Positions 1-64,000 of a DNA stretch of 64,000 nucleotides are shown here, one piece after another. How positions within the stretch are numbered: the first letter of the stretch is position 1; every line of letters starts with the position of its first letter. The stretch is taken from IMG/VR virus record IMGVR_UViG_3300047091_000002, positions 55,488 through 119,487 of that record, one strand, 5' to 3'. A program made the position numbers and the translations under genes. The DNA is from a virus. The notes beneath the pieces were generated by a model that did not search any database, was not told the DNA's origin, and worked only from the letters and a program-made list of their open reading frames with translations.

Positions 1-1221
1 TATTCCAGTAATAGTAGCTAAGACAGTAGATCCAGCATCCGCATTTAATAGACTTTCTGCTATTGTTACTTGCAATCCACCGGGGGTAAATTGAGCTAAC
101 CAATTGTACGAATATTGAATTGTGCCAGAAGGTGCGGGACCTCCTTGCATAAATGGTGTTGCCTGAGAAAAAGTTGCTCCTCCTACTACTGCACCCATCG
201 AGCCTGGGTTTACTGAAACTCCTAATACAGTGATATTATTTCTACCAATAAATCCGCATACTACGCCTGATCCAGTATTATGAATATCCGATACTTCAAC
301 AGTAGTGGGATAGTGAATAGGAGTTATTTTCGGTAAGGTAGTTTCATCAGTAGCACCTATATCCCCACCATCCATTGAGACATTAAGTAACTCGGCAGCA
401 TCAAGTCCGTAAGGCGTAGCTCCTAATTTAAATGATGAATCTAAAGCATCTATCTCTCTAAATTCCATTACAGTAGAGTTAGGACCACCGGCAACATTTC
501 CCTTAATTCTTTGGTAATTGATTATTTGCTCAGAAGGAACAATAGGTTCTTTAAACGGTGAAAAATCGTGATCATCTTTATCTACTGAAAGTCCCGATAT
601 GCCAAAACTCGATTCATAATTAGCAGTAATTCCCAATCCACCGGGACTAGATGGATCTAATATAGCGATATAATTACCGGCAGCTACATTTTGTTGTCTT
701 AATATATCCGATAATTTGCCAAAATCCTCTGTATTAAGATATGGTACGCTATTACCATCAACTATATTGGTTACAACTAACGTAGAATCAAGAAGTGGAA
801 TAAGAGTTCTTAAAATCTCCCCAGATGTAGATTCAATAAATTCCATCTTCGGAAGAGGAATTCTATCGCAAGCCGTCAATCTATCAATTAAATCATACGT
901 ATAAACAACGATAGGTGCGGAAGCCGCTCCAGCATAAAAAGTAGTCTGGGTAGTTACGGGAATCATTTGAAACACCTCTCCCGTAGGAACTACTATACTG
1001 AATGCACTTTGAACTCCCGGAGCGGCTTCTGGATTATCGGTAGCATCAATCATTACAGAAGCTACAGCACCTAATCCTTTTCTTACGGTTAATTGAAATT
1101 TCTCCCACACGACGGAATGAGAAAAATCCGAGTTTCCACCAATTAACCGAAGATCGGTCTTTGTACTAGCCGTTGCTCCATACAGAGCAACTCCATATTT
1201 TTTCGTGTTATATTTCGCCAT
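1..1221 (-). CDS. Tail protein (baseplate hub/Tal-like), runs off the left window edge
   Basis: Not in ORF track because truncated; ATG at 1221 reads MAKYNTKKYGVALYG... open to position 1; beta/Gly-rich; lies downstream of the tape measure gene. Confidence 0.6.
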   Translation of the reverse strand, partial: MAKYNTKKYGVALYGATASTKTDLRLIGGNSDFSHSVVWEKFQLTVRKGLGAVASVMIDATDNPEAAPGVQSAFSIVVPTGEVFQMIPVTTQTTFYAGAASAPIVVYTYDLIDRLTACDRIPLPKMEFIESTSGEILRTLIPLLDSTLVVTNIVDGNSVPYLNTEDFGKLSDILRQQNVAAGNYIAILDPSSPGGLGITANYESSFGISGLSVDKDDHDFSPFKEPIVPSEQIINYQRIKGNVAGGPNSTVMEFREIDALDSSFKLGATPYGLDAAELLNVSMDGGDIGATDETTLPKITPIHYPTTVEVSDIHNTGSGVVCGFIGRNNITVLGVSVNPGSMGAVVGGATFSQATPFMQGGPAPSGTIQYSYNWLAQFTPGGLQVTIAESLLNADAGSTVLATITGI

Positions 1222-1235
1222 ACAAGATTAATTAT

Positions 1236-1853
1236 TTAAAATTTCACAAACAATCCAACTTTACCACCATACGATTCTCCAATGTAGTGCTTACTAGGAT
1301 CGAATGTAGCGACAAATCTAGCTATAGAAACTCTGCCCGAACTATAAAATCCTATATTACCTATTATAGGTTTAAAATATTCTACAACTACTGTCATACC
1401 CTTCAATGAATTCGGATCAGCTAGGGTCCCGCGTATAGGTCCAAGAAAGCTAAGAGTTCCTACAAAATCACTTGCTTTAATTCCTATTCCTACTGAATCA
1501 CGAGATACGGTTTTGGTGTACTTGGAATTTCTATGGCTTGTAATTGATCCACTTCCTAATATAAATATATTATCGGTTAGATAGAACCTAGCACCTATTC
1601 CACATACTAAAGTATGCCCATCAGATAAGAAAGTTTTTTCTGATGCCAACCACTCAGTATTAAGGATGCCTTCCCAACGAGGTGAGAATTTATAATATCC
1701 TGTTAAACTAGCCCCGCTGGTAGGTGCTTTATAGGAAAATTGAGAATTATCTGCAATATCATATGCAACAACTATTTTAGCTTTCTCCTGCGCTCCGCAA
1801 GAAAGACTAACTAAACATAATAGAATGAAAGAATAAAGAATCTTTCTAAACAT
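1236..1853 (-). CDS. Outer-membrane beta-barrel protein (Lom/Ail/OmpX-like size)
   Basis: N-terminal signal peptide MFRKILYSFILLCLVSLSCGA, alternating amphipathic strands, C-terminal GGKVGLFVKF ending in Phe (BamA beta-signal-like). Confidence 0.65.
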   Translation of the reverse strand: MFRKILYSFILLCLVSLSCGAQEKAKIVVAYDIADNSQFSYKAPTSGASLTGYYKFSPRWEGILNTEWLASEKTFLSDGHTLVCGIGARFYLTDNIFILGSGSITSHRNSKYTKTVSRDSVGIGIKASDFVGTLSFLGPIRGTLADPNSLKGMTVVVEYFKPIIGNIGFYSSGRVSIARFVATFDPSKHYIGESYGGKVGLFVKF

Positions 1854-1861
1854 TTTTCTCC

Positions 1862-4800
1862 TTATTGATTTACAGTTCTATACCTTGATAGAAGACTTGG
1901 ATTAATACGTCCCGAAAGTTGTAATTGCTTACTCGCGTCGATCCCAACTTTTTGAGTCTCAACGGGTTGCCCATTTACTCTTAAATTAAGATTAATATCC
2001 TGCGTAGCTCCGATAGAACGAGTTAAACTGGGTAACTTATCAACCACTCCTTGCCAAGCAAGAGCGGCTTGAGTTAGTTTATCCGCTGCAAGTCCTAAAT
2101 CAGCGGCGGAATCTCGACTTAATTTGCGGATGAATTTTTCTATATCGAGCCTTTGGTTAACAAAATCGAGTTTTTGTTTTTCTCCGGCTAACTGATCTTC
2201 TATTTCTTTTTGCTGTTTGCGAAAATCTCTTTCGAGTTCTACAAGACGTTTTCGTTTGCTTTCCGCTTCGGAAACTTTAGGATCGATTCTACCCTCTAAT
2301 AGTATATCTCTCTGACTTTTAGCAAAATCATCGGCACTCTTTTTTAATTGATCAAGCAAATCGGCTTGAGTCTTTTTAATCTCATCCGTAATTTCACCAA
2401 TGGATAGTTTTAAGAAATCTCGAATATCTCCTATAGCATTTAAGGCATCTTGAGGATTTTCAAAAGAATCGAAAAATTCCTTAACTTGTTTTTTAAGATC
2501 CGTTATTTGTTTAGCAAAATCTCTAACATTTGCCGGAAGTTTTAGAAGTTCTAACGCAGTTCTAAAATTATCCTGAACTTCCTTCGCTTTATCTCTAAGA
2601 TTAGCTATCTCATCATTTATATCCTTTGTTATTTGTTTTAACTGATCTGCACCACCTTTACGACCACTTAATTGTCTACGAGCATCTTCAAGTTTTGTCT
2701 GTAATTGTCGTATCCCATCACCTAAACCAATAGCTCCATTAGAGATAGCTTTTTTAAGATCATCTATTCCAGCAGTAATCGCTTCCGCCATCTCTTTGGT
2801 TTTTTGTTTAGCTCTAGCTCCAAAGAAGGAAACGATTCCTCCGACAGTTTCTACTATAGCGCCTATAGTCTTAGCTACTGGATGTGGTATTTGCGATATG
2901 CCACGACCAATAGTAGAAATTATTTGTCCCTTATCTCCGCTTCCTATAGCCCCTATTATATCCGCCGCAACATTTAAAGCTGTAAGAGCAAAAGCACCAA
3001 CTTTTTGTACGACATTTGCTTTTCCGGGCGTGGCAAAACGACCAAGTATATCATCTACACTAGATCCAAATTCACTAGTATCCGCACCATTGAGTAAATC
3101 TCCCCCGATACTAGGCGTAACTCTTCTAGGTCTTGTTTCTTCTCCAGATACAACTTGCTTAAATCCTAAAGCTGCTTTAATTATTATATCTAGAAATTGA
3201 TTTCCAGTAACTAAAAGCCTATCATCGAAGTTTTTTCCAGCATTTTCTATTGTTCCAGCAGCTTTCTCTAATGCCTCCGCCGGAGATTTAGGTCTTCCAC
3301 GCTTGGAAAGAGTTTCTAATAAGTTCGCAAGTCCTTCAAATACACCGGATAATTTATTAAAAGGAAGTCCCTTAAATTTCTTAGTAAACTCGTCAAATTC
3401 TGGGTCCGGTAAAGACTTGATAGCATCAGCAACTTTTCTAAGTCCTTGAGATGTAAGAAATAAGGGGTTAGAAAGTTCAAAAGCACGATTCTTTAATTCA
3501 AATAATTTCTCATTCAAATCATCTATTTGAGATTTAAGATCTAGTTGTTTACGAGCTACTTCTGGATTTTGATTCGCGGTCCCAACATTAGGAAATTCAG
3601 TATTTAATCTCTGTTGTAATCCTGCTTTTTGTTGTTCAAGTAATTGAAGTCTTTCCTGAGTTATTCTAAGTAACGCATTACGAGATTCATTCTCATTTAA
3701 AATCCCGATCTCTTTTTGCTTTTCAACAATACGTTCTATAATGTCAAGTCGCTTAAGATCGAATTCGTTTAATTCATTTTGGAGTTTTAACTGATCTAGC
3801 TGGATGTCTCTTTGCTCTACAAGATGCTTTAATAGCGCTACAGCGCTCTCTCTGCGATTTTTATCAAGTTCTAATAGTAACTCAGCCTTCTTACTTTGAT
3901 CAACATTTAAATCGATTAGAACCTGCGTAGCTTCTGCAACCTGTTTGACTTTTTCAGGATCGAGTTTTAGCTGACCACCAACAGTTATTATTGAAGCTTG
4001 GAGATCTACAATCTGCCGCTGTATTTCTCGTCCTTGGTTGGCTAGATCATCAAGAATAGCCTTACTTGCTTTCGGAGAAGTAGCACGTTTCTTATCTAAA
4101 TCAACTAATTTAGTTTTTAATTCTGCAATTTTATCTGCAATTTGAAAGAATAAATCAAAGCCTCCAGCAGAATTAAAGAATTGAGTAAATTCATCTTCGG
4201 AAGTAAGTTTCTGAACTCCAATTGCTTCCTTAAAGGAGCCTACAAGATTTTTGATTCGTTCTCTGGCAGTTAGAATTTCTTGTTCAAAATCAGCGTTTAG
4301 AAAAGGAAATAATTGTTCCTTTAACTGCTGTTCTCTTATTTCTCTTTGTTTTTTACTCGCCTCGAATTGCGCTTGCTCGTTTTGTCCACCACTGAATATA
4401 CCTAATCCAAATAAAATATCGGTGATTTGAGCGCGAGATTGTTCTGCTCTATTAAGTAATTCAAAATTGGCATCAACCTCTTTTTTCTTTAGATCAAGTC
4501 TTTCCTTTGTAGCTTTACGAACTGTATCCGTAATTTGATCTTCGGCTTTTCCTAAATCTTCTACTCTTTTAATAAAAACATCTATCTTTTCGCCAGTTAA
4601 CTTCTCGAAAGATTCTAAGTCTCTATCTCGAAGATCGGTTTTCTTTTTGTCTTTCTTTTTATCTCTTGGACCTTGTTTTTGATCTGCGATTAATTTAGCA
4701 AAACCAATGTTTGCATCAATTAACTCTTGTCTAGCTCTCGAAACTTGATCATTAAGATTAAAGGCATTCTCTATCAGTTGAGATTCAAACTCCGATGCTG

Positions 4801-7573
4801 CTTGAAAAGGAATCTCTCCTGCCTGCGCTAATTCCTGAATAATTTTACGACGGCGATTTACGTATCTCTCGGATTCTTTCTCGACTAAATCTCCAACTTT
4901 TTTAAGTAAAGAAAGTTGTCTCTCTACTTCCTTTAAGAAATCGGAAAGTTGATCTCGCTCTCCACCTTTTTTCTTTTTCCCTTCTGTAGATGGAAGTTTG
5001 GTAGGAGTTTTTAACAAAGAGGCTATAACAGTTTTCTTGCGCTCTAAATCAGCAATCTCTTCTTCTGTTTTAGCTTGCGCTATTTGGGCTGCAAGCGCAG
5101 CGTCGGCATTAAGAAAAAATGCCCCACTTGTTGCTGCAAGTGCTACTGCTAATTGCTGTTCAGCAAAGATTTTTTGTTTTGTTGCAATCGTACTATCAAT
5201 AGTAGCAATTGATTGTTTAACTATCTGGGCAGTAGTATATCCCGTAGCTTGGGATAATAAATTAAGTCGATTGATTGCCTCTGTTCTTTCTAATCCAGAA
5301 ATTTGAAGTATTTTATTATATTCTCGTAATTTAATGGTGGCATCATCACCAAGGGCATTTGCCCCACGAAGTTCTACTCTATATTCCTCTAGTATTTTTT
5401 GATTTTTAGCTAATTCACCAGCCTGATTCTCAAAAGATTTATTACTAAAATTTATAAGCTCAGCAAGTTTTTGGATTTCAGGATTAAAATCCTTAACTTT
5501 TTCTAGAAATGCTTCTGGATTTTTTAATATTTCATCAAATGTAACACCGAGCGCCTGCCCCGCTATTTTAAGATCTTCAATAGTCTTTTGAAATTTTTCT
5601 ATATCGGCTTGATCAAGTGCAGATCCTAGTGTTTCTTTTGGATCTATGATAGGTTTTCTGGAAAGAAAATTTTCAAGTTCATCTTTTAAATTTTTAGTTT
5701 TCTTTGCAAAATCCGAATTAATTAATCTTCCAAATGCATCTGCTTGTTTTTGTGTCCTAGCACTTAATTTTTCAAGAGCTTGGTCAATATCTTCAAGTCC
5801 CTTTTTAGTTAATTTACCCGTTTCAAGCGCTTTAACAGTAGAATCATCAAGTAATTGAAGAAGCGTATCTCGAAGTTTAATTAATTCCTGCTCTTGTTCT
5901 TTAGTTCTATTTTTTATATCCGAGAGAGCTTTTAATTCAAGCGCCTCATTTAAGATATTATAAGATTTAGCTAAATCACTTATATGTTGCTCGCTTTTTT
6001 GAAGTTGTTTATCTAATTCTTCTTCGCCTTTTCTTCGTTCATCGGCACTGCCTGACCATTCATCAATAAGACTTTTAATAAATATTATTGCCGCTATAAT
6101 TAATGCTGCTCTACTTAAAAACCCCACTATAGCAGTTGTGACTACCCTTGTTCCTGCTGCAACACCAATTAAAGCAGCCTGAGAACCTTTCATAGCAGCA
6201 GCATAAGCTAATTGTCCGGCAGTAGCCGCCTCTGTAGCAGTGGCACCGGCTGCGAGCGCAGCAGTTTCAGCTTCCGTTAGCGCAGTTAAAGCCCCTGTTT
6301 GAATCACAACTTGCTTAATGGCCTCTGCATAAGCAAGTTTTGCAGATGTTATAATACCTAAAGGTGCCCGAAGTCTTATTAAAGATGCAAATACTCCATT
6401 AATTAAGCCAGTAAAAATTTTTATAATTAGAATAAACGATACAAAATTTGCAAGTGGACCACTTACTAAAGTTGAAAGTGTTCTAAGAAATGCGTTAAGA
6501 ACCTTTAACAGGGTCCCAAGACTTATTACTCCAGTATCGAGTCTTTCTCCAAATGCGGTAAACAGATTAACTAATTCTCTAATTACCCCTCTAACATCCG
6601 GCAATAATTTGGTTAAAGCATCTTGGATCTTATTTACATCTTTATTAAATACGGCACTGAAAGGACTGAAGGAATTATCATCATTAATAAATTTATCTCG
6701 AATGTTAATTAATTCTCTTCGTAATGTTTCAAATATAGGTTGAACTGCTCTAGCCCCACCTATTTGAAAAATATCCGCAATAGATGCCTTAACATTGATA
6801 AAATTATCCGAAACTTCTTTAGCTAATGCTCCGAAAGATCGAGTTTTAGCTTCGATGAATTCAAATACTGTTCCAGTGCGTATCGCTTCTTTTAATAATT
6901 TTCTTTGCTCTGCGGTAACTAAACCAAGATTTCTTCCTAGTTGATTGGTTGCTCGAACTGTGCCCGTAAGAATCTGAGCAATGGATGTTCCTACCTTACT
7001 CTGCTCTATGCCAAAAGCACCTGCCGCTAGAACAAGTCTTTTGGTGATTATCTCTATTTGTTCTTGGGAAAGTCCTATTTGCTGTCCCACTGCTAACGCA
7101 GTTTGTAGAGTTTGAACATATTCTTTAGTGGTAGTTACAGTTTGAACTGCCGAAATTTGTGCAGCTTGAAAAAGTCGTTCGGATTCTATTCTTAAGGCGG
7201 CTAAAAGATCAGGAGTTAATTGTCCTTTTCTTTCTGCTATTGGTGCAGCTAAAATAGCTACGAAGGATGTTGAAAGTCTTTGGAATTCAGCGGCATTTCC
7301 TATACTCTCCTTTAAAAGAGTGTTGAATAATCTTAAAGCGCCGAATACGCCTGCCGCACCTAATCCAATTCCTAAAGCAGCTAAAAATCTACCTCCAAAT
7401 CTAGTTACAGAATTTCCAAGTGTGTTAAAACCTTGAGAAGCTGCAATAGCACCTTGCTTCACAGAGACTAATCGTATGTTACCCTGCTGAAGACTTCCCA
7501 ACATTTGATTCATAGCGCCAATGAATTGTTGGGCATTGCCTACAAAATTGAAAGTAACTGTGAAATTAGCCAA
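1862..7573 (-). CDS. Tape measure protein
   Basis: 1903 aa, Ala/Gly/Leu-rich helical, tape-measure-like N-terminal domain, long coiled coils, downstream of tail tube and chaperones; TTG start. Confidence 0.92.
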   Translation of the reverse strand: MANFTVTFNFVGNAQQFIGAMNQMLGSLQQGNIRLVSVKQGAIAASQGFNTLGNSVTRFGGRFLAALGIGLGAAGVFGALRLFNTLLKESIGNAAEFQRLSTSFVAILAAPIAERKGQLTPDLLAALRIESERLFQAAQISAVQTVTTTKEYVQTLQTALAVGQQIGLSQEQIEIITKRLVLAAGAFGIEQSKVGTSIAQILTGTVRATNQLGRNLGLVTAEQRKLLKEAIRTGTVFEFIEAKTRSFGALAKEVSDNFINVKASIADIFQIGGARAVQPIFETLRRELINIRDKFINDDNSFSPFSAVFNKDVNKIQDALTKLLPDVRGVIRELVNLFTAFGERLDTGVISLGTLLKVLNAFLRTLSTLVSGPLANFVSFILIIKIFTGLINGVFASLIRLRAPLGIITSAKLAYAEAIKQVVIQTGALTALTEAETAALAAGATATEAATAGQLAYAAAMKGSQAALIGVAAGTRVVTTAIVGFLSRAALIIAAIIFIKSLIDEWSGSADERRKGEEELDKQLQKSEQHISDLAKSYNILNEALELKALSDIKNRTKEQEQELIKLRDTLLQLLDDSTVKALETGKLTKKGLEDIDQALEKLSARTQKQADAFGRLINSDFAKKTKNLKDELENFLSRKPIIDPKETLGSALDQADIEKFQKTIEDLKIAGQALGVTFDEILKNPEAFLEKVKDFNPEIQKLAELINFSNKSFENQAGELAKNQKILEEYRVELRGANALGDDATIKLREYNKILQISGLERTEAINRLNLLSQATGYTTAQIVKQSIATIDSTIATKQKIFAEQQLAVALAATSGAFFLNADAALAAQIAQAKTEEEIADLERKKTVIASLLKTPTKLPSTEGKKKKGGERDQLSDFLKEVERQLSLLKKVGDLVEKESERYVNRRRKIIQELAQAGEIPFQAASEFESQLIENAFNLNDQVSRARQELIDANIGFAKLIADQKQGPRDKKKDKKKTDLRDRDLESFEKLTGEKIDVFIKRVEDLGKAEDQITDTVRKATKERLDLKKKEVDANFELLNRAEQSRAQITDILFGLGIFSGGQNEQAQFEASKKQREIREQQLKEQLFPFLNADFEQEILTARERIKNLVGSFKEAIGVQKLTSEDEFTQFFNSAGGFDLFFQIADKIAELKTKLVDLDKKRATSPKASKAILDDLANQGREIQRQIVDLQASIITVGGQLKLDPEKVKQVAEATQVLIDLNVDQSKKAELLLELDKNRRESAVALLKHLVEQRDIQLDQLKLQNELNEFDLKRLDIIERIVEKQKEIGILNENESRNALLRITQERLQLLEQQKAGLQQRLNTEFPNVGTANQNPEVARKQLDLKSQIDDLNEKLFELKNRAFELSNPLFLTSQGLRKVADAIKSLPDPEFDEFTKKFKGLPFNKLSGVFEGLANLLETLSKRGRPKSPAEALEKAAGTIENAGKNFDDRLLVTGNQFLDIIIKAALGFKQVVSGEETRPRRVTPSIGGDLLNGADTSEFGSSVDDILGRFATPGKANVVQKVGAFALTALNVAADIIGAIGSGDKGQIISTIGRGISQIPHPVAKTIGAIVETVGGIVSFFGARAKQKTKEMAEAITAGIDDLKKAISNGAIGLGDGIRQLQTKLEDARRQLSGRKGGADQLKQITKDINDEIANLRDKAKEVQDNFRTALELLKLPANVRDFAKQITDLKKQVKEFFDSFENPQDALNAIGDIRDFLKLSIGEITDEIKKTQADLLDQLKKSADDFAKSQRDILLEGRIDPKVSEAESKRKRLVELERDFRKQQKEIEDQLAGEKQKLDFVNQRLDIEKFIRKLSRDSAADLGLAADKLTQAALAWQGVVDKLPSLTRSIGATQDINLNLRVNGQPVETQKVGIDASKQLQLSGRINPSLLSRYRTVNQ

Positions 7574-8734
7574 TTATATAATGACTCCGATATTCGCTAA
7601 AAAGGTTTGAAAGTTAGGATCCGCTAGAAGAACGAATCCGCCTCTAACAGTTCCACCTGATGCTGGCGGTAGGGCAGCCAAAGCACCTCCAGAATAAATT
7701 GCTTTGAATCTTAATGTAGATTTCCTAGAAGGAGATGCTTGAATATAAGGAACAACTTGGTCTTTTCCTACTCCTAAAAATATTCCTGAAATAATAGACC
7801 AATTAGGAAGTCTAATTAATTTATTCCAAAATGGATCATTCGGTTGAATACTTGACGGGCCTTGAGCATTTAAATTACCAAGAGCTAAACCCTGACTCAA
7901 ATTAGGAATTAAGCCCTTTATCTGTCTCAAAGTACCGCCTATAACAGTTTTTAATTGCGCTTGGGTCCCTGCAACTTGAGCAACTTTCAGCAATTGGGCA
8001 TGATTAATTCTTCCTTTTTGAGTTATACTCGTAATAACTCGTCTTGCTCCAAAACTATTTTCTAGATCTTGTTGATTGGTATTGATCGGAGAAATAGGAA
8101 TTGGAGAAGTTCCAGATCTAAGAACTGGAATATCTTTTGGATTAGGAGAACTTCCTCCAACTATAGATAATTGAATTCCTATTCCGCGATCAACACCGCC
8201 GGATTTCTTAAATTTCGTACTGGCCCGTGTAGTTCTAAAATTCTTTTTTATTCTCCCAGCAGTAAATGATCTTGTAATTATTGGATTAGCCCGTGAAATA
8301 GGATTATTTCTAGGTAAAACATCTTTATCGTCCGTAGAAGTATTTGCCCAAGCTCCAAATAAAGATTGAACTTCTTGATCTAGTTGGGCCTGAACGGCGG
8401 CGTTACCTCGTGTGATTATATCATATCCTTTAGCTGCCCTAACTCCAAAAGAAAGATTAAGATCAGGACTTGTAGTGATAAATGCTAATGCTTTTCCTTT
8501 CGGAGCAGCAAAAGATTTTCTTCCGGTATTTACTGCATCAAAATAAAAGAAATTTCCTCCTCCTTTTTCGGATGACGCGGCCCAATTATCCATTTTTAAA
8601 CCAAAATTTACCGTGGGTTTATTAAATACCGAGCCGATATTCTTTTTATGCTCATCTATTAATTTCTTAAAGAATGCTGTCCATTCTGGTAGATTGGATA
8701 CAACTGAAAATAAAGGACCATTGAAAGTTGGCAT
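7574..8734 (-). CDS. Uncharacterised basic protein in tail operon (possible tail completion/morphogenesis protein)
   Basis: 386-aa ORF between chaperones and tape measure; no recognisable motif. Confidence 0.5.
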   Translation of the reverse strand: MPTFNGPLFSVVSNLPEWTAFFKKLIDEHKKNIGSVFNKPTVNFGLKMDNWAASSEKGGGNFFYFDAVNTGRKSFAAPKGKALAFITTSPDLNLSFGVRAAKGYDIITRGNAAVQAQLDQEVQSLFGAWANTSTDDKDVLPRNNPISRANPIITRSFTAGRIKKNFRTTRASTKFKKSGGVDRGIGIQLSIVGGSSPNPKDIPVLRSGTSPIPISPINTNQQDLENSFGARRVITSITQKGRINHAQLLKVAQVAGTQAQLKTVIGGTLRQIKGLIPNLSQGLALGNLNAQGPSSIQPNDPFWNKLIRLPNWSIISGIFLGVGKDQVVPYIQASPSRKSTLRFKAIYSGGALAALPPASGGTVRGGFVLLADPNFQTFLANIGVII

Positions 8735-8736
8735 TT

Positions 8737-9483
8737 TTATGTACCTAAATGTTGTTGACTGTATCTTCCAGCACGATCTGGTCCCATTTCATCAAAGGAT
8801 TTCCATTTACGCCCCTCGAAAAATATTTCATCCTCAGTTCCATGAGAAGATTCACTCCCAGAACTAGATTCATCTTTAGCTTTCTTATAAGCCCAAGCAG
8901 ATGATTGTCCTTTTAAATAAACTTGTGGGACGGTAGTTTCTAATGCCTCTGACCGAGAACAATGATAAGCTGATTGAAGTCGTTCAATTAAACATTCGGG
9001 ATTGTCGTCAGATGGATCGGGTTCTCTCTGTTTCTCTTCATCATCCGGGTGTGGAAATAACTTTCTTATTCTTCCTATTTCAAAGTTATGCACCCATTGT
9101 TGTAGAGTAGCATTAAGCAGTGCCAAAGGATTCTTAAAATTTACGGCATTTTCTAAAGAAGTATTTAGCGATAATGCTCCGCATCTTGGTAAGGTATCAA
9201 GTAAAATAGATCGAACTTCTACCTTATATACCTCCAGAAAATCTAATAAAGGTAATTCACTATCTACAAATAATTTATATAGTTCTTCTAAAGGTGAAAT
9301 AGCAGAACGAAATCTCTCTAGATTACCCAATCCAAGATGCAGAATTGGCAAATAAGAGCCATTTATACACGCATATCTATTTGCCAAATCAGGAGTATTA
9401 AGTAATAATCTAGCCTTATCCTGTGCAGTTAGACTAAGATTGGGCGAGGATTCCGAACTCTTCGATGACACGTTTTGCCTCAC
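8737..9483 (-). CDS. Tail assembly chaperone, downstream (T-like) part
   Basis: Overlaps upstream chaperone by 50 nt; Ser-rich start; YHCSRSEALETTVPQVYL resembles gpT-like motif. Confidence 0.6.
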   Translation of the reverse strand: MRQNVSSKSSESSPNLSLTAQDKARLLLNTPDLANRYACINGSYLPILHLGLGNLERFRSAISPLEELYKLFVDSELPLLDFLEVYKVEVRSILLDTLPRCGALSLNTSLENAVNFKNPLALLNATLQQWVHNFEIGRIRKLFPHPDDEEKQREPDPSDDNPECLIERLQSAYHCSRSEALETTVPQVYLKGQSSAWAYKKAKDESSSGSESSHGTEDEIFFEGRKWKSFDEMGPDRAGRYSQQHLGT

Positions 9484-10027
9484 CTATTTCAGCAAATAAG
9501 TTATCTGCCTTAATTTGAAGGAGAACTGCTTTAACTAAATTAGGATTCCAAGGACGCTTTGCCAATCTCATAACTTCCGACTCAGTGATTCTAGGATTAG
9601 TACCACGACATACCATCGCAACTAATTTAGGCAACGTTTCTCCTAATTCACGAACGGCAGATCCCACATCTATTTCATTAAGCAGGGCAACAGTATCGGA
9701 ATCGGTTAAATCAATTTCAACTTTTCCATCTTCGGTAGGTTGACTATTCTGAACTCCGTAATTACCCATAGTTCCTATCAAATTCAAAGCTCTCATAACT
9801 ACAGGAACTACCCCTAAAAGGAATTCACTGGCATCTCGATATACTTGATCGGAGTCATCTTGACGATCTGCAAAAGCTATAACATCAAAATTCAAGTCTC
9901 CTAAATTAAATTTATTGCTAATCACCTCTTCCTCTACAGATGTAAGAAGTTGTTTTCTATATGTAGTAGGAATTGTACCAGTTTCAATGTTTACTTCTTG
10001 TATTCTCGCTTTTCTTTCTCGTGGCAT
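9434..10027 (-). CDS. Tail assembly chaperone (G-like)
   Basis: Acidic 197-aa ORF directly after the tail tube gene; canonical synteny. Confidence 0.65.
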   Translation of the reverse strand: MPRERKARIQEVNIETGTIPTTYRKQLLTSVEEEVISNKFNLGDLNFDVIAFADRQDDSDQVYRDASEFLLGVVPVVMRALNLIGTMGNYGVQNSQPTEDGKVEIDLTDSDTVALLNEIDVGSAVRELGETLPKLVAMVCRGTNPRITESEVMRLAKRPWNPNLVKAVLLQIKADNLFAEIGEAKRVIEEFGILAQS

Positions 10028-10052
10028 TTCTTTCTCCTATAATTAAAAAAAT

Positions 10053-10081
10053 TTGACAAATTGAATTATTTGAGTTATAAT
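10053..10081 (+). promoter_or_regulatory. Consensus sigma70-type promoter facing against the tail operon
   Basis: TTGACA (10053-10058) - 17 nt - TATAAT (10076-10081). Confidence 0.75.
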
Positions 10082-10087
10082 ATTTGC

Positions 10088-10175
10088 AGATTGGGATTAA
10101 ACCAATATTTGGCAGGATTCTTGATGAATTGTACCGGAGAGAGTTACGGGAATTTCCCTCTCCGGTTAATTTTTT
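10088..10175 (+). ncRNA. Candidate small RNA between promoter and terminator
   Basis: About 88 nt between perfect promoter and plus-strand terminator; hairpin ATTGG-GATTAAA-CCAAT; no ORF. Confidence 0.5.
10133..10175 (+). terminator. Intrinsic terminator
   Basis: ACCGGAGAG (10133-10141) pairs with CTCTCCGGT (10158-10166), followed by a T-tract on plus strand only. Confidence 0.65.
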
Positions 10176-10188
10176 ATGAAGTTATGTA

Positions 10189-10827
10189 TTAGGCTAATAG
10201 TCTTACGTGCTGCAAGATAACATCTCGATCTCCAGCAGCGGCATTATTGTATCCAAACAATCCCCATTTACCCGCTACAGCATTAATAGGTTCTACAAAA
10301 TCGGAAACCGACATATCTCCATCATTAATTGCTAATGGAGTATAATACCAATCCTGTTGTGCAGTAACAGAGTTATCATCCGAAACAAGATTAATATTCC
10401 AATCTTGAACTACTAGAAGCGATACGTAGCCCCCTAGCGTTCCACCATACCACATCGTTTGATAGGCTCTACTGGGAGAAGCGGCACCCGTAGTAAGTGG
10501 GGCAGGCATACCAGTTGCTTTAGCGATAATCGGCAATTCATAACGCATAAAGTTTGCTTCAACTTGTCCCGATTGTGCTGTAATAAATCTTGCCCTCTCA
10601 ACAGGGATCGAGCCTGTCGAAACAGACGTAGTAGTTCGATTCAAAGTGACCTTTACCTGACCTTTTTCCGTAGGTCCAAGATAAGACCATCCGGCAGGAA
10701 AAGCCTCATTTTCAATAGGTGTTACTGTAGAAGGAAGTGCAAGATTTGCAGCACCTATCAACATAAATCTACCGGGCAATGGAAAACTGTAAGCATGAAC
10801 TGTACCAGAGGTACCTAACTTCGCCAT
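10189..10827 (-). CDS. Major tail (tube) protein
   Basis: 212 aa; GWSYLGPTEKGQVKVT motif typical of siphophage tail tubes; synteny. Confidence 0.8.
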   Translation of the reverse strand: MAKLGTSGTVHAYSFPLPGRFMLIGAANLALPSTVTPIENEAFPAGWSYLGPTEKGQVKVTLNRTTTSVSTGSIPVERARFITAQSGQVEANFMRYELPIIAKATGMPAPLTTGAASPSRAYQTMWYGGTLGGYVSLLVVQDWNINLVSDDNSVTAQQDWYYTPLAINDGDMSVSDFVEPINAVAGKWGLFGYNNAAAGDRDVILQHVRLLA

Positions 10828-10851
10828 TTTTATCTCCTATCAATCAAGTTA

Positions 10852-11088
10852 TTAACTCGCGGACACATTTGCCCGAAGTCGTTCATACTCTCTGCACCCG
10901 GTAATAAATTTTCTGGATGCGGTATCAGGGAGACCCGATTCTAGAGAGAATGCTAAAAATTGGTTCTGCTCGGCGGTTAAAGTGTCTGTAGGTCTAGAAA
11001 AAGCCTTAGACATTATCCATATCTCCCAAACACGCCGAGCATTGTCAACTGTAGTGCCCATAAGGGCTGCGAGTCTCGCGTAATCCAT
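10852..11088 (-). CDS. Hypothetical protein
   Basis: 78-aa ORF with GGAG RBS within the neck/tail operon. Confidence 0.55.
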   Translation of the reverse strand: MDYARLAALMGTTVDNARRVWEIWIMSKAFSRPTDTLTAEQNQFLAFSLESGLPDTASRKFITGCREYERLRANVSAS

Positions 11089-11105
11089 TATATTTCTCCT
11101 AATTT

Positions 11106-11669
11106 CTAAAATGAAAAATCGTGATAATTAATATTTAAGCTAATCGAATTTCTAATATCACCACTCTCAAACGCAGCGGAATCATCTCCAAATTCATAGC
11201 CGCCGGTATCAAACCAATCCCCAGAAAATTTTGTATTAAGCGGCAAAGATCCAGTATAATCCCATATTTCAACTACTCCATCGGATAAAGTTTCTAAAAC
11301 TTTCTGCATTACGTTTCTTACCTCTGTACTGATAAGAACGGGATCGATATTTCCATCTATTTCTCGAAATGTAGTTATTTTTACCGGAAGTAAATATCGT
11401 TTATTTTTAGGAAATCTATGAACAGATGCATCCTGTTCTGGAAAGAATTCTATATTAACTCCCTTGTAAAGAGGATCTTGCCCTTGTTCTAGTACTGTTA
11501 TTCCATATTGCAAGGTCGAACCATCTGTCATCGAAATAACTGGAAATTGCACATACCCATATGAATTATACGTAAGTACGGAATCCATTTGTCTAGTTCC
11601 AAGGGAAAGATAAAGAGCTAATTTTCGATAAAAACTTTGTCTTATCGCATCTCGATAATTAGTTGGCAT
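11106..11669 (-). CDS. Tail terminator/completion protein (putative)
   Basis: 187 aa, acidic C-terminal beta strand, position just upstream of tail tube. Confidence 0.55.
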   Translation of the reverse strand: MPTNYRDAIRQSFYRKLALYLSLGTRQMDSVLTYNSYGYVQFPVISMTDGSTLQYGITVLEQGQDPLYKGVNIEFFPEQDASVHRFPKNKRYLLPVKITTFREIDGNIDPVLISTEVRNVMQKVLETLSDGVVEIWDYTGSLPLNTKFSGDWFDTGGYEFGDDSAAFESGDIRNSISLNINYHDFSF

Positions 11670-11935
11670 TTTCCTTTTCAGTTAACGCAGCAGAAGCCAA
11701 TAGTGAAAACATTTTTAAGGCTTCTTGAATATCAACACATTCAAATTCTTCCGTTTTTGGTTCATTATTTCCAGATTGAGTAGTAAGTGTATACTTCATA
11801 TAAATTAAATAGCATTTAAATTTACAGCTTCCCGCATGCAATCATCGCAAAGATATATGTATTCCTGTGACTTTTTAAAATAAAATAATTTACGGAATCT
11901 AGTCCGTAGTATTTACTGTATTTTTTATCCACATA

Positions 11936-12391
11936 TTATGGTTTCTTATATGCGCGAGCTAGTATAATATACTGAGCCTGAACTCTCCCAAGAATCGGTT
12001 TTACGAAACCTCTTTCTATTATATAAACTGCGGATCCGTATTGAATTCCGCCTTTTTGTTGTCCTGTGATACTTGAAAGAAATTCTTCGCACCTATCAGA
12101 TAGAGTATTCGTAGGAAGACGATCTACAAAACTATCTGCTAATATTTTGAAAATTCTTTGATCTTGTTCTATACCGCCGCCAAAATAGGCTGAAATATCT
12201 TCTCCCGGCTGATCTTGTATAATTGGAGGAGGATCAATTGTAAAAGTTTCTGTAGTTACACCGGGTGGTTTAAATTTATCAATAACGGTATTTGTATATC
12301 TTAAAAAAGAGACAGGGCGATCACTTCCACCTAACTTTTTAAATAACTTTCGATACTTCCCCAATACTCGTTGTTCGGTTTGTCTCGGCAA
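11936..12391 (-). CDS. Head closure (stopper) protein (putative)
   Basis: 151 aa beta-rich, follows the adaptor gene. Confidence 0.5.
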   Translation of the reverse strand: MPRQTEQRVLGKYRKLFKKLGGSDRPVSFLRYTNTVIDKFKPPGVTTETFTIDPPPIIQDQPGEDISAYFGGGIEQDQRIFKILADSFVDRLPTNTLSDRCEEFLSSITGQQKGGIQYGSAVYIIERGFVKPILGRVQAQYIILARAYKKP

Positions 12392-12393
12392 AT

Positions 12394-13257
12394 TTAATTC
12401 CTATAATCATTTAGCAGCGATTGGGCATCCTCTGGTATGGGATCAATACCCATTCTTGATAAACGATCTGTAATTACATCGAGAGTAGACGTTAATCTTA
12501 ATGTATTAGGTTCATAGGTTAGACGATCTTCGATAGTCATTGCAATAGCGTGCTTAATTTCTTCTGGTACTACTCGATAAACTCCAATACCAATCGCCTG
12601 ATTTCCTGTCAGTACAGGAGAAATAGTCAATACATTTCCCGTTACATCAATAACTAAATACTCCGGTACTGTTCCAGCAGTGGTATCTCCAATTGTAATA
12701 GAAGTTTCACCCTCTATCACACCTGTAGAATCTACTACAGTAATTTGATTTGCTCCACTAGATGCACCTATAGCTAATTTAGTATCTACTAAGAACCCTG
12801 CTTTAACTTCTATAGTTGCATACCAGCCATAGGCTCCGCGAATACGAGAAAGTTCTCCCCCATAATAAAGTCTTCCATAATCAATATCAAGAGAAGAAAA
12901 AAGTTCTATTCTGCCCGATGATAAGTCAAGAAAATCTTCCAGATCAGCGGGAATTGATACATCAATCCATCTACCTAATTTTTCTCGTTGTCCATATGGA
13001 GTTCGCCTGAAAGGAGTAATTCTAAGTCCCGTGGTATAAGCTCTAGGAAATATATTCAAAATCGGTCGAATCGGAATTCTTCCTACTAACGAAGCATTAA
13101 ATTCAAAGGATTTTTTATAATATTTTATTGAAAGACTTCTCTTACAATAAGCATCAATAAGCCTAGATGCAGTCTTAATAATAGATAGCTCTTGTCCCAA
13201 TGGAATATCAGTACGTGTCACATAATCTGTAAGTTCAACAGTCTTAAGATAGTTCAT
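12394..13257 (-). CDS. Head-tail adaptor protein with beta-rich insertion
   Basis: N-terminal IIKTASRLIDAYCKR and C-terminal VPEEIKHAIAMTI...DAQSLLNDYR are typical adaptor helices. Confidence 0.7.
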   Translation of the reverse strand: MNYLKTVELTDYVTRTDIPLGQELSIIKTASRLIDAYCKRSLSIKYYKKSFEFNASLVGRIPIRPILNIFPRAYTTGLRITPFRRTPYGQREKLGRWIDVSIPADLEDFLDLSSGRIELFSSLDIDYGRLYYGGELSRIRGAYGWYATIEVKAGFLVDTKLAIGASSGANQITVVDSTGVIEGETSITIGDTTAGTVPEYLVIDVTGNVLTISPVLTGNQAIGIGVYRVVPEEIKHAIAMTIEDRLTYEPNTLRLTSTLDVITDRLSRMGIDPIPEDAQSLLNDYRN

Positions 13258-13742
13258 TAATCTTTTAGAGTAGACGCAGCTTGTTTAGCTGTAATTCCCT
13301 TACGACCAACATTTGCAGGATGTGTTATTTCTTTAGCTTGTTTAATACGATTTTCTTGCCATTCTCGATATTCACGAGGATTCTTAAGATAGTCAGGTTG
13401 TTTCACTCCTGATTTTTTAATTTTTTCTGCATTTCTACGTGCAATTACCTCGTTATCTCGTTTTTTACGTATCTCATCGAGTCTATCACTCGCCTCTCTA
13501 GCTCGTCCTGCTACGAGATCGGAGTTAGATTTTCCATAATCGGTTGCATGAAATCCCGATCCAGATACAGCATTTGCTCCCCCTAGACAAAAATTAGAAT
13601 TGGCTGGTTGAAGATGAAATATTTTATTTCTATTACACATCTCGCAAAAATGCAAGCACCTCTTCTTAGTGCTGGCTCCAATTTTCTCCAATGTTTCAAA
13701 TACAGAATCGCATTCAGGACAAATATATTGTCTAAGTGGCAT
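13257..13742 (-). CDS. FmdB-family zinc-ribbon protein
   Basis: MPLRQYICPECDSVFE...CEMC and GSGFHATDYG motifs of the CxxC_CxxC_SSSS/FmdB family. Confidence 0.75.
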   Translation of the reverse strand: MPLRQYICPECDSVFETLEKIGASTKKRCLHFCEMCNRNKIFHLQPANSNFCLGGANAVSGSGFHATDYGKSNSDLVAGRAREASDRLDEIRKKRDNEVIARRNAEKIKKSGVKQPDYLKNPREYREWQENRIKQAKEITHPANVGRKGITAKQAASTLKD

Positions 13743-13768
13743 TTATTTTATTCTCGCTTTTAAATAAA

Positions 13769-14074
13769 TTATTCTATCTTTAAATTTTCGTAAACAACAT
13801 TAATAAGAATCTGCACCCAATTATCTTTAATATCTACAGCATCTTTAGTAGCCATTGCTTTGATATTATCGAAAGCCTGCTGTTCCCACACTTTAAGATC
13901 CGCAGTACCATGAATTTCTCGAAGTTTCTTTAGTTCATCTATAGCAGTATCTTTATATTTCTCGAAAAATTGTTTAAATCCTTCACGAGTAAATATCTCA
14001 AGAACTACTTTCTCGATACCCTGTGCTATCTTGGTTCCCTTTATCTTCGACCAAAGCTTCCTTAATCCGAACAT
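13769..14074 (-). CDS. Hypothetical protein, amphipathic N-terminus
   Basis: 101-aa ORF overlapping the holin-like gene by 77 nt. Confidence 0.5.
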   Translation of the reverse strand: MFGLRKLWSKIKGTKIAQGIEKVVLEIFTREGFKQFFEKYKDTAIDELKKLREIHGTADLKVWEQQAFDNIKAMATKDAVDIKDNWVQILINVVYENLKIE

Positions 14075-14324
14075 CTGCTATCTCCTTTTGCAGGGAGACT
14101 TTATCCAGCCTCTCTCGCAATTCTTGTATTTCGTTTATAAATTGTTTATTTTGTCCTAGAGAATGTATCGCCTTAGCACAGGCATCTGCCCAGCGATTAT
14201 CGAATTCCCAAGGAGTAAGTCTCGCAATAACTGAAAATAAACCTATTACTACACCTGCACCTATTAATAGACTATCCCAATTATGTACCACCCAATTAGC
14301 AGTTCCTAATAAATCTATAGACAT
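13998..14324 (-). CDS. Holin-like membrane protein
   Basis: One TM segment followed by SVIARLTPWEFDN, resembling phage holin-like IxxLTPxxxDN motif. Confidence 0.45.
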   Translation of the reverse strand: MSIDLLGTANWVVHNWDSLLIGAGVVIGLFSVIARLTPWEFDNRWADACAKAIHSLGQNKQFINEIQELRERLDKVSLQKEIADVRIKEALVEDKGNQDSTGYRESSS

Positions 14325-14334
14325 AAACTCAATT

Positions 14335-14367
14335 GGCGGGATGAGCCGCGAGAAAACCCATCCCGCC
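14335..14367 (-). terminator. GC-rich hairpin after major capsid gene (terminator/attenuator)
   Basis: GGCGGGATG (14335-14343) / CATCCCGCC (14359-14367); U-tract weak. Confidence 0.45.
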
Positions 14368-14403
14368 GCCTTTAGCTCGAAGTTACCTCCGAACTAAATT
14401 TAA

Positions 14404-15459
14404 TTACAGAGACTTTGTAGCACCGTAGAGGGTGCGACTAAAGCGGGTATCAACTCCTTTAGTTTTTCCATCTCCCGGATTAGGATCCAAGGGAGAAATA
14501 AAACTATGTTCAATCCAAATTACTGAACTGAATCGTCCGTAATCCGTGATCTCCCAAGGTCTAACTTCTACCGGCATTCCTATTAACTGAACCAGCGGCC
14601 CAGCACCCTGTCCTCGTAGGAAATCTTCTCGTTCTCGATTAATTAGACCTTCCGCAGAACCTAACGGGAAAAGACCGAACAAAGAAGTACCAAACATAAA
14701 TGCCTGAGAAGCATTAAACGTGGGAGAAGTTCCACCAGTTTTCTTAGGAATATTATTGGATTCAATGAAACGAACACCTCCGTAGACTCCAAGTTCCCCA
14801 GTGAAAATCGGGGCGCTGGACGCAATACCACGAGTAGTAGCATCAAGGAATTTTTGTTCTTGTAAAAGCGTACTCTTAATAAGAGGATCAATTATTGCAA
14901 TGAAGTTTCCATCGGGGAATTGCGGAATATGGGCATCCGACATCGAACCAGCAACCTTGAGGAAAAAATCCGTGGTATAGTAATCAGTTCCAGCAAGGGT
15001 AGCAAGTGATGTCCCACCAACATAATTGCGATACGTATTTTGCTCAAAGCGATAACGGGCCAACGAATCTCGCCAATTATGGTAATCCTCTGCGAGAACA
15101 GAACCATTAATTTCTGCAATATCATGAATAGAGTGTTTTACATCATATTCTTTAAGTTGATAAGCATTTTTCAAGAGATATTCTTCAAGAGTAATCTCTT
15201 GTTTATTCATCGAAAAATTCTGTACCGCATTATCGGATACTTTCGATGCTAGGGTCGCAAGCTTACGATCCGTAGTAGGATCACTTACAGGATCGGCAAA
15301 TACTGGACCTTCTACCCTGATAGTATCTCCGGGTTGGGCAGTAAAGTCGAACTGCTCCATAACAAATTGGTGAAAAATGTACTTAGGTACAGGTTCCATG
15401 TGAAGTCGCTGTTCCATCAAAGGAATCAGTTCATCTGGATAAGTCGGGGTCGTCGCCAT
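14404..15459 (-). CDS. Major capsid protein (N4-gp56/P22-coat-like HK97 fold)
   Basis: 351 aa; QPGDTIRV motif, GELGVYGGVRFIES motif; follows scaffold. Confidence 0.85.
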   Translation of the reverse strand: MATTPTYPDELIPLMEQRLHMEPVPKYIFHQFVMEQFDFTAQPGDTIRVEGPVFADPVSDPTTDRKLATLASKVSDNAVQNFSMNKQEITLEEYLLKNAYQLKEYDVKHSIHDIAEINGSVLAEDYHNWRDSLARYRFEQNTYRNYVGGTSLATLAGTDYYTTDFFLKVAGSMSDAHIPQFPDGNFIAIIDPLIKSTLLQEQKFLDATTRGIASSAPIFTGELGVYGGVRFIESNNIPKKTGGTSPTFNASQAFMFGTSLFGLFPLGSAEGLINREREDFLRGQGAGPLVQLIGMPVEVRPWEITDYGRFSSVIWIEHSFISPLDPNPGDGKTKGVDTRFSRTLYGATKSL

Positions 15460-15529
15460 CTTTTATCTCCTTTAGAATCGTATCTTAGCGCAGTCCCTTT
15501 GATGGAAGCAGCGCAAATAAAATAGTAGT

Positions 15530-16399
15530 TTACGCTACAGCGCGGCTTTGTGCCGCAATAACCTTATCAATCGTAGGTCTATTTAAATTATAAAATTTAC
15601 GAGCCTCTACTTTAGCTTCTGCATGTTTCCGATGTTTATCTACCGGATTCAATCCACTAAACGGGGCTAGAAATTCGGCAGCAGTTTTTTCCTGGTCCTG
15701 CCAATCTGCATAGATTGCCATTTCAGAATCGCTAATACCTTCCATCTCTCTATCCACTCGCATGGGTTTACGGCTACCATCCTTGCGAGAAATTTCTGCA
15801 TCTATCTCGGATTTATTCTGATTATAAATGCGTCTACGTTCCATTTTCTCTTCGGGATCATCTGTTTTCGCTAAAGCAAAATATCGTTTACTATACGAAG
15901 AAAGTTTAGAGGCACTTGCCGAATCCTGTCCAGAAACCTCTTCAATATCAGGCGGCTGTGATCGAATTTGCAAATGTTCAGAGATAAGTTTATTCTGTTC
16001 CTGAACATCATCTGACGTTTGCTTTGCATTAGATGCAAGTTCGGTAAAAGCTGCAAGCTGGCTATCTGCTTGAGCAAGGGCAGTAGATAGCCTCTCAGTC
16101 TCAATCTCTAAACTCTGAACATGCGTATCAAGAGATGCATTTTCCCCAATCACTTTCTCAAGATCTTTGGCAAGAGCTTCATTTTCGTTGGCTAATTCGG
16201 AATTAATTTTAGCTAAAGCGGCTGCACGAGTATCTTCTGATGCAGTAGCTTCCTTCAAACTGTCATTCTCTTCGGTCAGAGCTTGAACGATGTTAGCGTT
16301 CTCAGTAGCTACATCCTCAAGTTCTTTAACTCTTGCTTCAAGTTCTTTAACCCGCGCAAGCGCTTGTCCCATTTCTACGGGAGCTTCAATCTTAGGCAT
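15530..16399 (-). CDS. Capsid scaffolding protein (putative)
   Basis: Acidic coiled-coil protein between protease and capsid genes. Confidence 0.65.
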   Translation of the reverse strand: MPKIEAPVEMGQALARVKELEARVKELEDVATENANIVQALTEENDSLKEATASEDTRAAALAKINSELANENEALAKDLEKVIGENASLDTHVQSLEIETERLSTALAQADSQLAAFTELASNAKQTSDDVQEQNKLISEHLQIRSQPPDIEEVSGQDSASASKLSSYSKRYFALAKTDDPEEKMERRRIYNQNKSEIDAEISRKDGSRKPMRVDREMEGISDSEMAIYADWQDQEKTAAEFLAPFSGLNPVDKHRKHAEAKVEARKFYNLNRPTIDKVIAAQSRAVA

Positions 16400-16410
16400 T
16401 TTTCTTTCTC

Positions 16411-17424
16411 CTATGAAGTAATAGTTTGCGAACCTACTGGCATGGCTAACTTAGTGTTATCCCAAGTAAGATGCTCCGTAGTAAACGCTTGTGAATTTGC
16501 ATGTCTGTGAAGAAGCGCAGTTGCTTTTTCGATAGCTTGCGCCTCCGTTTTGTTGGGCATCAATTGTATGCCTGCCCTGGTAACTGCTCCGTCTGATACA
16601 AGTCCAAATGTCAGAGCGTCGTCAACACCTGTCATAACACAACTAATTAGATTACCTTCTTCTGTTCTTCCTCCTGTGAAACCATGTTCATCACACTCTG
16701 TAAAACAGAAAGAATGCGTAAGAGGAGTCATACATTCGGAACAGAGATCGGTTCCCGGAGTAGTAGAGAAACATACCGATTCATCCTTAATTAGACCTGA
16801 TTTAATTTTTGATATGGTATCATCTCCTGCTATAAAAGGAAACGCTACTGTTCCCCATAAGGCAGTATATACTCCATCATAGGCATTTCCGCCGGGAAGT
16901 ATAGACATCATTTTATCAGTAGGTCTATTAGGATGAAGATTTGAACTAGGATCATACCCTAACCCTAAATCAATAATTCTACATCTAGCATCTTGAACTC
17001 TAAAGGAATGATTAAAATCGTTTGCTCGACCTAAATATTTAGTATAAAGATCGGATAATCCTTTAAAACTCATTACTGCGGAGCGATCTCTAATCAAATC
17101 ATTGTCAAACAGAAGTATTTGAGCTACAAAACCGTTTTCATCAAGAATTCCTCCGCCGGTAACTTCTTTATATCGTGCAATCTCTTCTTTAGTGGGCGGT
17201 CCAGCATTGCGAGTCATTCCCAAGGTTTCATAACTAGGTGCCTCAGCCCTACCTACGGGGATATTAACATCGGCTATACCTAATTCAGAAAGAGTAGAAA
17301 ACAACATCCTGTGGGCTTCTGTGGATGTTATCATTTTTCCAGAAGATGTAGTGATATTATACCACTTAAGAAGTCGTTTACGAACAGATTTACGTTCTTG
17401 CTCAGTCAATTTTATTAGTGCCAT
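16411..17424 (-). CDS. Prohead (capsid maturation) protease, putative
   Basis: DNDLIRDRS...DFNHS...IKSGLIKDESVCF...CSEC pattern of phage maturation proteases; between portal and scaffold. Confidence 0.65.
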   Translation of the reverse strand: MALIKLTEQERKSVRKRLLKWYNITTSSGKMITSTEAHRMLFSTLSELGIADVNIPVGRAEAPSYETLGMTRNAGPPTKEEIARYKEVTGGGILDENGFVAQILLFDNDLIRDRSAVMSFKGLSDLYTKYLGRANDFNHSFRVQDARCRIIDLGLGYDPSSNLHPNRPTDKMMSILPGGNAYDGVYTALWGTVAFPFIAGDDTISKIKSGLIKDESVCFSTTPGTDLCSECMTPLTHSFCFTECDEHGFTGGRTEEGNLISCVMTGVDDALTFGLVSDGAVTRAGIQLMPNKTEAQAIEKATALLHRHANSQAFTTEHLTWDNTKLAMPVGSQTITS

Positions 17425-18994
17425 AAATACCCAACTCTTCTCTTACTATTTGACGAAGTTGATTTTCACGTTCTGCATCATCTATCAATAACTCTTTTAA
17501 TAATAAACGTTGTACTGAATTAACTTGAGTTTGATTTTCTTCATCATTATTATCAGCACCAACTCCCTTACCTTGATCGTTATTATTTGATATATCTGGA
17601 GATGACGCGAGTGGAAAAATACCGTTTTCTCTTTCTCGCATCATAGCCCTTACTAACGCTTTAGAATCTTGATAACCTAATTGTTGGTGGGCTGTTTCAA
17701 GGGGAATCATCCCAATTGTCCACTCAAGACTAACTCTTTTAGTCTTTTGACTACGAGATTCACCTATATCGGGCCAAGTAATCTTCCAATCAATTCTCTT
17801 TACGCCGTACTTCTCAGGATTATTTTTATCGTAGCCGTGAAGGGCAAATTCAAGATCAATTGCTGGTCCGAGATGTTCTGTAAAATCTTGCCTAAGAGAA
17901 TTAATCTTACGGGCATATTTTTGGTCTAGAGAATTGGATAAATGTCTTCCAGCTATATCCTTTGGATTCCCCGTTATGTGTCCGGGTATCCCCAAAGCCT
18001 CAACAAAACGATTTTCTAAATCTCTATGAGTCTCTAATAAAGCTCGTATAGAATCGGCATCACTAGTATTAGGAAATTCAATTTCAACTTCTCCGGTTCT
18101 TACTACATAAAAGCGGTTAATATCTGCTGGATTATCTCTAAGTTCTTGCTTATAATCCTTTATCTCTTTTTCAGAAGGTCCATCTAAACGACCTTGTTTG
18201 CCTAATTTATGTAATTCCGGCGGAACTGCCCTAGTATGAATAGCTACTATAAGATCTAACTCAATAAGTTTAAATTGTTCCCAACGACCTTTCAGCGGTT
18301 CATAAATAGAATCTCCAAAGGGTTTATAATCTTTTCCTCTATACTTGAAATGAACTATTTGTTGCGGAATTGTCCAATGAACGGGGTATCTATCACGGGC
18401 TATCAAACATTGATCGTATCCTATCAAGTGACCTAAATCATCGTGTACGGGGCGCATTTGCCAAGTCGGCAGCATCATAATACAATCTACCTGACCTAGA
18501 CCTGTTTCAGTATTTAGATCGATATGCTGTTCCACAAAACAATTTCCAGCTTCAACCATTTCGTGGATAATATGTTTGGTTCTATATCCAACTCCGGTTC
18601 GATTAGCAAAACTTTCACCGATAACTTGCATATCTTCGCAAAGCTTTTCAGCTACTTCTTCCGAAGCTTCAGAGTCATCTAGCGGCTCTACTTTAACGGA
18701 GATGCCCCAGGCGCACCGCTCTCCATTTTCATCAAGAGCCGCATCCTCTGCCATTTGCCAAAGTGCCTGATCCGCAGGGGGCATGTTGGCTTTTACATCC
18801 ATTATATAGGAGAAAAGAGAAAAATCTCTTGTAGGGCGTTCTATGCGAACATTCCCCTGCTGCCCTAATAATTGAAGACGTTCTTTTTGGAGAGGAGGTT
18901 TACCAGATCTAAGGGGCGGTTTCTCGCTAACACGCCCCATCATACGATCTATTATTTCTCGAAGAAGTTTGAGTACCGAACGTGGTCTCGCCAA
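17402..18994 (-). CDS. Portal protein
   Basis: 530 aa; QIVHFKY...PFGDSIYEPLKGRWEQFK motif; synteny. Confidence 0.85.
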   Translation of the reverse strand: MARPRSVLKLLREIIDRMMGRVSEKPPLRSGKPPLQKERLQLLGQQGNVRIERPTRDFSLFSYIMDVKANMPPADQALWQMAEDAALDENGERCAWGISVKVEPLDDSEASEEVAEKLCEDMQVIGESFANRTGVGYRTKHIIHEMVEAGNCFVEQHIDLNTETGLGQVDCIMMLPTWQMRPVHDDLGHLIGYDQCLIARDRYPVHWTIPQQIVHFKYRGKDYKPFGDSIYEPLKGRWEQFKLIELDLIVAIHTRAVPPELHKLGKQGRLDGPSEKEIKDYKQELRDNPADINRFYVVRTGEVEIEFPNTSDADSIRALLETHRDLENRFVEALGIPGHITGNPKDIAGRHLSNSLDQKYARKINSLRQDFTEHLGPAIDLEFALHGYDKNNPEKYGVKRIDWKITWPDIGESRSQKTKRVSLEWTIGMIPLETAHQQLGYQDSKALVRAMMRERENGIFPLASSPDISNNNDQGKGVGADNNDEENQTQVNSVQRLLLKELLIDDAERENQLRQIVREELGIYGTNKID

Positions 18995-19024
18995 GATTTT
19001 CCTAAATAGGTAAGTTATTATAAA

Positions 19025-19381
19025 TTACACTTCAAAAGCTATTTGAATGTTTCCAGCCAAATTAGAAGCCCCACTTATGGAGGCTCGACTAGGGTAGTTG
19101 CCAGTTTTGATTTCTCCTACTTCTCTTGCTAATTCCGCTGAGAACATTGCAAAGGCTTCAGATGTTTCATCATCAAGACCGGGAACAAAATTAACCTGAA
19201 ACGTTTGCGCTCTTTCGTTAGAAAAGACCATTACAAATCGTATCGCGTCTTTTCCAACTGCTACAGTAAGTGTGGTATAGTCTTCATCGTGCGGATTACG
19301 AAGAGTTTGGTTTATTTGAACAGCAATAGATTCAATATTATAATCGAATCCAAGATCAGTAGTCAGATTAAAAATCGCCAA
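19025..19381 (-). CDS. Hypothetical (probable virion) protein
   Basis: 118-aa ORF with RBS upstream of portal. Confidence 0.5.
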   Translation of the reverse strand: MAIFNLTTDLGFDYNIESIAVQINQTLRNPHDEDYTTLTVAVGKDAIRFVMVFSNERAQTFQVNFVPGLDDETSEAFAMFSAELAREVGEIKTGNYPSRASISGASNLAGNIQIAFEV

Positions 19382-19411
19382 CTATTGTCCCCCTTAGATA
19401 CTAAAAATATA

Positions 19412-20179
19412 TTACCAACTTGGAATATATCGAGTTATCCCATTATCATCCACGGGAATCCATTTTGTGGGATTTCCAGTGACCGGACCTGCTGTAAGAG
19501 TCGGTACATTGCTAGTGCTTCCAGCAGGAAAAGCATTATTAAATGCTCGCATCAAAAAATTAGGATTAAAACTATAATAATCTCTAACCATTATATCACG
19601 AAATGCACTTGCCGCATCATTTAAAATTTTTACTACCTGATCACCGCCATCAGATTTAATACAAAGTCCCGCAGCACCAAGTACAAAGGTCGATGCCCGT
19701 ATTACGCCCCAATTAGCTAAAGTACCGGAGCTATTAAAGGTATAAACTGAGAGAGTACCCTGCCCAAAATTGTCGTCTGTAAATACTATAGCGGGATTAT
19801 TCGTTTGTGATCCGTTAAATATAAACGCTCCAGAGTTTCGAGCAATTCCTAATGTTATCGCTACGCCGTTATCAGTAACCAGTGACGAGCCGCCCGAAGC
19901 GTTAATAGTTGTATCCGTAATACTTAAATTAGTTCCAAGGCTTAGATACTTATGGGCAGTTCCACTATGATCCCAAAATAGAAGTCTATCACTTCCAGGT
20001 GAAGTCAGGGCTGCAATATCTGAAAGATTTGAATTAAGTGGTTGTCGTGAACTAATAAGATTCCCAACTTCAACATAATTCGTTACCGGAGTATCTCCAG
20101 ACATATCAGCAATCGCTAGACGATCTAATAGTCCCGGAACTCCGAGTTCTAATAACTCCCAAATAGTTTTATTAGCCAT
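19412..20179 (-). CDS. Fibre/decoration-like virion protein
   Basis: NSNLSDIAALTSPGSDRLLFWDHSG...LSLGTNLSITDTTINASGG, a fibre-type motif; Gly/Thr/Ser-rich. Confidence 0.55.
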   Translation of the reverse strand: MANKTIWELLELGVPGLLDRLAIADMSGDTPVTNYVEVGNLISSRQPLNSNLSDIAALTSPGSDRLLFWDHSGTAHKYLSLGTNLSITDTTINASGGSSLVTDNGVAITLGIARNSGAFIFNGSQTNNPAIVFTDDNFGQGTLSVYTFNSSGTLANWGVIRASTFVLGAAGLCIKSDGGDQVVKILNDAASAFRDIMVRDYYSFNPNFLMRAFNNAFPAGSTSNVPTLTAGPVTGNPTKWIPVDDNGITRYIPSW

Positions 20180-20214
20180 TTATCCTTTGAAATCTCGCTA
20201 ATAAAATTGTTAGA

Positions 20215-20373
20215 TTATTCAATTACTATGAAGATTCCATCTTCAGTAACAAGATTTATATCGGGAGAAACAAGTAGTCTGAATTGTTCTTCGTGCATGT
20301 AGCCACTTCCAGATGTACCGGATTTTCCTAATTGAGATCCATAGCAAGTAACTAAATACCCAAGTGATTTCAT
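20215..20373 (-). CDS. Small virion-associated protein (52 aa)
   Basis: Below ORF-track cutoff; MKSLGYLV...LVTEDGIFIVIE, abuts the upstream gene's stop. Confidence 0.5.
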   Translation of the reverse strand: MKSLGYLVTCYGSQLGKSGTSGSGYMHEEQFRLLVSPDINLVTEDGIFIVIE

Positions 20374-20673
20374 TTAATCCCCAAATACATATTGTGCTAT
20401 AGCTCCAGAAGTCTCCTCAATTATTTGAAGAGTTACTCCCTCAAGGTCAATTATAACTGGTTGATCCCCCACCTTAAGAACAAATCCTACAGTAGCAGAT
20501 GGAACATCATTTGATCCGAGTGTAAATCTGATATTTTGGGCTAATGCTTGTATAAGAATTTTTCCACGAGTTCCAGCAATAGAAGAAAGATCTGTAACTG
20601 TTGAAAGAGTGGTATCTGAAACATGATCTCCCTGCGGATAGAATTTGTTGACTACTGCGATTTCATCTGGCAT
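20374..20673 (-). CDS. Small beta-rich virion protein (putative)
   Basis: 99 aa; IQALAQNIRFTLG...PSATVGFVLKVGD pattern seen in phage structural small proteins. Confidence 0.5.
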   Translation of the reverse strand: MPDEIAVVNKFYPQGDHVSDTTLSTVTDLSSIAGTRGKILIQALAQNIRFTLGSNDVPSATVGFVLKVGDQPVIIDLEGVTLQIIEETSGAIAQYVFGD

Positions 20674-22699
20674 TATTAGCTCCGGCTAAATTAGTTTGTT
20701 GATTTTCAGCTAACTTTCTCGCAGCTTCTTCCTTATCTAATCTTTCTTGAATTACTGCGTAATCTTTTATTGGTCTTCCCCAACCATCTAGGTTTCTCTT
20801 AGCAGTAGTTCCGAATCTTCCATTTGCATATATGGCTGTTCCTACAGGAATTCTAAATTTATCTGATATTTCTCTTAATTGAGAACTGGTGATAACGTTG
20901 CGAATATTATCTTGGGTCACGCGAATAGAAGAAGCGGATGTAGGTCTATAGGACTGCCCCATACGAGAGGCTTCTTTTGCTATCCAAGCACCAATGGCTG
21001 TATCAGGAGTTACATCAATATCGTCGTATGTAAATGTCTGCATATCCCAAATAAAAGTACAAAGCGGACATCCGCAGGTTGTTGAATCTTTAGGATTAAG
21101 TTCCACTATATGATGCCTTGGATGAGGAACCGGAACTCTCCAGCCACCTTGAGAAAATTCAATATCCAACCCAGGAAGTCCAATTTCCCTATCCATTTTA
21201 TTTATTTTTCCAGTATGGAAGGGTTGTATCACATTATGACAGGTTAATCCCATCGTTGGGAACCATTTAATAATCTCTTCTTGGAGAGTATTACTTTCAA
21301 CAAATATTAAACGAGGTCTGTATTCAAGATAGGCGGCTTCTAATTGATAACAGAAGGTAGGTTGATCCCAGTACGGTCCTTGGCTTGGGGCCATTTTTAT
21401 ATCAAGAACCTGCTTTACACCATCAGGTCGAATACCGAGAATAAAAATTACCGTACCGCGTCTTTTTGCGCTTGACATATCGCAACCAATATAAACGGGC
21501 CATGTTCTATCAAAATATGAAGGATGCGAAGAATCGCTTGCTAACTTCCAATCTTCTGAGTAAACGTATACTCTACCGGGAAGAAAATTAGGAAAGAATA
21601 AATCTCCAGATGCTTGAGGTCTTTGCCTGAATCCTTTTTGATATGCCTTCTGCCCTAATTTAGATTCGATTTTCTTTAAATAATCGGGTGATCGAAGCGC
21701 CCATCCTGGACCAGTAAATTCTATAGGATTTGCAATAGGACGATCCAAATAACTTTGAAACTTTGTAGTATCTATTCGGTTATCGAATATTTCATCTCTC
21801 CAATTCTTAAAATCCTCTGGTACAGGATGTTGATCATCTTGCATTGCCCCATAAATCGAATAATCTAGATGTGTGCGATCTTCCGAAACTGCCTGCACCA
21901 TCGTACAATAGGCATCAGGGCTTGCTATAAACCTTGTTGCATAAATATCTTGTGCGTGGTATCTCGTACCAATAGCGCAAAGAATAGAATCCATACAAAG
22001 AATTTCACCATCAATTGCTACTACTTGTTCTCCGCTTGCACGAGAAAGCCATTGAGTCGAAAACAGGCGATCTAACTCATCTCTTTTAGCTACACTGGAA
22101 CTATTAGATTCTGATGCAATATCATCAGGAATAATCACATCAGCACGAGCGCCATTTCCAGCATTAGCGGTATAACCATATGCGCTAAGGGACGAATCAA
22201 CAGAACTTACAAATCCGTCTATTCCATCAAGTGAATAGCGTTTAATATTTAAAACATGTTGATTCCAACTTCGGTCTTCATCAGCCTGAACATGAGGAAA
22301 TACTTCTTTATACTCTGGGGAAAACTTGATATAACGACCGACTTCCTCTAGCCGTTCACTTGCTGCCTTATCCGTAGCAGATACTAACATTATTCTAAGA
22401 TTAGGGTTCCTTCCAAGTAGCCATAAAGGAAGGGCAAGGGCTATCGTTACAGTTTTACAAAATGTCATCGGAGCAATAATAAGACATTCTTTATTATTTT
22501 TCCAGCAATATCGAAGGTGTTTCCACCAAGCCATTTGATGCGGAGCAACTGTAACTTTACGACCCTGCTTATCCCTAATAACATATTCAAGAAAATGCAT
22601 AAAATCCAATCTGGCTAGTTGAATTTTAGCTAATTTCTTTTTGTATTCTTGAGGAATTACAGGCTGTTTTTGTTTACGGGGTCTAATCTTGGATGGCAT
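20663..22699 (-). CDS. terL: Terminase large subunit
   Basis: Walker A-like IIAPMTFCKT, Walker B VIIPDD, coupling motif IGTRYHAQD, nuclease IGCD. Confidence 0.92.
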   Translation of the reverse strand: MPSKIRPRKQKQPVIPQEYKKKLAKIQLARLDFMHFLEYVIRDKQGRKVTVAPHQMAWWKHLRYCWKNNKECLIIAPMTFCKTVTIALALPLWLLGRNPNLRIMLVSATDKAASERLEEVGRYIKFSPEYKEVFPHVQADEDRSWNQHVLNIKRYSLDGIDGFVSSVDSSLSAYGYTANAGNGARADVIIPDDIASESNSSSVAKRDELDRLFSTQWLSRASGEQVVAIDGEILCMDSILCAIGTRYHAQDIYATRFIASPDAYCTMVQAVSEDRTHLDYSIYGAMQDDQHPVPEDFKNWRDEIFDNRIDTTKFQSYLDRPIANPIEFTGPGWALRSPDYLKKIESKLGQKAYQKGFRQRPQASGDLFFPNFLPGRVYVYSEDWKLASDSSHPSYFDRTWPVYIGCDMSSAKRRGTVIFILGIRPDGVKQVLDIKMAPSQGPYWDQPTFCYQLEAAYLEYRPRLIFVESNTLQEEIIKWFPTMGLTCHNVIQPFHTGKINKMDREIGLPGLDIEFSQGGWRVPVPHPRHHIVELNPKDSTTCGCPLCTFIWDMQTFTYDDIDVTPDTAIGAWIAKEASRMGQSYRPTSASSIRVTQDNIRNVITSSQLREISDKFRIPVGTAIYANGRFGTTAKRNLDGWGRPIKDYAVIQERLDKEEAARKLAENQQTNLAGANNAR

Positions 22700-22707
22700 T
22701 AACTCTT

Positions 22708-22851
22708 TTATACAACTCTTCGCCCTTGTATTAAATCAATAATTAAAACAATTAAAGCTATTACAAGAAATAGATGAATTAATCCTCCGATACCGCCAAT
22801 TAATCCCAGTAACCATAGAATTAGTAAGATAAGAAATACGTACCAAAGCAT
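22708..22851 (-). CDS. lmo0937-family (DUF5670-like) small membrane protein
   Basis: 47 aa MLWYVFLILLILWLLGLIGGIGGLIHLFLVIALIVLIIDLIQGRRVV; matches family pattern GGLIHxLLV...GRR. Confidence 0.7.
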   Translation of the reverse strand: MLWYVFLILLILWLLGLIGGIGGLIHLFLVIALIVLIIDLIQGRRVV

Positions 22852-22860
22852 AGTATTTAT

Positions 22861-23244
22861 CTAAAAAGGTCTGCATCCTTTATCATATCCGACTAGAAAT
22901 CCACGTTTATACTCTTCACTGTTTGCATGCCTATAATCGAATACAAAGTTCGGTTCGCAGGGGAAGTTACGTCTATAATCTCGTCTACCATTATATAAAC
23001 CATCCCAATAACCACGTTGGTAATCATCGTGTATAAATTGTCTTCGATGCCAATAAGGATAGCGTCGATCAAGTCGAGGTAATATATAAAGTCTAAACTT
23101 TAAACGATTTTGATTTCCTCGTCGCTGCTCATACCTATGACGTGGTTGCTCACTTCTATGTTGAGGAAAAGCTGTTACGGATAAAAGCAGTATCGCAAGT
23201 AAACTCGCTATAACTGATTTAATCTTTCTCATTTTCATCTCCAA
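22861..23244 (-). CDS. Exported protein with YxxGYxxG repeats
   Basis: Signal peptide; YQRGYWDGLYNG and YKRGFLVGYDKG repeats; Arg-rich. Confidence 0.65.
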   Translation of the reverse strand: MEMKMRKIKSVIASLLAILLLSVTAFPQHRSEQPRHRYEQRRGNQNRLKFRLYILPRLDRRYPYWHRRQFIHDDYQRGYWDGLYNGRRDYRRNFPCEPNFVFDYRHANSEEYKRGFLVGYDKGCRPF

Positions 23245-23298
23245 CTAAAAGAAAATGAGCCGACCAACTAAGATCGGCTCTAATACAGTAAAATCAAC

Positions 23299-23508
23299 CT
23301 ACCCCTCTGCTGGGGTATTACTTACTATCGCCTCTCCCAGCCGTATTGCTTGCGCTCGCATCCCATCTACGATAGCCTGAACTCGAACAGGATCTTCCTT
23401 CTCGGCTTCCACGCGATCTGCAAAACCGTTAATCAAGGCAACCGCAGAATCCACTACGGTAGTAATATTAGCAACCTCCGCCTCAAGCGGACTAAGATCT
23501 GTAGGCAT
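23299..23508 (-). CDS. Small helical protein, paralog of the adjacent gene
   Basis: LEAEVANITTVVDSAVALINGFA...IVSNTP aligns with C-terminal half of 23552-23902. Confidence 0.6.
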   Translation of the reverse strand: MPTDLSPLEAEVANITTVVDSAVALINGFADRVEAEKEDPVRVQAIVDGMRAQAIRLGEAIVSNTPAEG

Positions 23509-23551
23509 TTTTAAAAGCTCCTTTCGTTAATTAACACTAACAGAAGGTTAC

Positions 23552-23902
23552 TCAACTATTTGGGATATTCTCTTGAACGGCACTACTAAGTGCCTCAGTC
23601 TGTTCTCTAAGTTTATTGGCTAATACCTGGACTTTGGGATCTTCATTAGTTTCTAATTCATCCGCAATGCCCTGAACAAGAGTTTTAATAGATTCGTCAA
23701 GCGCGGTTCCCGCCGCTATCTTTTCCGTAAGAGCAACTAGATCTGCCGATTGTTCTTTCTCTGTTTTGAAAATAATTCTCAAAAGTCGAGAAGTGTGATC
23801 CCGAACTTCTTCTATCTGGCTAGATAGATTTTGAAGATCGAAAAAGAATGATAAAACGTTCGGATCTCTCGATTCGATTGTAATCTTTGTAGATTCGCTC
23901 AT
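23552..23902 (-). CDS. Small helical protein, paralog of the adjacent gene
   Basis: LTEKIAAGTALDESIKTLVQGIA...AVQENIP. Confidence 0.6.
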   Translation of the reverse strand: MSESTKITIESRDPNVLSFFFDLQNLSSQIEEVRDHTSRLLRIIFKTEKEQSADLVALTEKIAAGTALDESIKTLVQGIADELETNEDPKVQVLANKLREQTEALSSAVQENIPNS

Positions 23903-23903
23903 A

Positions 23904-24098
23904 CTAAAAACCTGTTAGTTTAGTGGCATTAGCGAATGCGAAAGCCATCATTCCCGCGATAGCGCACCATTTTCCAAGTTCGGCTATTTTTCGGTTAGTA
24001 ACATCTAAGTAAAATATAGTACCAACTATAAACATCAATATTGGCACAAGAGCTGTTAACATTTTAATATCTTCTATACTTATTATAGCAAATATCAT
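23904..24098 (-). CDS. Small two-TM membrane protein
   Basis: Two hydrophobic segments separated by NRKIAELGK. Confidence 0.55.
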   Translation of the reverse strand: MIFAIISIEDIKMLTALVPILMFIVGTIFYLDVTNRKIAELGKWCAIAGMMAFAFANATKLTGF

Positions 24099-24116
24099 GC
24101 CAAACTATAAAATCTC

Positions 24117-24187
24117 AAAAAAGGGTGGAACCGACTCCAGACACGGCAGGGTTTATGAGACCTAACTGTGGACTTCCTCTTTCCGCG
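24117..24187 (-). ncRNA. Degenerate tRNA(CAU)-like element
   Basis: Starts CGCGG, has GGT-CTCATAA-ACC anticodon-like arm, ends in T-tract; D and T arms non-canonical. Confidence 0.25.
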
Positions 24188-24190
24188 AAT

Positions 24191-24352
24191 TTATTCGGTT
24201 CGAGATTCTACGAAATCGTACATGTGTTGAAACATGTCATTAGCAATAGTCACCAGTTCATTTCCTAGTGTTGAATTTGTTTCTAGTTCGATAGAAACCT
24301 TTTCAGATGCGATTCCAATCTGTGTCTCTAAACCAGTTTTAATTTTTACCAT
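24191..24352 (-). CDS. Hypothetical protein (53 aa)
   Basis: MVKIKTGLETQIG...FVESRTE; below ORF-track cutoff, co-oriented with neighbours. Confidence 0.45.
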   Translation of the reverse strand: MVKIKTGLETQIGIASEKVSIELETNSTLGNELVTIANDMFQHMYDFVESRTE

Positions 24353-24589
24353 ATTTAACTCACTAAGTGTTAAAAGATTTTACAATAAAGATAGGCAAGT
24401 TAGGGGCACATTCTTGAAACCAAGGTACGTAATCATAAGCGTACCTATGACCGCAATTGATATTTATTTTTGATGGTACGACTATATTAGGCACGGATTC
24501 ATACGCAGTCCGTAGAAACTTTACAAGTTCATACACCTTTAGATGCCTTAGAGACTCTGAAAAAATATCAACATTCCAAACTATCGTAT

Positions 24590-25237
24590 TTAACTCGCTA
24601 AATCTGCCTCTAACTGCTCTTTCGATTTCGATTCATATCCTTCAAACGGATTGACTTGTTTCGGCTCACTCTTTTTATTTGAACCTGTCAAGGTAATTAA
24701 CTGCAAATTAAAATTCCGCATTTCCATTGAGATTCTAGTGATTGAGTTTATATGGCCCTGTCTGGCGTGAACTAATTTAAGGTAAAAATCTCTATCTGTT
24801 TCTGCGAACTTCTCTCCCGACGGTATAGTACCTGGATGCAATTCAGGATTAAACTCTACGGATTTTCCACCTGATAGTAAGTAGTTAATACCTCTATCCA
24901 ACTCTGCTATCTTACTATTAATTTCGTGTAACTTAACTATTAAAGAGCCTATCATCCGGCGGGTAGATTCTATTAACTTTAGTTTCTCAAGTTCGGGATC
25001 TCGAATTTCGAGTTCCCGCTTCATCAACTCTACCGCAGCCATTACAGCATCTTCTTTTACATTTCGTTCTTTACGAAATCTAATGGCTACTGCGGTTTCA
25101 CTTTCACCGCTTATAACAGAGTCCCAAATCTCACAAGCCTCGGATTGGCTTACATATTCACGAGGTCTTCCAGTTCTGGTTTTTTCTTCTGGAATTAATT
25201 CTTTAATTTGTTCAAAAAGTTCTTCTGCTGGTTGCAT
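24590..25237 (-). CDS. Terminase small subunit-like protein
   Basis: N-terminal TGRPREY plus HTH-like helices, coiled middle, upstream of terL. Confidence 0.45.
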   Translation of the reverse strand: MQPAEELFEQIKELIPEEKTRTGRPREYVSQSEACEIWDSVISGESETAVAIRFRKERNVKEDAVMAAVELMKRELEIRDPELEKLKLIESTRRMIGSLIVKLHEINSKIAELDRGINYLLSGGKSVEFNPELHPGTIPSGEKFAETDRDFYLKLVHARQGHINSITRISMEMRNFNLQLITLTGSNKKSEPKQVNPFEGYESKSKEQLEADLAS

Positions 25238-25243
25238 ATTCTA

Positions 25244-25344
25244 GGAGGTGGTAGGTCAACACTATGCAAGTCTAAGCTCGCTTATCCGTTTTAATTACGG
25301 GGCGCAATGCGCTATTAGAGTGTCTAGCACCCATCTTCACCCCC
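25244..25344 (-). ncRNA. Candidate 101-nt structured RNA with tRNA-Ala/tmRNA-like acceptor stem
   Basis: GGGGGTG pairs CACCTCC with G3-U70-type wobble; inner helices GACACT/AGTGTT, GCGC-ATT-GCGC, CCGT-AATTAAA-ACGG, TAAGC-GA-GCTTA. Confidence 0.55.
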
Positions 25345-25502
25345 TAGAAACTTTTTATACTCTGTCGAACTAGAGATTCTTTAAACTGCCTAAGAAGTTC
25401 AGGCTTATTCTTAGCCTTGGCTTCCTTCTCTACTTTTTCCTGAATCTCTTTTGTCAGTAAGTCTTTAGCCAACTGCTGAATACTGGGAACCATCGAATTC
25501 AT
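25344..25502 (-). CDS. Hypothetical protein (52 aa)
   Basis: AGAGGA RBS, MNSMVPSIQQLAK...; TAG stop overlaps first base of the structured element. Confidence 0.5.
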   Translation of the reverse strand: MNSMVPSIQQLAKDLLTKEIQEKVEKEAKAKNKPELLRQFKESLVRQSIKSF

Positions 25503-25626
25503 TTTTATTTTATCCTCTACTATTAATATATTATTTAATGAATTAGTTACTATAATTTTTGTAACTTATTGAAAACAAAATAGATAGTATATGGACTTTT
25601 TCCGTGCATACCGGCTCCATAATTCG

Positions 25627-26277
25627 CTATATTCTACTATCTATTGCACTTATTGACACGGAATTCTGCTCCACTTGATTTCGATAATCATCATAAGAAA
25701 AATTTCCACGATTTAAAGCCTTACGATTCTCTCTTAACCACTTGTTTACTTCAGGATCATTACCATAACGATCCTTTAAATCTCTGTAATTGCTCTTTCT
25801 AGGACGACCTGCTTTGGATTTAAGTGCATCTAGTTTCTTTCTCTTTATATCAGGAATAGAAAAATCCGATACATAGTGAATTATTGCATCTTCAATATCC
25901 CCGGTTTTCTTACGGGCTAAATCACAATCAATCTTAAAACATAAAGCCCAGGGATAACTCATTCCTGAGTAAGATAGAGATGATTGAGGGGCATAAAGAG
26001 ATCCCGCTGTAGTATATTGAAACTTTAATGGTTTTTGCCCATCACCATCTTTAATCATTATCGGCTTAACGCTCACCGCATTACGATAATTCTTCTTTTT
26101 TAATCCAACGTGATTTTCATCATCGTGGACTACGGAAACATCATAATTCCCGTGACGCAAATAAACACGCACCATCGTCTTATAATGAGTTCGCACAGGA
26201 GCCGCAAGTTTATTATATATTTGTTTTAGTTGCTCAATGGAATTATAATCCGGTAATTTATCTTCTTTATGTACCAT
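25627..26277 (-). CDS. Hypothetical basic protein
   Basis: 216-aa ORF, co-oriented. Confidence 0.6.
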   Translation of the reverse strand: MVHKEDKLPDYNSIEQLKQIYNKLAAPVRTHYKTMVRVYLRHGNYDVSVVHDDENHVGLKKKNYRNAVSVKPIMIKDGDGQKPLKFQYTTAGSLYAPQSSLSYSGMSYPWALCFKIDCDLARKKTGDIEDAIIHYVSDFSIPDIKRKKLDALKSKAGRPRKSNYRDLKDRYGNDPEVNKWLRENRKALNRGNFSYDDYRNQVEQNSVSISAIDSRI

Positions 26278-26317
26278 AATTAAAGTAGGGGAGGATTTCT
26301 CCTCCCGTGAAGTACCA

Positions 26318-26743
26318 TTAAAGAATTTTTATCATCGCTGATTCTGCAATGACTCGTCTAGTATCTAAATCAAAGCTGACAAAGGAGGCTGTGGCAACAA
26401 AGTTTCCAGTAACCCCGGAAGGAATAACATAATGAAATGTGTCCTGATCGGCAGATTCCCCCGCAAGGGTTTTCTGACCAGAAAATATCTCATCTATAGT
26501 TCCATCAGGTCTTGTCATAGTAACCGTTAACAAGAAATCACCCGATCCCATATGACAATTCTGGTACTTCACATCCATAATTATTTCAACAGGATTTAAC
26601 GGATCATCTACAAAAATATCCGGTATCTGAGCAGGCAGACAATCCATGCAAACAGGCGCAGCATGGATTGCCGTAGCAAACTGGACAGCAAATCCAAAAA
26701 CAAACAAACTGACGAGTATTAGTGTGGCTAGAACTTTCTTCAT
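26318..26743 (-). CDS. Secreted beta-sandwich-like protein
   Basis: Clear signal peptide MKKVLATLILVSLFVFGFAVQFATAIHA; beta-rich mature part with Cys. Confidence 0.6.
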   Translation of the reverse strand: MKKVLATLILVSLFVFGFAVQFATAIHAAPVCMDCLPAQIPDIFVDDPLNPVEIIMDVKYQNCHMGSGDFLLTVTMTRPDGTIDEIFSGQKTLAGESADQDTFHYVIPSGVTGNFVATASFVSFDLDTRRVIAESAMIKIL

Positions 26744-26914
26744 TATTCTCCTTGTATTTTTTTAAAGTTGTACCGCATTCACGGCATCTCCAGTCACAAG
26801 TACCAGCTTTCGTCCAACAATCACTATACGATTAGGTAGCCGGATCATGGTCGTTTTAAACCGACTTGATACCGATGGATTTTCTAGTAACGAATTACTT
26901 TCCATACATTAGAT

Positions 26915-26943
26915 AGTGTAACATATATTTCATTATTTGTCAA
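26915..26943 (-). promoter_or_regulatory. sigma70-type promoter (leftward)
   Basis: TTGACA - 17 nt - TACACT on minus strand. Confidence 0.6.
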
Positions 26944-26966
26944 GCTTTATTCTTAACTATATGAAT

Positions 26967-27314
26967 CTATTGATCATAAGCGTCTTGAATTGCCTCATCT
27001 AGTCTACGCAATAAAGCTTCTGCATCACACTGTTCCCAAATAGCAAATAATTGATCGTTATCGAACATACCGTCTCTATAGGTGTCGTCAAAATCCATAA
27101 GTAGACCTGTGCCATAACTTCTAGCATCAAATAACTTATCGGAGAATTCTATAGTATCATTACAAGCAATTGCACTATTTATTTTTTGATACCGGAAATC
27201 ATTCTCATAAGATTCATCCTTAATACATAAATCTCCAAATATACAAGGTTCATATTTAGAGAATAATGTGCCTTTTGGCAAACTTAGAAAAGTCTCACGA
27301 TTAACTATTTTCAT
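26967..27314 (-). CDS. Conserved phage hypothetical protein
   Basis: MKIVNRETFLSLPKGTLFSKYEPCIFGDLCIK, an N-terminus recognisable from diverse phages. Confidence 0.6.
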   Translation of the reverse strand: MKIVNRETFLSLPKGTLFSKYEPCIFGDLCIKDESYENDFRYQKINSAIACNDTIEFSDKLFDARSYGTGLLMDFDDTYRDGMFDNDQLFAIWEQCDAEALLRRLDEAIQDAYDQ

Positions 27315-27525
27315 ATTTCTCTGTAACTAAAGTAGTTTCTTTTCTATTCATATACTCTAATTGATATTTTAACCACTCGTTTATTTTATAATCCCTTAAC
27401 GACTGCAAATCACAGCAGGAATTAAATAATAGACTTAATCTGCAAAGATCCTTGTAGGTAAGATCTATTTTTTCTAAATTCATATTATATTCCATATATT
27501 CGCTTATCCCAATAAGACTTTTCAA
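27301..27525 (-). CDS. Hypothetical protein
   Basis: ORF track; co-oriented; start probably internal. Confidence 0.4.
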   Translation of the reverse strand: MKSLIGISEYMEYNMNLEKIDLTYKDLCRLSLLFNSCCDLQSLRDYKINEWLKYQLEYMNRKETTLVTEKYENS

Positions 27526-27642
27526 TCTCAGTTAAATCTTCATAAACTTTAAAGCCTTCCCCGGTCCAATATTTCCAAATCGGCGGACCTCATTTAATAG
27601 GATTAGACTTAGGTAATTCAATAGTTTCTAAATCAGAATTAC

Positions 27643-28095
27643 TCATTTAATTGTTCCGTATTGTTTAAGTCTGCCGATGATCTTATCATAACATATCTCT
27701 GAACAGGCAAGAATAGATGCAATTCCCTCTGAATTTTCCTGCTTATAGCATACCCAATCTCGTTCAGAAGAATACTTATTTGCTACAGCCTTAGTACCAA
27801 GTTCAAAAATTCCGCATTCAGCGCAGATAAACATTTTATTTATGTAGGAAAATCTCTCAGGATAAAGAGACCTTATTGTGGTATCTCTAATACCCTCGAA
27901 TTCATCATCCTTTACTAAACCAAATTTAACGTGTGGATGTAAATAATCCGTAATAAATCTGTAGTCATTTTGTAATTTTATATTATCTAAACTCATAATT
28001 CCCCTTTTCCAAACTTTTCCGCCCCTATCTCCAATAAAGTATTCCCTATAGCAGAAAGCGTAACTAATAGAAGAAGAAAGATAATTAGTTCCCAA
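27643..28095 (-). CDS. Hypothetical protein with Cys motifs
   Basis: ORF track; true start probably MSLDN. Confidence 0.5.
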   Translation of the reverse strand: MGTNYLSSSISYAFCYREYFIGDRGGKVWKRGIMSLDNIKLQNDYRFITDYLHPHVKFGLVKDDEFEGIRDTTIRSLYPERFSYINKMFICAECGIFELGTKAVANKYSSERDWVCYKQENSEGIASILACSEICYDKIIGRLKQYGTIK

Positions 28096-28184
28096 TCCGG
28101 TAAGCCCCCGTCAATACCAAATAATATAATAGTGAAAATAAGGACCGCATCTATAAACCATCTAAGAATTCTATATTTAAACAC
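27993..28184 (-). CDS. Small membrane protein
   Basis: Two hydrophobic segments; first gene after the 28219 promoter. Confidence 0.5.
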   Translation of the reverse strand: MFKYRILRWFIDAVLIFTIILFGIDGGLPDWELIIFLLLLVTLSAIGNTLLEIGAEKFGKGEL

Positions 28185-28190
28185 TATGAT

Positions 28191-28219
28191 ATTATAACAT
28201 AATTAAATTAATTTGTCAA
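28191..28219 (-). promoter_or_regulatory. Consensus sigma70-type promoter (leftward)
   Basis: TTGACA - 17 nt - TATAAT with TG extension. Confidence 0.75.
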
Positions 28220-29449
28220 GTATTAAAGTGCAATATTTAAAACTTTTGAAAAGTATAGAAAATATATTAGGAAAATATCGAAATGTGTGAAGTGCCTAAT
28301 CTTATCTAATTCTAAATTTCTATCTAAACTTAACAAAATCCAACATTTAGAAAGATTAAAATCGATAAGCATTTATTTAGAGAGACAGTGAAGACTTTTG
28401 ATAAACCTTTCTCGCCACAATACCCTTAATATTTATATATATTTTATATAAGATTAGAGCAATTTATATACCAGGTTGATGTGGCTAGTGAGAACTTTCT
28501 CTTTCAGAGAAAGAGCGTTTTTGTTCCTTTGTTTTCTATACCTTAATCAATACTGACTGGTAGGTAGGTAGAACTACCGTTTGGTAGGTGATTATATATG
28601 TTGATATATATAGAGTTATAAAGCGTTTAGTAGATGATACATAGGTGTGGGAATAAGGTATATATAGTTCTATTATGAAACATAAGAGAATAAATATAAT
28701 AGAATGAATATGTTAGATAAAGCCTAACATATATTTATCTACTACATTTGTAGTTAGTTGCACAATAATGCAGCACTACTCTGCGATGAGAGGGTGTCAT
28801 TTATGTTGAGGTTTTTGATGTTTTTCTAAAAATAGATGTGCAGGAGTATAATGATAAAATCGGGTGCTTAGAAAGATATATAAATATCATAAGTATATGA
28901 TAATAAATAAGATAATGAATAAATAAATATAATAAGATAGACTAGATGCATTGAGAAGTAGACAGAGTATTAGAGTATCATATCTCTATAGCTATATACT
29001 ACTATCTATCTAAGTATAAGAAAATAAAGAAGTAAGTATAATAAAAGAAAATAGATATAAATATCGTAAATATAAGAAAAGAATAGAGATAATAGAAATA
29101 GAGTGAATGTAGACAGTACATATCCTTATCTATTCGGTATATTATATGGTACTAACTAGGAAAGTATATCTATATAGTTTGGTATATGGTTCATGCTGTA
29201 TCTTGTGGCGTGTATAGGGCTATGTAATTGTTATACATCCTTATCTGCTTACTATCTTGTAGAGTGTGCATTGTGATGTGTAAGGCAGTATGATTATACT
29301 GCTATACTCTCTATAGCATGTGCAGTGCATAGATGTTGTTATCTATAGGGTATATCCGTATATGCTATGGTGGGCCAGTGTGTTGTAGCCCTTATATGTC
29401 CTATATAGAGGAATAGTTCTATTGAGCTTGTGTTGTATACGTTTTTATA

Positions 29450-29479
29450 TTGACATTCCCTTATACTCTATGTTATACC
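29450..29479 (+). promoter_or_regulatory. sigma70-type promoter (rightward)
   Basis: TTGACA - 18 nt - TG n TATACC. Confidence 0.55.
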
Positions 29480-29517
29480 CTTTATTCGGTTCTAAATTTT
29501 AGGTTGGAGGGTAGGAA

Positions 29518-29655
29518 ATGAACAATCAGTGTGCAGCAGTTATTCTAGTTTTAGTAGCAATCGTCGTTGTGTGGGGCGATATTCTTATTCATAACAGCAA
29601 GGTGGTAAGGGTGGCAGGTAAGGGTAGCGCAGGCAGTAAGTATAGCAAAAGATAG
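29518..29655 (+). CDS. Small membrane peptide (45 aa)
   Basis: GGAGG RBS; MNNQCAAVILVLVAIVVVWG...; own promoter and terminator. Confidence 0.55.
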   Translation: MNNQCAAVILVLVAIVVVWGDILIHNSKVVRVAGKGSAGSKYSKR

Positions 29656-29686
29656 TTGTAGGTCAATAAATTCTCATCGAATGTAT

Positions 29687-29716
29687 AGGCTAGGCTATCG
29701 CAGTCTAGCCTTTTTT
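29687..29716 (+). terminator. Intrinsic terminator
   Basis: AGGCTAGGC-TATCGCA-GTCTAGCCT-TTTTT. Confidence 0.75.
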
Positions 29717-30310
29717 GTGTCTACTCGACTATTTTAGCTGCGTTAGCTTAAACTGCGTTAGCATCTTTAGTTTGTAAGCCTGTAATTAGTAATGTCTAAT
29801 CTATTAGTATTACAGTATCATCGTTCCTGTAATTCCCTTTTCAGTAAGTCTATATCTCTTGTGTCACACTATATAAGATTTATTTATTTAGTGTATAAGG
29901 TTTATATAGAAAACCGGGGATTTATCGCATTATCGGACTCAAGTTAAGTTGTTCATTCTAAAGGTAGTTAGGGGAAGTGCAAAAAAGGGTATACCGCAGT
30001 ACCCTCTACATCTGGGCTTTGATGAGTCTACTATATTAGTTTCTATCAGTTACAAGGGTTTCAACAGGAAAAGGGCAAGTTGTGGAAAACTCGTTACAGG
30101 GCATCCTAGAGCGTTTTTTCTGGCATTATAGTTGCTTCGCGTGTGCGCGTTCTATTCTACTCTATTTCGAGATAATAAGATGTAATTTGTAAAACAGGAT
30201 ATATCTCTTACAAAGTAGTTTGTAAGTATCTATCAAGAGTACAGAGGTTACTTCAAGTTCCTTGAGCAAGTGCTATGCCAATTATTTTTATATATTCCTT
30301 TATTTTTTGC

Positions 30311-30338
30311 TTGACATTAGTTTGAATCTGTAGATAAT
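30311..30338 (+). promoter_or_regulatory. sigma70-type promoter
   Basis: TTGACA - 16 nt - GATAAT. Confidence 0.6.
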
Positions 30339-30341
30339 AGG

Positions 30342-30610
30342 GGCTGTCGCAGGAAAGCGGCAAAATCGAGCAAGGCGCGGGGAGCGCAAGGATTTGAATA
30401 AACCAAGTGGCTTGCGCGATTAACTCGAAAGGGTGAAAGGCAAGTTTAGAATAAAGGTTTGTAACTTGCGAAGTTGTTTACTGGCTAGACTTTGATTCGC
30501 TTAGATGTTCGATTCTAACCGATGAAATCCGCAAGTAAAAGATAGATAAAATGCAACCAGTATCTACAGTATTTAATAAAAGAAAAGGCTAGGCGCAAGT
30601 CTAGCCTTTT
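30342..30610 (+). ncRNA. Candidate ~265-nt structured RNA
   Basis: Between promoter and terminator, no ORF; GNRA-type hairpins, GCGCAAG/CTTGCGC and TTAGAAT/ATTCTAA helices. Confidence 0.55.
30583..30610 (+). terminator. Intrinsic terminator
   Basis: AAAAGGCTAGGC-GCAA-GTCTAGCCTTTT. Confidence 0.75.
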
Positions 30611-30619
30611 GGGGTTGTT

Positions 30620-30811
30620 ATGGTCAAAAGTGAGATCAAAAGAGGGATGCGAGTATATGATTGCCGGTCAATGCGATATGGTATCGTATTGGCGGTTTTT
30701 TCTTCTAGTGTGAAACTGAGACTTGAGGATAGACAAGGCGAGGTTAGAAAGTATCCTCTTGAGACTGTTTCCTCAGTTTCGACTATAAGTAAAGAGAGGG
30801 TAATTCTATGA
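30620..30811 (+). CDS. Small SH3/KOW-like beta-barrel protein (putative)
   Basis: IKRGMRVYD...YGIVLAV...VKLRLED pattern. Confidence 0.45.
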   Translation: MVKSEIKRGMRVYDCRSMRYGIVLAVFSSSVKLRLEDRQGEVRKYPLETVSSVSTISKERVIL

Positions 30812-31836
30812 ATAAAAATGCTAGAAAAAAGGCATATAAGGCGAGTGAAGAAAAGAGCTTGCATACTCGCAAGATAGTACCCTCAGAGGGTATATCAGCT
30901 ATTTTAGTTGATAAGCAAGTAGCGGCAAGCATAAAGCGAATAGTAAATGATAAGGTAGATACCGCGCTACTTCGTGAGCGCATAGGGCTATTTTCTCGAT
31001 TAGATAAGATTAGTTTTGAATCTTCTTTCGCTTTGCAAGTAAAATCACTTAAGGTAATATTATTTGCCTCAGATGGTTCGAGTAGGCGTATCGGAGCGGG
31101 AAGGCGTAATGATGTACTTAGTATGTCTTATAAGCCTAATGCGGGTTCGCATCAAAGGGGTGATACGCACAGGCGAGAATGGACAGAGCTTAAAAAACTA
31201 AATGTTCATACACCCTCTAAGCTCTTAACCCGCTCTGCTCTAATAGATGCAGAGTTTTTGACTGCTAGGGTGGAAGGCAAATTGATTGAATTTTTATCGG
31301 GATCAATGAGGGCAATTACCCTTGCCACTTCGGGCAATAACGTAGCGGTATCGGGAAGTCAATATAATGACTTTCAATTAATTCGCAAACGCAAGGGCAA
31401 TAAGCAATTAGCAAGCAAGTCGGATGCGGGGGGATTTGTATATCACTCCAAATTTGAATATAGCGGACCTATTAACGCAGAAGGGGAACGGGGAACCATA
31501 ATCGGTATCCCTGCTGGCAGGCGTAAATTTGATAAAGAAGGTAATAAAATTGAGTACGCCAGCGATGAACCAGAATTGCCTGTTGATTTATCAACTAAAA
31601 CTATCCCTGAATCTAAATCAAGGGTGGGCAACGCAAGGAAAGAAATTCGATTTGGCAAGGCTGATACCCGCAAACCGGCGGTGGGGGCTGATCCTGCGAA
31701 GTTAGATTATTATCGCAGAATAGATAAAGAATCGGCTTTGCGCGAATCAAAATTGATTGTAGCGTCACTTGTTGCGCGTTCTTCAATCGAGATTGTTTTA
31801 ACTCTTTTAGCTACTCAAATTAACCTATTTGAGTAA
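30808..31836 (+). CDS. Hypothetical basic early protein
   Basis: 342-aa ORF, Lys/Arg/Ser-rich, no motif recognised. Confidence 0.65.
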   Translation: MNKNARKKAYKASEEKSLHTRKIVPSEGISAILVDKQVAASIKRIVNDKVDTALLRERIGLFSRLDKISFESSFALQVKSLKVILFASDGSSRRIGAGRRNDVLSMSYKPNAGSHQRGDTHRREWTELKKLNVHTPSKLLTRSALIDAEFLTARVEGKLIEFLSGSMRAITLATSGNNVAVSGSQYNDFQLIRKRKGNKQLASKSDAGGFVYHSKFEYSGPINAEGERGTIIGIPAGRRKFDKEGNKIEYASDEPELPVDLSTKTIPESKSRVGNARKEIRFGKADTRKPAVGADPAKLDYYRRIDKESALRESKLIVASLVARSSIEIVLTLLATQINLFE

Positions 31837-31888
31837 ATGTTGCGATAGTCTCTAAAGAGTCAGTTAGTACAGTAGAATACCCTCTCTT

Positions 31889-31922
31889 ATGCCTAGACTC
31901 TTAAATGAGTCTAGGCATTTTG
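31889..31922 (+). terminator. Intrinsic terminator
   Basis: ATGCCTAGACTC-TTAAAT-GAGTCTAGGCAT-TTT. Confidence 0.7.
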
Positions 31923-31967
31923 TATTGAGTAGTCCTTTGATTACTCTAATTTAACTTAAAAAGGAAA

Positions 31968-32975
31968 ATGAACCCTATGACTAATGAAGTGAACAACTTA
32001 ACAGATGCAAGCGCATCTGAGGTAACTAACAATGCAACAGAACAGAAGAAAACTCCTAAACCAGCGAAGCAAGTAACCCAATCTCAACCTAGCCTGATGG
32101 AACGGGCTATCGGATATTGCAGGCAGCTTGATAAAGAAATCAAGAGAGAGGGGAAGGCTGGCGCAGGGATTAGCCGCGATGCGGCGATTGCAGAGACTCA
32201 AGAGAGTATGCGGTTGATGTTTGCAATTACCGTGCTAGGTACTTTCGCGACTGTCGCAAAGCTTTTCAGGCAATATCACACTAGACTCAAATCAGAGGTA
32301 GAAAACTTTGATGAAGGTCTATTCTGGAAGGATGATAAGATTGCTCAAGAGATAATCAACCGGGCATCAAGCTCGATTGATACTGAGCTTAACGGTACGC
32401 CTAAATTGACTAAAGAGGGCACTGTTAAATACAAGCGTGATAAGGTAGTGTCACGCCTAGCTAACATAGTTGCCCCCTTGATTCAATTAGGAATTAGGTC
32501 AGAGGATATTATGCTACGTCTAATGCTCAAGATGAAATTGGACTCTAGCGCCGATTTCGCAAAAGCATTAGATACGGTAGTTAGAGGGTGTGAATTGTTT
32601 CGTCCGGTTTACTCAGCCGTGCGGTATCTCAAATATGCGGGTCTAATTGTTGCAAAGAAGGAAGATAAACAGCAAGAATTTGACTTGTACAGAGTGATTG
32701 CGAATCGGGCTGACATTGATGGATTGACAAGTCAAGGGGCTGCAAATGCGCTTAATGATGTAGTCAATACCGCGTATCAGTTTTTTACAAAAGAGCCGTC
32801 GAAGATACTTACTCCTGAGCAAGTTGCGTTCGTAGTGGAACAAGTAAATGCTCATAACGCAGGAGTTAGAGCGAGAATTCAGAAGGGAGAGAAGAAAGCG
32901 GACATCCCTAGCCTGTTGTGGGAAAATGTCAAGCTGGCAAAGTCTAACGCCGCGAGCGCTGGCACAAATGCGTAA
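31968..32975 (+). CDS. Hypothetical helical early protein
   Basis: 335-aa ORF with AAGGA RBS, disordered N-terminus. Confidence 0.75.
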   Translation: MNPMTNEVNNLTDASASEVTNNATEQKKTPKPAKQVTQSQPSLMERAIGYCRQLDKEIKREGKAGAGISRDAAIAETQESMRLMFAITVLGTFATVAKLFRQYHTRLKSEVENFDEGLFWKDDKIAQEIINRASSSIDTELNGTPKLTKEGTVKYKRDKVVSRLANIVAPLIQLGIRSEDIMLRLMLKMKLDSSADFAKALDTVVRGCELFRPVYSAVRYLKYAGLIVAKKEDKQQEFDLYRVIANRADIDGLTSQGAANALNDVVNTAYQFFTKEPSKILTPEQVAFVVEQVNAHNAGVRARIQKGEKKADIPSLLWENVKLAKSNAASAGTNA

Positions 32976-33010
32976 GTAATCAAGGGTAAATCACTACAAG
33001 TAGACCGTTT

Positions 33011-33043
33011 AAGGTTAGGTACTGAGAAGTATCTAGCCTTTTG
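33011..33043 (+). terminator. Intrinsic terminator
   Basis: AAGGTTAGGTACT-GAGA-AGTATCTAGCCTT-TTT. Confidence 0.7.
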
Positions 33044-33074
33044 CGGTTGAATAGTTTGATTGAATGCTCCCGTT

Positions 33075-33193
33075 TAGGCGATACTTTGCAACAACTAAGC
33101 AACAAGTCTAAGTTGAATTCTAGCTATAGGTTACGAATAAGTTAACTAGATAGCAGATTCTAAAATGATTAGTTTGTGTGCGGGTATCGCCTA
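33075..33193 (+). ncRNA. Candidate ~120-nt structured leader/RNA
   Basis: TAGGCGATAC (33075-33084) pairs perfectly with GTATCGCCTA (33184-33193). Confidence 0.4.
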
Positions 33194-33220
33194 TTACTAA
33201 ATTAGTGAAGGAGGAAGAGT

Positions 33221-33367
33221 ATGCCTGAGAACTTTGAAAGCAGTTTAGTATCTGAATTTACTCAAAACTGGATTGACGATCTACAGGCTAAGATTAAAGC
33301 AAAAGGACTCAATCCAAATATGGTTAGGTACGTATGCGAAGATTGCGACCAGAATTCTTACGCATAA
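33221..33367 (+). CDS. Hypothetical protein (48 aa)
   Basis: AGGAGG RBS; MPENFESSLV...CEDCDQNSYA. Confidence 0.5.
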   Translation: MPENFESSLVSEFTQNWIDDLQAKIKAKGLNPNMVRYVCEDCDQNSYA

Positions 33368-33446
33368 GGGGGGTAAGCTATGAAACCAAGCTGCGGGGTT
33401 TTAATTTCTGACTAACAGAATAAAATGTAGAGGGTAACAGTACCCT

Positions 33447-33866
33447 CTACATAACATCAAAATTTGAAGGTATATACATAATTTCGTTTTTATTATCGGG
33501 AAAGACTAACGCCAAAACATCGTATTTAGTTGTATTTACTGGCTTTGCATAGGTTATCTTTCCCTTATGAGATATTCTTGCGGTTTTAATTTCTATTCTA
33601 TAGAGTTGGTCATTTTTTTGCGCTATGATGTCAGCAGAACAAGACGGGGAAACAGCCCTAAAAACCTCGAACCCTCTATGAAGTAGATCAGCGCACACTA
33701 TTAACTCGGACGCAGCCCCCGTACTAGCTGGCGTACTGGCAGATATTGTAAGCGGTTTAGGAAGCGCGTAACTTAGAGATTTACACTTTTTAGTACAAAA
33801 AAGTTGTCGGTATTTATATACAGATTTGTATTGCTTACCGCAATTTTTACAAGATTTGTAAAACAT
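33447..33866 (-). CDS. PD-(D/E)XK endonuclease (I-Ssp6803I/PDDEXK_5-like homing endonuclease) with N-terminal Zn finger
   Basis: GAASELIVCADLLHRGFEVF...ADIIAQK...IEIKT; CxxC...CxxxC N-terminus; inverted relative to neighbours. Confidence 0.8.
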   Translation of the reverse strand: MFYKSCKNCGKQYKSVYKYRQLFCTKKCKSLSYALPKPLTISASTPASTGAASELIVCADLLHRGFEVFRAVSPSCSADIIAQKNDQLYRIEIKTARISHKGKITYAKPVNTTKYDVLALVFPDNKNEIMYIPSNFDVM

Positions 33867-33889
33867 TTTAATATTTTATCACAGTTACA

Positions 33890-35725
33890 GCGATTTGTCA
33901 AATACGTTTGGGACATCTAGGCAAGGTATCTAATACGGTATCTTGCCTTTAAGCATTGCTAGGTTTGTTTGTAGGTTAGTTACTAATGAAAGTGAGGTAT
34001 CTATATGCTGCCCTAGATAATCTGCGGTTGCGAGATTAAAAAGGCATACAAACAAAGAATACAATTTTAACGCAATTGGCAAGGTGGATTTATTCTATCT
34101 TGCCTTTTGCTGTCGCTAGGTTCGATTTTAAGAGGTTTTTACTTCTAGAATGAATCTTTCCTAGTCTAAGGCGCAACGATTCGTTAAAAACGATTCTAGC
34201 GCATTTATTAACATACTCTATGCCTATAGATATTTTCTAGGGTATAGGGTTTAACCGATTCTGCAATATCGGAAAAATTGCAATGCTAAACACTCTTTAT
34301 CGAAGTGGCGGAAAGCACGTTAGCGGGACGCTGACCCTTATTCGCAAGCATTATAAGTAAATCGGTTATGTCAGAGTAACGAGTCAGATCAATGACGTTC
34401 AACACAATTGACTGTGATATTTGACTTGCTGATTAATCCATTAGCGACGTATAGGGCAAGGGCTGATTACGTTAAGCTATAAAGTTTTGTTATTGACCGG
34501 AGATGACCGAGGCCACATTGTAAAATGAGGGTACACGCTACCTCCCAACGCAGTGACGAAGGAAAACTGCGTTCAAGATGCGACGAAAGCACCTTGTCTC
34601 AATAACAAATCAGGCAATACCCGTGAAGTGGTGGAGTAGTCGGTTCTAGGTTGGAAGTAGAAGGAAACTTCTATATAATATCTAGTGACGCTGGCAAAGA
34701 GTGGCAGAGGGAAATTAAATATAAATTTTCTTTATAGGGGCTGCCCTTCCTAGCTATAGGGTTTAACCCGTCGTAAGTAGTATAAAAAACGACAAGATAC
34801 AGCCGTCACTTTAGGTTCCTAGAACATAGACAAAATTACATAGACAGGATTTCGTGAATGCTATGGCTACTCACGAAACTAGGGACTTTTATTCCTAGTA
34901 GTACGAGATTGACGACCGGGGCGTGTCTCATTTAGCAATCGGTATGTTTATTATAGAGAATTGCATATTGAGCGTGTGAACGTGTGTGTCGTCAACCGAA
35001 CGGCTACCTTATGTGATAGTTAAAAAAGCCTAGTCAGATAGTCCAATAGATGTAAAACTGCGTAATCACGGAGTACCGACTGGTACTCTAGCTGGCAAAA
35101 CCTTAGTGAGATATGTAATTGAGCATATCAAAACTCTTTGTACCTAGTTTCGTGGTCGTTGCGCGTTCTTTTTTGTAGCATCATGCGAGGATAAAAAAGA
35201 ACAAGTTTAAGAAACCTACGCAGTTTTACTAAATTAGTCAATCGTGAAATCTTCGTGATTCCAGATAACATGCTGGGCGAGATTACTCGTTGCTATAACT
35301 CATAGTGTGACGAGACTCGATAAATGATTGACTAATTTAGTCACATCGAGCGATAATAGAGTATATAACTCTGGAGCTTGGACCTAATCACTGACGATAA
35401 ACTCTATGATTAGCGGGTAGAACGCGAATGCCCGAATAGCCGATAGCTGCGGATCAATTGTAATGGATAGTCATCAAGGATTTTCCACCTCTTAAACTCC
35501 TGGATTCTCCGTATACATCCCCATATGACTATCTGTTTCAGTTGATCCATATGCGACGAAGGCTTAATTTGCGCGTCGTTTCTTGATTCATCTAAAAGAA
35601 ACGTTACAACCAGATGACAACCTACCTTAGATTATTCTCTATTAACCTCAAAGTTCCCTGTAATGCAGTCTCAAAGTTCCTTAGCGATTTGAAAAGACAT
35701 TTCGGATAGATTTATTCTATCGGAA
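33890..35725 (+). ncRNA. Candidate giant structured non-coding RNA (or RNA cluster)
   Basis: No ORF of 60 aa or more; many perfect 8-17 bp nested helices (e.g. 35052-35064/35217-35229, 35229-35245/35324-35340); adjacent to tRNA. Confidence 0.75.
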
Positions 35726-35834
35726 TTAACGATAAACGATTACAGTGATTTGAGTACAATTCAGATAACTATATTAGTTATTGGAGCTAACGACAAGTTA
35801 ATATGGTAATTTAAGGTAGGTTGAAAGATAATTT

Positions 35835-35907
35835 GGGGCTATGGACAAGTGGTTAAGTCGTTTCCCTTTCAAGGAAAAGATCGAGGGTTCAAATCCCTCT
35901 AGCCCTA
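35835..35907 (+). tRNA. trnE: tRNA-Glu (UUC), CCA not encoded
   Basis: GGGGCTA/TAGCCCT acceptor, D arm with GG, TTTCC-CTTTCAA-GGAAA anticodon arm, GAGGG-TTCAAAT-CCCTC T arm. Confidence 0.95.
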
Positions 35908-36231
35908 CATAATATCGAAAATAGATTTTTAGAAAAACAATAGAAAGGCATCACCAATGATTTCAACAGTACAGGAATTAATTGATCAATTGAAAAAATT
36001 TGATCCGTTGGCAAAACCGATGATCTACAATCCCAACATGGAATGCGATGAGGAAATACACGCCATAACAGCATTTCCCCAAGAGAATGTTGTTATTTTA
36101 GATTAATGACTTGGAAAAAAGAGGTTGATTCTGTGAGCGCAAGCTTATACGGAAATTACAGCATTGAAAGCTTAAAAAGAATTCATACTGGTTCGCGCCT
36201 AGTGTGTCTTTCGATAGGTTCTGCGTAAAAC

Positions 36232-36459
36232 TTGGAGGTTTTAATGTCTTACCACGCCAACTACTACGACCGGGAGCCTTACCACTTTGAGCAAATCTCT
36301 TTTGAAGAAATGCTTGGATGGGTCGCTCGTGAAAGTAAGCTAACCGGTGAAAAGCAATCTGATCTTATGAGCCTGATCTGCGGAAACGGGATGCGAAATT
36401 CATTTGGAAATATTGTCCGCAGAGTTGGCCCGGACAGATTCTATATTTACCTTTACTGA
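36232..36459 (+). CDS. Hypothetical protein
   Basis: GGAGG RBS before ATG at 36244. Confidence 0.55.
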   Translation: MEVLMSYHANYYDREPYHFEQISFEEMLGWVARESKLTGEKQSDLMSLICGNGMRNSFGNIVRRVGPDRFYIYLY

Positions 36460-36614
36460 TGCCCGTTTACTGAGATAACCGTTATGAAATTTTTACAACT
36501 CCTAATCAATCAATTCGCGATCAACGTCACAACCGCAGATGGCGAAGACCTAAACATCAATGTCCTCAACCTGACGGCGGTTACAAAATCCAAGTATTGA
36601 ATCTATGAGGTATT

Positions 36615-36959
36615 ATGTTCTCAACTACAATAGAATCTGGGGGAATGAAGAGATCCCTTACGTTATTTGTTGACGACATAGATGTAGGATTTATTTTTAT
36701 CCGTATTGACAAATTAACGGGGACATTTTCTACTCTTAATGTTTATTATAAATATAGAGGGAAGGGATACGCCCAACAAATACTTAAAGATGCTATTAAG
36801 CATTGCCAACTCCTCGGACTACGGAAAATTGAAACCTCTATTCTTGCCAAAAACAAAACCTCAATGCACATACACAAGAAAGTCGGATTCGAGATAGTTT
36901 CATCAAAATCTACCATTCAAGGAAAAGAATTCTTTTTACGGAAAATTTTGTCTAAATAG
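36615..36959 (+). CDS. GNAT-family acetyltransferase
   Basis: VYYKYRGKGYAQQIL acetyl-CoA motif A; NKTSMHIHKKVGF motif B. Confidence 0.85.
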   Translation: MFSTTIESGGMKRSLTLFVDDIDVGFIFIRIDKLTGTFSTLNVYYKYRGKGYAQQILKDAIKHCQLLGLRKIETSILAKNKTSMHIHKKVGFEIVSSKSTIQGKEFFLRKILSK

Positions 36960-36968
36960 GAGAATAGC

Positions 36969-37172
36969 ATGGACAACAAACAATTTGTACGAATCGCTTG
37001 GCTTGCTATCGAACAACTTCAAAATCGGTACGAAAATGATAGAGAATGGAGAATAGGATACCGAGATGAAGCCCTTGAGATATTTGATTCTTTGACTGAT
37101 AAGCAAAGAGAAGAGATGTATCAGCAATACAGAGTATCAAGGCACGACATTGAAACGTGGGGAGGTTATTAA
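36969..37172 (+). CDS. Hypothetical protein
   Basis: GGAG RBS, ORF track. Confidence 0.55.
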   Translation: MDNKQFVRIAWLAIEQLQNRYENDREWRIGYRDEALEIFDSLTDKQREEMYQQYRVSRHDIETWGGY

Positions 37173-37252
37173 TGCCAACCCACATCTGTCTTGTAACTAA
37201 TATTTAAGATGGTCCTTGTTACGAATGTGATGCAGAAAGTGAGAAATTAATC

Positions 37253-37612
37253 ATGGATAACGAAAAGACAGCTTCCATAAATCTAGATGGCATTAAAATG
37301 AAGGTAGTTTCATCTAGTGGAGTTATTGGTTCCGAAACTATTTTTACTTTTTGGCAAACTGGGAATCTTGTGTACGCCGATTACGTTGGCGGAGATATAA
37401 TTAAAGGATTTCTAGCGGGAAAAAGTTCAAATAACGGAGAAGAACTTGACTTTCGATATGTTCAGTTAGACATCAATGGAAATTTTGACAGTGGCACTTC
37501 AACATGCGATGTTTTTAGAAACAAAAAAGGAAATATTGAAATGCGGGAATACTTTGCGTGGACCTCTCGAAAAGGAGAGGGAAAAAATATACTGAAGGAA
37601 ATAAAAGAATAA
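37253..37612 (+). CDS. Small lipocalin-like beta-barrel protein (family often mis-annotated N-acetylglutamate synthase)
   Basis: ETIFTFWQTGNLVYADYVGGDIIKGFLAG...LDFRYVQL...REYFAW pattern. Confidence 0.55.
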   Translation: MDNEKTASINLDGIKMKVVSSSGVIGSETIFTFWQTGNLVYADYVGGDIIKGFLAGKSSNNGEELDFRYVQLDINGNFDSGTSTCDVFRNKKGNIEMREYFAWTSRKGEGKNILKEIKE

Positions 37613-37793
37613 TTATGTTGCCTAAATTAGTTAAGAGAAACGCAATCCAACCTAAACAACTAATTCTGAAGCCTACCTTACGAGACCTCTCGCGTAATCT
37701 AACTCTGATAGTTAAAGAATTTAGGGCTACGAAGAGGTTGGAGAATTCCAGAAACCAATTTCAACAACTATTTAAGTAAAAGAGACTTCGGAT

Positions 37794-38069
37794 ATGAATA
37801 AAAGGATAATTTCTTGGAGCGTTGGTGAAGTAACATTCAGTCGGGGTTTTATCTTCGGAAATTATAATAATTCCTACTCGGCATTTACTAAGTTAATTAA
37901 AGAAGCCAAGAAGGATTTCCCTAGCCTGTCTAACGAAGACATCGAGTTAAGTAAAATAACCAAAAGCTCTTATATGAAGGGCTTTATCTTTGTTAGCTTC
38001 CCCGTCAGAGCTAAGATGGTTCACAAAGAGTATTCAAATTGGAGTAGATTCGATTTTGATGATCATTAG
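37794..38069 (+). CDS. Hypothetical protein
   Basis: ORF track, co-oriented. Confidence 0.55.
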   Translation: MNKRIISWSVGEVTFSRGFIFGNYNNSYSAFTKLIKEAKKDFPSLSNEDIELSKITKSSYMKGFIFVSFPVRAKMVHKEYSNWSRFDFDDH

Positions 38070-38427
38070 GAGGATGTATGAAACTATATAGATTTTATTG
38101 GAATGGCGGGAGAATGATTGATAAGACTGGCGAAACACCACAAGAAGCTATCCAAAAAATAGAATTCAAAGATATTCTTGATGCCCCGGATAGTTACGAA
38201 GAAATTTTTGAAGAATAAAAGAGCTTAATGAAAACGGACACGTTAAAATAACATTCGGAGGTTAGTTATGACTACAGTTATATATGAGAAGATTGATCCC
38301 AGTCTAGGCAGTATAACAGCAGCAGGGTGGGTTGCATTGACATTGTTTGCATTGCACCTAATTGCAATTTCCATAAACCATATAAAAGTAACAACCTTGA
38401 ACCTTAACCAACGATAAAGGATATACT

Positions 38428-38664
38428 ATGAGATATAAATCTGATAAAACACTTGGATGCGGTTGTTTTTTGTTAATTATTGCATTTAATCTTACCGTTG
38501 GCGCTCTAGCATTTCAATACTCTCTCTCTACAGTATTCGGGAAAAACATCCCTTGGTACGGAGATGTTATTGCGGGGTTATTTCTAGGGGAATTTACAAT
38601 TCCTTGTGCTATCGTTTGTTGGATTATAACACTTTGCGGAGTTGAAGCTCCCTTTGTAAGATAA
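38428..38664 (+). CDS. Small membrane protein
   Basis: Two hydrophobic segments after GCGC motif. Confidence 0.55.
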   Translation: MRYKSDKTLGCGCFLLIIAFNLTVGALAFQYSLSTVFGKNIPWYGDVIAGLFLGEFTIPCAIVCWIITLCGVEAPFVR

Positions 38665-38687
38665 AGATGGGGTAGAGGAACCCTAAA

Positions 38688-39008
38688 ATGACAGAAAGAA
38701 TTTTTGCATGTTGCGGAGGAACCAGCCCTTATCATATAAAATATTGTCAGTATGCGCCCGAAAACAAAGATAAGCAGCTTGTAGTCAAGCCAGTAATTCC
38801 CTTACTAGGCGATGATGGAAAGCCGAATGGGCGTTATTATGCTGATTTCCCAGAGAAAACCATAATACACGGATGGAATACGGAGAGGGTTGCCGTATAT
38901 GCATACGGAGTTGCTCCAAAAAATGTAATATGTGAAGAACCTAGATATTTTTCGTATGTCGGTACGTGTTTAACAGAAGTTCAATATATTGATTCGGAGG
39001 AATGTTAG
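38688..39008 (+). CDS. Hypothetical protein
   Basis: ORF track. Confidence 0.5.
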   Translation: MTERIFACCGGTSPYHIKYCQYAPENKDKQLVVKPVIPLLGDDGKPNGRYYADFPEKTIIHGWNTERVAVYAYGVAPKNVICEEPRYFSYVGTCLTEVQYIDSEEC

Positions 39009-39194
39009 ATGTCAACAATTATAATTTCTTGTCACTGCGAGAATTCCTATCAGGATGAAAAATATGGATTCCATAAAAGAGTTCATAACCTTACAACACT
39101 ACCCAAAATTTCAGAAGGACAGCAGACAAAAGGTGGTAGACCAGTTAAAGCCAGATGCACAATCTGTTCAAATGTTAAAGAAGTTAAAAATTAG
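39009..39194 (+). CDS. Small Zn-binding hypothetical protein
   Basis: CHCENSYQDEKYG...RVHN...CTIC. Confidence 0.5.
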   Translation: MSTIIISCHCENSYQDEKYGFHKRVHNLTTLPKISEGQQTKGGRPVKARCTICSNVKEVKN

Positions 39195-39203
39195 GAAAAT
39201 ACA

Positions 39204-39644
39204 ATGGATATTGAAAAGGATTTGCAAAATCTTGCCGTACTTAGGGCAAACAACAAGGGACACATAATTGGTATTTTTAATGCGCTCGATGAAAATATAC
39301 AAGAGGCTATATGCCCTAGATGTAATAAATCTGTATTTATCAATTTGAAACGATTCTCATCTCAACTTATGACAGGTAGGGCATTATTTGAAGAATGCCA
39401 AGAATCGCTGCTAACAGCAAAATTTGGATTTGAAGTTACTGAAAATCTCTCGAATTATCCAAGCGTATATCAAGATGAAACCACCCTTAGAGTCATCTTA
39501 ACTGGTTGGAAGGGGTCAACCGTAATCTATGAGGCTCTAAAATTCGCTTTGGAAAATGATTTTCTTACCAAATGCGCGGCAGACGGAGTTTCTAAAGAAG
39601 AAGTTCAACAAGCTTTACATGCTCTAGGCGGAGTAGTTGACTAG
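39204..39644 (+). CDS. Hypothetical protein
   Basis: ORF track; CxxC. Confidence 0.55.
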   Translation: MDIEKDLQNLAVLRANNKGHIIGIFNALDENIQEAICPRCNKSVFINLKRFSSQLMTGRALFEECQESLLTAKFGFEVTENLSNYPSVYQDETTLRVILTGWKGSTVIYEALKFALENDFLTKCAADGVSKEEVQQALHALGGVVD

Positions 39645-39971
39645 AAAAACGAGGTTATTATGAGAAGTAACAAATACTTCCATCCAGAAAAATATTCCAA
39701 TTCCATTACTATTTTAGATAGATTAGTTGATACAAGCCCGATGTCTAAAACAGGGAATGATTGGATAAAAAGGATAAGGGGCAGATTAATGGAGTCAGAA
39801 AATTATCTTGCGTGGGAGTATAAAGTCAAAAAATCATGAAGGCTACGATTATTAAAACTACTATCATCTGTATAGTTCAATGTCCCAATTGCAAATACAA
39901 ACAAGACTACGCAAATCAAAGAGAACCCGGAGATCCCTTTTGGTGCTGTATGTGCAATTGGAAAGGCGAGG

Positions 39972-40202
39972 TTGGTAAAAATGCCGCTTAAAGAATATGA
40001 AGTTAGAAATATACTTACAAATACGATAGTTGTGGAAGCTTATTTGGATTTACTTAGTCGCAATCTTTTTACCCATCCAAATTCATACCCAGAAGATGTA
40101 GAAAAAGAACTTCCAAAAATAATAGAAATGGTAGGAATACTTTCTCGAACCACAACTAGACTATTAGAAATCTATGATAACCGTAATTCTAATCTCACCT
40201 AA
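39972..40202 (+). CDS. Hypothetical protein
   Basis: ORF track. Confidence 0.45.
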   Translation: MVKMPLKEYEVRNILTNTIVVEAYLDLLSRNLFTHPNSYPEDVEKELPKIIEMVGILSRTTTRLLEIYDNRNSNLT

Positions 40203-40635
40203 AGACGAATTTAATGTTGCTCAATCCTTAAGAAATCTAGCAGAATTAGCCGGAGATGAGCCAGCTAAATTAGTTGTTGTTAATCGTAGATACGTACCGG
40301 CAACAGGAGAAAAAGGCGATAGAAAACCCCGACCCTTTAGAATGAAGGCGTATGACCACGTTCAAGTTGAATATCATGAATCAATTCCTAATTGGGCTTA
40401 TCTTGATTCTGGAAGAACTGTTGTGGTAGAATGTTTAGACTGGGCTACATCCCTTCCTACCTTTAAACACCCTAAAAATCCTATCTATATATTCGGACCA
40501 GAAGATGGAAATATCCCTAAATGGATTATCGAAAAGACAAAGAAGTATGTTAAAGTAGAGACTCTCGAATGTCTCAACTTGGCAATGGCAGTGGGGATTG
40601 TAATTTATGACAAGAAAATTAATCGCCAGGCGTAG
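40174..40635 (+). CDS. SPOUT (SpoU/TrmH/TrmL-like) RNA methyltransferase
   Basis: NVAQSLRN motif 1, IYIFGPEDG motif 2, CLNLAMAVGIVIYD motif 3. Confidence 0.85.
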   Translation: MITVILISPKDEFNVAQSLRNLAELAGDEPAKLVVVNRRYVPATGEKGDRKPRPFRMKAYDHVQVEYHESIPNWAYLDSGRTVVVECLDWATSLPTFKHPKNPIYIFGPEDGNIPKWIIEKTKKYVKVETLECLNLAMAVGIVIYDKKINRQA

Positions 40636-40865
40636 ACCCGGAAATTGTTTCCTATGTAACAGCGGAGATGCGGTATTTGGCATGGATATTCAATGGTCGG
40701 ATACCTCAACCAATGCCCATGCCACAGATTTAATATGTAGAAAATGCTTCGAGGAGTTCTACAAAACTTATACAAACCTATTTTTGCCGGAATTGGATTG
40801 GGCACAAATAGATTTTTCCAAACGAGTATTTAAATCTCCAGTAACTCTAACTTTGGAGGAAGAAG

Positions 40866-41249
40866 ATGTTATTACTTAATCCCAACCCCCATGTTAATGA
40901 TCGGAGTGTCCCTGATTTACGATGGCTAGGTTATTTTTGCGATCAAGATAAGATGTTCCATAAAGATGGGGTATCTCAATTCTACAATACCCATTGTATT
41001 ACCTGCGGAACTAGAGTTATAGATGTGAATTATCGAGTATTCATACTCCCCACTCCAAAAACCTCGATAGAAGCGCTACAAATGATAGCAGAGATTGCTA
41101 AGGAGATAATTTCTAACGCGCAGGGTATTGCGTTTGATCAACATAAAATTCTTCTAATATGCGAGTATATGTTAAAGGTTAAAATAGAATGCAATTGCTA
41201 TATGTGCAGACATAACATGTACCCAATTCAAATGCAATACGTAGAGTAA
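40866..41249 (+). CDS. Hypothetical Cys-rich protein
   Basis: ORF track. Confidence 0.5.
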   Translation: MLLLNPNPHVNDRSVPDLRWLGYFCDQDKMFHKDGVSQFYNTHCITCGTRVIDVNYRVFILPTPKTSIEALQMIAEIAKEIISNAQGIAFDQHKILLICEYMLKVKIECNCYMCRHNMYPIQMQYVE

Positions 41250-41273
41250 ATTCTACATCAAAAGGAGAATAAA

Positions 41274-41612
41274 ATGGATATTTACGATGAGGAAATACAA
41301 AGATTAACTACTGCTAGTAGGATTGCTATAATGGATTCGTGGTATGGTGCAGGCCCATTATTCCAGTTCTTAAATAAAACTGGAAAATTTGAAATATTTG
41401 GCTTTTGCCCTACTATGGTAAAAGGAAGCATTTGGGAAAGGAGCAAAGATTTCTATGTAGAATCTATAGGATTTGAATTAACCCGACTAATCACTGACTC
41501 TTCTATACCTCCTACTGCAAGTTTGATTACAAACGAGCATTTACCAGAGTTTGCAAAAATACAACGAGCGGCTGATAGAATATTTCAACGAGATCCTAAC
41601 AGGTTTAAATAA
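41274..41612 (+). CDS. Hypothetical protein, tandem paralog 1
   Basis: MDIYDEEI...PLF...ELT...IP...FAKIQR. Confidence 0.65.
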   Translation: MDIYDEEIQRLTTASRIAIMDSWYGAGPLFQFLNKTGKFEIFGFCPTMVKGSIWERSKDFYVESIGFELTRLITDSSIPPTASLITNEHLPEFAKIQRAADRIFQRDPNRFK

Positions 41613-41622
41613 GGAAATTAGT

Positions 41623-41949
41623 ATGGATATTTATGATCTTGAAATCGATTATCTTCAAAAACATCCAGAGGATATAATGTTGCATTATAGAAAAGCCACT
41701 CCGCTTTTCGGATATGCGAGGCATCCAGATCACTATGTAGCTTTTATAGGATGCCTCGTGCTGATTCGGAGATTTAGCTTCGCAGTTGCAGAAACAGACG
41801 AATTAACCGAGGGTATTAGGGCGGATGAAAATATTCCGATTAGTGACGTGGATATATCCGTTGATAATCTCCACATATTTGCTCAATGGCAGCGACGGAT
41901 AGATATTATCCTTAACCGCCCTGTCGCCGCATCATTCTTGCCTAGGTGA
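41623..41949 (+). CDS. Hypothetical protein, tandem paralog 2
   Basis: MDIYDLEI...PLF...ELT...IP...FAQWQR; true start ATG 41623. Confidence 0.65.
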   Translation: MDIYDLEIDYLQKHPEDIMLHYRKATPLFGYARHPDHYVAFIGCLVLIRRFSFAVAETDELTEGIRADENIPISDVDISVDNLHIFAQWQRRIDIILNRPVAASFLPR

Positions 41950-41961
41950 TATTGAGATAAC

Positions 41962-41991
41962 TTGCGAAACTATCTTAGTTAGATGTATAAT
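41962..41991 (+). promoter_or_regulatory. sigma70-type promoter
   Basis: TTGCGA - 18 nt - TATAAT. Confidence 0.5.
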
Positions 41992-42077
41992 AATTAACTA
42001 CTACAGCAATCGAAATTTGATAAGACTTGTCTTATTGTAAATCGTTAACCCTAATATTAGGAGAAAGTAAACAGAAA

Positions 42078-42917
42078 ATGAGTACAGTAAAATCATTAGC
42101 AAAAACGGATAGGGATTATACCCCTGTCCGGTTCAGGTTTTTAGCCGCCGGGCAGATGAAGATTCAAGTGAATCTTTCACCCCCCGTTAATCGCAGTTAC
42201 GGGCTTCGTTCTATTGGAGCATTTGAACCTGTAAATGCAACAGAAGCGGATGCCCATCTTGCTTTCTTTAAGTCCGCTACCAAATCAAATTCTCTAGCCG
42301 GAACTAAGGAACAGTACGCAGAAGCGTTGGTTCGAGAATCGAACGGAAATTTGAAGTGGCAAGTTCCGGTATCAAATCCTCACGGATTTAGTTCACATAT
42401 AGTTCGAGATGGATATGTTTCTTTCGTTTCAAGTGGGGCTGATCATCCAGAACTTGTTGCGTTCCTCACTCCCAAAACTGCTCTAAAAATGGGAATAGCA
42501 GCAGTCGCCCCCAATAATCTGGTAGAAGCGTTTGTACCATCTCTTGCTGGCACTGGTGCGGAGTATTTGCGGGGTCAAATCCGAATTACATCTAATGGAC
42601 GAATCAGATTTCAGGCTGCGCTAACGAAAGCTGAAAATCGTGACTACGGATTTGCAGAGAAGACTGAAAAGAATAGTACATACCGTGGACTATTCGATGT
42701 AGTTATCGCAAATGCTTCTGGAAAAAATTCGTCTTTGGCTGATACCGGACAGACATATTCGGAGGTGCGAGTTCGCGCCAGTGATTCAAATCTTAAGTGG
42801 CAGGTCCCAGCTACAAGTATGGAGGGAGTACCTCCCAGCAATCAACGAAAAGGATACATTTCCTTTACCACAAAAGGAATTCTTCCTGAGTTGCTTGAGT
42901 TTCTAAATAACCAGTAA
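42078..42917 (+). CDS. Protein of two tandem copies of an unknown domain
   Basis: Repeat motifs NRxYG, (N/S)SLAxT, LKWQVP, GYxSF occur twice; GGAG RBS before ATG 42078. Confidence 0.75.
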   Translation: MSTVKSLAKTDRDYTPVRFRFLAAGQMKIQVNLSPPVNRSYGLRSIGAFEPVNATEADAHLAFFKSATKSNSLAGTKEQYAEALVRESNGNLKWQVPVSNPHGFSSHIVRDGYVSFVSSGADHPELVAFLTPKTALKMGIAAVAPNNLVEAFVPSLAGTGAEYLRGQIRITSNGRIRFQAALTKAENRDYGFAEKTEKNSTYRGLFDVVIANASGKNSSLADTGQTYSEVRVRASDSNLKWQVPATSMEGVPPSNQRKGYISFTTKGILPELLEFLNNQ

Positions 42918-42944
42918 ATAAAATAGTAGCTCACGTTAATTCGA

Positions 42945-42975
42945 TACGGGGGAAAAATTCCCCCGTAATTTTTTT
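42945..42975 (+). terminator. Intrinsic terminator
   Basis: TACGGGGGAA-AAA-TTCCCCCGTA-ATTTTTTT. Confidence 0.75.
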
Positions 42976-43083
42976 GTAACTAATTCAGATAAAGGATATT
43001 TATATAACCAACTCATGGAAAGATTATGTGATAGCGTCCCAAGGACGCAAAAAGCCCAAGGTTGCCGTAAACTTGGACGAATA

Positions 43084-44808
43084 ATGTTTAAAATCGGATT
43101 GCCTTCCGGGTTTAATCTTGCTCATGCCTACCTAACAAATATTAAAGATGTTAAAAACGGGAACACATTTTATCAGGATTCCGAGAAAGAAAAATTCGTT
43201 AGACCGGCTCCAACGGAACCTCGACATGGCTTTGTGGACAGCCGAGTAGTAAGGGTATCCGAATTCGATTCCGTGTTACCTAAAATTGCCGATGAAATGA
43301 TAGCGGCAGGGGAGCCGAATGGAGAAATGATTATTGCATCAACGATTACAGCTAGAGGGAATTCCGTTATAACTCCATGTCGGATAGTGGCTGGTCCCGG
43401 AAATGACGGGGCAACAAACGGCAAAAATACCACTGAAATACCACTTAAAATAGAATTTTTGCTTAACACTTTATTTGAGGAATTAGGAATATTCGATCAT
43501 ATAAATTTTTTTAAAGGTTGGCCCTACATAGAATTGGTAGATCCAATAATAAAGGGAGACAGTTCTCCGAAAATGCGTACGTCGCAATATACCCAAATTA
43601 GAGGAGGACCTAAACCTCCCAGCTACGGAGAAGGTAGGAAAATAAAAGTAGAAAGAGTGATTAAAGTGGAGCAGGATGCGAAAGATCCAGCAGCACTTTT
43701 GAAATGGGAATATCTTGTAAATGAGCTTAAGAAATTCGTAATTGAAGAAAATATTACGAAAACTCCCGTAATATGGCATCCAGGGGGTGCCATAACATCT
43801 CATTATGGTGCTCATGCCACAATCAATGATATACCGTATCTCACTGGTGAGGAGCCGGTAGTTGGACAAGTGATGGACACTGTTCAAGTTATTGGAGATA
43901 AAATAGATATTCATCAGATACGAGAAGGATTGTTAGCAGGATTAGCATCATCGAATATTGATTTTAACTCGGCATCGGAATATTTGCGAGGTGCTGTGGG
44001 GATCATCCATTTGATGGGTTATTTGGATCCTTGCCATCCCGCTACCGCACGACTTATCGGATTTGCATTCGGTAGAGCGGTGCGAGTTTTAATAGCCTTG
44101 CCATGCGGAGAAGCTAGACATGCAACCGTAGATTCTTTTTTCCTTAAAAATTTATTATTGGATTCGCTTATAGATAGAGTATCCGTATATTCCAAGATCT
44201 GGAGTATGGATATTACAGAAGCATTATCAAAACTCGGAAGTTGCCAATATCTATTTCAGAATATTAAATGGGGTGCCGGATATGGGGGTCCAAAATGGGC
44301 TAAATGCACGAAATCTTTGTTAAATTTTGTTAAAGCTATTGAAATTTTTATACGTAAGCCTACAATAGTTAGATCTAAAAGATTAATCATCCTATTTAAT
44401 GCCGTTGTTAATGAAGCGCATAACGGCGGATGGTGGTTTAACAAACTATTACATGATAATTATACGCTTGATACCATTAAGCGTTTGCCGATTTTGGCAA
44501 TTCCTGGATTTATGATAGTAGAAAGTCAAATTTCTTCTTCAGAAGAATACAAGCCTGTAGAAATGGTGAAGATATTTAAAGAAGGGTTCGAGAAGACAGA
44601 AAAAATGATTCCGAAGTATATTCCACCAATAAAGAATTCGGAAATAACCGAATATTGTGATTGCGAATGTTGTTGCAAAGAAGCAAAAACGCTGCTAGTG
44701 AAAAAAGAAATTCCAAAAATACCCAAAATTGAAGAAATGTTATCCAGTAAGAAAAAGAAATTGGGAGTTGGATCTATAATATCGGAGGCTAAGAAAAGAA
44801 ATGCTTAA
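43084..44808 (+). CDS. PEP-utilizer/pyruvate-phosphate-dikinase-like protein (swivel phospho-His domain)
   Basis: HPGGAITSHYGAHATINDIP matches GGxTSHxxIxxxxxxIP; N-terminal VRPAPTEPRHGFVDSRVV possibly ATP-grasp-like; C-terminal helical domain with GYGGPKW. Confidence 0.7.
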   Translation: MFKIGLPSGFNLAHAYLTNIKDVKNGNTFYQDSEKEKFVRPAPTEPRHGFVDSRVVRVSEFDSVLPKIADEMIAAGEPNGEMIIASTITARGNSVITPCRIVAGPGNDGATNGKNTTEIPLKIEFLLNTLFEELGIFDHINFFKGWPYIELVDPIIKGDSSPKMRTSQYTQIRGGPKPPSYGEGRKIKVERVIKVEQDAKDPAALLKWEYLVNELKKFVIEENITKTPVIWHPGGAITSHYGAHATINDIPYLTGEEPVVGQVMDTVQVIGDKIDIHQIREGLLAGLASSNIDFNSASEYLRGAVGIIHLMGYLDPCHPATARLIGFAFGRAVRVLIALPCGEARHATVDSFFLKNLLLDSLIDRVSVYSKIWSMDITEALSKLGSCQYLFQNIKWGAGYGGPKWAKCTKSLLNFVKAIEIFIRKPTIVRSKRLIILFNAVVNEAHNGGWWFNKLLHDNYTLDTIKRLPILAIPGFMIVESQISSSEEYKPVEMVKIFKEGFEKTEKMIPKYIPPIKNSEITEYCDCECCCKEAKTLLVKKEIPKIPKIEEMLSSKKKKLGVGSIISEAKKRNA

Positions 44809-45256
44809 TACGAAATTAGAAAAATTTGAAGTGGTTAACTCTCTAGCCGGGACGGAAAAGAAATATCTCAAAATACAATTTCGACTTGAAAAAACCATTC
44901 TAAGAATTCAATGCCCTCTTGAAAATTCGCTTAATAGACCGTACGGATTTTGCATTGAATCGTCTAATTTAGAAGTATTAGATCTTGAAATTTTCAAACA
45001 GTTACAAAAGATTGCTAAGGCAGTATCGTCATTAGCTATATCCAATCAAGTATATTTCGTAGGATATGTTCGATTGGAAAAGAACAAAATCAAGTGGCAG
45101 GTAGAATGTCCGAACCTGCATCTCGTCGAATCAGGAATAGTGATGTTGCCATTTATTCGCGGCGCTACGGAAAAAACAGCATATGCATCCTTTAATACGT
45201 CGAGTCTTGCTATAAAAGGACTTTCCGAGGTTATTACAAATGTTTTAGGAAAATAG
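44801..45256 (+). CDS. Single-copy paralog of the 42078-42917 repeat domain
   Basis: LNRPYGF, VSSLAIS, IKWQVE, AYASF; extra NSLAGT half-repeat at N-terminus. Confidence 0.7.
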   Translation: MLNTKLEKFEVVNSLAGTEKKYLKIQFRLEKTILRIQCPLENSLNRPYGFCIESSNLEVLDLEIFKQLQKIAKAVSSLAISNQVYFVGYVRLEKNKIKWQVECPNLHLVESGIVMLPFIRGATEKTAYASFNTSSLAIKGLSEVITNVLGK

Positions 45257-45392
45257 TCTTCAGAAGAAATTGAAATCTCGAAAAATATAATTGGTAACAA
45301 TATACTCGAAATACAACCCAAAAATACAATAAAAATTAAGAACAAAGTAAAGCCCCAGCCTAAAGGAAAAAAGATAAAAAAGGAGATCGTGG

Positions 45393-46949
45393 ATGAGGTG
45401 GTTTATTTTTAAGCGAGATGTTGAATTTTGTGATTCCCCGTTACCTATGTACATTCTCTTGTTATCTGAAAGTGATGTGCAGGTCGAAGTTGAGAAAACC
45501 TTAGCACGAGAACGGCTTGAAGAAATAATGGGAATAGAGGCATCAGAATATTATAGTTACTTCGGATTTCTTTTACGTGACGCTGACAAATCCGAAAATG
45601 CAGTTTTATTCGATTTTTGTAAAACTTGCAACGTTTCGGCAACATCTGTTACGATATTAGGAGAAAATTATATGAATAAAGAAAAAAAGATTTGGCAAGT
45701 GTTCTCGAAAAATTCAAAAACTATAACAGGATGTTTTTACTGTGTAGTTTGCGAGGATACGCGGACGGCTGCTTTAAACCGAATTCCACGCGATAAGTTG
45801 GGTGATTTTCCATTATATCTTGGTGCAATAGATGCCGCATCCGTTGATGAAATGGTGGATGCCTGTCGGGATAAACTTCAAATTGATCTAATGCTAGAGC
45901 TGGATTTGGTAATCTGTAGGGTAATCGACACTGATCAAACTGATGAATTAGCGTCAAATACGGATTTTACATGCTTCGTCAATGTTAGATCCGCATCTAG
46001 ATTCGATTATGTCGTCATCGAGGCTCCAGAAGATATAGCTCACAGCATATTCGATTATAAATTTGGGAAAAGCATATTTGATGGATTTGCGGGAGCGGGA
46101 GAACCCGATCTCAACGGAATAGATTCTAAAAAAGTAATACAAGAAATGATCAGGATAGGAATAATAGAAAAAGCCGATAAGGAAACTACCCTTGTTATAG
46201 ACAGTGATACTGTAACCGGACTAATCGAATTTATTAATAAAGGTGACAGAAAATTGGAAGAGTACGGAAAGAAAATCAGTGTAAGTCCTTATATAGTAGA
46301 TAAAATTACAGGAATATTGAAACCTAATCCAAATCACGTCAAGGCAAATGGAAAAAATTCTCTAGCCGAGGTTCCAAAAAAAATAGAGCCGCCATGTCAT
46401 AATGGAGATACCCTGGCTATCAAATTGGGAAAACTTTCGATTTATTGCGGAGGTAGTTCTAGGGGTGGAGGTTTTACACCTGTTAAACTAGTTGTCGATC
46501 TTAAGGGGTCGGAACTTCAGGTAGTCAGAGTATTCGGAGGCGATCCTGATTGGGAGGCAGTTGGACATTTAGTAAAAGATAATCACGTAATAAGTATTAA
46601 CTGGCCCGACTACGATGTACCTAATTTAGGTAAAAAGTTCTGGCAAGCATTCGTTGCCACCCTACTTAAGAAGTCAGCGAAGACCGAATATTCAATCTAT
46701 GTAGGATGTTTAGGTGGACATGGTAGAACGGGCACTGCGATGGCTATTATAGCTCACCTTTTAGGTATTTGTAAGAACGAAGATCCAGTAACATTTATTA
46801 GAAATAAACATTGTAAAAATGCAGTGGAATCCGAAAGGCAATTAAAATATATAGAAAAAATCTGTGGAATTTCTCTTCCAAAGGAAGCAAAAATAATCCA
46901 TAAAACTTCTGGAGTACAACATAATTTTCCTAATTGGGGGGCAGTTTAA
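45393..46949 (+). CDS. Large protein with C-terminal dual-specificity/PTP-fold phosphatase domain
   Basis: NWPDYDVP (WPD-loop-like), VGCLGGHGRTG (CX5R), AVESERQLKYI (Q-loop). Confidence 0.85.
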   Translation: MRWFIFKRDVEFCDSPLPMYILLLSESDVQVEVEKTLARERLEEIMGIEASEYYSYFGFLLRDADKSENAVLFDFCKTCNVSATSVTILGENYMNKEKKIWQVFSKNSKTITGCFYCVVCEDTRTAALNRIPRDKLGDFPLYLGAIDAASVDEMVDACRDKLQIDLMLELDLVICRVIDTDQTDELASNTDFTCFVNVRSASRFDYVVIEAPEDIAHSIFDYKFGKSIFDGFAGAGEPDLNGIDSKKVIQEMIRIGIIEKADKETTLVIDSDTVTGLIEFINKGDRKLEEYGKKISVSPYIVDKITGILKPNPNHVKANGKNSLAEVPKKIEPPCHNGDTLAIKLGKLSIYCGGSSRGGGFTPVKLVVDLKGSELQVVRVFGGDPDWEAVGHLVKDNHVISINWPDYDVPNLGKKFWQAFVATLLKKSAKTEYSIYVGCLGGHGRTGTAMAIIAHLLGICKNEDPVTFIRNKHCKNAVESERQLKYIEKICGISLPKEAKIIHKTSGVQHNFPNWGAV

Positions 46950-46970
46950 TACCTATTTTATAGAGGTCGG

Positions 46971-47165
46971 ATGAATGAAGATAAAATATTTCAAGCTTTA
47001 GAACTTAAAGAGTTTGAATATAATAGTGCTTATTTTCAAGCACTTCACTATGATACATTAGCAAAAAGAAGTTTAGAGCAAGGAGAAATGTCTAAGTATC
47101 TGATTTATTTAGATATTTCAAATCGTGCTATTGCAATACTTAAACAATATGAAGAATTACCGTAA
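46971..47165 (+). CDS. Hypothetical protein
   Basis: ORF track, GAGG RBS. Confidence 0.5.
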   Translation: MNEDKIFQALELKEFEYNSAYFQALHYDTLAKRSLEQGEMSKYLIYLDISNRAIAILKQYEELP

Positions 47166-47174
47166 GGAGCAGAT

Positions 47175-47360
47175 ATGCAAAGAGTTATCAGTGAATCTAG
47201 TGCCAATTTATTAGCGAGGGAATTGAATACCTTCGTAATGAATGGGTGGAAAATAGGTCCCGGTTCAATTTATGGAATATCTCTTAATCGAAATAGAGAT
47301 GTAGGAGAATATACCGAACCTCATTTTGAACAATATTGGATTGGAGTAATAGAGATATGA
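47175..47360 (+). CDS. Hypothetical protein (DUF1737-like size and pattern)
   Basis: LARELNTFVMNGWKIGPG. Confidence 0.4.
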   Translation: MQRVISESSANLLARELNTFVMNGWKIGPGSIYGISLNRNRDVGEYTEPHFEQYWIGVIEI

Positions 47361-47597
47361 GAGATAAATTTTGGTGTTTTCTTACAAATCATAAACATTA
47401 TTGGACAAATCCTAGATTTGAAGATGGTCGAGCGGTCCTTACGTGTTACGGTTGTTCTAGAACCAAGTCAATAATTGGAGTGTTTCGATGATTTGGAAAC
47501 TCAATAGAACAAGACGCATTAAGGTTTTATCTCTTCCGTTTCCATACACTCTAGAAAGGCCATTCTGGAAAGACTTAAACTTCTCCGTGGATAATGT

Positions 47598-47792
47598 GTG
47601 AAAACAGTAATTGTTGATAAAAAATTCGTTAAATAGATTCGTAAACAAGGTTGTCCGAACCAAACGATAAGCAATTTTTGTCTAGAAAAAGGAATGGGAG
47701 AAAGAATGGAATTTTTTATTGTAGATTCGGAAACAGTTCACCTAGAATGGTGTTCGCCCAAAGTAAAAAGGAGACCGGCAAATGATACATAA
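47598..47792 (+). pseudogene. Amber-interrupted paralog of 49905-50123
   Basis: KTVIVDKKFVK*IRKQGCP...KGMGERME vs KTVITDKKFIKWLREHGCP...KGMGERME; TAG at 47634 replaces TGG. Confidence 0.65.
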
Positions 47793-48209
47793 GTCCAATC
47801 GTTACACCGATAATCACGTTTTAACCAGTAAGGCAGTAATTTCTTATACTCCGCAAGGATTAACTCAGGGATGCGGCTGTTCTTTTATTGTTAATCCGAA
47901 AGGCAGAGGTAGAATAGTTACAAAACATTGCCCGAAACATAAATCTAGCATATTAAGATCACATTCGATAGATCAACTAACTTAGTTGAGGAGATAAAAA
48001 ATAAGATGCTAGTAAAACTTCGAGATATACAAGAAAAAACTGTATTCCACCTAGGTAATAAATACAAAAAAGGGTGGGTATATAGGGGAAATTCGGTTCG
48101 TTGCGAACCATTTTTAGGAGGTCAATTTCAAACAAATCCTGATTTAGGAGAATGGATTGATCTAAATTCTGATGTAGAGGTAACAAAATCATAAGTCAAG
48201 GAGAATATA

Positions 48210-48539
48210 ATGCAGGTAAAACTTATTAGAGGTATTAAAGATGGAAGAGACTTTATAGAATTTTGGGGAGATACGGTTGCGTATGGCAGATCGCCTATTG
48301 GAATTAGTAGATCTCTAACAGGAACAACTGACGAGCAAGATATAGGAATTTTTTTCACAGCTCGCAGCGTGTGGTTTAGATATGGTGCGTACTATAAAGA
48401 ATTTCTGTTCGACGATTCCTTGTCTCTAAAATCAGATAATTTAAGAGATCTGAAAAGAAAATTAGAAAATAGAATACGCATTGTAAAGGAGTGGGTAAAT
48501 AGTATAGATAAAACAGAAACATTGGAGTTTAATCTATGA
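48210..48539 (+). CDS. Hypothetical protein
   Basis: GGAG RBS, ORF track. Confidence 0.55.
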   Translation: MQVKLIRGIKDGRDFIEFWGDTVAYGRSPIGISRSLTGTTDEQDIGIFFTARSVWFRYGAYYKEFLFDDSLSLKSDNLRDLKRKLENRIRIVKEWVNSIDKTETLEFNL

Positions 48540-48981
48540 AACTAGATTACTTGGGGATAATATGTCAGATAATACTGCTGATGAAATAGGGGAGAAAGGT
48601 ATTTTAAATGAAGATTCAATTAGTTGATCTTGAGGAAATGTTTAATAACTCCACTGGAATCAACAGTAAAATGTCTGGAGCAGAAAGATTTACTGTATGG
48701 GAATATGTCGCCCAACAACTAGAACAAACCGCAATTCAAATTAGAGGACAGCAATCAATGTTGCTTAAAAATTTGATTTTGGAGAAATCGAAATGAAGAT
48801 AAAACGGAAATTCGTTTTTTCATCGGATGATTTTGCAAGACTACCAACGGAATTATGTAGTGTCATAATAAGATCACTTGATAGTTCTGAAGTGAGGGTA
48901 ACGCGCAAAACAATCGAAAATCTCGAAGCCGATCTTTGTAGATGGCTTAAAGATCAACTAGTCTAAAATAAGGAGAAAATC

Positions 48982-49224
48982 ATGGAAGAAATACCAGGAA
49001 TCAAACTTCTACCAGAAGATGTTGATAAGTACGTCGAAACCTGTGGGTATCTAGGATTTATGGGTAGTATAGGAACTGAAAAATCTCGGATAATAGTTGC
49101 TTTAAATGATGGTTATTATCTTATGACTCAAGAAGAGGTTCTTGATCCCATTGTCAAGGAGATACTCGACAAAGAAGCTAACGAACATTTCGATTCGTTA
49201 GGCTATACCGCTCTACCCGTATAG
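48982..49224 (+). CDS. Hypothetical protein
   Basis: GGAG RBS, ORF track. Confidence 0.55.
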   Translation: MEEIPGIKLLPEDVDKYVETCGYLGFMGSIGTEKSRIIVALNDGYYLMTQEEVLDPIVKEILDKEANEHFDSLGYTALPV

Positions 49225-49232
49225 GAGAATTT

Positions 49233-49457
49233 ATGACATTTGGAGATTCGTTTTTTGAAGCGTTTATTACCGATTTATGTGAATTTCTTACTACAAAGCA
49301 AGCCGTATTTGATGATTCGGTATCTCAAAAAGAGTTAGAAAAAATGCGAGACAAATTGGAAAAATCTATTGAAGTGTATATGGATCATAAAATAGTTAAA
49401 AAAGGAAGTGAATTCTTTAAGTTAGTAGATTACGTCGGGCAAAACGATGATCTATAA
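49233..49457 (+). CDS. Hypothetical protein
   Basis: GGAG RBS, ORF track. Confidence 0.55.
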   Translation: MTFGDSFFEAFITDLCEFLTTKQAVFDDSVSQKELEKMRDKLEKSIEVYMDHKIVKKGSEFFKLVDYVGQNDDL

Positions 49458-49481
49458 TCGAGGGCATGATGTATGTAGAAT

Positions 49482-49853
49482 TTGAAAGGAGTTAAGATGA
49501 GCGAAGGTAAACGTCTTGTTTTCGGTACGTTTCGTCCTTGTATGATTCCGTGCGGCCATTCTCGTGCCGATTGCTCAAATTGTAGAGGGAGAGTCGAGGA
49601 GTATTCAGAGATAAGGCTTTGCATCTGTTCGCACCACACGGAATTCTCTCTTGAAGATCAACTGGCTGTCATTAGGTACAGGCTGGACGAGTTTGATGAC
49701 GTACAGCGCGAGCAGTACCAAGATGTACAGAACGACAGAAGATGTCAGCTAGAGCGGGAAGCCGCTGTGGCGAAAGAAATATTCAAGCTTGGTGGAGGCC
49801 CGAAACACGCACGGCGACCTTCAAGCGGGCAATTGTACGGAGACAAGGACTAA
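49482..49853 (+). CDS. Hypothetical Cys-rich protein, GC-rich relative to neighbours
   Basis: PCGHSRADCSNC...CICSHH; start probably ATG 49498. Confidence 0.55.
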   Translation: MKGVKMSEGKRLVFGTFRPCMIPCGHSRADCSNCRGRVEEYSEIRLCICSHHTEFSLEDQLAVIRYRLDEFDDVQREQYQDVQNDRRCQLEREAAVAKEIFKLGGGPKHARRPSSGQLYGDKD

Positions 49854-49904
49854 GGAGCCGCCGCTCCGGCCTAAAGGCTTCGGAGCCTCCTTTCGGAGGA
49901 ACAG

Positions 49905-50123
49905 ATGAAAAATAAAATTAAAACTGTAATCACTGATAAAAAATTTATTAAATGGTTAAGAGAACATGGGTGTCCTGATTTTTATAGTAGCTTCATACTT
50001 ATAAAAGGAATGGGAGAAAGAATGGAGTTGGAAATCGTTAATGATAAAATAGTAGAATTAACTTGGTACGGAAGACCGAAAAATAAATCATTGAAAATCT
50101 TACACATCGATGTAAAAGATTAA
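49905..50123 (+). CDS. Hypothetical protein
   Basis: GGAGG RBS; intact paralog of 47598-47792. Confidence 0.6.
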   Translation: MKNKIKTVITDKKFIKWLREHGCPDFYSSFILIKGMGERMELEIVNDKIVELTWYGRPKNKSLKILHIDVKD

Positions 50124-50140
50124 ATTCTAAGGAGGTATTT

Positions 50141-50587
50141 ATGAAACTTAAAATATTCGCTTGGTTCCTGTTAATTGGCTATTTCGTGTTCATTTATTGT
50201 CAAGAAATTAGCAGTGCAAAACTACGCGCACAAGATAAGCAAGGACAAATGCATCAAATTTTAAAAAAAGACGAGGCCATAAATCCAAATTCCTTTCATA
50301 TTCATAGATATTCGGATGTAAGATTTAGACTTGTAGAAATTCTTGAAGTCGGAGACAACGTATTAAAAACGGCGGATTTAGAGGAACAGACAATTGGTGC
50401 CGATCTAATATATGAAATTGATCCTTTGTTTACTACATTAGAAGCAGTAAAAGGAAAAGATGGAAAAATAGAACGAATTTCTAGTAAGATGCTAAAACTA
50501 AAAGAGTTAAAGCATAAACAAGGAGTTCTTTCGTATTGTAGTTTCTGTAATAGAGCAATAAGTTTAATGATCTGGAAGGAGAAATAA
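50141..50587 (+). CDS. Membrane-anchored hypothetical protein
   Basis: N-terminal hydrophobic helix; GGAGG RBS. Confidence 0.6.
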   Translation: MKLKIFAWFLLIGYFVFIYCQEISSAKLRAQDKQGQMHQILKKDEAINPNSFHIHRYSDVRFRLVEILEVGDNVLKTADLEEQTIGADLIYEIDPLFTTLEAVKGKDGKIERISSKMLKLKELKHKQGVLSYCSFCNRAISLMIWKEK

Positions 50588-50682
50588 TGAAGAAAAATAA
50601 AGTAACAGTGTTGGCTGAGTTAAAATTGGGAAAGAAAAGGTTCCTTTTATACAGGATATTATTCTTAGATTAGAGAATTTTA

Positions 50683-50868
50683 ATGTTAACAAAAAGACAA
50701 AAAGAAAATTACCTTAAAGAACCTAGTAAATGTCCTAAATGCATATCAGATGATATTGACGTAATTGTTGCATTTGATGGAAATAATCAGGGTATACAAT
50801 GCCTAACGTGTGATTTTTATTGGATTGACATCTATGAACTGGTTGACATAATAGAAAACGAGGATTAA
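50683..50868 (+). CDS. Small zinc-ribbon protein
   Basis: CPKC...CLTC. Confidence 0.55.
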   Translation: MLTKRQKENYLKEPSKCPKCISDDIDVIVAFDGNNQGIQCLTCDFYWIDIYELVDIIENED

Positions 50869-51033
50869 ATTCTTGAAATATTGCAAATACATCGAGACAA
50901 TCGCTACATACGCCTGGCAAAGATGGATATGTTGTTGGTGCGAATACGATAATATAATATACTCAAAACAATGCAACAAATGCGGAAGAAGTGGTTGTGA
51001 ATCAGTTTTCAAAGATTAGATACGGAGATATAC

Positions 51034-51663
51034 ATGGGATCAAGTAGAATAACGAATAATTCTTATAGAAATTACATTGAAAAGTTCATGGCTAGGAAGT
51101 CGGCAATAGACTTAATGCCGTTCTTTCAACCCACTGGAAATCCTGCTAAGGAAATCACTGAAAGCTATGCAATGTGGGAAACTGCCAAGCTTTTAGGACT
51201 AGATTCTAAAGATGAAGTAGTCTGCATAGTTGTAGGAGATGGCTCTACACCCCGTACAGCGGCTCTAGTGGCGTTTTCAAGTGTTTGGGAATGTCATTCT
51301 ATAGATCCTAAAATAAACCTCTTAAACTGGCAGGAAACGCTTTCTAGACATATCGCAATAGGGGAACCTATTAGACGATTAGAGATTTATCCTAAATACG
51401 CCAAAGAAGTCTCCATTGATTGTCAAGGTAAGAGAACTTTAATCTTACTTCCCCACTCCCATGCTAATATGAAAGATGCTTTAGATGTAGCAAAGAATTC
51501 TTCTAGAATAGATATAATATCAATGCCTTGTTGCGAACCTATCCCCAGTTGGGCAATGGAAAAGAAATTTACCCTAAAACATAACTTGAAAGTATTTGAT
51601 GATGAAGCAGTGTGGAGTCCTAAAAGAAGAATATTTATTTGGGAGGATATGGGAAATATATGA
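51034..51663 (+). CDS. SAM-dependent methyltransferase-like protein (class I, putative)
   Basis: VCIVVGDGSTPRTAAL motif I-like, CHSIDP motif II-like, SMPCC. Confidence 0.6.
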   Translation: MGSSRITNNSYRNYIEKFMARKSAIDLMPFFQPTGNPAKEITESYAMWETAKLLGLDSKDEVVCIVVGDGSTPRTAALVAFSSVWECHSIDPKINLLNWQETLSRHIAIGEPIRRLEIYPKYAKEVSIDCQGKRTLILLPHSHANMKDALDVAKNSSRIDIISMPCCEPIPSWAMEKKFTLKHNLKVFDDEAVWSPKRRIFIWEDMGNI

Positions 51664-52182
51664 ACGAAACAGAAATAGATTTTCTAAAGACGCACTTTAA
51701 ATATAAAAAGGTATGGGCCGTTATCTACACACAGGACGGCTGGGAGACCGGATACGTTACGGGACTTACTCTTACACAAGCGTAAAGAAAAATCAACATA
51801 GAAGATTCAGGGAATTTAAGTTTCGTAAAGTTGTTTCTGGAAATTCGATGAATTCGTAGCTTATATGGTTTGCAGAATATTATATGAAGACGAACTTCTA
51901 TCTGATAAAGGTTTGCAACTAAAATAGTTAAGGAGAAAATTATGGGAGATAGAGAAGCAAAAGAACATGTTGACAAGATTAAAGCATTCGTAAAGAGATT
52001 GAACGATCTACTAGAGGTCAGATTAAAAGAGTTTGCAGAATTTAGATAATTAGTGCATGAAGGAAGCATATTTAATCTTGTAGTTACTTCGGCAATCCGT
52101 CGGATCTGAAACAGACGTAGGTAAAAACTTTGGATATATAATTCCCAACTTGACTAGTAACAATATATTTTAAGGAGATAAA

Positions 52183-52452
52183 ATGAAACGAGATTACACA
52201 AATGAATTTACAAAAATGGGTAAGCGAAAATATAAAGATCAATTAGCTTGTGGAACTATTCCTGAATTAACCGTTGCCGGACAACAAGAATATCTTGCTA
52301 ACGACGGTGGAGCAAGAATAGATTTTGATTTAGCAAATGGTGCCGAACTGGATATGGAATTTCGGCTAGGAAGAATTAGCTATTCTGAATATCTTCGCTT
52401 ATTTGACGAAAATAAATGCGCCGAGCGTGGCTGGACCATTCTCTCAAACTAA
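52183..52452 (+). CDS. Hypothetical protein
   Basis: AAGGAG RBS, ORF track. Confidence 0.55.
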   Translation: MKRDYTNEFTKMGKRKYKDQLACGTIPELTVAGQQEYLANDGGARIDFDLANGAELDMEFRLGRISYSEYLRLFDENKCAERGWTILSN

Positions 52453-52847
52453 ATTAGTTGAGAGCGGTAAGGAAATATTATGAAATGTCGTAATTGCAAA
52501 GAAGATATACAACCTTGTAAATGCTTTCGTAATAAATGTGTTGATTGCGGAAAGCCAGTTGGTAATATAACATTTACTGCCTGCGATTCCTGTTGGGATA
52601 AGAAATATAAATCTGAAGATACGTGAATAGATTAGAAAATTTTAATGTTGAGGAATTATGCACAAACACTATTGTAATAAATGCTTCTCTATAATAGAAT
52701 GCAAGACTAGAAAGTGCGTAGAACGATATTATCGGCTATGTAAGCAATGTTCAGAGGGATTACGAGGACAAAGAAGGGTTTCAGTAAATGGAAAATGGAG
52801 ATATATAAAAGATTAGAAAAATTTAATCTAGAAATAAAGAATAGGAC

Positions 52848-52876
52848 TTGACAAATTGATTTAAATGTGTTATAGT
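52848..52876 (+). promoter_or_regulatory. sigma70-type promoter
   Basis: TTGACA - 17 nt - TATAGT with TG extension. Confidence 0.7.
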
Positions 52877-52881
52877 AATAA

Positions 52882-53345
52882 ATGCTCGATGCAAGAGCAA
52901 ATGGTCTGATGTTGTAGTTGATAATTAAATAGACCTTAAATCGCACTAATCGTGCATCCTGGTGACAGGACGTGGAATGGTAGGGCTTGTCGTATATGAA
53001 GCTACAGTATAGGCTCAACATAACTGAGGTAAACATCGGCACGATGGATAGTATGACCAATAGCTCTGCATCCATCAGTAGCGCAACCTCAAAGAGCAAC
53101 TACGCTGTAGCCCCGCTGCTCGTTGTCCACGAAAATCCGCCCCTTACGTGCTTCCATTTTTACTAGGAAGTCGGTACGGCTATACGAGATAACCGGCACA
53201 TCAAAAAGCGACGGGGAACTCAAGTTGAAACTTGACTACGACCTTTAGATGTATACCTAATAGTTGTTCGGTAGTGATACACATCGTATTTTACCGAATA
53301 GCTAGGTAGGTATACGTTTGTCCATAGCTTAGAAGAATCTAAGTT
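52882..53345 (+). ncRNA. Candidate ~460-nt structured RNA
   Basis: Begins at predicted TSS; helices CGTGGA/TCCACG, GCTACAG/CTGTAGC, GATGGA/TCCATC, TCCTG-GTGA-CAGGA, GTATACCTA/TAGGTATAC, 13-bp TAGTTGTTCGGTA/TACCGAATAGCTA. Confidence 0.65.
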
Positions 53346-53450
53346 GTGGTATTTTAAATAATACTTCTTTAAAAACATTTTATATACTGTATATACAGTA
53401 TTAAAGATTATTAGATACAATAATTACAGATTTATATACTATAAAATAGT

Positions 53451-54197
53451 ATTCAGGAATTAACTATCAAATCTTGTATTAAATGTAAAGAGAACTACCC
53501 TAGAACTACTAAGTATTTCTACAGTAAAACCAGTTCATCAGATAGATTACGTAACGAGTGCAAGTCCTGTTTTAAAACAATCACAAATAAAATTCGTAGA
53601 CGATTAGTTAATCGTAGAAGGGCTTGCGGTATATGTTATTCCTGTAAAGAAAGGGTTCTGCCCGGAAAAACTTTTTGTAGTGACTGTAATGCCAAAATAA
53701 ACAAGCGAAACAAAGCCCGTCGCAAGAAACGAAAGGAAAGACGTGAATGCGTTCAGTGCGGTTCCCCTGATATTAAAGGGAGTTCCTTTTGTAATAAGCA
53801 TTTTCAAGTTCGAGTGGTCGCGCAGAGGAATTACTTATTAAAGCGTAGGCTACAAGGATTATGTAGCGATTGTCCATTACCACTTATTGCCTCCTCGTAC
53901 TGCCTTGAGTGTTGGGTACGACATAATGCAACTAAAGCGACCGGAACCGTTAAAATGTATTTACCCGCTCGCCGTTTGTTAGATAGGCAAAACTGGAGAT
54001 GCGCGTATACTGGAATTAAATTAGTGCCGGGTGTCAATGCAAGTATTGACCACATTCTACCCCTTTCAAGGGGCGGAGCTAAATCCGATATTAACAATCT
54101 ACAATGGGTAGATTTATCCGTCAATCGGGCTAAGAACAATCTTACTCATGAGGAATTTCTTTCTATCTGCCGAATAATAACCGAGCGGTGGAATTAA
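53451..54197 (+). CDS. Zinc-finger HNH endonuclease (frame open 121 codons upstream of the annotated GTG)
   Basis: Upstream KSCIKCKENYP...NECKSC plus further CxxC pairs in frame with WRCAYTG...SIDHILPLSRGG...NLQWV...VNRAK. Confidence 0.8.
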   Translation: MQELTIKSCIKCKENYPRTTKYFYSKTSSSDRLRNECKSCFKTITNKIRRRLVNRRRACGICYSCKERVLPGKTFCSDCNAKINKRNKARRKKRKERRECVQCGSPDIKGSSFCNKHFQVRVVAQRNYLLKRRLQGLCSDCPLPLIASSYCLECWVRHNATKATGTVKMYLPARRLLDRQNWRCAYTGIKLVPGVNASIDHILPLSRGGAKSDINNLQWVDLSVNRAKNNLTHEEFLSICRIITERWN

Positions 54198-54372
54198 TTC
54201 TAAGTTGATGTAGTTAAGATTCTATATTATAAAACTTCCTTATACTCTCTAAGTTAGTAGTTAAGATACTGAAATAACGATAAGTAGTAAGATTAGAAGT
54301 TAAAGAAAAGATAAACTTCCTTTGTAAATACTTACACTAAACAATAATTAGAAATATAGATACTCGGTTAGT

Positions 54373-54906
54373 ATGAATACTACTAGATTTGTTAAGATTT
54401 CAGCAAGAAGAATGAAGAAACGCCCTACTAAGTATGAGTATATCTTTAGGGAAAGACTTATTAAGGCTGAAATTGCACATAGATTTCAAGTTGAGATAGG
54501 AAATTACATTGCGGATTTTCTATTTCCCGATAAGATGTTAATCGTAGAAATTGATGGGAGGTGGCACGAAGACCCCAAACAAGTAATATACGACTCCAAA
54601 AGAACCGAAGTCTTTGAAAAGATTGGATATACTGTTATTCGGGTAAAGAATCAGAATGTTAAAGATTTTTCATTAGAGACTATAATAGATATACCGAATC
54701 GAACCTCAAAAGAGTATAAGAAGGCAATCGCCAGAGCTAAGAACTTTCGTAATGTTGCCTTCTGTACTGTATGCCAAAAAGATACTCCTGTCACTAACTC
54801 AAATAAGTTTATGCCTCACGGTAGTCGTGGTTCCTGCCCTCTTAGTGGAAAATTCGTCTCAAAAGACCTAAAACTTATTTCTAGACACCCGGAAAGAACT
54901 CTTTAA
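54373..54906 (+). CDS. DUF559 / Vsr-like endonuclease
   Basis: QVEIGNYIADFLFPDKMLIVEIDGRWH...DSKRT...GYTVIRV. Confidence 0.85.
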   Translation: MNTTRFVKISARRMKKRPTKYEYIFRERLIKAEIAHRFQVEIGNYIADFLFPDKMLIVEIDGRWHEDPKQVIYDSKRTEVFEKIGYTVIRVKNQNVKDFSLETIIDIPNRTSKEYKKAIARAKNFRNVAFCTVCQKDTPVTNSNKFMPHGSRGSCPLSGKFVSKDLKLISRHPERTL

Positions 54907-55550
54907 TTCCCTTCCTATTAAACCAAATTAGTGTGGAGAAAATCAATTACGATGAAACAAGAGACTGTATAAAGATATACCTTTCAAGATTCATCCCTTC
55001 ATTGGGTGCTAAGTGAGGTGACTGCTTTTGTTAAAAGGAATGAAAGCAATTATGTTATACATAAATTGGAACTTGTTCCTAGCGTGGAGGCTAACACAGT
55101 TGTTCTTGAGATGACAGAAATACTTTAAATATAATGACATACTCAAGAAATTTCTACCCCGAATCTAAATACGCTTAGACATCCGAAGAGAGATTAACTA
55201 TATGAAATTAAAGACAATAGCAGAAGTATTATGGTTTCTTGATAGTTTAGATGGGTACGGATTATTGGTATCGGACGAGGATTTAGTTGCCGAAAGATTG
55301 AAAGAACTAGATAATGATTTGATAGATTAGGAGTTGCCGGTATGAAAATAGAATTTGAGGAAGTAAGTCTTTATGTTAGCGCCGAACCCGGTATGGAGGG
55401 TTGCGTTGAAATAGGAGAAAAGGGTTTAGAGTGGAAAAATTCTGTTGGATTTTCTTCGATTCATACAGCTATAAGAGATTTAAAGAAGGTTGTATCTTTT
55501 CTTGAGGACTACGTATAACAAACTGCACACTACTGTATGCTAATTAATAC

Positions 55551-55579
55551 TTGTATTTACACTTATCTTGTGTTATAAT
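55551..55579 (+). promoter_or_regulatory. sigma70-type promoter, probably giving a leaderless HNH mRNA
   Basis: TTGTAT - 17 nt - TATAAT; ATG of next gene 7 nt after the -10 box. Confidence 0.55.
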
Positions 55580-55585
55580 ACATGA

Positions 55586-56179
55586 ATGATATTTGATGTT
55601 AAGACTGTTTCCGCCAAAATTGGCTATAAAGCCAAACCTCCTGTAAATACATACTCTATCCCTATGCGCCTTATGGAATTAGGGTATAAAAACTATAAAG
55701 ATTATCTTAGATCGGATCATTGGCAATCTTTCCGAAAAAGATTCTTTTCTGAATCTGCAATTTGTAAGCGCCTTACGATAAAGTTCGGCAGACCTGTATG
55801 CCAGTATTGCCATTCCGGTAGAAATTTAAATATCCATCATCGAACTTATAAACGACTAGGGGGTGAACGGCTTAGTGATGTCGTATTAGTGTGCCAAGAT
55901 TGCCATAAGAGAATTCATGATTTCAACAAGACCTCTCGAAAAGGTTTATGGTCTGCCACTTCTAGAGTCGGTCGTAAACAAAAGAAATTAAAGCTCAAGA
56001 AGGATACGCCTAGTATCAGGCGTTGGATTTGTCCAAGTTGTAAGAAGTTTATGTATTTAGATAGATTTGATAATTTTGTTCTTCACGGAAATCCTAAAAA
56101 TAGATGCCCTATGAGCGGAAAAACTAATCGTAATAACTGCACCAATAAGGAGCCATATGAAATCTTTAGCGCAAATTAA
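55586..56179 (+). CDS. HNH endonuclease
   Basis: YLRSDHWQ...CQYC...LNIHHRTY...LVCQDCHKRIH. Confidence 0.88.
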   Translation: MIFDVKTVSAKIGYKAKPPVNTYSIPMRLMELGYKNYKDYLRSDHWQSFRKRFFSESAICKRLTIKFGRPVCQYCHSGRNLNIHHRTYKRLGGERLSDVVLVCQDCHKRIHDFNKTSRKGLWSATSRVGRKQKKLKLKKDTPSIRRWICPSCKKFMYLDRFDNFVLHGNPKNRCPMSGKTNRNNCTNKEPYEIFSAN

Positions 56180-56495
56180 AAATATTCAGGATAAATTAAA
56201 AGAAGAATATTTTGCTAAAAAGCAACTTCTTCCAACTCTTAATAGCTCAGATAAAATTAGACTAACAAGTGAACTACTTGATATGCAAATAGGAATAACT
56301 ACATTAGATTTATTCTTTGAATAGTTTATATCAAGCCTGCCGAGCAAAAAATTTGCTACTAAAATAGTTCAATAGAGGAACTAATAGCTTAGTGATCCAG
56401 CATTAACATGTGGAAGACGCTGCAAAAGACTAATCTAAGAATAGATGCGCTATGTACGGTATGAATGCTAAGCTAAATTAGTTAAAGGGAATCAT

Positions 56496-56810
56496 ATGAG
56501 TAAGAAATCCATTATCACAAAGTCTCCGCAAGAAAATTCAATAGATTTCGATAAATTGTTACCCGAATTAGATAAACGAACAAAAGATATGTTTGGAATT
56601 AGCTCAGACTATTGCAGCAGAGCGCTTTATTATCTGATACTTGATAATCGTGAACATCTTGAAGGATTCTCGGTTTATTATTTCCATAAAGCCTTTAGGC
56701 AAATTGATGTTACTCCCACGGGTAATTTAGATATGGCATTTTACTCTTTATTAAATGGGGCAAGAATATTTTGGGAAATAATTGAAGAGCTGTATTCATC
56801 TACAGACTAA
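56496..56810 (+). CDS. Hypothetical protein
   Basis: ORF track. Confidence 0.5.
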   Translation: MSKKSIITKSPQENSIDFDKLLPELDKRTKDMFGISSDYCSRALYYLILDNREHLEGFSVYYFHKAFRQIDVTPTGNLDMAFYSLLNGARIFWEIIEELYSSTD

Positions 56811-56831
56811 CTTAGTAAGAGGAGAAAATAG

Positions 56832-57041
56832 ATGAACGCCTTAACCAAAAATCATAAGGAATTTTTAGAGGAACAAGGTCCAACTATTAAAGAAATATCT
56901 TCTATAGCAGTTAACGATGGTTATGGAAATAAGTTAGGAGATACCTATGAGGAACTAGGTTCTGATCCTGTGGTACTGGGTGGTAAGTACGTGGTTCCTG
57001 AATGGATGGCAGAAATATTTGGAAGAATTGGTAAACGATAA
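56832..57041 (+). CDS. Hypothetical protein
   Basis: GGAG RBS, ORF track. Confidence 0.55.
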   Translation: MNALTKNHKEFLEEQGPTIKEISSIAVNDGYGNKLGDTYEELGSDPVVLGGKYVVPEWMAEIFGRIGKR

Positions 57042-57642
57042 TGCGACTAAATTACAAAAAAGAATTTTTGAATGCTAGAGAAGTTTTAGTTAGAATTGAG
57101 AATATGCACCTTGGCGGATATGTAAGATCCACTAGTAATGGAGAAACAATTGTACCTCTATATTGCAATTGTGATACCTGTTCCGAAGTTAGAAAAATTC
57201 TAAAAAGAACAGATTGCTCTTGATGGTAGTACGATATGCTTTATCTGGAGAGATTGATATAATGCAAGAAGAAGTAATAATAACATCAGATAGAATTATA
57301 AATGATTCACGATTTTTGTCAACAGTGTTTACCATTAAATCCAGAATAAAATATTCTTTACAATTGCAAAGGTCGCAGAAGGATCTTCTAGATCAACTTG
57401 ATTTAGGTGGATGGAATTGTTTTGGAGAATACCGTGATTAAAAAATTTTTCGACGATACCTGGTAATATACACCAATATTACTAGAATTTGACAACGGAA
57501 TTAATAGGGCAGTACCTCCTATTATATATAAATATCTTAAAAGAGGATATTCTCCTAGAGAAATGAGTTTATTGATTTCTATATATGCTCTAGAAATCTG
57601 CGCCGAGATAGTCCTTATAGAAGATGCTAAGAGGTTAAAGAA

Positions 57643-58122
57643 ATGATTAAACCAGTATTCGCTATTGATGTTGGTGGGGTTCTAGCCAGTAAACAACACG
57701 ATGGGGAACCCGTAGAAAATTCTTTAGACATTATACCGGAACTCGCCAACCTATATGATCTATGGATAGTATCTATGTGTGGTACTAGGCGTGCAGAAGA
57801 TACCAAACTATGGTTAAGGGAATGGGAATTTGATAGATATATTCCTGTAGATCATCAAATCTATATTCCCTTCAAAGATAAAAATAAAAACTATCAATTG
57901 GATAAAATAAAAGCCAAATACTTTATTGATGATAGGATCAAACATCTTAGACCGGCTATTCAAGTTCCCAGTATAGTGAAATTATTTCATTTTGGAGATG
58001 ATAGAGCAGAGATTTATGCAGATATGAGAAAAGAGTGCTTTTATGAATCCTTAACTAGAAAAGAACCGATTGAATATATCCAGATAACGCATTGGATAGA
58101 AATTTTAACATTTCTAGTATAA
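57643..58122 (+). CDS. HAD-superfamily phosphatase-like protein
   Basis: FAIDVGGVL (motif I variant), WIVS (motif II), YFIDDR (motif IV). Confidence 0.6.
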   Translation: MIKPVFAIDVGGVLASKQHDGEPVENSLDIIPELANLYDLWIVSMCGTRRAEDTKLWLREWEFDRYIPVDHQIYIPFKDKNKNYQLDKIKAKYFIDDRIKHLRPAIQVPSIVKLFHFGDDRAEIYADMRKECFYESLTRKEPIEYIQITHWIEILTFLV

Positions 58123-58862
58123 TTATGGTGATATAAAAAATGTATAAAACTATTCCAGTTACAGATCAACTTAGAAACGTATATAAAAATACCTACACTA
58201 AAAATTTCTCTAATTGGTGCGGTGCTGTTCATCCAACTCCGGGGCATTGGGTCTGTTCTAGATTAAGTGGACACAAATGCAAAAGACATATTGCACATCT
58301 AGGAAATGGATATATAAAATATATCTGGGAGAATTAAGATATGTACATTTCGTTGACTGGGTTACTTTTAAAGATCACGCGGTTCATGCAATATGTTGTG
58401 ATTGCGGTATGGATTTTGACCCAATAACTATAGAAGGAAAGCCAATAATTGTTTCTATAGAACGATTAGAAGTATTAAAGTTGGAAAAAGATCAATGAGA
58501 AGATGAATTAAAGAAGGTAACAGAGACCTATGATTAAAAATTTGGATGAAGATTTTGATGAAAATTCTTCAGAACTTGCGCAGCAAATACGTGAAGGTTA
58601 TGCTGCATATTTACGGGGAGATTATATAGATATAGATGAACTCTTACGTGAACTAGAAAAAGGATGTGAAAATGAAGATAAAAAAGATTGATAGTAGTTG
58701 TTCCCATTGTTTCCATCTCTTTACAGGTCCGATTTGGATGATCATTCCCGACGGGCAAGTTTTAGAAAAATGTTGTAAGTGTGGTGCAACTAGATTAGTT
58801 CATATAGATCATTCTTCTAATCATTGGAGACCAAAAATTAAAAAATTCTAGGGGGAAATATA

Positions 58863-59156
58863 ATGTCATCATTTACAAGATGCATGGAATGTTGGAATAT
58901 AATTACCGATAATGGCAACGGGATAGGGCATTCGCTTATTTGTAGCGAGCATATACCATCTAAAGAAACTCCTACAATGCGAGATTTAATTATAAAAAGA
59001 ATTCAAGAATTAAGGATTCCCCCTTTTAACGGGCACGTATGCTTTGGGTCTGAGTATGATCAATATCATACCGACGAAACATTTGAATCTTTCTCCGACC
59101 ATCAATTGGTTCATGCGTTTGAAATTATTTGTAGAACAGCTTATAGACAGAGGTAA
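58863..59156 (+). CDS. Hypothetical protein
   Basis: ORF track. Confidence 0.5.
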   Translation: MSSFTRCMECWNIITDNGNGIGHSLICSEHIPSKETPTMRDLIIKRIQELRIPPFNGHVCFGSEYDQYHTDETFESFSDHQLVHAFEIICRTAYRQR

Positions 59157-59158
59157 AT

Positions 59159-59350
59159 ATGTGGTTAAGAACGACCGATGATAAAAATCCCGATGTAAAA
59201 TGTCCCAATTGCAATCAAGGGTATTTCGATGATTCTGAAGAAAGGATGGACTATGATTCTGATTGGATGATATGTGAAGAATGTTCTAAGAAATTTTATG
59301 TAACTCGTGAACTTATAAGAACTTACAGAATTTCTATAGTGGGAAAATAA
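59159..59350 (+). CDS. Small zinc-ribbon protein
   Basis: CPNC...CEEC. Confidence 0.55.
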   Translation: MWLRTTDDKNPDVKCPNCNQGYFDDSEERMDYDSDWMICEECSKKFYVTRELIRTYRISIVGK

Positions 59351-59594
59351 ATGATTCAAACATTTCTCTGCATTGGCGGTCCTTTGGATGGACATAAAGT
59401 AACGGAACAATACGCCGGATCTGATTATTTAGGATTTAATTGTGATTCTCAACCTGCTCACTCTAAATATACTAAAATAAAAGGTAGATGGATGCGGCAT
59501 TTTTTAACTCCTAAACACATTCTAGTCTGGAAAGAATTATTTAAAAGTTATACATATTGAAGAATATCGATGCAAAAAACTATCGAGGTTAATA

Positions 59595-60410
59595 ATGTCA
59601 ATAATACCATCAGACTATTTAGAACAGGTTGCAGCAGGAATAAAACGACGAATCTCTTGGGGTAGGCGAGCCGCTAAAAGACTAAAGAAATTCGTAGGTA
59701 AGGACGATAATATATATATCTCAGATGCACTATCAGAAATGTTCAATCAGATAGAGCATAAAAACGAAATCGTAAGCAATCACATCAATTGGACTTTTGA
59801 TAGATATGTAGGTAAAAGATTCTGGGCTTTAGTTCCAGAGATGCATAAAATATATACTTGGCTAAAGGTTCATAATTACACAATTAAAAAGCCAGATAGT
59901 TTCGATTATAATGATTTGGATAATGGGGCTTTTATAGTTCCTTCTGACGATGCTAAAGAAATATTCATAATTACCTCTCAAAATAGAGACTACCTTTATA
60001 TCCTTGGAGATCAAGATTGGTTTGCAGAACTTCATATCAGAAGACTTTACAGAGAAATTCCTGATCTGAAAAAGATGAAACGTGATTTCGAGTATAAATA
60101 TGAAAAAGAAGAGCAGGATAAGTATAAAAAGGGAATTTATTACGGGGCGGTTCACTCAGAAGCTTTAATGGAATACACCGATGATTATCTCGATAATATT
60201 TACATCAATCGCCCATCACTAAGAACATTTCAAAGATGGAATTTCAAAATGAATCTTAAAGATTCTCGTGATCCCGGATATGTTGTTTCAGTAGTAAGGT
60301 CCCCGCATTCCGTAATAAGATCTGATAGTCCACTAGGAACTATTTACGAGATTAACCGTGCTGCATTTGAGATTCAATCATTATCTTGTGTAATTGACGA
60401 GGAAAAATGA
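59595..60410 (+). CDS. Hypothetical protein
   Basis: 271-aa ORF, GAGG RBS. Confidence 0.65.
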   Translation: MSIIPSDYLEQVAAGIKRRISWGRRAAKRLKKFVGKDDNIYISDALSEMFNQIEHKNEIVSNHINWTFDRYVGKRFWALVPEMHKIYTWLKVHNYTIKKPDSFDYNDLDNGAFIVPSDDAKEIFIITSQNRDYLYILGDQDWFAELHIRRLYREIPDLKKMKRDFEYKYEKEEQDKYKKGIYYGAVHSEALMEYTDDYLDNIYINRPSLRTFQRWNFKMNLKDSRDPGYVVSVVRSPHSVIRSDSPLGTIYEINRAAFEIQSLSCVIDEEK

Positions 60411-60733
60411 AATTAATGATTAAATTAATCAAAATTACAGCTAAAAATAAAGAAAAATACGACAACTATTACTCATATGGAAATTATCGCAACGCAAAAA
60501 ATGGCGGGATGTACTGCACTAGGCGAAGGGGACACGCAAAAAAGTTGGAAACGTATACTCATCCAGAAAGAGCTTTTTATATTTTCGGGCCGGAGGATGG
60601 ATCACTAAAAGACGATATTTTATCGAGGTGTAAAGATAAAATCTACATCTCTACCAAGTTCTGCTTAAATTTAGCGATGGCAGTAGGTACAATTCTTTAT
60701 GATAGACAACGACAACGGAAAGCATATATATAA
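60407..60733 (+). CDS. Truncated/divergent SPOUT methyltransferase paralog
   Basis: HPERAFYIFGPEDG and CLNLAMAVGTILYDR present; N-terminal motif 1 region absent. Confidence 0.7.
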   Translation: MKLMIKLIKITAKNKEKYDNYYSYGNYRNAKNGGMYCTRRRGHAKKLETYTHPERAFYIFGPEDGSLKDDILSRCKDKIYISTKFCLNLAMAVGTILYDRQRQRKAYI

Positions 60734-61046
60734 AAAAGCAAAGATATTTATTCACCCTACTAAGTATATAGGCGATGTGCCAATTGAGATTCTGGCAGAT
60801 TGCACTCGTTATTTAGCAGTGCATAAGAGTATAGATAATGATAAAAAATGGGTAGTTACCCATATTCCTACTGGATTAGGAATATATAATGATTTTAAAT
60901 GCAAGAAGAAAGCGCTTGCTGCTATGGAATATCTATTAAAATATGATTGGAATTTTACTACTACGGAAATTCATAAAGATCTTCCTAAACTTCATTATAA
61001 ACAACTTTGCCAAGGTTATCTTTATGTAAAGAAAAACTTTATTTAG
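60699..61046 (+). CDS. Hypothetical protein
   Basis: WVVTHIPTGL motif common in phage hypotheticals. Confidence 0.5.
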   Translation: MIDNDNGKHIYKKAKIFIHPTKYIGDVPIEILADCTRYLAVHKSIDNDKKWVVTHIPTGLGIYNDFKCKKKALAAMEYLLKYDWNFTTTEIHKDLPKLHYKQLCQGYLYVKKNFI

Positions 61047-61054
61047 GATATAAT

Positions 61055-62341
61055 ATGTCATATACTGCGATAATTACTAAATTACAAAATGTAAGATCTC
61101 ATTCAAATGCAGATCGCCTAAAACTAGGAAATGCTCAAGGAAATCAAGTAGTAGTTGGATTAAATTCGATGGAGGGAGCTTTAGGAATATATTTTCCTAC
61201 GGATGGGCAACTTTCGGAACAATACGCATCCGCAAATGATTTAATTGGTTATGTTGATCCAGAAACTAAAGAACGCAAGGGCGGATTTTTTGCGAAGAAT
61301 CGTCGGGTGAGAACTCAAAAATTTCGAGGAGAGAAATCAGATGGTTATTTTGCCCCGTTAGAAAGTTTAGCATTTACCGGGATAAATCTTTCCTCTCTTA
61401 AAGATGGTATATCTTTTACAGAATTAAATTCTATTCCAATTTGTAATAAATACGTTACACCTGCTACCGCAAGAATGCTGGTTAATAAAAATCCTCGTAA
61501 ACAAAATCAATTCTTTAATAAGCATATTGATACTGAACAATTTAAACACCGGGGCTTTTATATTCCAAGAGGGGCATTATTATCTTTTACATGTAAACAG
61601 CACGGCACTTCAGGGCGATTTGGATATGTGCTAGATGAAAAAACCGTTCCAAATCCATTGTGGAAACGATTCTTACTACCTCTTAGTAAGCCAAAAACTG
61701 CATTAGAATTCGATTATTTGCACGGTTCAAGAAATGTCATTTTTAATAAATGGGTTGAAGATAGTTACTACGGGGACGAAGGATTTAGATGGAAGGCAAT
61801 AGAACATCTACGGGGACTCTTACATAAAGGAGAAATTCTTTACTATGAACTTGTAGGATTTACTAATACTGGTACACCGATAATGCCGGAAGTTAGTACG
61901 AAGATTTTAAAAGATAAATCAATTGAAAGTCGTTATGGTTCCGTGATGCGATATAAATACGGATGTAATGCAGAGGATACATCGAATCAAACTCGTTTAT
62001 TCGTATATCGTATCACACGAGTATCTAACGATGGAAATGTAATTGATTTATCTTGGGATCAGGTAAAAGCAAGATGCAGAGGATTGGGGGTAACCCACGT
62101 ACCGGAACTTCACGAATCTTTCGTTTATTCAGGTAATTTCGATGAACTATCTAGTCTTGTAGACACTCTTTCCGAGGGTGACGATGTTATTGATCCTTCT
62201 CATATTAGAGAAGGTGTAGTTATTCGTATTGATTTTAATGGTGAACCCTACTTCCTGAAACATAAATCCTTTAGCTTCAAGGTATTAGAAGGACTGGTTA
62301 AAGAAACGGATTCCTATGTAGATATAGAAGAAATTTCATAA
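61055..62341 (+). CDS. ATP-dependent RNA ligase (Rnl2-like, DRB0094-type with N-terminal OB-like domain)
   Basis: HSNADRL N-domain, motif I KQHGTS, motif III YYELVG, REGVVIR, LKHKS; start ATG 61055. Confidence 0.88.
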   Translation: MSYTAIITKLQNVRSHSNADRLKLGNAQGNQVVVGLNSMEGALGIYFPTDGQLSEQYASANDLIGYVDPETKERKGGFFAKNRRVRTQKFRGEKSDGYFAPLESLAFTGINLSSLKDGISFTELNSIPICNKYVTPATARMLVNKNPRKQNQFFNKHIDTEQFKHRGFYIPRGALLSFTCKQHGTSGRFGYVLDEKTVPNPLWKRFLLPLSKPKTALEFDYLHGSRNVIFNKWVEDSYYGDEGFRWKAIEHLRGLLHKGEILYYELVGFTNTGTPIMPEVSTKILKDKSIESRYGSVMRYKYGCNAEDTSNQTRLFVYRITRVSNDGNVIDLSWDQVKARCRGLGVTHVPELHESFVYSGNFDELSSLVDTLSEGDDVIDPSHIREGVVIRIDFNGEPYFLKHKSFSFKVLEGLVKETDSYVDIEEIS

Positions 62342-62348
62342 ATATCGC

Positions 62349-62377
62349 TTGACAAATACCTCTATTTATGATATAGT
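62349..62377 (+). promoter_or_regulatory. sigma70-type promoter followed by boxA-like antitermination element
   Basis: TTGACA - 17 nt - TATAGT; TGTTCTTTGACAA at 62393-62405. Confidence 0.65.
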
Positions 62378-62409
62378 ATTAAAGTATACGAATGTTCTTT
62401 GACAATTAA

Positions 62410-62552
62410 ATAGATTTACCGTAAGATGGTATTGTATCAGAAAGCTGAACATAAGGCATAGGTGCACTCGATACAAGCCGTGTAAGAGTCGAATTACACT
62501 GTAATTTTACGATATTTGGATGGGGCGATTTCGGTCGCCTCTATCTTCTTTT
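62410..62552 (+). ncRNA. Candidate ~140-nt pseudoknotted RNA ending in a UUCG hairpin
   Basis: TTGTATC/GATACAA, TCAG-AAAG-CTGA, ACTC/GAGT crossed with GTGTAA/TTACAC, GGGGCGAT-TTCG-GTCGCCTC. Confidence 0.5.
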
Positions 62553-62667
62553 AAGGAGTTTAAATGCTAAAACGAGTTATTTGCTTTATTTGGGGAAGAC
62601 ATATCCCAAGTACTTTTATAAAAGGTGATATAATAACATCTAAATGTATTAGATGCGGTAAGACGCT

Positions 62668-62874
62668 ATGAAGTATAAATATGTAAAGACTATTCATAAG
62701 AAATCTCCATCTTACTGGTGGGATTTCGATACTGATCTGAATATAATAATCGAAAGCGATATTCCAGATAAATCTATACTTGCTAAATTTTTCGTAACCG
62801 AGGATGCAGAATCTCAGATAAAAATGGCAGAGTTTATAATTAAAGAATTGACAGAAGGGCGAATAAGTTTATAA
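62668..62874 (+). CDS. Hypothetical protein
   Basis: ORF track. Confidence 0.5.
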   Translation: MKYKYVKTIHKKSPSYWWDFDTDLNIIIESDIPDKSILAKFFVTEDAESQIKMAEFIIKELTEGRISL

Positions 62875-63039
62875 TGCCAGCACATAAAGAAGCCAATATT
62901 TATATTAATAGAATGAAGGATATTAATAGACAAGCTTATGCCAAATCATATTGGAGATTCGTGATGGGATATATTACCATTTGCCCAAGTGATATAGAAA
63001 TTAAAGGTGCAGGTGAGATTAGAGCAAGGTTAGATGACT

Positions 63040-64000
63040 ATGCTGCAATATAGTTTATCGAAAGAAGATATAAAAATTAGATATGATTCGGCAGTAAAAG
63101 TTTACCGAGAACATCTAAAGAAGTTTCGATATATGAGGCAGGAAAAAACTGATACGCGGTTTACCTTAAATCACATAGACGATAAAGTTCAAGTTATCGT
63201 AGATAAAGAAAATAGGAAGGTGCTTGTTAAGAGAGGTGATTTCAATCACGCTATTCAGTTATTTAACCCTATCAAGTTTTTCAATTTTTGTAATATGTTA
63301 CTCCTGCCGCCGCAAACTGTTAAAATTTGCTCGAAACTTTCTAGTGCGAATAGACGTAAAGCATATATAGTAGCATCTAATACAGCTTACGGTAAACCGC
63401 TTAAGAAGCTGAGAGACGCGATGGCGCATATAGTAATGCGAGAACTTGATCCTGAGATACTTAGTTTAACTGCAAAGGCTATGGGCATACACGCAACGAC
63501 AGAGGATTATACAATTGTTTGGAAAAACAGAGAATCCATTGAGAAACTATTTCTTACCGCACCTTCTACAATTCCTATATGGATTACTATAGCTAAGATG
63601 AGTGTCGAAGATGCATCAAATTTTCACGATTTGTCAGTTAGTGAAATTAGGACTATGGTATATAATTATTTAGTTCCAACTATTGGTTCATCGAATTTTC
63701 TTTCTTACGATGCAATAGATTGGATTTGTAAAGCCCCGATAAGTTTTGGTCAACTTTTATCTAGAACTTGCGTATCGTGGATTAATCCGTACATTTCTTT
63801 CTTAGAAACATTGGCAGAAACTAAAATATATCCCAGATACAAATTATTTAAAACTTTATTACATAGATTTGCAAGCTCCTTCGATGATGAACGAGCGTAT
63901 AAGAAACTTAAACCACAAGTAGTCGAATTCCTAAAAGAGATGTTCGAGAAAACTCCAAAAAGAAATCTTACAAATTTTATTGATAATGTATTTATTCCTA
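63040..64000 (+). CDS. Large hypothetical protein, runs off the right window edge
   Basis: ATG 63040, MLQYSLSKEDIKIRY..., open to window end. Confidence 0.6.
   Translation, partial: MLQYSLSKEDIKIRYDSAVKVYREHLKKFRYMRQEKTDTRFTLNHIDDKVQVIVDKENRKVLVKRGDFNHAIQLFNPIKFFNFCNMLLLPPQTVKICSKLSSANRRKAYIVASNTAYGKPLKKLRDAMAHIVMRELDPEILSLTAKAMGIHATTEDYTIVWKNRESIEKLFLTAPSTIPIWITIAKMSVEDASNFHDLSVSEIRTMVYNYLVPTIGSSNFLSYDAIDWICKAPISFGQLLSRTCVSWINPYISFLETLAETKIYPRYKLFKTLLHRFASSFDDERAYKKLKPQVVEFLKEMFEKTPKRNLTNFIDNVFIP

Follow-up and report, generated by a model that had tools for sequence, protein, structure and literature searches.

The window analysed here, 64,000 nucleotides long, covers bases 55488-119487 of IMG/VR record IMGVR_UViG_3300047091_000002, the 119,487-bp genome of an uncultured virus with direct terminal repeats, whose annotated terminase and capsid genes identify it as a phage. 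Up to ~28.1 kb of the window the genes lie on the minus strand, including those for the large terminase and the major head protein, and rightward of that point they lie on the plus strand, with the GC skew switching there too. The gene-free stretch considered below is located in this rightward, presumably early arm of the phage. Its true extent is 33867-35834, and it is bordered on the left by a small nuclease gene and on the right by a tRNA gene. The features of the locus, in window coordinates, are as follows.

33447-33866, minus strand: P0003, 139 aa, with a zinc ribbon and a PD-(D/E)XK endonuclease domain; left border of the locus.
33846-33874, plus strand: weak candidate promoter, TTTACA-17-TAATAT, 9 of 12 positions by consensus match only; inferred start at ~33881.
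33873-33901, minus strand: strong sigma-70-type promoter, TTGACA-17-TAAAAT with TG, 11 of 12 positions, leading leftward into P0003.
33881-34112, plus strand: candidate separate small RNA unit of ~230 nt (fold z -4.07), ending in two terminator-family hairpins.
34113-34470, plus strand: predicted structured domain with helix 34252-34260/34360-34368 and the first copy of TATAGGGTTTAACC (34243); clear plus-strand preference.
34466-35030, no strand assigned: middle segment with hairpin 34547-34573, helices 34684/34804 and 34909/34988, the second copy of TATAGGGTTTAACC (34755) and the first of the two promoter-like sites.
34651-34679, plus strand: promoter-like site, 10 of 12 positions.
35049-35347, plus strand: two adjacent predicted multi-branch domains, with a perfect 13-bp helix (35052-35064/35217-35229) and an 18-bp helix (35228-35245/35324-35341).
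35328-35357, plus strand: promoter-like site, TTGACT-18-GATAAT, 10 of 12 positions, inside the 3' arm of the 18-bp helix.
35340-35620, plus strand: predicted structured domain with the long hairpin 35451-35474/35525-35548; strong plus-strand preference.
35618-35823, plus strand: predicted 206-nt domain closed by a 19-pair helix with three G.U pairs; ends 11 nt before the tRNA.
35835-35908, plus strand: tRNA-Glu(UUC), found by ARAGORN and by Rfam (72 bits), with a G1.U72 wobble and CCA not encoded; right border of the locus.

P0003 matches Pfam PF11645 (E 7.8e-7) and phrog_5018 (E 5.6e-12), and its homologues span up to 94% of the 139-aa form; on these similarities it is probably a free-standing homing-type nuclease. 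The public gene call for P0003 is 83 aa only, and the homologues cover the 139-aa form including its CxxC...CxxxC zinc ribbon. The promoter of P0003 is a member of the phage's TTGACAAAT promoter set and stands back to back with the weak candidate promoter at 33846-33874; its -10 element ends 7 nt before the ATG (33866), so the P0003 mRNA would be leaderless. At the other border, tRNA-Glu(UUC) is the genome's only tRNA in ARAGORN and Rfam at normal thresholds, and downstream of it in the same arm are small ORFs, a GNAT gene (36615-36959) and a SpoU-type RNA methylase gene (40174-40635).

The stretch 33867-35834 is non-coding. A preliminary description, made from the sequence of 33890-35725, had noted almost 2 kb with no ORF of 60 aa or more, and this is borne out, as the longest ORFs within those coordinates are 50, 47 and 46 aa. 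All six frames of the full stretch contain TAA, TAG and TGA (41-60 stops per ~655 codons, each stop codon type 8-24 times per frame), and in all frames the stop density is equal to or above the random expectation. No split ORF flanks the stretch, no ORF of at least 15 aa has a convincing ribosome-binding site, and the ten longest stop-free fragments match nothing in Pfam or PHROG. A coding sequence hidden by a reassigned stop codon or a split gene, in favour of which there is nothing except the lack of ORFs, is hardly conceivable and is effectively excluded: all three stops are frequent in every frame, the best single reassignment opens no more than 112 codons, and the remainder of the phage reads normally with table 11.

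The first part of the stretch carries terminators. A hairpin family, GGYWAGG...CTWGCC followed by a T run, has five copies in the genome, all on the plus strand (29687, 30589, 33017, 33920 and 34078) and all confined to 29.7-34.1 kb, the first 4.5 kb of the rightward arm. Three copies stand at gene ends, one of them after the P0002 stop codon, and two lie within the stretch, at 33919-33948 with a weak U tail and at 34078-34104 with a TTTTGCTG tail, the latter also matched in a terminator scan. When the five copies are aligned, one G.U pair is kept in all of them and 5 of the 12 stem pairs have changed on both sides while still pairing; 33919-33948 and 34078-34108 thus have the GC hairpin, U tract and compensated stem of intrinsic terminators. 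The compensated stems, the kept G.U pair and the position at gene ends indicate that the family represents working intrinsic terminators of plus-strand RNA, and the copies at 33919 and 34078 therefore indicate that plus-strand RNA is made there and probably stopped. With two such hairpins in the first ~240 nt, the first 230-240 nt look like a separate short unit, and the family as a whole implies many short early transcription units. Between 34104 and 37963 the terminator scan found no plus-strand terminator-like site, even before the small ORFs past the tRNA. With no plus-strand terminator from 34108 up to 37963, a single transcription unit could take in the other 1.7 kb together with the tRNA and the small ORFs behind it.

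Promoters are less conspicuous. On its plus strand the stretch lacks a strong promoter of the TTGACAAAT type seen elsewhere in the phage, and the best two sites, at 34651 and 35328, match at 10 of 12 positions. The -10 element of the 35328 site resembles that of a promoter at 30311, and this site is the nearest plausible promoter for tRNA-Glu. A T7-type promoter reading of CTATAGGG was rejected; the motif occurs only twice, and no T7-type polymerase was found in a search that was equally silent for control genomes.

Segments of the stretch were folded on both strands and scored as z against dinucleotide shuffles. The controls were six segments of the same phage, five of them coding and one from its other gene-free stretch; three were folded on both strands, and the resulting nine folds gave z from +0.11 to -3.24. 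The values for the stretch are listed here.

33905-34470: plus strand z -6.57, minus strand z -2.15.
34113-34470 (sub-segment of the above): plus strand z -4.32, minus strand z -0.18.
34466-35030: plus strand z -2.92, minus strand z -3.75.
35040-35350: plus strand z -4.95, minus strand z -4.07.
35340-35620: plus strand z -4.42, minus strand z -0.22.
35610-35830: plus strand z -6.36, minus strand z -4.00.

The plus strand is favoured in four of the five segments, with z from -4.3 to -6.6. In the strong segments the plus-strand centroid is near the minimum free energy (for example -100.8 versus -102.4 kcal/mol for 34113-34470), whereas control centroids are far from it. As the strong segments go beyond the controls, ~1.35 kb of the locus carries a signal of predicted structure that favours the plus strand, and the middle 0.55 kb is without signal: there (34466-35030) folding is no better than in the controls and has no strand preference. 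The earlier remark that G-U pairs favour the plus strand holds in so far as the fold z-scores do so, but counts of G.T versus A.C where perfect seeds end are unbiased. Thermodynamic z-scores alone are weak proof of RNA function. Two early genes upstream of the stretch also fold at z -2 to -3, and z-scores in 200-nt sliding windows do not separate the stretch from them; these genes, P0001 (30808-31836, 342 aa) and P0002 (31968-32975, 335 aa), both lie upstream of P0003, and their mRNAs fold somewhat better than shuffles.

The predicted architecture is one of moderate-sized domains. Span-limited folding yields domains of ~0.2-0.6 kb, all well-supported helices span at most 260 nt, and no credible helix ties the whole stretch together. 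When folding is left unconstrained, the 5' end pairs with the D-arm region of the tRNA; the long-range pairs obtained in this way break the tRNA cloverleaf and are thus an artefact rather than evidence for long-range structure. Moreover, the hairpin loops in the span-limited fold are AT-rich and only one GNRA tetraloop was seen, unlike in typical ornate RNAs.

Dense nested helices had also been proposed for the stretch. All nine of the named arm pairs are indeed complementary (7-17 pairs each, with at most one wobble apiece), but not all the complementarity in the stretch is nested: a 12-bp pairing (34872-34883/35143-35154) crosses the 13-bp helix 35052-35064/35217-35229, which means that a single nested fold cannot accommodate every pairing, and some of the long ones are mutually exclusive. 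Long inverted and direct repeats are far more numerous than expected. Inverted 12-mers within 400 nt were observed nine times against a mean of 0.06 in 500 dinucleotide shuffles, and direct 12-mers six times against a mean of 0.20 in as many shuffles. Genome-wide there are 12 perfect inverted repeats of at least 12 bp (span up to 400), four of which lie inside 34872-35823, and two further ones are gene-end terminators just upstream of the stretch. The longest perfect inverted repeats of the stretch measure 12, 13, 16 and 12 bp.

Several sequence elements occur as pairs. The 14-mer TATAGGGTTTAACC, with copies at 34243 and 34755, is absent from the rest of the genome; CTAG and a TATAG word stand ahead of both copies, and a 5-bp hairpin, different in sequence at each copy, comes after. 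Similarly, a hairpin that pairs a T-rich with an A-rich arm comes after TTGCGCG at both 35159 and 35569, again with differing stem sequences. ATGCGACGAARGC, GATTTATTCTATC and CTCAAAGTTCC each have two copies in the stretch, a 14-nt unit is repeated in tandem (34824/34838), and the word ACTGCGT or its complement ACGCAGT is found at four sites, which makes alternative pairings possible. No copy of these modules exists elsewhere in the genome. Such repeats suggest that the stretch grew as small hairpin modules were duplicated and kept their stems, and they fit a constraint at the RNA level without being proof of one.

A comparison with Rfam, above all with GOLLD, ROOL, OLE and the introns, had been proposed as a check, and it yielded no known family: with the covariance models of Rfam 15, the stretch matches no family at the gathering score, nor, searched in 2.6-kb and 1-kb pieces, at E <= 10. 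GOLLD (RF01998), ROOL (RF03087), OLE, group I and group II introns, RNase P RNA, 6S RNA, tmRNA and ribozymes are among the candidates rejected for want of an Rfam match, and judged by its sequence the stretch is a member of no catalogued RNA family or intron class. That it has no group I or II intron core, as the preliminary description had it, agrees with the lack of a match in Rfam, of a split ORF and of a reverse transcriptase in the genome; the last point also led us to reject a retron. A decayed tRNA array or tmRNA was rejected as well, as no extra tRNA appears at Rfam E <= 10 and extra ARAGORN calls, which arise only at an 80% threshold, overlap a terminator hairpin and were judged spurious. 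Neither a tRNA-like fold nor an enrichment of T-arm-like hairpins was found in the stretch, which also contains no rRNA-type boxA, no tRNA top-half mimic and no DnaA box.

In their position, GOLLD and ROOL are the closest parallels, as these RNAs often have tRNA genes as neighbours, often reside in prophages and may share a transcript with the tRNAs (PMC5737381). As with them, gene-free sequence that folds well into several domains lies immediately before a phage tRNA, which starts 11 nt past the last helix; the phage or prophage setting, often beside a tRNA, that is known for GOLLD is present here. In contrast, the stretch is 1.7-1.9 kb long, compared with ~0.6-0.8 kb for GOLLD and ROOL, it has internal terminator-like and promoter-like sites, and it has no covariance-model match at E <= 10. 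[quoted passage not shown]

A further parallel is offered by phage T4, whose tRNA cluster gives rise to small stable RNAs, species 1 and 2 (RNA D and RNA C), from one precursor with the tRNAs. They are released by host RNase P together with other RNases, and their function is unknown; the cluster also includes free-standing homing nuclease genes such as segB. By analogy, the present locus may resemble the T4 cluster in that a structured RNA would abut a tRNA while a homing-type nuclease gene forms the opposite border. However, T4 species 1 and 2 are tRNA-like and only ~120-140 nt long, whereas the stretch is more than ten times longer and shows no tRNA-like fold. A third likeness is to intrinsic terminators: the hairpins at 33919-33948 and 34078-34104 share a sequence family with the three gene-end hairpins, but this accounts for the first 240 nt of the stretch only.

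The search for relatives showed the phage to be, as far as sequence comparison tells, an orphan with almost no known relatives. Its large terminase has one relative, at 42% identity, whose structural genes are 40-52% identical and in the same order; this sole detectable relative, JGI contig Ga0613822_001227, ends at the strand switch, before the locus. At that switch the contig has ~115 bp, not 2.5 kb. An alignment of the portal protein found nothing in viral contigs, and P0001 and P0002 have no homologues in collections of 1.84 billion and 5.8 billion proteins, in viral contigs or in phage records. In a blastn search of the stretch against 50,697 phage records the tRNA was the sole match. A pattern anchored on tRNA-Glu found nothing in viral contigs or genome contigs and a single, unrelated tRNA-array contig (L003) among metagenome contigs; in this contig the tRNA-Glu (2877-2950) belongs to a six-tRNA array and is 93% identical to the phage tRNA over 56 nt, with nothing else in common. 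The repeated-module pattern gave no match in viral contigs and five chance matches without further similarity in genome contigs, the surroundings of P0003 homologues at five loci (L004-L008) have nothing in common with the stretch, and 401 genomes of one bacterial phylum contained only chance matches of 24-43 nt.

Taken as a whole, the locus is best read as several modules that would fold independently, and not as one demonstrated giant RNA. The reading that we tentatively put first is a plus-strand non-coding RNA locus in which a small terminator-bounded RNA precedes a long leader or precursor, structured and built of modules, that ends at tRNA-Glu, with RNase P freeing the RNA or RNAs upstream of it. 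Its first unit (~33881-34108) would be a small RNA of ~230 nt, or a transcript end, closed by the two terminator-family hairpins. Its second unit (~34113-35834, 1.7 kb), which has no terminator, would be made up of structured domains along with partly duplicated hairpin modules, and would run into tRNA-Glu and the small early ORFs. Host RNA polymerase may transcribe the second unit from the weak internal promoters (34651 and 35328) or by read-through, and RNase P would then cut at the 5' end of the tRNA (35834/35835) and free the structured RNA upstream, at least the nearest 0.2-0.5 kb. By analogy with GOLLD, ROOL and the RNAs of the T4 tRNA cluster, the freed RNA might persist as one or more stable accessory RNAs. 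Transcription, RNA ends, processing and any function of the locus are what we infer. Evidence against a functional RNA also has to be considered: the best plus-strand promoter sites reach only 10 of 12 positions, the middle 0.55 kb has no signal, and the longest helices are perfect Watson-Crick helices, as a recent duplication or inversion at the DNA level would also yield. The locus is a single-sequence candidate, put forward from thermodynamic and repeat statistics.

The preliminary description had favoured a single RNA of 1.4-1.8 kb. Its observations of a non-coding stretch outside the catalogued families hold, as does plus-specific structure for ~1.35 kb, but the single RNA does not follow from them, and the alternative it also mentioned, several RNAs in tandem, is the better fit. 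A single giant ornate RNA (~1.4-1.9 kb), reaching from ~33881 or 34113 to the tRNA and folding as one unit, is distinctly unlikely. In its favour, the 1.7 kb between 34108 and the tRNA lacks a plus-strand terminator and has strand-specific structure at both ends; the four ACTGCGT/ACGCAGT sites and the motifs repeated across the stretch could link its distant parts, and it would adjoin a tRNA as GOLLD and ROOL do. However, two terminator-family hairpins (33919-33948 and 34078-34108) fall in the first 240 nt, promoter-like sites (34651 and 35328) lie inside the stretch, and the middle (34466-35030) stays at control level without strand preference. In addition, none of the well-supported helices spans more than 260 nt, complementarities over distances above 600 nt are no more frequent than chance predicts (an estimated ~2 expected), the unconstrained fold obtains long-range pairs only by breaking the tRNA, and no homologue was found in the collections searched. 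If it were true, this RNA would found a new class, with a size two to three times that of GOLLD or ROOL. A narrower form, in which RNase P releases the 1.7 kb from ~34113 to the tRNA 5' end as one continuous RNA that folds by itself, is scarcely any more credible, and perhaps slightly less so. Such an RNA would surpass in size all structured non-coding RNAs so far known from phages and would found a family unrelated to GOLLD and ROOL, built with duplicated hairpin modules, in which contacts within or between molecules could be made through ACTGCGT/ACGCAGT and the TATAGGGTTTAACC module.

One may argue instead that the stretch acts at the level of DNA or is merely a regulatory spacer, composed of protein-binding sites, scars of recombination or duplication, or remnants of mobile elements, and that any RNA from it has no function of its own. 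We consider this unlikely, though it deserves the most attention among the alternatives. The perfect inverted repeats (12, 13, 16 and 12 bp) would suit recent DNA events, and there are short tandem and direct repeats (the 14-nt unit, CTCAAAGTTCC and the 14-mer, each present twice); the gene next to the stretch is that of a homing-type nuclease, another 2.5 kb of the phage (28096-30600) is likewise free of genes, and the G.T and A.C counts at seed ends are balanced. On the other hand, in two segments the plus strand folds much more stably than the minus strand (z -4.3 versus -0.2 and -4.4 versus -0.2), which is not expected of double-stranded DNA sites, and the other gene-free stretch, used as a control, folds at z -1.0. 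Nor are there DnaA boxes, module copies elsewhere in the genome or target-site duplications flanking the arms at 35618 and 35823. That the stretch is the decayed remainder of genes, or of an array of tRNAs or introns, is very unlikely: a lone tRNA could be the last survivor of an array, and the stretch is a lineage-specific orphan, but its stop-free fragments match no Pfam or PHROG family, no intron family matches, extra tRNAs are missing at Rfam E <= 10 (with the 80% ARAGORN calls judged spurious), and stop density is no lower than random in any frame. Moreover, junk would not be expected to fold 4-6 standard deviations beyond shuffles on one strand only.

RNAs of the GOLLD/ROOL type beside phage tRNA genes are among the least understood RNAs of bacteria and phages, and each unrelated RNA at the side of a tRNA helps to tell whether the linkage reflects shared processing or shared function. 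A plus-strand precursor of the kind that we tentatively prefer would add a very large, modular and sequence-unrelated tRNA-linked case from a phage lineage of which hardly any relatives are known; at present it is not an established new class.

Three neighbouring regions may be mentioned. The second gene-free stretch (28096-30600, 2.5 kb, 33% GC) lies at the strand switch, with a perfect promoter reading leftward at its flank (28219); folded as a sample of 566 nt, it does no better than shuffles (z -1.0), unlike 33867-35834. Between the P0002 terminator and a bidirectional terminator (33425-33452), a 48-aa ORF (33221-33367) with a strong GGAGG ribosome site is, by these signals, probably a real small gene. 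The third region, 30311-30610, begins with a near-consensus promoter (TTGACA-16-GATAAT); the next ~270 nt contain no supported ORF, and after them comes a bidirectional terminator (30583-30610) that belongs to the five-copy hairpin family. On this sequence evidence the region is a candidate separate early small RNA.

Follow-up and report, generated by a model that had tools for sequence, protein, structure and literature searches.

What might a phage do with a dikinase-like phosphotransferase and a Cys phosphatase that are encoded almost side by side? This question is raised by a locus in a window of 64,000 nt (the whole stretch of DNA that we analysed), which comes from the ~119-kb record of an uncultured phage. 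The two-gene unit at its centre recurs in many phages, and the answer was sought in the domains of the two proteins, in their genomic company and in their relation to known phosphotransfer systems.

Layout of the locus

The four reading frames proposed in the first-pass annotation (A, B, C and D) are all present on the + strand, and the GGAITSH and GYGGPKW motifs of B and the WPD and CX5R motifs of D lie where they were first placed (Table 1). B is the swivel-motif protein that it was taken for, but not 574 aa long: its start was fixed at the ATG at 43015, giving 597 aa, because the 23 additional N-terminal residues carry a PRTQKAxG motif that is conserved in the family. The proposal of one promoter for the locus held in part. 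A promoter-like site does stand 5' of A, but a terminator-like hairpin parts A from B, so that a single transcription unit is only a possibility. C begins 8 nt before B ends and occupies the slot where the phosphatase gene directly adjoins B in other phages. An RNA ligase and a SpoU methylase are likewise encoded in the window.

Table 1. Features of the locus, with positions in the window and residues in the encoded proteins.
Feature	Position (nt)	Strand	Residues	Remarks
Promoter-like site TTGCGA-18-TATAAT, upstream of A	41962-41991	+		Consensus scan, 10/12 matches; function only putative
Gene A	42078-42917	+		279 aa ORF
Strong terminator-like hairpin with T-run, between A and B	42945-42977	+		10 bp, 6 GC pairs
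Gene B	43015-44808	+		597 aa ORF; dikinase-like phosphotransferase: ATP-grasp, His carrier, HEL helical domain, Cys/Lys-rich tail
B ATP-grasp domain, PPDK_N/RPH type	43024-43626	+	~4-204	From fold and conserved residues
B phospho-His carrier domain (swivel-like)	43627-43899	+	~205-295	Invariant His263, His267 in HPGGAITSHYGAH
GGAITSH motif	43783-43803	+	257-263
B HEL domain	43909-44607	+	~299-531	All-helical (model); presumed acceptor-binding/catalytic site
GYGGPKW motif	44278-44298	+	422-428
B tail	44608-44805	+		CDCECCC cluster (44656-44676), then Lys-rich low-confidence segment
Gene C	44801-45256	+		151 aa ORF
Gene D	45393-46949	+		ORF
D N-terminal extension	45393-46412	+	1-340	Only in this phage
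D Cys phosphatase (PTP/DSP) domain	46413-46949	+	341-518
D WPD loop			404-406	D406 is the general-acid Asp
D CX5R(T) P-loop	46707-46730	+	439-446	C439-LGGHG-R445-TGT

A and C turned out to be built from the same ~130-aa domain, present in two copies in A and one in C (BLASTP of A against C: E 1e-13 and 3e-11). Each copy in A has two SLAGTxxxY-type sub-motifs, and six such motifs are spread over the two proteins. A has no match in Pfam, PHROGs or NCBIfam, C no homologue among 5.8 billion proteins, and neither the A/C domain nor the N-terminus of D has relatives in the protein atlas. The N-terminal 340 aa of D, for which jackhmmer finds no relatives, are unrelated to A; an NSLAE remnant of the A/C motif lies just before the phosphatase domain (nt 46356-46370). 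A 17-nt repeat, family D1, is recorded for this extension. The repeat proteins had been counted as members of the system, an assignment that falls with the absence of their domain from 52 related loci: A, C and the first 340 aa of D were added in this lineage and stand outside the conserved unit.

Domains of the kinase-like protein B

B belongs to a family of 1473 cluster representatives (E<=1e-3; ~1,500 clusters at 50% identity) that is carried by podoviruses, siphoviruses and a 448-kb jumbo phage, a spread that makes the module common phage biology. Sequence databases nevertheless say little about it. B matches nothing in Pfam, PHROGs, NCBIfam, PADLOC or the PDB sequences; when Pfam was run on B and 78 relatives, no family rose above threshold on B. 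In INPHARED, B gave no tblastn match, and the family-central member P0093 retrieved only four records, all of uncultured 41-kb phages. The only fusions on relatives are N-terminal hexapeptide (LbH) repeats, and an N-terminal CxxC...CxxC segment is found in many family members.

The AF2 model of B (pLDDT 82, pTM 0.83) is more informative. For the ATP-grasp domain, rifampin phosphotransferase (RPH; 5hv1_A) ranked first among 48,161 chains in VIA (Z 11.4, rmsd 3.2, 172 aa), the top four Foldseek matches are all RPH, and the BFVD fold search returned ATP-grasp proteins only; the RPH alignment spans residues 4-200 of B only. K13, R63, GNDGATxG, E173, Q194 and R196 are invariant in the family. E173 aligns with the Glu of the PEP synthase DIEW motif, and Q194 and R196 with LQxRP, the Mg/phosphate and nucleotide-site motif. 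The PPDK_N-type nucleotide-binding domain is thus recognised by its fold; PF01326 gave no match, and the N-terminal part of the domain does not align in sequence to the PEPS/PPDK profile. For the His carrier, the evidence comes from sequence. Profile alignment (hhalign) to the PEPS/PPDK mobile domain covers 66 columns (Prob 76%, E 2.2e-5) and places His263 on the catalytic phospho-His of PpsA (PEP synthase); a helix begins at this very residue in the model. The fold search gave no confirmation of the carrier domain, because the helical domain dominated the match list, and over its full length the B profile matches those of PEPS/PPDK only weakly (Prob 12-19%). Among 24,736 Pfam families, PF00391 was the commonest weak match, in 8 of 78 members and always below threshold (best E 0.017). 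The GGAITSH site is present as described, but the family consensus of the His loop is HPGGSxxDHxxVHA, in which DH takes the place of TSH in most members, so its resemblance to PPDK is only partly conserved.

An ATP-grasp domain, a swivel His and a substrate domain together form the architecture of PPDK, PEP synthase and rifampicin phosphotransferase. The same combination had been suggested for B, and the RPH fold match, the alignment of the PEP synthase His and the recurrent weak PF00391 hits bear it out; the assignment of B to the dikinase class of ATP-grasp/His enzymes is well supported.

The third domain is where B becomes unusual. HEL contains about 15 invariant polar or aromatic residues, among them E366-x-R368-H369, G424-G425-x-x-W428 and H469-N-G-G-W-W-x-N-K477. 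Comparison with PDB folds gave no convincing match (Foldseek best E 6.5e-3, VIA best Z 7.6), and the matches of the His+HEL model were discarded as generic helical bundles (talin, GPCR-like, HEPN/KNTase_C; Z 6-7.6). As HEL has no known fold relative, its presumed role as the acceptor-binding site is argued from position and conservation. It could also work with the phosphatase instead of the kinase, since split systems (below) encode it apart from the carrier His and beside phosphatases. The model loses confidence in the tail (pLDDT < 50 for residues 543-585).

The phosphatase partner and the split form

D had been credited with an intact PTP/DSP active site, and this stands: its C-X5-R P-loop, its WPD Asp and a Q-loop-like motif (AVE479SERQ483) are all present, and D406, W417, C439, G444, R445, G447, E479 and Q483 are invariant in 47 phosphatase partners. 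Pfam recognises PF00102 (27.6 bits, cut-off 20.9) and PF22784 (26.8 bits) in D, and the D-family profile matches classical PTPs with E 1e-12; in the alignment to RPTP alpha/epsilon, AVE479xxxQ483xxY falls on their QTxxQ loop, the first position of which is Glu in D. The source genome has no separate RapZ_C gene; its sole weak match to that family is D's own P-loop. The invariance of the phosphatase Cys, Arg and Asp and of His263, GGPKW and HNGGWW (78-110 B homologues) across the respective homologues sets these features of the locus beyond chance.

Do the two genes belong together? Their co-occurrence had been made a condition beforehand, and it proved near-invariable: of 52 other loci, most of them viral, 51 have the phosphatase gene immediately beside B, as have 4 of 5 MAG loci, and the exception in each set is a contig that ends at B. 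The pair is also present in MW202572. In 42 of 49 loci, the genes overlap or lie no more than 60 nt apart, and the most frequent spacing is -4 nt. The pairing is near-obligate. No third gene is common to these loci, no fused B-PTP protein occurs among 229 family members, and a search for longer relatives of B yielded only one protein of 1200 aa, without a PTP. The module lies in replication and recombination regions (AAA_25, PD-(D/E)XK, AAA_24), with RapZ_C genes nearby in ~10 of 52 loci. A link to RNA ligase was ruled out, with such a gene in only 3 of 21 complete module-bearing records.

The same parts are found, separately encoded, in cultured phages. The clusters of DLP5, DLP3, SIO-2, RcZahn, RHph_TM16, KarBoss and Virtus represent the same system in a split form. 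In the five examined (DLP5, SIO-2, RcZahn, RHph_TM16 and KarBoss), the cluster consists of a kinase, a PTP and a stand-alone HEL protein, joined by a second PTP in 4 of the 5, whereas the window has a single phosphatase. The split kinase (hhalign Prob 100, E 1e-86) is canonical and readily recognised as PPDK_N plus swivel, with a C-terminal region of its own, whereas B carries HEL as its third domain. The stand-alone HEL protein is homologous to this third domain (hhalign Prob 96%, E 2.9e-9), and the PTP downstream of it is closer to D (E 1e-25 to 1e-27) than the upstream one (1e-18 to 1e-20). HEL adjoins a PTP gene in fused and split forms alike; kinase, HEL and PTP are thus equivalent in the two arrangements. 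Published labels for the parts are "PPDK", "tyrosine phosphatase" and "thymidylate synthase", and entries in phage genome papers such as "PPDK auxiliary metabolic gene" or "thymidylate synthase" are misleading, as the genes in question belong to this system. A literature search found no functional study of the module, so the remark that no system of this make-up has been characterised still holds, for a module that is common and, in cultured phages, misannotated. Phages with the split form that infect Stenotrophomonas, Vibrio, Rhodobacter and Rhizobium can be cultivated, so its function is directly accessible to genetics and biochemistry.

Possible function and relation to known systems

On balance, we favour the reading that B, together with the phosphatase domain of D, makes up a phosphotransfer module that is complete in itself and carried by the phage, and that the two act in the same pathway. 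By analogy to PEP synthase and rifampin phosphotransferase, the ATP-grasp domain of B would bind ATP, and His263 on the mobile carrier would take up a phosphate, by the same analogy the beta-phosphate. The carrier would then swing over to HEL, where an acceptor hydroxyl held in the ExRH/GGPKW/HNGGWWxNK pocket would be phosphorylated. D, as a hydrolytic Cys phosphatase, would act on the product of B or remove another phosphate from the molecule that B modifies. This ping-pong chemistry, the acceptor site in HEL and a target common to B and D are inferred. No further phage gene accompanies the pair, and the target is therefore probably supplied by the host or universal; a nucleotide, nucleic-acid, sugar or phenolic hydroxyl would rank ahead of a protein side chain. 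B and D may be writer and eraser of one reversible mark, a phosphorylation "switch", and the module may counter host defence. Were the kinase and the hydrolytic phosphatase to work on one and the same group, the result would be a futile cycle unless the two are regulated. A bolder and more doubtful proposal is that kinase, HEL and PTP constitute a phosphotransfer system that is new and widespread in phages, with HEL as a new phospho-acceptor enzyme fold, and that they chemically mark a non-protein target in the infected cell. If so, it might build the DNA modification behind the restriction resistance of DLP3 and DLP5, or inactivate a small molecule of host immunity or metabolism.

The module could instead be directed at nucleic acids, making or processing a protective modification of phage DNA or healing RNA or DNA ends in the manner of T4 Pnkp, which acts as a kinase on one end and a phosphatase on the other. 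This we consider unlikely, despite several hints: the location in replication and recombination regions, and next to a DNA polymerase gene in cultured phages; the N-terminal CxxC...CxxC of many relatives and the Cys/Lys-rich tail of this B; the RapZ_C genes near some loci; the RNA ligase and SpoU methylase of the window; and the best Pfam match of the partners, PTP-SAK, named from an RNA-repair protein. The DNA of DLP3 resisted all 15 restriction enzymes tested, through a modification that was not identified (PMC7326821), and DLP5 DNA is listed as resistant (PMC8228603). This link is weak, however, because restriction resistance is widespread in other, unrelated S. maltophilia phages of the same laboratory. 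Of 22 complete module-bearing virus records searched, 21 (this genome and 20 of 21 others) lack the thymidylate-synthase-type hydroxymethylase (PF00303, ThyA-like), as do the GenBank records of RHph_TM16, DLP5 and MW202572, and the 5-hydroxymethyl-pyrimidine/thymidine hypermodification (5-HMUDK/aGPT-Pplase) route was rejected. Moreover, aGPT-Pplase3 (PF18746) is absent from five genomes, no Pfam DNA-modification family is found on B, RNA ligase is as rare as stated above, and DNA offers free hydroxyls at its ends only.

Phosphate might also pass from ATP through His263 of B to Cys439 of the phosphatase-fold protein. The latter would hold it as phospho-Cys and act as carrier or transferase, the part that EIIB plays downstream of Enzyme I and HPr in the PTS; HEL would then be a docking domain like the helical HPr-binding subdomain of Enzyme I. 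Enzyme I, whose swivel His is homologous, does transfer phosphate to a protein with the aid of a helical subdomain, and EIIB proteins work through phospho-Cys. The strict pairing, the translational coupling of the genes and the constant proximity of HEL to a PTP gene would suit such a relay, but the partner retains the WPD Asp and the Q-loop-like E/Q pair that drive phospho-Cys hydrolysis in classical PTPs, and the many invariant polar residues of HEL are more typical of a catalytic pocket than of a docking surface, so that we hold it to be quite unlikely. It is more improbable again that A to D form one lineage-specific system with A and C as substrates or adaptors of the pair. Three domain copies do surround B, C is coupled to it, and D keeps a motif remnant; RPH-family dikinases act on phenolic hydroxyls, and the partner resembles phosphotyrosine phosphatases. 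But the A/C domain occurs in 0 of 52 related loci and, searched with C, in none of 5.8 billion proteins, so it cannot be a general substrate; the hairpin divides A from B, and the conserved Tyr of the motif may be purely structural. Finally, the split kinases are called PPDK in several papers on phage genomes, and the homology of their ATP-grasp and His domains is real. That B is an auxiliary metabolic PPDK or PEP synthase boosting host glycolysis or gluconeogenesis is nonetheless scarcely credible: B and its 78 relatives lack a PEP/pyruvate-binding domain and have HEL as third domain, the cultured-phage kinases retain only ~120-220 residues after the last position aligned to the mobile domain, and PPDK chemistry has no use for the obligate partners, phosphatase and HEL.

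How does the favoured module of B and D compare with known systems? T4 Pnkp combines a P-loop kinase with a HAD/DxD phosphatase, against ATP-grasp/His and Cys phosphatase chemistry here; only the kinase-plus-phosphatase logic is alike. Classical and archaeal PTPs (RPTP alpha/epsilon, SsoPTP, DUSP23) align with the D family over P-loop, WPD and Q-loop (E 1e-12 to 1e-9), but D has Glu at the first Q-loop position, no evidence of a pTyr-recognition loop and a phage-specific N-terminal extension. The sole well-studied dikinase/Cys-phosphatase pair on one non-protein substrate is, to our knowledge, glucan water dikinase (GWD) with the glucan phosphatases: a swivel-His dikinase and the Cys (DSP) phosphatases SEX4, LSF2 or laforin act in turn on it. 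GWD has another domain order than B, and its gene is unlinked to those of the phosphatases. No CBM family is among the Pfam matches of B, D and their relatives, whose variable extensions are unassigned.

The closest structural match of the B ATP-grasp domain, Listeria RPH (PDB 5hv1/5fbs), likewise has three parts and a swivel His that ferries phosphate from the ATP-grasp site to a separate acceptor-binding domain; its acceptor is a hydroxyl. However, this acceptor domain lies between ATP-grasp and a C-terminal His domain, whereas the His domain of B precedes HEL; HEL has no detectable similarity to the rifampin-binding domain, and RPH, unlike B, has no dedicated phosphatase partner. RPH-family dikinases phosphorylate small-molecule (phenolic) hydroxyls via the swivel His, and HpeHI, CreHI and phenylphosphate synthase, of the same family, have separate ATP-grasp and acceptor subunits (PMC12167813). 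The latter are a precedent for the split form in cultured phages, and their products are aryl phosphates, the ester type that PTPs hydrolyse; HpeI (9goj) is in the fold list of B (Z 7.2). Yet HpeHI has its swivel His and its acceptor domain in one chain, whereas the split phage form keeps the His with ATP-grasp and leaves HEL on its own, and the HpeHI-type enzymes are catabolic and bacterial, with no phosphatase encoded alongside. PEP synthase and PPDK share with B the order of ATP-grasp, His carrier and third domain, the E...QxR nucleotide-site motif and the aligned catalytic His. B differs in its sub-threshold Pfam similarity, its mere 597 aa and its lack of the C-terminal PEP/pyruvate TIM barrel: no Pfam match to one was found in B and 78 relatives, and residues 299-531 are modelled as all-helical. 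The module extends the swivel-His dikinase class twice, by a new third domain (HEL) and by an obligate Cys-phosphatase partner.

The dikinase-like gene and its phosphatase partner

The strongest result of our analysis is the co-occurrence of the dikinase-like gene B with a Cys phosphatase gene (PTP; in the window, the C-terminal part of gene D). All ORFs were compared with jackhmmer across 52 loci, of which 50 come from IMG/VR and two from other contigs. In 51 of them a PTP gene adjoined B, 48 times on its downstream side and three times on its upstream side; in the sole unpaired locus, the contig ends inside B. A lack of co-occurrence in other genomes had been named beforehand among the findings that would refute the first-pass annotation, which saw in B and D a possible reversible phosphorylation switch. 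The two genes overlap or lie at most 60 nt apart in 42 of 49 loci, with -4 nt the commonest value. Of five MAG loci, four have the pair and the fifth lies on a contig that stops at B; a 41-kb uncultured podovirus has the pair too. All-against-all clustering revealed no third gene common to the B-PTP loci. The next commonest neighbours, AAA_25 (12 loci), RapZ_C (8-10 of 52), PD-(D/E)XK and AAA_24, mark a replication/recombination setting. RapZ C-terminal-domain (PF22740) genes lie by or near the pair in the two loci tabulated and about eight more; the sole PF22740 match in the window genome is weak and falls on D's own P-loop.

The record behind the window (bases 55488-119487) comprises 119,487 bp with direct terminal repeats, and no cultured phage with DNA in common with it was found. 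Its minus strand carries the tape-measure, major-head, portal and large-terminase genes, while the A-D locus sits in a block of plus-strand genes, most of them small. All four ORFs claimed for this locus are present, as are the named motifs: GGAITSH (B 257-263), GYGGPKW (B 422-428), WPD (D 404-406) and CX5R (D 439-445). The start of B, previously put at 43084, had to be corrected to the ATG at 43015, adding 23 residues that hold the family-conserved PRTQKAxG. The first-pass annotation had one promoter region lead into the locus: a promoter-like site does lie 5' of A, but a 10-bp, GC-rich hairpin followed by a T-run lies 3' of A, so that a single transcript spanning A-D is no more than a possibility. 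The last 8 nt of B are shared with C, whose ribosome-binding site reads GGAGG; that of D (AAGGAG) is good. An antisense ORF inside B (43173-43469, minus strand), 'conserved' in 30 loci, was rejected as a shadow of the conserved B frame.

Features of the window and of the compared loci
Feature	Location	Position	Strand	Remarks
Gene A	window	42078-42917	+	279 aa
Gene B	window	43015-44808	+	start ATG 43015
Gene C	window	44801-45256	+	151 aa
Gene D	window	45393-46949	+	518 aa
tRNA-Glu gene	window	35835-35908		
SpoU-family RNA 2'-O-methyltransferase gene	window	40174-40635	+	PF00588, E 1e-11; 1.4 kb upstream of A-D
17-nt DNA repeat	window	42288-42304, 44837-44853, 46356-46372		AATTCTCTAGCCGGAAC and variants
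Cysteine cluster CDCECCC	window	44656-44676		B residues 548-554
DUF559/Vsr-like and HNH endonuclease genes	window	54373-54906 and 55586-56179	+	downstream of A-D
RNA ligase gene	window	61007-62341		
RapZ C-terminal-domain genes	L002; L003	6455-7324; 7709-8047		PF22740
B-family protein with hexapeptide-repeat domain	L011	6098-9340		
'Pyruvate phosphate dikinase' genes	L098; L099; L100; L101; L102	3860-5971; 3584-5521; 5412-7457; 4303-6507; 3510-5663		Vibrio, Rhizobium, Rhodobacter and Stenotrophomonas phages

Domains of B, D and the repeat proteins

B matched nothing in Pfam, PHROG, NCBIfam, PADLOC or PDB sequences. It has at least 226 homologues at about 30% identity, and when 1.84 billion cluster representatives were searched with a profile, 1473 matched at E<=1e-3, 953 of them at E<=1e-30. 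No fusion of the dikinase-like protein with a phosphatase turned up among 229 members of the family. Its AlphaFold model, from an 86-sequence alignment, is confident (pLDDT 82, pTM 0.83) and predicts an ATP-grasp domain at residues ~4-204, in keeping with the ATP-grasp-like N-terminus suspected earlier. Among 48,161 chains, the closest is that of rifampin phosphotransferase (RPH; 5hv1_A, Z 11.4, rmsd 3.2, 172 aa), followed by synapsin, succinyl-CoA synthetase beta and ATP-citrate lyase, and RPH fills the top four Foldseek rows. Aligned as a profile with PEP synthase (PEPS), the B family has E173 and Q194/R196 at the DIEW...LQxRP motif. By eye only, in a region without significant alignment, QK13AxG, FAR63PCP and GNDGATxG resemble GGKGANL, VAVRSS and GEDVVAG of PPDK_N, the N-terminal domain of pyruvate phosphate dikinase (PPDK).

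Residues 205-295 were compared with a PEPS/PPDK profile of E. coli PpsA and 28 proteobacterial genes; the sub-profile match (Prob 76%, E 2.2e-5, 66 columns) aligns His263 with the catalytic His in the GGRTCH loop. Across all Pfam at E<=10, the PEP-utilising mobile domain PF00391 was the commonest match (8/78 family members, best E 0.017). These matches support the reading of GGAITSH as a swivel phospho-His motif. His263, like His267, is invariant in the family; the TSH is atypical, the family consensus being HPGGSxxDH.

The third domain of B, HEL (residues 299-531), is modelled as all-helical, and a second model of residues 201-535 reached pLDDT 83. The GYGGPKW domain had been called novel, and neither Foldseek (best E 6.5e-3, talin) nor VIA (best Z 7.6, designed and GPCR bundles; HEPN/KNTase_C-type four-helix bundles 6.6) returned a convincing relative, all scores lying inside the noise range for helical proteins. 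The pattern of its invariant residues (E366, R368, H369, R388, G424, G425, W428, N462, N466, H469, N470, G472, W473, N476, K477) would suit a catalytic or ligand pocket. Behind HEL, the cysteine cluster and a Lys-rich tail occupy a low-confidence model region; many relatives carry an N-terminal CxxC...CxxC segment in place of the cluster. Some family members (P0073, P0083 (weak), P0112, P0120) bear an N-terminal hexapeptide-repeat domain (left-handed beta-helix, acyltransferase-type), and the 150-350-aa extensions of other long members have no Pfam match.

The C-terminal 180 residues of D form a Cys phosphatase domain (PF00102, 27.6 bits against a cut-off of 20.9; PF22784, PTP-SAK, 26.8 bits), and PTP-SAK is matched by 43 of 47 distinct partner proteins. 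All 47 share D406, W417, C439, G444, R445, G447, E479 and Q483, with the P-loop CxGGHGRTGT, bearing out the intact PTP/DSP active site described before; none carries a second catalytic domain. The partner-family profile aligns with classical PTPs over the WPD loop, P-loop and Q-loop region (RPTP epsilon and alpha, E 1e-12; also archaeal SsoPTP/TkPTP and DUSP23). With its catalytic residues invariant and this profile match, D looks like a competent hydrolase. Residues 1-340 of D have no relative that we could find.

A and C are indeed repeat-domain proteins, sharing a domain present twice in A and once in C (E 1e-13, 3e-11). It is confined to the window, with no copy in the other loci (jackhmmer, 52 loci) and no homologue among 5.8 billion proteins; C is an insertion between B and the phosphatase gene in the window phage. 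The 17-nt repeat encodes an NSLAGT motif in A and C, and D carries a degenerate copy (NSLAE) immediately before its phosphatase domain, a sign that A, C and D may recently have undergone duplication or recombination.

A split form in cultured phages

A tblastn search with the D phosphatase domain returned 19 phage records. In all five examined (RHph_TM16, DLP5, SIO-2, RcZahn, KarBoss), a 645-735-aa 'PPDK' or 'kinase' is followed by a short PTP, a ~330-aa hypothetical protein, and DNA polymerase and portal genes. A longer PTP follows the ~330-aa protein in four (not detected in SIO-2), and this PTP downstream of HEL is D's closer relative. The kinases of these phages have a canonical make-up of PPDK_N and swivel domains, with GGSTSHAAVVAR (hhalign Prob 100, E 1e-86). 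The ~330-aa proteins are HEL homologues (hmmsearch E 9e-6, 3e-5; hhalign Prob 96%, E 2.9e-9), sharing FSGGxGGxxW, HNNGPxFNK and, by eye, ExRH. Finding the three functions joined in one lineage but encoded separately in another is a classic sign that they work together. The split form is also independent support for a PPDK-type kinase in the divergent N-terminal half of B.

Published phage genome papers label the kinase a glycolytic PPDK auxiliary gene. Such an auxiliary metabolic role is improbable, since there is no PEP/pyruvate domain: in the cultured-phage kinases only ~120-220 residues follow the last one aligned to the mobile-domain profile, too few to hold it. The phosphatases are misnamed too: RefSeq calls those of NC_042082 (DLP5; gp078/gp080) and NC_016567 (SIO-2; VPEG_00063) 'thymidylate synthase', a name shared with phrog_17568. 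Since these proteins have CX5R/WPD motifs and PTP profile matches, the name appears to be an error that has spread, and the RefSeq labels probably account for the odd phrog_17568 name.

Possible targets of the module

There is good support for the enzyme classes of B and D and for a functional coupling between them, whereas a reversible phosphorylation switch and an anti-defence role are still hypotheses. We found no functional study of the kinase/HEL/PTP system in the literature. But what does the module act on? The target may be a nucleic acid, as the replication/recombination gene setting, the RapZ_C neighbours and the zinc-ribbon-like N-termini in the B family would suggest. DLP3 DNA is reported to resist 15 restriction enzymes, its modification being unknown (PMC7326821), and DLP5 DNA is also listed as resistant (PMC8228603), although such resistance is common in unrelated phages of the same laboratory. 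Also against this target, 21 of 22 complete module-bearing virus records lack a ThyA-type hydroxymethylase, as do those of RHph_TM16, DLP5 and MW202572, and RNA ligase occurs in only 3 of 21 complete records. Alternatively, the target may be an aryl hydroxyl, on a small molecule or Tyr: the phosphatase has phosphotyrosine-type features, and the chemistry of RPH-family dikinases is directed at phenols. These enzymes, split ones included, phosphorylate small-molecule hydroxyls via their swivel His (PMC12167813).

Follow-up and report, generated by a model that had tools for sequence, protein, structure and literature searches.

The locus lies on the plus strand of a phage genome. It comprises a promoter, a G+C-rich stretch free of open reading frames (ORFs), two strong hairpins, a spacer carrying a perfect palindrome and a gene for an HNH endonuclease, which is followed by a gene for a DUF559 nuclease (54373-54906) and by a second HNH gene (55586-56179). 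Runs of selfish nuclease genes such as HNH/DUF559/HNH are typical. All positions refer to the window, the stretch of 64,000 nucleotides that was analysed, which corresponds to bases 55488-119487 of a 119,487-bp IMG/VR virus record (IMGVR_UViG_3300047091_000002). The record has a terminal overlap of 127 nt and a genome-wide G+C content of 36.3%. Coordinates and main properties of the features are collected in Table 1.

Table 1. Features of the locus, with positions in the window
Feature	Position	Strand	Properties
Sigma-70-type promoter	52848-52876	+	TTGACA, 17-nt spacer, TG extension, TATAGT; predicted by consensus
Predicted non-coding transcript, ~470 nt	52884-53355	+	Bounded by promoter and terminator; ORF-free; no Rfam match
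5'-terminal hairpin	52884-52898	+	GCUC, 7-nt loop, GAGC; pair probability 0.98
Extended irregular hairpin, 111 nt	53001-53111	+	Helix probabilities 0.93-0.99; best-defined part of the G+C-rich core
C-rich, G-poor stretch	53060-53160	+	29 C versus 14 G in 78 nt
Near-perfect RNA hairpin, 33 bp	53246-53320	+	7 G.U pairs, one 1x2 internal loop, one bulge, 5-nt loop
Predicted intrinsic terminator	53322-53355	+	12-bp stem with 2 G.U pairs, AGAA loop, UAUUUU
Perfect palindrome, 18 bp	53384-53401		Half-sites ATACTGTAT and ATACAGTAT; in a spacer of 23% G+C; single copy in the genome
Gene for a free-standing multi-zinc-ribbon HNH endonuclease	53466-54197	+	243 codons from ATC 53466

The promoter matches the consensus at 11 of 12 positions, carries the TG extension and is the top-scoring site of the region. 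On this basis it can be classed as a sigma-70-type promoter with an extended -10 element (TTGACA, 17 nt, TGnTATAAT), and transcription is predicted to start at 52882-52884 on the plus strand. A consensus promoter firing straight into ORF-free sequence, as claimed by the first-pass annotation, was thus recovered, its activity being a prediction. The site falls within a family that recurs in the genome, of the form TTGACAAA...TGnTAnAAT or TTGACAAAT..., other members of which include sites at 10053, 28219 (minus strand) and 62349 of the window. Genome-wide, 14 promoter sites scored at least 11/12, versus 6.5 in shuffled sequences, and the pattern of the extended promoter was matched exactly twice in the window, versus 0.1 matches expected. 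For three family promoters located outside the window (G000:C1:904, 8268 and 43261), an ATG was found just 7-10 nt past the -10 hexamer, which implies, as far as the sequence goes, leaderless or near-leaderless early messages. Since these other members reach an ATG within so short a distance, a leader of 470 nt at the present locus would appear to be a deliberate feature.

Between 52877 and 53465, no plus-strand ORF of more than 59 codons was found, in agreement with the ORF-free stretch originally described behind the promoter. The 59-codon ORF had no homologue among 1.84 billion representative proteins. On six-frame reading, no protein-like frame was seen in the RNA unit, and tblastn in all frames found nothing similar in the phage's own genome or in 82 fetched loci, 80 of which carry HNH relatives. 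A coding gene or pseudogene was rejected on the basis of these searches. With the promoter ahead of it and the long hairpin and terminator at its end, the ORF-free stretch probably gives rise to a non-coding RNA. At the nucleotide level, no DNA resembling the unit was found by blastn in GenBank phages or PLSDB plasmids. Searches with exact words (seven 18- to 24-mers taken from six parts of the RNA) gave no match in collections of viral, metagenome and genome contigs, as searched without records very near this genome. Among the other genomes indexed in the same survey, no look-alike stretch was found either.

The composition of the unit differs from that of the genome. G+C content is 43-50% at about 52940-53245 versus 36.3% genome-wide, about +3 SD for 300-nt windows, and amounts to 48% for the RNA core. 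This region includes the C-rich, G-poor stretch. Here, the excess of C over G is +15 (mean -3.9, SD 5.5), the largest on the plus strand between 29000 and 64000 of the window. This stretch may represent either the 3' strand of helices in the core or a rut-like entry site for Rho.

At its 3' end, the predicted transcript carries the two strong hairpins. After adjustment for G+C, no other 90-nt window on the plus strand of the whole genome is as stable as the first of these, which has z-scores of -7.2 to -8.6. Folded as the plus strand, it reaches -38 kcal/mol (z = -8.6), versus -22 kcal/mol (z = -3.6) for the minus strand. The long terminal stem that had been described as 9 bp plus 13 bp was thereby found to be better than described. 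With 33 bp, the predicted stem exceeds the roughly 20 bp of nearly continuous double-stranded RNA that characterizes RNase III substrates, and the hairpin is a probable RNase III-type substrate or 3' stabiliser. Directly downstream, the second hairpin has the features of an intrinsic (Rho-independent) terminator and is predicted to act as such, with a short U-tract and a folding energy of -14.4 kcal/mol on the plus strand (z = -6.2) versus -7.1 kcal/mol on the minus strand.

Over the 45 bp of the two 3' stems together, 9 G.U pairs and no A.C mismatch were counted (sign test, about 0.002), and both hairpins lose 40-50% of their stability when the complementary strand is folded. These figures point to strand-specific selection at the RNA level on the plus strand rather than on a DNA palindrome. 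The same asymmetry bears on the reading of the locus as a DNA-level element, which could serve in replication (as an origin), packaging or recombination or be recognised by the nuclease. Such an element would explain the clustering of long inverted repeats with a perfect 18-bp palindrome, but is highly unlikely: on the other strand the 9 G.U pairs become A.C mismatches, no iterons or direct repeats were found, and origins are usually A+T-rich whereas this region is G+C-rich.

The 18-bp palindrome itself is present exactly where it had been reported. Perfect palindromes with arms of at least 9 bp occur three times genome-wide, this one included, and at least one was obtained in 8 of 20 shuffled genomes. 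A recurrent operator was rejected as an explanation because the sequence occurs once; its sequence is compatible with a possible operator. We take the palindrome, ATACTGTATATACAGTAT, to read like an E. coli SOS box minus 4 bp, that is CTGT-N4-ACAG and not N8. A second, imperfect palindrome (ATACTAT-AAA-ATAGTAT, 53436-53452) was spotted by eye 35 nt downstream of the first. Located in the spacer before the HNH gene, both could act as operators.

Folding of the whole unit gave z = -5.5 relative to dinucleotide shuffles. The 352-nt core (52884-53235), on the other hand, folds no better than shuffled sequence, with z = -1.5 on the plus strand and -1.8 on the minus strand. Because the core is ordinary and the 3' hairpins are strong, most of the z-score of the unit must come from these two hairpins. 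Perfect inverted repeats in the core were close in number to those in shuffles, with 21 6-mers (12.9 +/- 4.5 in shuffles) and 5 7-mers (3.1 +/- 2.2). The long-range helices CGTGGA/TCCACG and GCTACAG/CTGTAGC, to which attention had been drawn at first, are therefore not above chance.

Locally, the 5'-terminal hairpin begins exactly where the transcript start was predicted. It forms part of a region of four small hairpins (52884-52972, z = -3.1, with boundaries chosen post hoc). The extended irregular hairpin of 111 nt scored z = -4.1 when cut exactly at its closing pair. Following the same choice of boundaries, 2 of 40 shuffled cores reached z = -4.0 or lower, about the 5% level, and the fold of this domain is thus marginal. 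The description of the transcript as a large structured RNA accordingly holds only for its ends, with the two 3' hairpins, and fails for the core (z = -1.5).

These results also bear on the idea that the transcript acts in trans on its own, as a stable early RNA from a new family that might, for instance, sequester a host factor or mimic one. It would then lie near the nuclease genes by coincidence, and the terminator would do no more than delimit its gene. Length and a G+C content of 43-50% in a genome of 36% would suit such an RNA, and a 5'-terminal hairpin combined with two 3' hairpins is typical of stable RNAs. The z-score of the 111-nt domain points the same way, as does the occurrence in this phage of other ORF-free promoter-to-terminator units, including one at 10053-10180 that has no downstream gene. 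We consider it nevertheless rather unlikely: the core does not rise above shuffles once boundaries are treated fairly, the genome holds no paralogue, no homologue was found in the collections searched, and no known motif was recognised.

Known RNA families were searched with cmscan and Rfam 15, using the gathering score for the 64-kb window and E ≤ 10 for regions of 2 kb and 0.5 kb. At either threshold no known family was detected, which is the outcome of the cmscan check that the first-pass annotation had proposed. The only matches were chance ones, to a miRNA precursor (by the long hairpin) and to a snoRNA. Several candidates were rejected individually. tRNA, tmRNA or a decayed tRNA array were excluded by ARAGORN, negative at default and 80% thresholds, and by the lack of an Rfam match at E ≤ 10. 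GOLLD, ROOL, OLE and raiA gave no match to the family models. For a CsrA sponge, GGA motifs were near chance frequency in an approximate hand count, and a hammerhead was discarded on reading the sequence, as the core is CUGAUGU and lacks the essential A.

Introns were likewise excluded. The group I model (RF00028) was not matched at E ≤ 10, consistent with the earlier statement that no intron core is visible. A group I intron with homing endonuclease would require a P3-P8 core with a G-binding P7 and an interrupted host gene, neither of which was found: the ORF upstream is closed by a stop codon of its own at 52816, and no split frame resumes past 54197. A group II intron, retron or diversity-generating retroelement (DGR) was excluded by the absence of a reverse transcriptase (PF00078) from the whole 119-kb genome, in a search that gave matches in control genomes.

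The frame of the HNH gene is open from 53445, and its first ATG, GTG or TTG lies at 53814, 121 codons in. Alignment with 15 relatives indicated a full-length protein. In those relatives that share its first zinc ribbon, the N-terminus lies 3-5 residues ahead of the first Cys, a position equivalent to the ATC at 53466, and an AGGA motif is located 7 nt upstream of this codon. Both observations point to ATC 53466 as the start of translation. Promoter-like sites of the gene's own matched the consensus at 9 of 12 positions at best.

The protein matched the profile phrog_1035 (3.4e-18). In Pfam, only HNH_4 (just below cut-off), HNH, HNH_5 and DZR were matched. Across 16 sequences, the D-H...N...N residues are invariant (D200, H201, N216 and N225). 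An AF2 model (pLDDT 88) consists of three zinc-ribbon/helix modules and the HNH domain, for which the nearest solved structures are HNH domains of type II-C Cas9 and the Gme nicking endonuclease (E about 1e-3). The protein thus combines the beta-beta-alpha-metal core and N-terminal zinc ribbons of free-standing phage HNH nucleases (phrog_1035 / HNH_4) and, judged by its sequence, is an ordinary member of the multi-zinc-ribbon kind. Both the Pfam domains and the model agree with the initial remark that RuvC motifs are lacking.

HNH relatives were collected from IMG/VR, giving 80 loci with 28-50% identity; 82 loci were fetched in all. Sequence resembling the RNA was absent from the 82 loci (nhmmer, blastn). 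Similarly, 50 whole viral records containing HNH relatives gave only chance matches of 14-20 nt. The gap between the start of the relative and the previous ORF had a median of 25 nt in the 70 loci measured, and longer gaps were not G+C-rich. Around 20 relatives, no known Rfam RNA other than tRNA was detected. The co-occurrence of RNA and HNH gene across phages, suggested at first as a way to probe a link between the two, was accordingly negative among these relatives, all of which are distant (at most 50% identity). In 3 of the 20 loci scanned, tRNA genes were found within about 3 kb or less of the HNH relative (L018:2226-2446, L004:5555-5626 and L060:2192-2274), the distance being about 0.8 kb or less in L018 and L060. 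In large phages, homing-type nucleases are usually found in such a neighbourhood.

A partnership of RNA and HNH protein, in which the RNA would serve the nuclease as guide, scaffold or regulator along the lines of omegaRNA and IscB, or in which the pair represents a degenerate intron with its homing endonuclease, is suggested by several features. RNA and gene are adjacent, share one orientation and are both G+C-rich islands; the domain is of the HNH_4 type and structurally closest to Cas9 HNH domains; and the gene has no canonical start codon. The evidence set out above makes this reading very improbable. The HEARO/omegaRNA model (RF02033) was not matched at E ≤ 10, nor was an intron model. 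IscB partners have a split RuvC, a bridge helix and HNH in about 400-500 aa, whereas the present protein has zinc ribbons and HNH in 243 aa and shows neither RuvC, bridge helix nor PLMP. The RNA accompanied the HNH gene in 0 of 82 loci and 0 of 50 whole records, the median upstream gap being 25 nt in the 70 loci measured, and neither a split host gene nor a reverse transcriptase was found. Given how distant these relatives are, a partnership private to this phage keeps a small probability. A terminator and an A+T-rich spacer lie between RNA and gene. In addition, neither a paralogue nor a guide-like match of more than 13 nt to the RNA, including its 5' and 3' segments, was present elsewhere in the phage genome. 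Even less credence is given to the idea that the RNA founds a new class of phage non-coding RNAs and cooperates with the adjacent Cas9/IscB-type HNH protein, for example as guide or scaffold for a RuvC-less nickase or by controlling how the nuclease cluster homes. Of the two options offered by the first-pass annotation, an independent RNA suits the observed promoter and terminator together with the G.U-rich hairpins at the 3' end; the new RNA-HNH partnership found no support, lacking a model match, RuvC and co-occurrence.

The G+C-rich core could also be non-functional foreign DNA, a decayed gene or a remnant of a mobile element that arrived together with the HNH gene and now lies behind a resident promoter and ahead of a hairpin and terminator. 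The core (48%) and the HNH gene (42-45%) both exceed the 36% G+C of the genome, a foreign-looking island with 53% G+C lies nearby at 49498-49853, and the core has neither a significant fold nor a strand preference. Moreover, homing endonucleases co-convert flanking DNA. Yet the core contains no protein-like frame and, by tblastn, resembles neither the sequence flanking 80 HNH relatives nor any other part of its own genome, and its 59-codon ORF is without homologue. Core and HNH gene are parted by a spacer of 110 nt and 23% G+C which includes the terminator, and 350 nt of junk right behind a top promoter would be rare in a compact phage genome. An origin of this kind is considered improbable.

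The layout of strong promoter, ORF-free RNA, terminator hairpin and genes recurs in this phage at 30311-30612 and 62349-62552. Because of this recurrence, and because the HNH gene lacks both a canonical start and a good promoter, a leader or attenuator that limits read-through is favoured. To the reading that the locus is an independent non-coding transcription unit on the plus strand, serving as promoter-proximal leader/attenuator of the nuclease cluster, we assign a probability of about 45%. Host RNA polymerase of the sigma-70 type would initiate at about 52883 at the near-consensus extended -10 promoter. The resulting RNA would consist, in this order, of the 5'-terminal hairpin, the G+C-rich core of about 350 nt and the 33-bp hairpin with its G.U pairs. 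Transcription would mostly halt at the intrinsic terminator, which would hold the downstream homing-nuclease cluster (HNH with ATC start, DUF559 and second HNH) nearly silent. Silencing may be reinforced if Rho loads onto the C-rich untranslated stretch, and a cut by RNase III in the long hairpin could separate the leader from the read-through message. In addition, the terminated RNA of about 470 nt may be stable and build up early in infection. Its length of 470 nt and G+C content of 48% exceed the needs of a simple attenuator; for these two properties a trans-acting RNA or foreign DNA fits better.

Further units and repeats were observed elsewhere in the window. At 30311-30612 (plus strand), about 270 nt of G+C-rich RNA without ORFs, beginning with AGGGGCUGUCGCAGG, lie behind the promoter TTGACA-16-GATAAT. 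A strong terminator (30583-30612) precedes the ORFs at 30620 and 30808. No Rfam match at E ≤ 10 was obtained for this unit, and its 5' half folds with z = -3.0. At 10053-10180 (plus strand), a perfect 12/12 promoter (TTGACA-17-TATAAT) is followed by about 95 ORF-free nt ending in a CCGGAGAGAG/CUCUCCGG stem and then a U-run, with a fold z of -2.3. This unit lies on the plus strand amid structural genes of the minus strand, has no gene downstream on its own strand and is a candidate small RNA. A 26-nt repeat forming an AGATTA...TAATCT hairpin was found at 50664-50689, 52626-52651 and 52807-52832, each time after a small zinc-ribbon ORF. It probably serves the small-ORF cassettes in common, as a terminator or as a signal for processing. 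Finally, an ORF of 118 codons at 49498-49905 constitutes the G+C-richest 300-nt stretch of the genome (53%) and is followed by G+C-rich hairpins; from its composition, it looks like a recently acquired foreign gene.

By its proteins, the phage appears to belong to an orphan, essentially unsampled lineage. The large terminase (TerL, 20663-22699, minus strand) had a single relative among 5.8 billion protein clusters, with 42% identity. This relative is encoded on a 31.7-kb JGI contig, which is not in IMG/VR. Close kin of TerL, or of the 209-aa protein adjoining the RNA unit, was not found in IMG/VR either. If the RNA is transcribed as predicted, several non-coding units running from promoter to terminator, this one included, would exist in a phage without close relatives. 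They would point to an RNA-heavy early programme, in which leaders and attenuators gate selfish nuclease genes, in an unstudied viral lineage. The locus also calls for caution: what first appeared as a structured RNA next to an HNH gene came down to two strong 3' hairpins, a random-like core and a nuclease family without RNA association. In practical terms, the unit provides a well-defined target for transcript mapping as soon as a host or a metatranscriptome is at hand.

Compared with known systems, group I introns with HNH genes (SPO1 I-HmuI; RF00028) share with the locus a G+C-richer RNA adjoining an HNH ORF in an A+T-rich phage. Unlike in those introns, there is no core or interrupted gene here, a promoter lies exactly at the 5' end, and the 175 nt past the HNH gene are A+T-rich and unstructured. 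HEARO/omegaRNA-IscB loci (RF02033) likewise have an ORF-free RNA upstream of a co-oriented HNH_4-type gene, but the present RNA does not track the protein family, and a terminator separates it from the gene. GOLLD (RF01998), ROOL (RF03087) and the phi29 pRNA (RF00044) are comparable in being encoded by phages, non-coding, between a hundred and several hundred nt long and transcribed from their own promoters. They differ in that their models were not matched and that the core described here is thermodynamically ordinary, without sign of an ornate, covarying fold.

Early terminators that are overcome by antitermination are known from lambda (nut/tR1, tL1) and HK022 (put RNA). Shared with lambda nut and HK022 put is the order of promoter, structured or C-rich untranslated RNA, terminator and delayed genes, a layout present three times in this phage. 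In contrast to these systems, neither a boxA/boxB or put-like element nor a gene for an antiterminator was recognised, and the RNA, with 470 nt, is far longer. In T7, about 400 nt of non-coding leader lie behind the early promoters A1-A3, and an RNase III-cleaved hairpin (R0.3) separates this leader from the first early gene. The T7 leader and the present unit have in common a strong promoter for host polymerase, several hundred untranslated nt and a long irregular hairpin before the first ORF. The two are not related in sequence; the hairpin forms a near-perfect 33-bp duplex here versus a bubble-containing site in T7, and it abuts an intrinsic terminator. Cleavage in the present case is a prediction. 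In its presumed working, the unit would be most like the T7 early leader or the promoter-proximal early terminators of the lambda type, and it is filed here as a phage non-coding early transcript.
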